Origin: Myxococcota bacterium
GTDB lineage: Bacteria > Myxococcota > JACRCW01
Length of the DNA stretch: 20,831 nucleotides
Direction: 5' to 3'
Assembly: GCA_040752415.1 (NCBI GenBank)
Contig: JBFMGU010000189.1
Span: 1-20,831 of the forward strand
Part shown: positions 1-20,831 of the stretch, in pieces
How the letters are laid out: each line of letters opens with the position of its first letter
How positions within the stretch are numbered: the stretch's first letter is position 1
Notes under the pieces: model-generated
What the model was told of the DNA's origin: nothing
Databases searched by the model: none
Seen by the model: only the letters and a program-made list of their open reading frames with translations
Translations under genes and position numbers: made by a program

Positions 1-114
1 GGGGGAGCGCTGGGGGTGGTGGGGGCGGCGCTGGGCGTGGCGGTGGCCACCGGCGGCGTGCTGCTCCTGGCGGTCCGCGCGCTGCGCACCCCGTCCGCGC
101 CGGAGGAAGGGTGA
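1..114 (+). CDS. 3' end of an upstream membrane protein (partial, start outside window)
   Basis: Frame 1 reads GGALGVVGAALGVAVATGGVLLLAVRALRTPSAPEEG* (hydrophobic helix then basic residues). Its TGA (112-114) overlaps the ATG (114) of the next gene. Confidence 0.7.
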   Translation, partial: GGALGVVGAALGVAVATGGVLLLAVRALRTPSAPEEG

Positions 115-1562
115 TGCGCGCGCGGCCGACGGTGATGGTGCTGGCGCTCCTGGGCGCGCTCCTGGCGTGTCCACCCTGGCTCACGCTGGCCACCTGCTCC
201 GCCGACGCGGATTGCGACACCGGCTACTGCGGCCCCGACGGGTTGTGCGTGGCGGGCACTCCGCCGTCACCGGGCGCGCTTCCGTGCGGGGAGTGCCTGA
301 CCGAACCCCACGCCGTCACCGTGCTGGCCGCCAGCAGCGCGCCACTGCTCCCCGCGCATTCCGCCGACGCGCTGGTTCCCGGCGTGGTGGTCCTGGACGA
401 GGATGGCCGCGTGTGGGTGGTGGCGCCCGACGGGGGCGTGGTGCTGCAGCACCAGTGGGACGCGGGCAACGCCGCGGCGTTTGCCGCCCTGCCGGGCTCC
501 GGCGCGCGACCGCCGATGTGGGTGGTGCGGCAGGAGGATGACCCGCAGGCGCGCTTCTACGCGTTGGACGGGGGCGTGCTGGAGGAGTCCCTGCCCGCGG
601 TGGCCTCCGCGCCCGCGCAGCAGCCCCCGGTCACCCTCTCCCACGACGACGCCGGCCTGGTGGCCATCCCGGATCGCACCGGCCAGGTGACGGTGACGGC
701 GGCGGGCCTGCCGCAGCGTCCGGTCACCACGTTGCTCAACGGCGTGGGCGGTCCGCTCTTCGTCTCCGCGTGCCCGGAGCTGGGGCTGCTGGTGGCGGAC
801 AGCGCCGCGGGCCTCAGCGTGATGCGCTACGCGTGGGACCCCGTGCAGCTCTCTCCCTCCTTGACGCCGGTGCTGCCCACCGTGGCGGAGGACGGGATCA
901 CGCCGGTGACGCCGCCGGTGATCGTGGTGGAGGCGCCGGGGCGCGTGGCGGTCTACGGGTTCCGCAACCTGCCGGGCGCGCGCGTCACCCGCCTCACCGT
1001 GGAGCTGGGCGAGGAGGACGAGGAGGAACCGGCCCGCCTGCTGGAGCCGCCGCACCGCTTCACCTCCGACGAGCCCTTGAGCGGTCCGCCGGTGGTGGTG
1101 CGGGAGGGCGGGGAGGCGCGCGTGGCGCTGCCCAGTGCGTGGGGCTCGTTGCGCGTGGTGCGTCGCGAGTCCGACGGGCAGCTCTCCGCCACGCGCTGGC
1201 GCATCCCTTCCCCCGACGGAGGCGCGCCGCTGCTGGGCGCGGTGAGCCTGCACCTCAACCCGCAGGATCCCTCCGACACCGTGGTGGTGGGCGACCTGGC
1301 CGGCTGGGTGATGGCGGTGCGCTCCGACGGGCCGGTGGCGGTGGACGCGGGCTGGCCCTTCCGTCTTCCCGGCGCGGTGGAGGTCCCGCCCGTGGTGCGC
1401 GCGCACGGGGAGCGCCTGATGTTGAACCTCGTCACGCGGGGCGACGGAGGTGTGCTGGTGCATAGTCGGCTGGTGGGTCGCACTTCCGCGGGCGCGGCAC
1501 CGGTCTGGCCCGAGTACCAGCATGACGACGGGAACTCCGGCTGCATCCACCTGGCGCCGTGA
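114..1562 (+). CDS. Secreted/membrane-anchored protein with Cys-rich N-terminus and beta-propeller-like (FG-GAP/PQQ-like) body
   Basis: Hydrophobic N-terminal leader; CSADADCDTGYCGPDGLC module; beta-rich repeats; AGWPF and terminal WPEYQHDDGNSG motifs typical of such propeller proteins; high-GC3 codon usage; TGATG coupling to the upstream gene. Confidence 0.7.
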   Translation: MRARPTVMVLALLGALLACPPWLTLATCSADADCDTGYCGPDGLCVAGTPPSPGALPCGECLTEPHAVTVLAASSAPLLPAHSADALVPGVVVLDEDGRVWVVAPDGGVVLQHQWDAGNAAAFAALPGSGARPPMWVVRQEDDPQARFYALDGGVLEESLPAVASAPAQQPPVTLSHDDAGLVAIPDRTGQVTVTAAGLPQRPVTTLLNGVGGPLFVSACPELGLLVADSAAGLSVMRYAWDPVQLSPSLTPVLPTVAEDGITPVTPPVIVVEAPGRVAVYGFRNLPGARVTRLTVELGEEDEEEPARLLEPPHRFTSDEPLSGPPVVVREGGEARVALPSAWGSLRVVRRESDGQLSATRWRIPSPDGGAPLLGAVSLHLNPQDPSDTVVVGDLAGWVMAVRSDGPVAVDAGWPFRLPGAVEVPPVVRAHGERLMLNLVTRGDGGVLVHSRLVGRTSAGAAPVWPEYQHDDGNSGCIHLAP

Positions 1563-1608
1563 CCGCCCTTGCTCGCGGGCAACCCGGCTGCGTGATACCG
1601 CCGTCACC

Positions 1609-3474
1609 ATGTCCCCCGAGACGCCGCGACTGCTCGCCCGCCTGGCCCGGCTGCGCCATCCCACGCGCCTGGGGCCGCTGCGTCGGCTGCGTCACCGCCT
1701 GCGGCGGATCCTCAATCCCTCCGACGTGGTGCTGATCCACGACACCTCCTACGTGCGCACCATTCCCGGCGTGCCCATGGACCCCGCGCGCGGCCAGAAC
1801 GTGCTCGCGTTCCTGCGCAGTGAGCGGCTCATCCCGGCGCGCCACGTGCTGCCCGCGCGACCAGCCACCATGGCGCAGCTGCTGCGCGTGCACCGCGACA
1901 CCTGGCTGGAGCGCCTGCAGGTGGACCCCACCGCGCTGGTGGATGTGTTGGGCTTCCAGCCCGGCGCGGTGGAGGTGGAGGGCATCAAGGAGGTGCAGCG
2001 TCGCATGACCGGCGGCACGGTGACGGCGTTGCAGCAGGTGGCGTTCCTCCGTCGGACGGCGGTGCACCTGGGCGGCGGGCTGCACCATGCCACCGCGGAG
2101 CGGGGCGCGGGTTTCTGCGTGTTCAACGACGTGGCGGTGGGCATCGCCCAGCTGCGGGCCAGCGGGTACTCCGGGCGCGTCATGGTCATCGACTGCGACC
2201 TCCACGACGGAGAGGGCACCCGCGTCATCTTCGCGCGGGACCCCACGGTGCACACGTTTTCCGTGCACAACACCACGCGCGACCTCTCACCCGCGGTGGA
2301 GGCCACCGTGCTGGAGCTGGGGGCGGGCGTGGACGACCGCGCCTACCTGCAGGTGCTGCGGGAGCGGCTGCCGTCGTTGCTGCGTCGCTTCCGGCCGGCG
2401 CTGTGCGTCTACCTGGCCGGCACCGACCCGGCCCACGACGACGCCATTGGCAACTGGAAGATCACCGCGGCGGGCATGCTGGAGCGCGACCTGTTCGTGC
2501 TGGAGCAGGTGCGGGAGGTGGGGGCGCGGCTGGCGGTGGTGCTGGGGGGTGGCTACGGGCCGCAGGCGTGGCGCTACACCGCGCGGTTCCTGACCCAGCT
2601 CCTCGGCGGAGAGCCGGTGGAGCCGCCGCCCAGCGACGAGATGACGCTGCTGCGCTTCCGGCACGTCGCCGCCACGCTGACGCACGACGAGCTCTCCCGT
2701 CGGCTGGGGGAGGATGACTGGGGGATCACCGAGGAGGACATCTTCGGGGCGTGGGGCCACGCGCGCCGGAACCGCTTCCTGGACTTCTACACGCAGGACG
2801 GATTGGAGCTGGCCTTGGAGCGCTACGGCTTCATGGACCGCCTGCGCGCGCTGGGTTTCCGGGAGCCCACGTTGCGGCTGGATCTCGACGGGGAGGTGGG
2901 CCACACGCTGCGCATCTACAGCGGTCCCGACGAGCGCGAGCTGCTCGTGGAGCTGCGGGTGCAACGCGACAAACACACCGTGCCGGGCATGGAGCTGCTG
3001 GCGGTGGAGTGGCTGCTGCTGCAGAACCCACGACGGGGGCTGGGCGGGGGGGCGCCGCTGCCGGGCCAGAAGCATCCCGGGTTGGGGCTGAGCCAGGAGG
3101 TGGTGGGGCTGCTGCTCATGGCGTGCGAGCGGCTGGGGCTGGATGGCATCCTCTACACGCCGGCGCACTACCACGTGGCCGCGCTGTCCCGACGCTACCT
3201 GCGCTACCTGCACCCGTCCGACGAGGCGCGCTTTCGCGCGGTGGAGCGGGCGGGCCGCGGGATGAAGCTGGCGGAGGTGAGCTGGGCGCTCAACCAGGGC
3301 GCGGTGGTGGACGAACGGACCGGTCACCCCGTGCGCATGATCTCCGAGCCCATGGTGCTCCCACTGTCCGACCGCCTGCGCCACCAGGTCACCAGCGCGG
3401 CGTACGAGGACGAGGTGGAGCGGCTGGAGCGGGAGCTGCATTTCTCACTGCGCAACGCGCAGCCCGCGTCCTGA
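1609..3474 (+). CDS. Zn-dependent histone deacetylase family (AcuC/APAH-like) protein with ~250 aa C-terminal extra domain
   Basis: Motifs GGGLHHA, GFCVFND, DCDLHDGEG, AGTDPAHDD and GGGY appear in the expected order. Start placed at ATG 1609 because the ORF-track start at 1450 overlaps the previous gene. Confidence 0.9.
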   Translation: MSPETPRLLARLARLRHPTRLGPLRRLRHRLRRILNPSDVVLIHDTSYVRTIPGVPMDPARGQNVLAFLRSERLIPARHVLPARPATMAQLLRVHRDTWLERLQVDPTALVDVLGFQPGAVEVEGIKEVQRRMTGGTVTALQQVAFLRRTAVHLGGGLHHATAERGAGFCVFNDVAVGIAQLRASGYSGRVMVIDCDLHDGEGTRVIFARDPTVHTFSVHNTTRDLSPAVEATVLELGAGVDDRAYLQVLRERLPSLLRRFRPALCVYLAGTDPAHDDAIGNWKITAAGMLERDLFVLEQVREVGARLAVVLGGGYGPQAWRYTARFLTQLLGGEPVEPPPSDEMTLLRFRHVAATLTHDELSRRLGEDDWGITEEDIFGAWGHARRNRFLDFYTQDGLELALERYGFMDRLRALGFREPTLRLDLDGEVGHTLRIYSGPDERELLVELRVQRDKHTVPGMELLAVEWLLLQNPRRGLGGGAPLPGQKHPGLGLSQEVVGLLLMACERLGLDGILYTPAHYHVAALSRRYLRYLHPSDEARFRAVERAGRGMKLAEVSWALNQGAVVDERTGHPVRMISEPMVLPLSDRLRHQVTSAAYEDEVERLERELHFSLRNAQPAS

Positions 3475-3504
3475 GGGGCAGGTCCTCGCGCGTCTGTGTG
3501 GTCC

Positions 3505-3839
3505 GAGGGAAAGCGGTGCTTCACACCGCAGTCCGAGAGGTGCGGGCCGCTGGTGCACGTTTTGGACATTCCCGCACCGGGTTGTCGTCGGAAGTCGCCG
3601 CGGGCCAACTCGCGCGCCATCCGGAGGTCACCCGCTCTCGTACGGAGTTGTCGTCGGAAATCGCCGCGTGCCAACTTTGGGAGTGCGGCCAGGATTGCCG
3701 CTTTGGATTCGTCCCAGGGGTTCGCGCGAGGTCCCTCGCACCAGGTTGTCGTCGGAAATCGTGGCGTGCCGGCCAGGGGGAACCGTTGTCCGCGCGGGCC
3801 GGCACTTTCGGACTGCGGTATGAAGTACCGCTTTGCCTC
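3505..3839. repeat. Inverted repeat pair A/A' (3505-3536 with 3808-3839, weakly extending to ~3550/3794)
   Basis: gagggaaagcggtgcttcacaccgcagtccga versus the reverse complement of tcggactgcggtatgaagtaccgctttgcctc: 29/32 matches. Confidence 0.9.
3581..3770 (+). repeat. Three direct copies of a ~26-30 bp motif GTTGTCGTCGGAAATCGCCGCGTGCC(AACT) at 3581, 3647 and 3745, plus a fourth inverted copy at ~3884-3908
   Basis: Read directly: gttgtcgtcggaagtcgccgcgggccaact, gttgtcgtcggaaatcgccgcgtgccaact, gttgtcgtcggaaatcgtggcgtgcc. The ~10 bp 5' of each copy are also similar (cccgcaccgg / ctcgtacgga / ctcgcaccag). Confidence 0.9.
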
Positions 3840-3908
3840 CCGGCGGTTCTGAACCAAAGCGGCAATCCTGGCCGCACTCCCAAAGTTGGCACGCGGCGGT
3901 TTCCGACG
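3652..3908. repeat. Inverted repeat pair B/B' (3652-3706 with 3854-3908)
   Basis: 55 bp arms with a single mismatch (T3661 opposite G3899). B' ends directly against the stop codon of the convergent gene. Confidence 0.95.
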
Positions 3909-4397
3909 TCACCCCGACGACGACGACGAGGTGGTGCCCCGCAGGATGGGCGGCGGCGGCTCCACCGGCGGGCGCGGTCCGGGCGTGCGCGTGTCCCCGG
4001 AGCTGGGCGGCTCCCCCACGGCGCGACGCAGCAGCGTGGTGGCGCTCTGGCCCACGTCGGAGGGATGGACCTTCAACGTCACCATCAGTCCCACCGCCTC
4101 CACCGCCTGCAGCACCATGGCCAGCGCCACCGCGGCGGTCATCACCACCGTGGGCGCGTGACGACGGGTGAAGCGCCAGGTCAACGCCGCACCCAACACC
4201 AGGTTCCCCACCACCGCGGCCGCGGTCAGCCCCCACGCCACGCCGTGCGCCCCACCCCAGCGCTTGTCCGCCGTCGCCACGAAGACGCCCGCGGTGATGA
4301 GCGAGGTGACCATGAACACCGCGCTCACCGGCACCAGCACGGCCACGCCCAGGCGGAACCGGGGCGCCGCCGCGTCGGGTGGTGCGCCGCCGGTCAT
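3909..4397 (-). CDS. Small membrane protein (about three TM helices, Pro/Ser-rich tail)
   Basis: ATG at 4397 overlaps the TGA of the upstream gene (ATGA); three hydrophobic segments. Confidence 0.7.
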   Translation of the reverse strand: MTGGAPPDAAAPRFRLGVAVLVPVSAVFMVTSLITAGVFVATADKRWGGAHGVAWGLTAAAVVGNLVLGAALTWRFTRRHAPTVVMTAAVALAMVLQAVEAVGLMVTLKVHPSDVGQSATTLLRRAVGEPPSSGDTRTPGPRPPVEPPPPILRGTTSSSSSG

Positions 4398-5794
4398 GGC
4401 TTGGACGCGGGAGCGGCCGGTTGCGCGGGTTGCGCAGGCGCCGCGGCGGGGGCGGGGTTGCGGGCGGCCGGCGGGTCGTCGCTGAGGACGGCGCGGTGCT
4501 CGGTGAGCATGAGCAGGATGCTTGCCACCACGCCAATGGTGGCCAGGGTCAGCGGACCGCCGACGTAGAGCGGGACCCCGGTGAGCGTGGTGGCCAGGTG
4601 CACGTTGTCCCAGGTCTCCCGCGACACCGCCACCGTGGGCCCCCACGCCGACCTGGGCACCACGTTGATGACGGCCAGCGCCACGTAGGAGAACGGCATG
4701 GCGGCCAGCACGCCCACCAGTGGCGAGACCAGCGTGGCCACCACGCCAAAGGCCGCAATGTAGGGAGCCAGCCGTCGACCCAGCCCCGGCCGCTCCGCGC
4801 CCCGGATGCGCTCTTCATCCCGGCAACACCCCGACTTGCTCACCCGGATGCGGCCCAGGTCCGCGTTGTCCACCAGCGTCACGACGAGCGAGAACGCCAG
4901 CCAACCCACCACGCCCACCGCCATGGGAATCAGCGCCAGGTAGGGAACCAGCGGGAAGATGACGGGGTAGTTGTACGTGCCGTCCGGGTTCACGTTCTTG
5001 TCCTCGAGGAGCTTGGTGGCCGCCGGCGCGAACAGGTAGAACTCCGCGGAGCTGGTGAACGTGGACAGCACGGTCATCACCGTCATTCCCGCCATCACCG
5101 TCAACCCCGCCATGAGGATGCCCAGCCCCTGCAGCACGGCGTGGACCTCGCTCTCCGCGTTCTGGTCGATGATCACCTGCGTCCACACCTCGGTGAGGTC
5201 CGGGTCCTTGGTGGTGGCCAGGCGCTGCTTGAGCGCTTCCATGCCGGCGGCGTCGGTGCCCAGGCGCTCCTGCAGGCGCGGGTCATCCACCGCCACGCGA
5301 CCGCCGCTGGCCAGCGTGCGCGCCAGTTGATCCAGCGACGCGAGCAGGTTGTCCAGGCCACGGGCCTTGATGCTGCCGCGGCGCAGGCTCTTGGCGCTGC
5401 GTCGGTCCAGGATGGACGCCTGCATGTTCCACATGCCGCCGCTGGCATCCATGGTGCTCACCACCACGAGCTCGGCGCCCAGCGCGTCGGCCACCTCGGC
5501 CACGCAGGACTCCGCGTCGCAGCCCATGAGCTGGTCCTGCGCGGCCTTGCCCACAATGCCCACGATCTCCTGGCGGCTCAGCACGTGGAACGCGGCGTGA
5601 CGGGAGAGCGCGTCGGTGAAGGCGCGTTCCACGCCGGCGGCGGCGTTCACCACGTCGGGCGAGGCGCTGGCGGGAGTGCGGAGCGGCAACACCACCGCGC
5701 GCGTGGCCTTCTGTTCCGCGGGAGCGCCCGCCGCCTCCTGGGCCAGCAGGGACGCCGGTGCCAACCACGCCAGCAGCAACAGGGACGTCTTCAC
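4394..5794 (-). CDS. Membrane protein: signal peptide, TolB-N/CsgG-like alpha/beta domain, multi-TM C-terminus (paralog 2)
   Basis: Signal peptide MKTSLLLLAWLAPASLLA; GCDAESCVAEVADALGAELVV motif; several TM helices; GCCR motif; GTGA overlap with the upstream paralog. Confidence 0.8.
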   Translation of the reverse strand: MKTSLLLLAWLAPASLLAQEAAGAPAEQKATRAVVLPLRTPASASPDVVNAAAGVERAFTDALSRHAAFHVLSRQEIVGIVGKAAQDQLMGCDAESCVAEVADALGAELVVVSTMDASGGMWNMQASILDRRSAKSLRRGSIKARGLDNLLASLDQLARTLASGGRVAVDDPRLQERLGTDAAGMEALKQRLATTKDPDLTEVWTQVIIDQNAESEVHAVLQGLGILMAGLTVMAGMTVMTVLSTFTSSAEFYLFAPAATKLLEDKNVNPDGTYNYPVIFPLVPYLALIPMAVGVVGWLAFSLVVTLVDNADLGRIRVSKSGCCRDEERIRGAERPGLGRRLAPYIAAFGVVATLVSPLVGVLAAMPFSYVALAVINVVPRSAWGPTVAVSRETWDNVHLATTLTGVPLYVGGPLTLATIGVVASILLMLTEHRAVLSDDPPAARNPAPAAAPAQPAQPAAPASKP

Positions 5795-7122
5795 TTGGCA
5801 CCTCCGGTTGCCTTGGCCTCGGTGGCGTCGACCTCATCCACGGTGGCGGGTGACGGCCAGAACAAGAGCGCCAGGCCCACCGGCACGCCTACCAGCAGCG
5901 GCCATCCCGCCGAGCAGAACGCACCCATGAAGCCCCAGGTGTAGGCCAGCAGCGCCGGGTAGTAGCCGGGGTCGGTGAAGTCATAGGGGGTGCCCGGGTC
6001 CGTGACGCCAATGCCCAGCCGCGGCAGCAGCGCGTACGCCGTGCCCCAGATGGAGAGGGTGAAGAAGATGGAGGCAATGGAGAGCGGTCCGCTGAGGAGC
6101 ACCAGCAACGCGGAGGCGCGCTGCGGTCCGTTCTCGTTCTCCGCGTCGGTGATCTCCGCGTCCTCGCGGCAGCACCCGTCGGAGCGGACCTGCACGTGGC
6201 CCATGTTGAGGGCGTCCACCAGCGTCAGCGCCACCCCGGCCAGGCCGAAGGTGAAGGCGAAGGGCAGGGTCATCAGCGTGGCGGTGCCGGCCAGCAAGGT
6301 GAGCGGGAAGTTCCGCAGGTTGGTGAAGGCGATGATGCTGCCCAGCGAGAAGAGCACCGCCACGTTGACGGTGATGGCCGCGGCGCCGAACAACAACGCC
6401 TCCGTCACGGCGAGCGCGCGGCTCTCCCGGTTGGTGTCGATGAGGAACTGGGTGAGTGCCTCGGTGCTGGTGAGCTCGCCGTGCTGCTCGCGGAACTGCT
6501 TGAAGGCGGCCAGGTCGTCGGCGGAGGAGAAACCCAGGCGCTTCTGCGCCGCGGCGCCCTCCATCTGCGTGGTCTTCTGTTTGCCGCTCAGCGCCGCGGC
6601 CACCTCGTCCACCTGCGCCAGCAATGCCTGCATGCCGCGCCCCTGCACGCTGGCCCGACGCACCGCGGTCCCGTCGCGCTGGTCCACCAGCGTGGAGCTC
6701 CACAACAGGTTCTGGCCCAGCGGCGCAATCTCCCCGGTGACGACGTAACGCGCCCCCAACGCGCCGGCGATCTCCGCGAGACACGCCTCATCCGTGCAGC
6801 CCACCTGCTGCCGCTCCGCCTCGTTCTTGAGCAGCTCCGCCACCTCGTCGGCGCTGATCACGCGGTAGCCGCCAATCTCATCCAGCTTGGCGGTGAGGAC
6901 GTTGGTGAGCAGCGTGCTGCCTTCCCGCGCGCGCACGTCCTCCACGCGCACGCTGACGGGCATGACCGCCATGCCTTCCGTGCTGGCGGTGGTTCCTCCC
7001 AGGGCCTCGGCGGCGGGGACCGAGGTGCCGCCGGTGGGCGGGGAGGCGGGAGGCGTGTCGGCGTGCGCCAGCAGCGGAGCGCCAACCAGCAGCACGACGG
7101 GAATGCCGAGGGAGAAGCGCAT
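5791..7122 (-). CDS. Membrane protein: signal peptide, TolB-N/CsgG-like alpha/beta domain, multi-TM C-terminus (paralog 1)
   Basis: Start MRFSLGIPVVLL with AGAGGAA upstream; GCTDEACLAEIAGALGARYVVTG motif; TM helices; GCCR motif; aligns by eye to 4394-5794 along most of its length. Confidence 0.8.
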   Translation of the reverse strand: MRFSLGIPVVLLVGAPLLAHADTPPASPPTGGTSVPAAEALGGTTASTEGMAVMPVSVRVEDVRAREGSTLLTNVLTAKLDEIGGYRVISADEVAELLKNEAERQQVGCTDEACLAEIAGALGARYVVTGEIAPLGQNLLWSSTLVDQRDGTAVRRASVQGRGMQALLAQVDEVAAALSGKQKTTQMEGAAAQKRLGFSSADDLAAFKQFREQHGELTSTEALTQFLIDTNRESRALAVTEALLFGAAAITVNVAVLFSLGSIIAFTNLRNFPLTLLAGTATLMTLPFAFTFGLAGVALTLVDALNMGHVQVRSDGCCREDAEITDAENENGPQRASALLVLLSGPLSIASIFFTLSIWGTAYALLPRLGIGVTDPGTPYDFTDPGYYPALLAYTWGFMGAFCSAGWPLLVGVPVGLALLFWPSPATVDEVDATEAKATGGAK

Positions 7123-7217
7123 GGTGTTCCTCTGTGGAAGCCTGGCGTAGCCCCACCTTGCCCGTGCACGCAACGGTTCGCGTGGCCCACCGCGCCAAAC
7201 GCGACGCGAGGTGAGAC

Positions 7218-8003
7218 TCAGCGGCCGTTCAGGGACCAGTCGAACTCCAGGAACTCCACCTTCAGCGTGGGGGCGAGCGTGCGCAGCTTCTCGTAGTCGT
7301 CGTGGCGGAGGTACTGCGCCAGGTAGCCGCCCAGGCTGCGCGCCTGCTTCTCGAAGTCCGCGCGGAACCACTTGAAGACGGGGGAGAGCTTCATGCGCCC
7401 CGCCGCCAGGTCCACCACGTTGTGCTCCGGGTCATTGATGAAGCGGTCCGCGGCGTCCTCCAGTTGGCTGTGCAACGCATCCGCGCTGTAGGCGGTGTGA
7501 CGCAGCTTGGGGGAACCGCGCGCCGCCGTCACCAGCGCAAAGTGCACGCGTGGATCATGGAAGCGCTCCCGCAGGATGCGGTGCTGGATGTCCTCGAGCG
7601 AGAGGGCGGAGCCACCCAGCACCTGCAGCGGGATGAACTCCCGGTCCAAGGCGCTGCCGGGCAGCAGCCCAATGGCGCGGATGCCCTCCACCGGGTGATT
7701 CTCGACGATGAGCTTCACCGCGTACGCGTTGTAGGCATTGATCCAGAAGGCCAGCTGCTGCGCCTCACTCCAGCCCGCGTACTGCGCCGCCGTCACCGAC
7801 TGCAGCGTGGCGAGGTAGCGGTCCAGCCCGGCGTGGTCCTCGCGCAGCGTGTTGTAGGAGACCATCCCGTCGTAGACCACGCCGCGCAGCGTCTCCGTCC
7901 ACGCGTTGTGCTGGTGATCAAACGCGCTGGGCGCGGCGCGCAGGTGCGGGGCAAGGACGGCCAGCAGACCGAGGGAGAGGAGGAACCGGCGGGAGGACAT
8001 CAT
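7218..8003 (-). CDS. DUF547 domain secreted protein
   Basis: Signal peptide; LAFWINAYNA, SLEDIQHRILR, DPRVHFAL, LSPVFKWFRADF and terminal DWSLN motifs. Confidence 0.9.
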   Translation of the reverse strand: MMSSRRFLLSLGLLAVLAPHLRAAPSAFDHQHNAWTETLRGVVYDGMVSYNTLREDHAGLDRYLATLQSVTAAQYAGWSEAQQLAFWINAYNAYAVKLIVENHPVEGIRAIGLLPGSALDREFIPLQVLGGSALSLEDIQHRILRERFHDPRVHFALVTAARGSPKLRHTAYSADALHSQLEDAADRFINDPEHNVVDLAAGRMKLSPVFKWFRADFEKQARSLGGYLAQYLRHDDYEKLRTLAPTLKVEFLEFDWSLNGR

Positions 8004-8275
8004 GCAGCGGTGGACATGTTAGCGGTCCCCGGCGCCGGGACTCAATGCCCACCACGCCGCGCCTGGGACGCCACCGTCAACGTGAATCCGGGATTGCCGG
8101 CGTGACCCGGCCCGGACCCGGTTTCCCGGAACGCGGCTGCGGGAACCCTTCCAGCTCGACCGAAGCGCCACGGCGGATCGCGCCGGGCGACGTGGTGACC
8201 AAGAGGCCGGTGGTTAGACTGGAGTGCTGGAGACGTGCGCCATCCTGCCGCGCGCTCCGCATCCCAGGAATGGCC

Positions 8276-8971
8276 ATGAAGAGACTGCTGCTCCGCGCCG
8301 CCGGGTGCGCGTTGCTCCTTGCTTGTGATCCGGGATCGTCGGGCGAAGCGCCGTCCGGCGTGGCGCCGCCGTGGGTGCCCACCCCGGTGGATGCCAGCAC
8401 GTGGGCCGGCAGCACGCCGCACTTCAGGATGGTGGGGCGTCTCAACGGCGAGGACCTGGAGCAGGAACTCTCCCGTCGTGACGCCGAGGACCTGGGCAAG
8501 CTCCGCTGCGAGCGCGAATACAAGCTCCCCGCCGAGGGCGGCGAACGCCATCCACCCCTGCTCAACGAGGTGGTCATCAAGGTGGAGCTCGACGTGGACT
8601 GGCAGGAGCGGGAGCTGCAGATTGAGCTCAAGAAACACGACTTCGCGCGCGACACCGCCGGCGCATTGGTGACCATTGTCCCGCGTGACGAGGAGCAGGA
8701 TCCCGCGCGGGACCAGATGTGGGCAGAGCTGGAGTGGAAGCGCGACGGCGAGGATCTCGTGGTGCAGCCCGTTCCGCAGGGCGTCTTCACGCTGGGGGAG
8801 TACACCGGCCAGCCCGACGCCTACGGCTACATCATCCCGGACAACGAGGGCACCGTGGGCGGTCACCTCACCCTCACGCCCAACGAGGGCGAGACGCTCC
8901 AGATCAGCTTCACCGCCCGGTGCGGCATCAACAACTACAAGCGACCTCCGCCGGTGGAGACGGAGGAGTGA
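8276..8971 (+). CDS. Hypothetical lipoprotein
   Basis: AGGA upstream; MKRLLLRAAGCALLLA-C lipobox; high-GC3 codon usage. Alternative start at 8270. Confidence 0.75.
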   Translation: MKRLLLRAAGCALLLACDPGSSGEAPSGVAPPWVPTPVDASTWAGSTPHFRMVGRLNGEDLEQELSRRDAEDLGKLRCEREYKLPAEGGERHPPLLNEVVIKVELDVDWQERELQIELKKHDFARDTAGALVTIVPRDEEQDPARDQMWAELEWKRDGEDLVVQPVPQGVFTLGEYTGQPDAYGYIIPDNEGTVGGHLTLTPNEGETLQISFTARCGINNYKRPPPVETEE

Positions 8972-9888
8972 TGTCCCGCGGGCCTGGGAGGTGCGTCGTG
9001 GCGCGAGGAGTCCGCGTCCTGCTTGCCCTGTTGCTCTGCTCGTGCGGCGGGGAGGAGCGGCCGCGCGGGGAGGATCAGCCCCCCGTGGTCACGTCGGAGG
9101 ACGCCGGCGTGAGGGTTCCCAGCGCACCGTACGACCTGGACACACCGACGGAGGCGTTCGCGCTCTCCGAGGAGCTGAGGGAGATCTCCGGCGTCACGGT
9201 GCTGCCCGACGGACGCCTGGCAGTGGTGCAGGACGAGGTGGGAATGCTCTTCGTGCTGAACCCGGAGACGGCGTTCATCGAGGAGCGCCACTACTTCGAG
9301 GACGGCGCGGACTACGAGGGCGTGGAGCTGGCGGGCGGGCGCATGTTCGTGCTGCGCAACACCGGCACGCTCCTGGAGCTGGAGAACTGGCAGGGGCTGG
9401 ACATCACCATCCGCCACCACGCCACGCCGCTGACGCGCGAGAACGACACCGAAGGCATCACCTACGACGCCACCACGAACCGCATCCTGATGGCGTGCAA
9501 GGAATACGGCGGGCCGCTGGTGGGGGAGCGCGAGCGCGCCGTCTACGCCTACGACCTGGGCGCGGAGATCTACCTGGCCGACCCGGCCTACCGGTTCAAC
9601 ATGGACGCCATGCCCGCGGAGCTGCGGGAGGTCGCAGACTTCAAGCCGTCCGCCATTGCGCTGCACCCCATCACCGGTGAGCTCTACGTCCTCTCGTCGA
9701 CGGCGCGGGGCCTGGTGGCGCTGGGCACCGACGGCAGCATCAGGCACTCCTGGCGCCTCAAGGGGAACCGCTTCGAGCAGCCCGAGGGCCTGGCGTTCTC
9801 CCCCGACGGGACCATGTGGATGACCAGCGAGGGCGTGGAAGGACCGGGGCGCGTCTTCCGCTTTGACCCGCTGACATCGACGCCGTGA
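8971..9888 (+). CDS. SdiA-regulated (YjiK-like) beta-propeller lipoprotein
   Basis: TGATG coupling; LLLCS-C lipobox; LREISG, VQDE, DYEGV, DTEGITYD, FKPSAIALHP and QPEGLAF repeats. Confidence 0.85.
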   Translation: MSRGPGRCVVARGVRVLLALLLCSCGGEERPRGEDQPPVVTSEDAGVRVPSAPYDLDTPTEAFALSEELREISGVTVLPDGRLAVVQDEVGMLFVLNPETAFIEERHYFEDGADYEGVELAGGRMFVLRNTGTLLELENWQGLDITIRHHATPLTRENDTEGITYDATTNRILMACKEYGGPLVGERERAVYAYDLGAEIYLADPAYRFNMDAMPAELREVADFKPSAIALHPITGELYVLSSTARGLVALGTDGSIRHSWRLKGNRFEQPEGLAFSPDGTMWMTSEGVEGPGRVFRFDPLTSTP

Positions 9889-9966
9889 GTCCATCCGGTC
9901 GCGCCGGGCGATGACAAACATGAGAACCGGGCTGCGGGGGTGCCGTGTCGCCGGTAGACCACCGGG

Positions 9967-12900
9967 ATGCGCGTTCCGGTTGCGTGGGTGTTCCTGGTGT
10001 GCGCAGCGTCGTGTCTTCCTGGCCGCCATGACGACGTGACTTTGGGTGCCGGTCGCGCCGAGCTGGTGGTGGAGCCGCGGCACGTTGAGTGGGGTGAGCA
10101 GGTGGTGGGCACGCGTCACGTGATGGCCGTGCGCCTCCGCAACGAGGGAGATGCGCCACTGGTCATCCGCAACGCGCTGTCTTCCGGTGATGACGCGTTC
10201 TCCGTGACGTCCTTTCCCGCCCGGTTGGAGCCCCGCTCGGAAGGCACGCTGGAGATCCTCTTCACGCCCAGCGTGGTGGACCGCTTCGCCGGCGCGGTCA
10301 ATCTCCAGACGTCGACCGACGAGGTGCATGCCACCGTCGAGCTGCGCGGCGCAGGCGTGGATCCCCCGTCCTGCGACGACGACAATCCCTGCACGCTGGA
10401 TGCCTGGCACCATCAGCAACAGCTCTGTCTCCATGACCCGGTGGCCGCCCCGTGCGACGACGGGAACGCCTGCACCACGGGAGACTCGTGCGTGGACGGG
10501 GAATGCCTGGGCGTCCCGCTGACCTGCGACGACGGCGTCGACTGCACCGTCGACACCTGTGATGCCGTGCGGGGGTGCCAGGCCGTCCCCGTCGACGCCG
10601 CGTGCGCCACCGACGAACCCTGTGTCTCCGCGCGCTGCGACGTCACCGCGGGCTGCGTGCGGACACCGTCCGCCGACGGCTCACCGTGCGGCGGTGTGGA
10701 TGAATGCCGCTCCGTATCCTTCTGCGTGAGCGGCAGCTGCCGCACCCTGCCGGTTCCCGACGGCATGCCATGCGACGACCACAACGAGTGCACCTCCGAC
10801 GACGCGTGCAGCGACGGAGCTTGCGTGGGGCGCGGCGGCGCGGCGGCGGCCACGGTCCACCTTGGATGCCCGGGTCTGTGTGGGAATGGGCAACGGGATG
10901 AGTGCATGGGCTTCGGCCTGCGCGAGATCTGCGACGGTGACGACGTCCCGTTCACCTGCGAAGCGCTGGGATACGCGGGAGGGGAGGTGCGCTGCACCGC
11001 GGGCTGCGTGCTCGACCCCCAGGGCTGCCGGCCGTGCGCGGAGCATCCCGCCATTGACGCGTGCGCCAACACCAACCTCCCGAGCGACGACGCGTGGGCG
11101 CTCTCGCTGGCAACCCGCGGGGACACCGAAATCGGCGCGGCGTGGCTCGCGCTGGATGCGCAGGGGCAGTACGTGACGCATTTCGCCGTCGTGGACGCGG
11201 AGCTGCACGTGCAGGCGTACTCGAGCTGCCTGGGCATTCCCGCCTCACAGGTGGCGCTGGCGGGAACGGAATCCGGTTGGCTGATGGCGTCGGTCAACGG
11301 GCGACTCCGTGTCCATCGTCTCAGCGCGAGTGGCGCCATGCTGGGAGAGCGCGTGGTCACCACGACGGTGCAGGGATACACCGGTGATGTCGCCCTCGCG
11401 CCTGGCGGCGAGGGACGCGTGCTCATGGTGTGGCAACAACAGGCCTATGGGTTCGGCGTGACCCTGATGGCGGCGTTGTTGGATGAGGAGGGCGAGGAGG
11501 TGTGGAGCACGCCCTTGGATGACGAAGGGTACTGGGAACCCTTCACCGCGGTGACGGCGGGGAATCGCCTGGTCGTCGCCGCGGCGCGCAGTGGGAGCGG
11601 CATCACCGTGTTCATTCTCAGCGCGGATGGTGAGGTGGTGGCCATGGGTGAGCCACTGGGGTCCTTCACCACGTATCCCCGGCTCGCGTGGGACGGACAG
11701 GTGGTTCACCTCACCGCGACCGCCTACACCGCCGAGCCCGCGACGCTGTATGTCACCCTCGACGTCGACGGCCAGGCCCTCGGCGAGCCAGCGGTCATTG
11801 GCGACCACCGGTACCTCAATCCCGCACCGGTTGCCGTTGTCGACGGTGTCACCCATGCGCTCCTGGGCGGATACACCGGCACCACCTGGTACGCGTCACA
11901 CCTGGACCTGATCACTCCCAGCCAACCCGCACGCTCGCCGCTCACCGTGGACCAGCAATATGGCGCCGCCATCCGTCACGACCTGGTGGCCCTGGGCGGC
12001 TCCCTCGTCGTGGGTTGGCTCGGCGACCACCTCCCCGACTGGTATCCCGATTCGCGGCGACTTCGTTTCGCGAGAATCAACCCTGCGCGCCTGGACGCGC
12101 CCGCGCTGCCGATTGCTCCGGCCGCGGCGTTCGCGTGTCCGTCGCCGGATCCTCCCGAGACCACCTGCGGTCTGCACAACTGCGGCAATCAGGTGATGGA
12201 TGCGTGCACGGTCTGCGCCTATGGCGACTCTGGTTGTGACGACTACGAGCAGGTGCAGGAGGCCTGCGACGGTGATGCCGCGTCGCCCCCCGGGTGTGAG
12301 TCGTTTGGGCTGGGTCCGGGCGTGACGCGTTGTGATTCGCATTGTCAGTGGGACGTGACGTCGTGCACCGGTTGCGTGGAGCACCCGCTGGTGCAGGACT
12401 GCGGCGTCCTGGTGGCCGGCAGTGGCGCGGTCCGGAGCATCGCCCTGGCGCGTGCGCCGGATGGCACCGTGGCCGTCGCGCTTCCCTATGGCGTCGACTA
12501 CTGGGCCATGGTCACGCGGTTCCTCCGCCTGGATGCGCAGCTGGGATTGTTGTCCGAGGACTGTCTTCCCTTGCCCGGCGCATGGCAGACCAGGCTTGCG
12601 CACGACGACAACGGTTGGCTCCTCCTCAACCTCTCCGCGCCCAACAGCGGCCCCGCGACGCTGCACCTGCACGCGGTTTCGGGTGAAGGGAACAACATCA
12701 CGCCGCTGAACCTGTCGCTGCCGGCGGAGTACGACCTCGAGCGGTCCGGGGTCTCTCCAGCCGACAACGGGCCACTCGTCGCCACCGTCGTCGGTCGTAG
12801 CATCATCATGACGTCGGTGGGCGGTGGCGCCAGCCCGGTCACCTGGACATTCTCCGACAACATGACCCTCGAGGATCTCGTCATGGTCGACGGTGGCGCC

Positions 12901-13410
12901 GTCGTCATCGGGCCCATGTTGGAGCAGACGTTCGCGCGTCGGTTGAATGCGGATGGCAGCGCCGGGTCCTGGAACATCACCGGCGTGGGCACCGGCGCCC
13001 GGCTCATTCCGCATGGTGACGACGTGTTCGCGTTTGGCTTCAGCAGCGCGGGTTACCTCCAGATGCGTCGCCTCTCCGTTGCCACCGCGGCGCCGCTGGA
13101 TGACGCGCCCATCCCCCTCGCCGGACTACCCACGGATACCCAGTTGCTGGAGGGCGCCTCGACGGGGGACGCGGTGGCGCTGCTGCTGCGACGCTGGAGC
13201 ACGGAAGAGGCCTGGGTCCGCCTCGTCGACGTGGAGGACGGCACCTGGATTGGAGAACCCATCCCGCTCACGCTGGCCGGTGGATGGAGCTGGGACGCGC
13301 GCCTGCTGCCGGAACCCGGTGGCGTCATCGTCGTGTGGACCAGCCTCCGCCCCGGCGGCAACACCCCCAGCGACATCCGCTACGCGCGCATCTCGACGGG
13401 CGGACCGTGA
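9967..13410 (+). CDS. Large Cys-rich surface lipoprotein: ASH/choice-of-anchor-D Ig-like domain, CDDGNxCT repeats, two duplicated Cys-knot + beta-rich modules
   Basis: AAS-C lipobox; LRNEGDAPLVI...FTP...G domain; repeats CDDDNPCTLD, CDDGNACTTGD, CDDGVDCTVD, CDDHNECTSDD; two CGN...E.CDG...C..LG/FG...RC...C..D modules. Confidence 0.85.
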   Translation: MRVPVAWVFLVCAASCLPGRHDDVTLGAGRAELVVEPRHVEWGEQVVGTRHVMAVRLRNEGDAPLVIRNALSSGDDAFSVTSFPARLEPRSEGTLEILFTPSVVDRFAGAVNLQTSTDEVHATVELRGAGVDPPSCDDDNPCTLDAWHHQQQLCLHDPVAAPCDDGNACTTGDSCVDGECLGVPLTCDDGVDCTVDTCDAVRGCQAVPVDAACATDEPCVSARCDVTAGCVRTPSADGSPCGGVDECRSVSFCVSGSCRTLPVPDGMPCDDHNECTSDDACSDGACVGRGGAAAATVHLGCPGLCGNGQRDECMGFGLREICDGDDVPFTCEALGYAGGEVRCTAGCVLDPQGCRPCAEHPAIDACANTNLPSDDAWALSLATRGDTEIGAAWLALDAQGQYVTHFAVVDAELHVQAYSSCLGIPASQVALAGTESGWLMASVNGRLRVHRLSASGAMLGERVVTTTVQGYTGDVALAPGGEGRVLMVWQQQAYGFGVTLMAALLDEEGEEVWSTPLDDEGYWEPFTAVTAGNRLVVAAARSGSGITVFILSADGEVVAMGEPLGSFTTYPRLAWDGQVVHLTATAYTAEPATLYVTLDVDGQALGEPAVIGDHRYLNPAPVAVVDGVTHALLGGYTGTTWYASHLDLITPSQPARSPLTVDQQYGAAIRHDLVALGGSLVVGWLGDHLPDWYPDSRRLRFARINPARLDAPALPIAPAAAFACPSPDPPETTCGLHNCGNQVMDACTVCAYGDSGCDDYEQVQEACDGDAASPPGCESFGLGPGVTRCDSHCQWDVTSCTGCVEHPLVQDCGVLVAGSGAVRSIALARAPDGTVAVALPYGVDYWAMVTRFLRLDAQLGLLSEDCLPLPGAWQTRLAHDDNGWLLLNLSAPNSGPATLHLHAVSGEGNNITPLNLSLPAEYDLERSGVSPADNGPLVATVVGRSIIMTSVGGGASPVTWTFSDNMTLEDLVMVDGGAVVIGPMLEQTFARRLNADGSAGSWNITGVGTGARLIPHGDDVFAFGFSSAGYLQMRRLSVATAAPLDDAPIPLAGLPTDTQLLEGASTGDAVALLLRRWSTEEAWVRLVDVEDGTWIGEPIPLTLAGGWSWDARLLPEPGGVIVVWTSLRPGGNTPSDIRYARISTGGP

Positions 13411-13411
13411 A

Positions 13412-14152
13412 TCACGGCCCCTTCAGCGTGGCCTCCACGTCCCACAGGTGCATGCGGTGGAAGTGCACCTTCCCCGAGGGGAGCAGCAGGAACTCGTCCC
13501 AGACATGGGGCACCACCACGCCGGACGGGACGGTGCGGTGATCGCTCAGCTCCATGCGACAGCGCACCGGCAGCCGCAGCGCATTGACGGTGTATTCCAC
13601 GGCGTGCACCAGGCGCGTGCGCGGATGGACCTCCAGCACGAACGTGTCCCGCGTCCCCTGCCGGTAGCGCAGCTGCAAGCGCTCCATCTCCCCGTGACGT
13701 GGCAGTCGCAGCGCCTCCACGTCGTCGGGCGCGGCGGCTTCCCAGGGATGCAGCAGCCACATCAGCGCTTCCAGGTGGAAACCACCGCCCAGGCCCCACG
13801 GTGCGTGGTACGTCTCTCCGTCACGACGGGCGGTGAATCCCTCCGGCGTCACCTCCCAGAGCACCCGCTCGTTCCCGCGCGTGCCCTGCTGCCACGCGGT
13901 GCGGGCGCGGAAGTCGAATCCGGCGCGGGTGTGCCAGTGCGCGGGCATGTCCGGGTAGAGCAGCTCCCCCACGCCGGGAGCGAATTCCTCCTCGGCAAAG
14001 AAGGTCAACGTGGCCAGCGTGCTCTCCCCCACGTGCGCCAGCCGCACCTCACGCCACAACGTCCACGCATCCAGCGCGGCGCCGCGGGCGCGGTACCAGG
14101 TGCAGCCGTGGGAGAGGAGCAGCAGCGCGCACACCCACAGGCGCGCGGACAT
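13412..14152 (-). CDS. Hypothetical lipoprotein, beta-rich (possibly LolA-like fold)
   Basis: LLSHG-C lipobox; start overlaps the stop of the cytochrome gene (TGATG). The fold guess is inference only. Confidence 0.7.
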   Translation of the reverse strand: MSARLWVCALLLLSHGCTWYRARGAALDAWTLWREVRLAHVGESTLATLTFFAEEEFAPGVGELLYPDMPAHWHTRAGFDFRARTAWQQGTRGNERVLWEVTPEGFTARRDGETYHAPWGLGGGFHLEALMWLLHPWEAAAPDDVEALRLPRHGEMERLQLRYRQGTRDTFVLEVHPRTRLVHAVEYTVNALRLPVRCRMELSDHRTVPSGVVVPHVWDEFLLLPSGKVHFHRMHLWDVEATLKGP

Positions 14153-16032
14153 CAGGGCACCACAATCCGACCCGGCGCGCCCTCTTCACCCTGCTCGGTG
14201 TGACAGTTCATGCAGTTGGTGTCCATCTGCGCCGTGAACATGCGACGCACCCGTCCCCCGTAACGCACCTCCGCGCGGTACGGCGGCTGCACCGGGAAGC
14301 GGGTGTAGAAGTTGCCGTTCCGGTTCACCGTGAGATCGACGATGCGCTCGTTGGCGTCGGTGATGCGCACGGTGACGCCGCTGGGCGGAACGTTGCTCTC
14401 GCAGTCGTCGCGGTCATGGAACGTGCGCATCACCGTGCCCGCCACCACGAAATCATCCGGCGCGCGCTCCATCTCGAGGTGACACTCGATGCAGTTGCGC
14501 CCGGGGTGCATCTCCGCGGCGGAGCGGCCGGTCACGCGGTGCTCATTGGTGGGCCAGTAGCTTCCGGTGCCGCAGGTGGTGGGCGGGGGACCGGCGTCGG
14601 TGTCGGGGAGCACGCCACCGTCGGCGTCGCAGGCGTAGCGCGGCGCACCCGCGGCCACGAAGCGCCGCATCAGCTCCATCTCTCCCGACGTGGGCACCAC
14701 CGACCCCGGCGGCATGGACTGATCCAGCATGCGCAGGTAGCTGCTGCGCCACCGCGTCATGGACGGATACGCGGGATGCGTGGACGGTGTGAGGCCCGCC
14801 TCGTGGGTATCCAGCGGCACCTGCCCGCCACCCTCGACGTGACACGGCACGCAGTAGCGGTTCACCAGGTCGCGCGCCACCTGGTAGCCCACGTCTCCGC
14901 ACTCCGGCGGCGTGGGGATGGGACCCGCGTCGGGCGGAGGCGGGATGATGGGGTTGCCGTTGCCGTCGCACTTGTAGGGATGCGCGCCCGCGGCAATCCA
15001 CTGCAGCACCTGCGCCCGCTCGGCGCCGGTGATGTCGGTGCTGCCTTCCGGGGGCATCTTGCGGAAGCCCGCGTCGACGATGCGCTCGGCCACCGCCAGG
15101 TACATGGGCTGCGGCGGCGGGAGGCGCGCCTGCCAGTGGTAGTCCTCCCAGGTCACCAGCGGGTCGCGCGCGCCCACGGTGGGCGGATTGTTGTGACAGC
15201 CCGCGCAGCGCACCAGCAGCGTCTGCCGCACGTCCTCGTAGCCCATCTCCGCGCACTCCCCCTCCGGCTCGTAGAACTGGCGCGCGGCGTCGACGGGACC
15301 GGGGTCGCCCCCGTCGGGAAAGAGGTTCCCGCCGCCCTGGCCGGGCTTGAGCGTGATCGTCATGAGCAGCGTCATCTGCGGGTCAATGCAGTCGCGGAAG
15401 GTGCCCACCGGGATGTCGTGCTGCGCGCCATCCAGCAACGCGGTGCCCTCCATGATGAGCTTGTCGCCGTCCCAGCGCGCGCTCGCGTTCATCGTCGTCA
15501 CGCTCTGCTTGCCCTTGAGGTCCACGGTGACCTCCGCGGTGCCACTTCCCTCCAGCGTGCTGAGGTTGCGCGCGGTGAAGGTGATGATGGGGAAGTTGGA
15601 CGCGTCCAGCTGCTCCAGCATGTTGGTGCGGATGTCCTCGCGGTCGCGCTCGCTGAAGGTGGAGCCGCGCGTCTCCTCGAAGGCGTCGCGGTACTCGGGG
15701 CGGTCCGGGTCCAGCCCGTCGGTGTGCACGGTGGCGCTGAGCGTGCCGTTCTGCGGATTGTCGCGGTCCAGCGTGAAGTCATGGTCGGTGGTCAGCGCGG
15801 CCACGGCGTGGTGGTGGAAGAAGTTGCAGTCCCCGCGCGTGGTGATCTTCTTGTTGAGCAGGAGCAGCCGCGACTCCTCCGGGACCAGCACGTAGGCCAC
15901 GTCGCGCCCGCCCATGCGGATGACGCCGTCACCGCCGCTGGAGGGAGGCGGCGGAGGCGGGGGATTGCAGACGTCACATTGCGCGGCAATCAACAGCGCG
16001 CACAGGGGGAGCAGCAGGCGGATAGGACGCAT
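14152..16032 (-). CDS. Secreted/lipoprotein fusion: YceI-like domain + four CXXCH c-type heme motifs
   Basis: Leader MRPIRLLLPLCALLIAAQ-C; YceI-like segment (ESRL...HHH...G...ATV...L...LDASNFPIITF...DLKG...EGTA); CAGCH (15193-15207), CVPCH (14839-14853), CIECH (14479-14493), CMNCH (14200-14214). Confidence 0.85.
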   Translation of the reverse strand: MRPIRLLLPLCALLIAAQCDVCNPPPPPPPSSGGDGVIRMGGRDVAYVLVPEESRLLLLNKKITTRGDCNFFHHHAVAALTTDHDFTLDRDNPQNGTLSATVHTDGLDPDRPEYRDAFEETRGSTFSERDREDIRTNMLEQLDASNFPIITFTARNLSTLEGSGTAEVTVDLKGKQSVTTMNASARWDGDKLIMEGTALLDGAQHDIPVGTFRDCIDPQMTLLMTITLKPGQGGGNLFPDGGDPGPVDAARQFYEPEGECAEMGYEDVRQTLLVRCAGCHNNPPTVGARDPLVTWEDYHWQARLPPPQPMYLAVAERIVDAGFRKMPPEGSTDITGAERAQVLQWIAAGAHPYKCDGNGNPIIPPPPDAGPIPTPPECGDVGYQVARDLVNRYCVPCHVEGGGQVPLDTHEAGLTPSTHPAYPSMTRWRSSYLRMLDQSMPPGSVVPTSGEMELMRRFVAAGAPRYACDADGGVLPDTDAGPPPTTCGTGSYWPTNEHRVTGRSAAEMHPGRNCIECHLEMERAPDDFVVAGTVMRTFHDRDDCESNVPPSGVTVRITDANERIVDLTVNRNGNFYTRFPVQPPYRAEVRYGGRVRRMFTAQMDTNCMNCHTEQGEEGAPGRIVVP

Positions 16033-16175
16033 GATTTCGTCGGCACGAGGGGCCCGGGACGTCGGGCGGAGTGCGCGCAGCATGCCATGGCCACCCCGGC
16101 GCTGCCACGGGGTCGGCCGGCCGCGTCCCCGCGCGTGGGCCCCAGCTTGAGATGACGCCGCCACGGGACGCGACG

Positions 16176-16655
16176 TCAACCCGCGTCCGGCGGGCGCGGC
16201 GTGAAGCTGGTGCGGATGTCCTCGTCCAGGGATCCCTGCGCCAGCGCCATCTCCGTCCAGGAGAACAGCGTGGCGGTGGCCAGCGCCATGAAGCCCAGGC
16301 CGAACGTCGCCACCGGCACCACCTCCGCGTCCCGCATGTTGAACACCCCGATGGCCAGCAGCTCCAGGATGGTGAGGATGAAGCTGAAGAGCGCCACGTA
16401 GACGGTGAGGATGGCGTGGCGGATCATCCGGGCGCGACGGGTCATGACGTCCACCTGGCTGCGGATGCTGGTGATGCGCGCCTGGTGCTTCTCCTCGTCG
16501 TCGGCGCGGAGCTGGCGGGCCTCGCGGTTCAGCTCACGCGCGCGGCCGGTGATGTAGATGAAGCGGTTCTGCAGGCTGGAGTTGTAGAAGATGACGCTGG
16601 TCAGCGCGATGCCGGGTGAAAGCGCGTGGGTGATGAGCTCGGTCATGATGGGCAT
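16176..16655 (-). CDS. DUF2721-like membrane protein
   Basis: ALSPGIALTS..., NRF...RAREL, RRARMIRHAI, two further TM helices, EMALA. Start at 16655 or 16646. Confidence 0.8.
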   Translation of the reverse strand: MPIMTELITHALSPGIALTSVIFYNSSLQNRFIYITGRARELNREARQLRADDEEKHQARITSIRSQVDVMTRRARMIRHAILTVYVALFSFILTILELLAIGVFNMRDAEVVPVATFGLGFMALATATLFSWTEMALAQGSLDEDIRTSFTPRPPDAG

Positions 16656-16662
16656 GCGCAGC

Positions 16663-16668
16663 AGCATA
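16663..16668 (-). promoter_or_regulatory. Putative -10 element (TATGCT) of a leaderless transcript
   Basis: TAnnnT hexamer 7 nt upstream of ATG 16655; no Shine-Dalgarno visible. Confidence 0.4.
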
Positions 16669-16717
16669 GATGTCCGCGTGCTGGTCGCGGAACGCCGCGG
16701 TCAACAACGGCGCGCAC

Positions 16718-17296
16718 TCACTCCCGTTGTTCTTCAACGATCATCCTGACGCCGTATTTCGGCCCCACGTTCGCGGCCCGGACGGCGCCGGGGTCCGCCT
16801 TGGTGCTGGCCAGGCGCAGACGGAAACGACGCAACAGTGTGGCAATCACCAGTTTCATCTCGTGCGTGGCCATGGAAGCGCCCAGACAGCGACGTGCGCC
16901 GCCACCAAACGGAATGAACTCGAAGGGTGAGTACTGCCGTTCCAGGAAGCGCTCCGGACGGAAGCGCAGCGGCTCCGGGTAGACCTTCTCATTGAAGTGC
17001 ACGATGCCGATGCCCGCGCTCACCCCGATTCCCGCCGGCAGCTCGTACCCGCCGAGGCTCAAGGGACGCAGCAGACGTCGTGGGCTGGGCGCGGGAGCGA
17101 GCGGGTAGCGTCGCAACGTCTCCTGCACCACCGCCTCCAGGTACGGCAGTCCCGCCAGCTCCGCCGGAGTCGCTCCCGCGCCAACTGCGTCGAGCTCGGT
17201 GCGCAGACGCTCCAGCACCGCCGCGTTCTCCCGTTGGTGCAGCGCGTGGAACGCCCAGGAGATGGCAATGGCCGTGGTCTCATGCCCGGCGAGTGC
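16718..17296 (-). pseudogene. Cytochrome P450, C-terminal ~190 aa only (CYP110-like), 5'-truncated
   Basis: LAGHETT (I-helix), ETLR (ExxR), PERF and PFGGGARRCLG heme-Cys motifs are intact. The frame is closed ~10 codons upstream of AGHETT by the TetR stop, so the N-terminal half is absent. Confidence 0.9.
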
Positions 17297-17323
17297 CCAC
17301 CCGCTGACGCTTCCTTCCGCGCG

Positions 17324-18037
17324 CTACCGCTCGCCGCGCACCGCGGCCAGCCAAGCGCCGATGCCGTCCAGCACCCGGTCCAGGCCGAAGGCGAAGCGCT
17401 CGGCGTGGTCGGGGTCGGCGCCATCGACGACGCGCGCCCGCAGGTGCGGGTAGTCGCCGCCGGCCAGTGCTTCGCGCAGGTACGGGCCGATGGTGCGGCG
17501 CCACTCGTCCTCGGTGAGCCCACTGTTCCGCTCGGCGCGGCGCTCGGCCAGCTCCCGCTGGACCGCGCCGAACGTGAACGACATCACTGCGTCGAGCAGC
17601 GCGGCGGCCCGGTCGATGTCCTGGTCGGCCTGGCGGGCGATGGCCAGCGAGGCCTCGGTCTGGCGCAGCGCGTTCGGGCCGAAGCGGGGCCGGGTGGGCG
17701 CCTCGAACGCGAGCCATGGATGGGCCAGCAGGATCCGCCGGGTGCGGCCGGCCAGCGCGCGCAGGTCGGCGCGCCAGTCGCCGGTGGGTGCCGGCGGCGG
17801 CTCGCTGCCCCACGCGGCGTCCACGATCAGCTCCACCACGTCGTCCCGGCCGGACACGTGCCGGTACAGCGACATCGTGCCGGCGCCGAGCTCGGCGGCG
17901 AGCCGCCGCATGGACACCGCGGCCAGCCCCTCCGCGTCGGCCAGCCGCAGCGCCGCCGCCGCGATCCGGTCACCGTCCAGCCCGGCCCGCCGTCGCTCCG
18001 CCGCCCGCCGCCAGATCCGCCCCGGGTCATCCACCAT
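17324..18037 (-). CDS. TetR/AcrR family regulator with TetR_C-type ligand domain
   Basis: AGGAGG RBS; HTH EGLAAVSMRRLAAELGAGTMSLYRHV; HPWL; FAFGLDRVLDG. Confidence 0.95.
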   Translation of the reverse strand: MVDDPGRIWRRAAERRRAGLDGDRIAAAALRLADAEGLAAVSMRRLAAELGAGTMSLYRHVSGRDDVVELIVDAAWGSEPPPAPTGDWRADLRALAGRTRRILLAHPWLAFEAPTRPRFGPNALRQTEASLAIARQADQDIDRAAALLDAVMSFTFGAVQRELAERRAERNSGLTEDEWRRTIGPYLREALAGGDYPHLRARVVDGADPDHAERFAFGLDRVLDGIGAWLAAVRGER

Positions 18038-18045
18038 GCGTCGGC

Positions 18046-18112
18046 CTCCTTGCGTACAGCTTACTGGATGCGTACGGTGTACCCAATCGATGCGTACGGT
18101 GTACGCAAGGAG
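18046..18112. promoter_or_regulatory. Divergent control region with TetR operators TGCGTAC-N3-GTACGCA
   Basis: Perfect palindrome at 18091-18107, one-mismatch copy at 18069-18085, degenerate copy at 18051-18067; a 13 bp perfect inverted repeat 18046-18058/18100-18112 includes both RBS cores. Confidence 0.9.
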
Positions 18113-18117
18113 ACCCG

Positions 18118-19716
18118 ATGGAACAGGTGGATGTGCTGGTGGTCGGCGGCGGCACGGTGGGGCTGACGGCGGCCGCATTCCTGGCCAAGCACGGGGTACC
18201 GCCGCTGGTGGTGGAGCGGCACGCCGGCCCGAACGTGCACCCGCGCGCCACTGGCGTGGCGCTCCGCACCGTCGAGCTGCTCCGCGAGCTGGGCGCCGAG
18301 CAGGCGCTGAACGAGCTGGCCGTGGACCTGTCCAGCGCGTTCGGCAAGGCGTCCGCGCGCACCGTCCGCGAGCTCGACCGGGCCGAGCTGCCCGCGCACC
18401 GCGCGGTCCGCCGGGCGACGACCGATGAGAACGCCGCGATCAGCCCGTCCCACCTGCGCGGCACCTGCGCCCAGGACCGGTTGGACACCGTGCTGCTGGC
18501 CGAAGCCACCCGCCGCGGCTCCGAAGTCCGCTACGGCACCGAACTGGTCGCCCTCGACCAGCACCCCGGCCACGTCACCGTCACCCTGCGCGGCCCGGCC
18601 GGCGACGCAACGGTGGAGGCCGCCTACGTGGTCGCCGCGGACGGTGCGGGCAGCACCGTGCGGCGGCTGCTCGGCATCCGGGAGTCCGGCCCGGGGCCCC
18701 TCGGTGACTGGGTGCTCAACATCCTGTTCGAGGCCGACCTGGCGCCGCTGCTCGGCGACCGCCGGTTCGCGCTGTGCCAGATCGCCCACCCGGACGCCCC
18801 CGGCCTGGTGGTAGCGATCGACGGCGAGCGCCGCTGGGTGTTCCACGCCAACGCCGCCGCGGCCGACGCCGGCCCCGAGGCGTGCCGCGCGCTGGTCCAC
18901 ACCGCGCTGGGCGACCCCAGTCTCGACGTCAAGATCGTCAGCGCGCTCCGCTGGCGCCCGCAGTCGCGGCTCGCCGACCGGTTCCGGGACGGCCGGGTGT
19001 TTCTGGCCGGTGACTCCGCGCATGCGATCTCGGCGCTCGGCGCGTTCGGCATGAACACCGGCATCGCCGACGCCCACAACCTGGCCTGGAAGCTGGCCCA
19101 CGTGCTCCAGGGCCGCGCCGGCGCCCCGCTCCTCGACACCTACGAGCAGGAACGCCGACCCGTCGCGGCCATCACCAGCGAGCAGGCCCTGCTGCGCGCG
19201 TCCCACCCCGAGCTGCACTGGGACCGCGGCCCCGGCACGGCCGCCCGCCGCGCCGCCGTGGGCATGCTCAACGCCCCGGTCGTCGTCCTCGGCTATCGCT
19301 ACACCTCCACCGCCGTCCGCGGCACCGAACCGCTGCCCTCCACCGAGGACATCACCGCCGACCTCGACGGCTCCCCCGGCACCCGCGTCCCCCACGTCTG
19401 GCTGAACCGAGCGGACACGCGGCTGTCCACACTGGACCTGGTGGCCGGTCGCTGGACGCTGCTGGTTGGGCCGGAGGGGACGACCTGGCAGCAGGCGACC
19501 GCCGAGGCCGCCCGGCACGCCGGCACGGAGCTGGCCTGCTACCGGATCGGTGTCGACGTCGAGGATCCGGAGGACCGCTTCCCGACCGCGGCCGGCATCC
19601 GTCGGGAGGGGGCTTTGCTCGTCCGGCCGGACGGTTTCGTCGGCTGGCGCTCACCTACCGCCGCCGGCGCTCCCGAGTTGCCCGCCGTCCTGGCCACCCT
19701 GATCGGCCGTCGGTGA
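18118..19716 (+). CDS. FAD-dependent aromatic monooxygenase (FAD_binding_3, RdmE/TcmG-like)
   Basis: AAGGAG RBS; VVGGGTVG, VVAADGAGS, FLAGDSAH...GMNTGIADAHNLAWKL, PGTRVPHVW and LLVRPDGFVGWR motifs. Confidence 0.95.
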   Translation: MEQVDVLVVGGGTVGLTAAAFLAKHGVPPLVVERHAGPNVHPRATGVALRTVELLRELGAEQALNELAVDLSSAFGKASARTVRELDRAELPAHRAVRRATTDENAAISPSHLRGTCAQDRLDTVLLAEATRRGSEVRYGTELVALDQHPGHVTVTLRGPAGDATVEAAYVVAADGAGSTVRRLLGIRESGPGPLGDWVLNILFEADLAPLLGDRRFALCQIAHPDAPGLVVAIDGERRWVFHANAAAADAGPEACRALVHTALGDPSLDVKIVSALRWRPQSRLADRFRDGRVFLAGDSAHAISALGAFGMNTGIADAHNLAWKLAHVLQGRAGAPLLDTYEQERRPVAAITSEQALLRASHPELHWDRGPGTAARRAAVGMLNAPVVVLGYRYTSTAVRGTEPLPSTEDITADLDGSPGTRVPHVWLNRADTRLSTLDLVAGRWTLLVGPEGTTWQQATAEAARHAGTELACYRIGVDVEDPEDRFPTAAGIRREGALLVRPDGFVGWRSPTAAGAPELPAVLATLIGRR

Positions 19717-19756
19717 GACAAGGCATTTCAAAGCGATCGAATGAGGCAAGCGCGCG

Positions 19757-20428
19757 TCACAGCGACGCGAGCGCCTGGCGCGCCACCTCGGCGGCGTCCT
19801 GCGCCGGGCGCGTGCCGGGCCCGCTGAACACGCCCTGCAGCCGCCCGCTGCCGTCGACGACGGCGAGCGCGGCGGTCTTGAGCGGCAGCCCGACCCCGAG
19901 CGCGGCGAAGTGCTTGCCGTTGTAGTCCGGCAGGAACCACACCATGTCCTCGACATCGGCGGGAATCGGTTTGCCCGCACGCGCGAAGCGCTCCTTGAAC
20001 TGGCGCACCGCGTTGCCGCGCAGGGTCGCAATCGCGCTGCGCGCCACGGGCAGGAGGATGCGCGGCACGTCGGTGCCGTCGAGAACGACGACCAGCAGCA
20101 CCCGCGGGTCGCCGGCAAAGCTCTCGCCCAGCGTCTGCGCGAGCAGCTGCGCGTGATCCCGCACCCCGCGCGAGGCGCACAGCATGCACAGCACCCGGCC
20201 GCGCAGCGCGGCGAGGTCGAAGGGGCGGCCGCGGCTGTCCTCGGTGCGCAGGGTGATGGGCTTGCCGGCGGGCAGCGCGACGTCGGGAATCGGCAGCGCG
20301 GGCGGGGGGCTGACCGCGTGGCTCTCGGGGCCGTCGTCCATCGGCGGCAGGAACAGCGACGCGTCGAAGAAGGTGCGCGCCTCCTCGAACGGGTAGGAAG
20401 GGCAAGAGGGTGTGAGAATCCGGCACAC
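19757..20428 (-). CDS. Hypothetical protein with thioredoxin/AhpC-like fold; start uncertain (20428 or 20341) or 5'-truncated
   Basis: EDSRGRPFDLAALRGRVLCML, PDYNG...ALG, AVVDGSGRL pattern; high-GC3 codons only from ~20397 downward. Confidence 0.65.
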   Translation of the reverse strand: MCRILTPSCPSYPFEEARTFFDASLFLPPMDDGPESHAVSPPPALPIPDVALPAGKPITLRTEDSRGRPFDLAALRGRVLCMLCASRGVRDHAQLLAQTLGESFAGDPRVLLVVVLDGTDVPRILLPVARSAIATLRGNAVRQFKERFARAGKPIPADVEDMVWFLPDYNGKHFAALGVGLPLKTAALAVVDGSGRLQGVFSGPGTRPAQDAAEVARQALASL

Positions 20429-20481
20429 TCCCTTGTGCTCCTTCTGTAGGGTGTTGGCGGGCGGCTCCGCTGGAGCTCGGA

Positions 20482-20781
20482 TTGCCTTTGCGCTACGTCT
20501 ACGACCTGTCAGGGCGTCTCATTGCCGAGGTAAGCGGGCTTACGGGCGAAGTTGCCCGGGAGATTGTGTACCTCAACGGCGAACCACTGGCGCTGCGCGT
20601 GCACCCCCGGGCGGCATTGGCCGGCCCGGGTTGTGCCACGGGGTGCTCAGGAACGAGCGGTCAAGGTTGGCCAATGAACGCCTTGGTGATGGCGTTGCCA
20701 CTTTTCGGTCCTTCGCCCATTCGTGACGGTGACGACGTGGGCATGAGTGGTGAGCCGTGGCAGTATCCCCCGACCACATAG
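20482..20781 (+). pseudogene. RHS/YD-repeat protein remnant
   Basis: RYVYDLSGRLIAEVSGLTGEVAREIVYLNGEPLA is a typical RHS core segment. There is no ATG before it, an in-frame stop at 20413-20415, and similarity decays before the stop at 20781. Confidence 0.7.
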
Positions 20782-20831
20782 CCTGGCCATAGGCTGGCGG
20801 GAGGACGACGTGGACGCGGCGAAGCTTGTTG

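Follow-up and report, generated by a model that had tools for sequence, protein, structure and literature searches.

The window analysed here, i.e. the whole stretch of 20,831 nucleotides of the Myxococcota contig JBFMGU010000189.1, contains on its reverse strand a gene for a 626 aa protein. This protein comprises, in this order, a signal peptide, a Pro7 linker, a barrel of ~200 aa, two monohaem domains and a C-terminal dihaem domain (Table 1). The initial annotation had proposed a lipoprotein-like leader, a poly-Pro linker, a YceI-like segment at ~15345-15900, a tandem of two homologous monohaem domains and, at the C-terminus, a dihaem domain. This layout was recovered, with the barrel at about 15331..15930 and the four conserved CXXCH motifs arranged as claimed, though the lipobox of the leader is atypical. 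The stop codon of the ORF is located at 14152..14154 (-). The ATG at 16032 was assigned as start codon because relatives begin at this position; a longer TTG-started frame from 16179 is unsupported. The stop codon overlaps the ATG of the downstream gene (TGATG), so the two genes are probably co-translated. Neither Pfam, NCBIfam nor PDB yielded a match for the 246 aa product of the downstream gene, and no relatives were found in a word-index search. The upstream DUF2721 gene is located 143 bp before the 626 aa gene on the same strand, and its membership in the operon is uncertain. A promoter/terminator scan of 13000..17200 returned nothing useful, and neither element was called between these two genes.

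Table 1. Genes and protein features at the locus (coordinates refer to the window).
Feature	Position	Strand	Basis
Downstream gene, 246 aa putative lipoprotein	13412..14152	-	ORF; no known family
Whole gene, 626 aa exported YceI-like barrel plus tetrahaem c-type cytochrome (predicted)	14152..16032	-	ORF, codon-position GC, relatives
C-terminal dihaem β-sandwich domain; CIECH 14479..14493, CMNCH 14200..14214	14155..14526	-	Model and conservation
Monohaem class-I cytochrome c domain 2; CVPCH 14839..14853, putative axial Met440 in SMPP, flanking C378/C468	14593..14910	-	Homology to domain 1
Monohaem class-I cytochrome c domain 1; CAGCH 15193..15207, putative axial Met326 in KMPP, flanking C260/C355	14965..15270	-	Cytochrome_CBB3 match
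Divergent YceI-like β-barrel, residues 35-234	15331..15930	-	Pfam below cut-off; AF2 and Foldseek; conservation
Pro7/Ser-Gly linker	15931..15966	-	Sequence
Signal peptide up to Cys19, the probable lipidation site	15976..16032	-	Leader sequence; Cys19 invariant
Upstream gene, DUF2721 membrane protein	16176..16667	-	PF11026, E 8.3e-18

In DNA with 70% GC, spurious long ORFs are common on both strands, and a chance frame or a decaying fusion would be non-functional. However, the codon-position GC of the 626 aa ORF (0.72/0.54/0.84) is typical of coding sequences and matches that of the neighbouring genes, full-length relatives exist at 39-51% identity, and the domains are modelled confidently. In addition, every motif is conserved, by which a non-functional ORF is effectively refuted; we consider it extremely improbable. 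All four CXXCH motifs are kept in the relatives. Among 20,000 shuffles of the protein, none contained three or more such motifs, 2 contained two and 298 contained one. These counts and the conservation in relatives mean that four CXXCH in one chain of 626 aa are not due to chance. NCBIfam has no curated family for the protein or for nine of its relatives, and a single-sequence PDB search with the whole protein gave no match.

Export of the protein is predicted from the signal peptide, the invariance of Cys19 and the conserved pair of Cys in each domain. The signal peptide (leader MRPIRLLLPLCALLIAAQC) ends in Cys19, which is shared by all 37 family members aligned; residue 22 is a Cys as well. 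The lipobox consensus is [LVI][ASTVI][GAS]C, and the 626 aa protein has LIAAQ before the Cys, with Gln at -1. The lipoprotein reading is therefore based on the invariance of Cys19 and not on a consensus lipobox, and the protein is probably lipid-anchored at this residue. The linker has the sequence NPPPPPPPSSGG. Across residues 1-28, the AF2 pLDDT is below 50.

The claim that the N-terminal domain belongs to YceI held for the predicted fold but not for the Pfam profile. Pfam YceI (PF04264) matches residues 82-207 with 18.7 bits (E 0.0023), whereas the gathering cut-off of 23.7 bits is not reached. Five of seven close relatives match YceI at E<=0.1 (best 9.5e-6). Of 12 other proteins with the barrel, 8 match the same family at E<=0.01, and none of the 12 reaches the cut-off (best 22.6 bits). 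Across both groups, YceI is the sole non-cytochrome Pfam family matched repeatedly. One relative (P0004) bears a precomputed PF04264 label, and another (P0002) is named 'YceI family protein' by NCBI. The AF2 model of the domain has a pLDDT of 75-95 and displays the lipocalin-like antiparallel β-barrel fold of YceI structures. When it was used for a Foldseek search of the PDB, all 21 matches at E<=1e-3 were YceI structures, with BcnA (5ixh, TMt 0.84) at the top and the UQ-8-binding X158 domain (2x32/2x34) among them. 5ixh is also the best non-cytochrome PDB match by sequence. In the ESM Atlas, the domain matches a YceI cluster (TM 0.79/0.80) and a cytochrome b561/YceI fusion cluster (TM 0.68). 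By its predicted fold, the N-terminal domain is a YceI-type barrel, though it lies below the Pfam sequence cut-off. It shares the fold with canonical YceI proteins (E. coli YceI 1y0g, TT1927b 1wub, HP1286 3hpe; E 1.9e-8 to 7.1e-7), but exceeds them by ~30 residues, has an additional helix (128-141), shows only 9-17% sequence identity to them and is fused to cytochromes.

Within the barrel, C69, H73, H75, D110, R115, F152, H205 and C215 are conserved. H73 and H75 are invariant in 37/37 sequences, and H205 and C215 are conserved to at least 90%. In an alignment of 38 barrel domains, C69, H73, H75 and C215 are each present in 37 and H205 in 35. H205 is specific to this barrel subfamily, since a Phe of BcnA (5ixh) aligns there in the one PDB alignment spanning this stretch. 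According to the BcnA study, BcnA and its homologues lack cysteines (PMC9113575). As far as these alignments tell, YceI proteins do not generally share H73/H75/H205 and C69/C215, which means that the barrel may do something other than carry a quinone. Catalysis might reside in the barrel, at a family-specific metal or cofactor site formed by H73, H75 and H205, stapled by C69-C215 and fed by the haem chain. The conservation of these residues, the subfamily-specific H205 and the i, i+2 spacing of H73/H75 directly before strand 75-79 of the AF2 model would agree with such a site. Against it, no known metal-site family was matched in Pfam or NCBIfam, and since canonical YceI proteins commonly have a His in the first strands, H73 or H75 might be an ancestral residue with a structural role. 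We regard a catalytic barrel as distinctly improbable. A reductase or oxidase acting on a lipid-derived or small-molecule substrate would be an example of such a role.

Domain 1 of the tandem monohaem pair matches Cytochrome_CBB3 (PF13442) with E 7.7e-13 and 49 bits (cut-off 27); the PF13442 match in the protein falls in two stretches. M326-P327-P328, C260 and C355 are conserved to at least 90%. Domain 2 is homologous to domain 1 (31% identity, E 4e-9). C394, C397, H398 and P441 of this domain do not vary across 99 sequences, and its M440 is conserved to at least 90%. In an alignment of the monohaem domains with cytochrome c6, the Met of the family MPP lies opposite the Met of the c6 MP motif, which we take to be the axial ligand. 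The two domains carry the CXXCH and distal Met of class-I c-type cytochromes and score above the cut-off. Both are predicted to bind haem via His/Met. Among solved structures, the Fe(II) oxidase FoxE (5mab) comes closest to the pair by sequence, with a weak profile match over both domains (E 8.9e-5, 24 bits) and E 1.2e-3 with a second profile, followed by PccH (4rlr, E 4.4e-4). PSCyt1 (PF07635) is matched in three of seven close relatives.

The C-terminal domain is a dihaem β-sandwich that has neither a Pfam family nor a solved fold. It is modelled with a pLDDT above 90, and M508, M598 and C487/C544 are conserved; both haems are probably His/Met-coordinated as well. The sole Pfam match is a weak one to CarboxypepD_reg (E 0.0091), and at E<=1e-3 no PDB fold match was obtained. 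For the tetrahaem module, too, Foldseek returned no match at E<=1e-3 and only generic Ig-like sandwiches. In the ESM Atlas, the dihaem domain resembles unnamed Myxococcota clusters (TM 0.85-0.89). A Cytochrome P460-like identity was dropped, as the matches were below the cut-off and confined to the CXXCH stretch. Having neither a Pfam family nor a solved structure, the domain is a reasonable target for structural biology.

These domains could also make up a self-contained lipid-anchored oxidoreductase for quinol or lipid radicals, active outside the cytoplasmic membrane. In this case, a specialised barrel with a subfamily-specific site of His-x-His, a further His and a disulfide would extract or present a redox lipid derived from the membrane, wired to His/Met haems. 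Taken as a whole, this elaborate version appears improbable. The quinol in Myxococcota is probably menaquinol. A protein working in this way would give the cell access to the quinone pool, or a means to detoxify lipid radicals, that does not require an integral membrane cytochrome. The haem wire would end in the dihaem β-sandwich, which would be a fold class new for haem proteins.

A word-index homology search found six relatives and gave the impression of a tiny family, which turned out to be an artefact in an exhaustive profile search. This search gave 5778 matches, the best 150 of which were listed; 152 proteins were examined. At E<=1e-30, 717 library clusters match the profile of the whole protein, mostly via the cytochrome part, and the cytochrome part alone is far commoner than the barrel fusion. 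The barrel was found in ~38 clusters among the 152 proteins examined, 35 of which carry 2-5 CXXCH. The remaining three proteins are short, and at least two of them look truncated. Among the 152, this barrel subfamily is thus near-obligately fused to cytochromes. The other 114 proteins have no barrel, and 113 of them contain the C-terminal dihaem domain, which is therefore widespread. This means, the haem chain has a function independent of the barrel. The closest named relatives of the 626 aa protein come from Myxococcota MAGs.

From this distribution it might be concluded that the haem chain is the working part, either as a periplasmic or surface electron shuttle or as an oxidoreductase for metals, e.g. 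Fe(II), like FoxE, and that the barrel is not a redox site. The 717 clusters, the 113 barrel-less dihaem proteins and the similarity of the monohaem pair to FoxE and PccH argue in this direction. YceI proteins such as BcnA are reported to capture antibiotics and lipid-derived molecules without a redox chemistry of their own (PMC9113575). By contrast, the near absence of this barrel subfamily outside haem proteins (35/38) argues for a functional coupling, and no standalone barrel relatives were found among shorter proteins. In addition, the similarity to FoxE is weak, and among the window ORFs scanned, no foxY/foxZ-like genes (PQQ protein, transporter) were detected. We consider a redox-inactive barrel rather unlikely. 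In such a protein, the barrel could be a module for lipid binding or membrane association or a scavenger of hydrophobic molecules. FoxE from Rhodobacter ferrooxidans acts as an Fe(II) oxidase, with His/Met haems and a disulfide (PMC10654088). With FoxE and the Planctomycete PSCyt1, the 626 aa protein shares tandem class-I monohaem domains and the signature 'MPP ... W..GA', but FoxE has neither a YceI barrel nor a dihaem β-sandwich.

It had been suggested that the architecture had not been described before. In this general form, the claim does not hold: YceI (X158) and c-type cytochromes on one chain have been published for Cbp2D and relatives (PMC8981238). There, Cbp2D of Cellvibrio japonicus is composed of CBM2-X158(YceI-like, UQ-8 binding)-FN3-X183(cyt c)-DUF1587-X132(cyt c). 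A terminal disulfide closes X183, a cytochrome of class I with His/Met coordination, and a supplementary sheet holds 21 rows with X158 + X183/X132 (PMC8981238). Both proteins are single secreted chains, the 626 aa protein by prediction, with a YceI-like barrel N-terminal to several c-type cytochrome domains. The disulfide-closed X183 has a parallel in the monohaem domains, which are flanked by conserved Cys pairs. Unlike Cbp2D, the 626 aa protein has no CBM or FN3 match, is probably lipid-anchored instead of targeted to carbohydrate, carries four predicted haems instead of two and ends in the dihaem β-sandwich and not in X132. Furthermore, C. japonicus is a Gammaproteobacterium, and none of the 21 X158 rows of that supplementary sheet comes from Myxococcota. 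No chain identifiable as X183 is among the PDB sequence matches listed for the 626 aa protein. The pairing of YceI with cytochrome b561, also mentioned in the initial annotation, is real and, like fusions of the two, has been published: in the model set out for BcnA/LcoA, the cytochrome b561 LcoA re-reduces a lipocalin-held quinone, by which lipid peroxyl radicals are quenched (PMC9113575). Here, too, a YceI barrel is linked to a cytochrome at the gene level, as in this system and in b561-YceI fusions. However, the 626 aa protein has soluble c-type domains and not a membrane b561, and its barrel has a conserved Cys pair. The 626 aa protein is an uncharacterised Myxococcota version of the Cbp2D-type design. 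New are the barrel subfamily, which is divergent and marked by three His and a conserved pair of Cys, the FoxE/PSCyt1-like His/Met haem domains and the dihaem β-sandwich.

The reading that we favour, albeit tentatively, is that of an exported, probably lipid-anchored modular redox protein, in which a hydrophobic ligand in the YceI barrel exchanges electrons with four c-type haems. Its most likely function would be electron transfer between this lipophilic ligand and a partner outside the cytoplasmic membrane. The YceI (bacterial lipocalin) barrel, preceded by a Pro-rich tether and followed by short linkers, would hold the ligand, most plausibly an isoprenoid quinone or another membrane-derived lipid. 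Electrons would pass between the ligand at the barrel mouth and the haem chain, which would hand them over to, or receive them from, a periplasmic or extracellular partner. This mechanism is modelled by analogy on X158 + X183/X132 of Cbp2D and on the BcnA lipocalin with its b561 partner LcoA. Haem attachment, lipidation, identity of the ligand as well as existence and direction of the electron flow are only inferred here. The arrangement of the domains relative to each other is modelled at low confidence (pTM 0.40 and 0.50).

The two published YceI-cytochrome systems are connected to different processes, Cbp2D/E to LPMOs and cellulose breakdown and BcnA/LcoA to lipid peroxidation, and in both, electron transfer to a quinone held by the barrel is so far hypothetical. 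The case that barrel and cytochrome cooperate is strengthened by a third independent lineage, with a haem-fused barrel in 35 of 38 cases. Compared to the 1,122 aa Cbp2D, the 626 aa protein is smaller and devoid of carbohydrate-binding domains, which makes it a simpler object for testing this cooperation.

The genomic context was examined as well. A cytochrome b561 (PF01292) is absent from the 626 aa protein and from the 17 window ORFs scanned, and the window has no cellulose or LPMO context. A pattern scan of genome contigs with the first alignment gave 96 matches, none of which was confirmed. A scan with a 5-sequence alignment yielded three loci of a barrel-plus-two-haem subfamily. Respiratory or quinone-related neighbours were found neither in the window nor in these three loci, which counts against the favoured reading. 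The genes surrounding the three loci are neither conserved nor redox-related; a zinc-ribbon gene, located upstream in two of the three, is all that recurs.

The frame 14152..16032 on the minus strand encodes a 626-aa protein (P0001), which is read, tentatively and with somewhat less than even confidence, as an exported, lipid-tethered electron-transfer protein. Its YceI barrel would present its lipophilic ligand to a wire made up of four His/Met-ligated haems. We infer the attachment of haem and lipid as well as the nature of the ligand and the flow of electrons. Since the window has a G+C content of ~70%, long ORFs occur on both strands. This frame shows G+C values of 0.72/0.54/0.84 by codon position, the same pattern as in neighbouring real genes. 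It stays open upstream as far as a TTG at 16179, but the ATG at 16032 was taken as start because all relatives begin at this position. The leader, Pro7 linker, N-domain, two homologous CXXCH/MPP domains and C-terminal domain with two CXXCH listed in the initial annotation were all recovered (see table). At least three CXXCH were found in 0 of 20000 shuffles of the protein, i.e. its four motifs are not due to chance. Many family members have a second Cys 1-4 residues after the invariant signal-peptide Cys; in the N-termini elsewhere in the family, it appears as CGGC, CPDC, CQGC or CTC.

Features of P0001, of the window and of related loci
Feature	Position	Strand	Basis
Leader of P0001	N-terminus	-	MRPIRLLLPLCALLIAAQC
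Second Cys	15964..15978	-	residues 19-23; C19-D-V-C22 in P0001
Pro7 linker of P0001	between leader and N-domain	-	sequence
N-domain	~200 aa	-	sequence
Tandem domains	one CXXCH and one MPP motif each	-	31% mutual identity, E 4e-9
C-terminal domain	two CXXCH	-	sequence
C-terminal dihaem beta-sandwich domain	14155..14526	-	residues 503-626; predicted model
Putative lipoprotein, 246 aa	13412..14152	-	TGATG overlap with upstream stop; probable translational coupling
Secreted protein, 1147 aa	9967..13410	+	ASH/Cep192_D4/HYDIN-type Ig domain, Dictyostelium CTDC repeat, DUF7107
FAD-dependent aromatic-ring hydroxylase	17716..19716	+	NCBIfam matches under cut-off
Adjacent gene pair	4394..5794 and 5791..7371	-	4-nt overlap; weak DUF3280 and 'mod_pep_cyc' similarity
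VIVTCP-beginning gene	L001 7249..7923, L002 640..1584	- (both)	N-terminal sequence

Judged by its predicted structure, the N-domain is clearly a divergent YceI barrel. The AlphaFold2 model of residues 30-232 has a pLDDT of 75-95, and all 21 Foldseek matches in the PDB at E<=1e-3 are YceI-family structures. These include BcnA 5ixh (TMt 0.84), 7bwl, E. coli YceI 1y0g, TT1927b 1wub, the UQ-8-binding X158 2x32/2x34, HP1286 3hpe, 3q34, BcnB 5ixg and Campylobacter YceI entries. With the ESM Atlas' own model, TM is 0.79/0.80 against a YceI cluster and 0.68 against one of cytochrome b561/YceI fusions. Thus, the fold proposed in the initial annotation, which was to be given up if no YceI barrel was modelled, stands, whereas PF04264 stays below the Pfam threshold (18.7 bits, cut-off 23.7, E 0.0023). 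This sub-threshold sequence signal is consistent across the family: YceI is matched at E<=0.1 in five of the seven closest members (best 9.5e-6) and at E<=0.01 in 8 of 12 more distant barrel-holders, every one under the Pfam cut-off. Family profiles match BcnA (5ixh) at E 0.033 and 0.0033. As aligned, the barrel subfamily (37 sequences) has its own residue signature, with C69, H73, H75, D110 and F152 invariant and L107, R115, G162, H205, P208 and C215 at least 90% conserved. H205 of P0001 lies opposite a Phe of BcnA in the sequence alignment. That the barrel carries a putative subfamily-specific His/Cys site is improbable.

Both monohaem domains match PF13442 (49 bits, cut-off 27) and are, by this profile, class-I cytochromes. 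The Met in their conserved MPP motif aligns with the MP of cytochrome c6, which we take to contain the axial Met. Three of seven relatives match PSCyt1. Among solved structures, that of FoxE (5mab), a dihaem Fe(II) oxidase, is the best match of the tandem pair (both domains aligned, E 8.9e-5), followed by PccH (4rlr; E 4.4e-4). The C-terminal domain was modelled as a beta-sandwich with pLDDT >90 from a 99-sequence alignment. No Pfam or NCBIfam family scores above cut-off; Pfam matches are sub-threshold and motif-level only (CarboxypepD_reg, E 0.0091). Foldseek yielded no PDB match at E<=1e-3, and Atlas matches comprise only unnamed Myxococcota clusters (TM 0.85-0.89) and a CarboxypepD_reg cluster (0.74). 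A CXXCH follows each of two near-invariant Met residues, Met508 and Met598, pointing to His/Met ligation of both haems. Sometimes, this domain is present in 2-3 copies per protein. A conserved Cys pair flanks each domain (C69/C215, C260/C355, C378/C468, C487/C544), which would fit an oxidising, extracytoplasmic location. These pairs are reminiscent of the terminal disulfide of CjX183 in excerpts of PMC8981238.

A word-index search returned six relatives with 39-51% identity. NCBI names three of them as from Myxococcota MAGs, one of these three as 'YceI family protein'. An exhaustive profile search found 5778 library proteins at E<=1e-3, 717 of them at E<=1e-30. The best 150 of the 5778 plus P0002 and P0007 were sorted by our own domain HMMs, with the unrelated P0008 left out; the following proportions thus hold for the highest-scoring hits, not for the family as a whole. 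The barrel is present in 38 of these 152 proteins, and 35 of the 38 have 2-5 CXXCH. Barrel plus two monohaem domains is the commonest form (21/38), and 10, among them P0001, also contain the dihaem domain. Three short barrel-holders lack haem motifs; at least two (P0041, P0046) look truncated. The other 114 proteins have no barrel; all but one of them (113) contain the dihaem domain, typically in tri-haem forms of ~290 aa (69) or tetra-haem lipoprotein-like ones (29). As the standalone cytochrome module is very common and the barrel subfamily hardly ever occurs without cytochromes, P0001 is a junction of both. In the main rival reading, the haem wire would act as it does in relatives that have no barrel, and the barrel would be a non-redox lipid-binding module. 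This is less likely than the electron-transfer reading, yet ranks above the His/Cys site, the more novel possibility. The main points of interest are the independent recurrence of YceI-cytochrome coupling in this family and the dihaem beta-sandwich domain, which is uncharacterised, yet shared by all but one of the barrel-less proteins examined.

The initial annotation suggested that the architecture might not have been described. However, its general design is already in print as Cbp2D, and YceI-b561 links and fusions are published, too. According to excerpts of PMC8981238, PMC10916295 and PMC12542752, Cellvibrio japonicus Cbp2D is composed of CBM2-X158(YceI-like)-FN3-X183(cyt c)-DUF1587-X132(cyt c), and UQ-8 is held in the Saccharophagus X158 structure. 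Sheet S1 of PMC8981238 combines X158 with X183/X132 in 21 rows, all Gammaproteobacteria or uncultured and one (Oleiphilus) without CBM; in contrast to P0001, none is from Myxococcota. An independent case in excerpts of PMC9113575 is the lipocalin BcnA, a YceI protein tied, in some genomes by fusion, to LcoA, a cytochrome b561; the authors' proposal is that LcoA re-reduces ubiquinone bound to the lipocalin, whereby lipid peroxyl radicals are quenched. Full-text searches for YceI with c-type cytochromes returned mostly Cbp2D and no Myxococcota protein; those for YceI-cytochrome c fusions, nothing relevant beyond Cbp2D. Hence, the Myxococcota barrel-cytochrome family is undescribed in the literature searched, and the architecture class is known.

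Genomic context speaks neither for nor against a function. The barrel-plus-two-haem subfamily is represented by three loci from MAGs, which have no conserved redox neighbours, and family scans of the window ORFs revealed no other respiratory gene. No close relative was found in species-representative genomes. The stop codon of the P0001 gene overlaps the ATG of the 246-aa putative lipoprotein gene, which looks like an orphan partner gene; family scans, PDB and homology searches detected no family, PDB relative or homologue. Upstream of the P0001 gene, 143 bp away and in the same orientation, is a gene for a DUF2721 membrane protein. The gene for the 1147-aa secreted protein is convergent with the end of the cytochrome operon. 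In NCBIfam, the hydroxylase scores best against MbnF (408.6 bits, cut-off 800) and RdmE aklavinone 12-hydroxylase (390.5, cut-off 700). The products of the adjacent gene pair are probably paralogous, given their shared weak similarities. In two of three related loci, a gene divergently upstream of the barrel-plus-two-haem homologue encodes a product that begins with VIVTCP.C..(Q/K)YRVRDE and has the look of a zinc ribbon.
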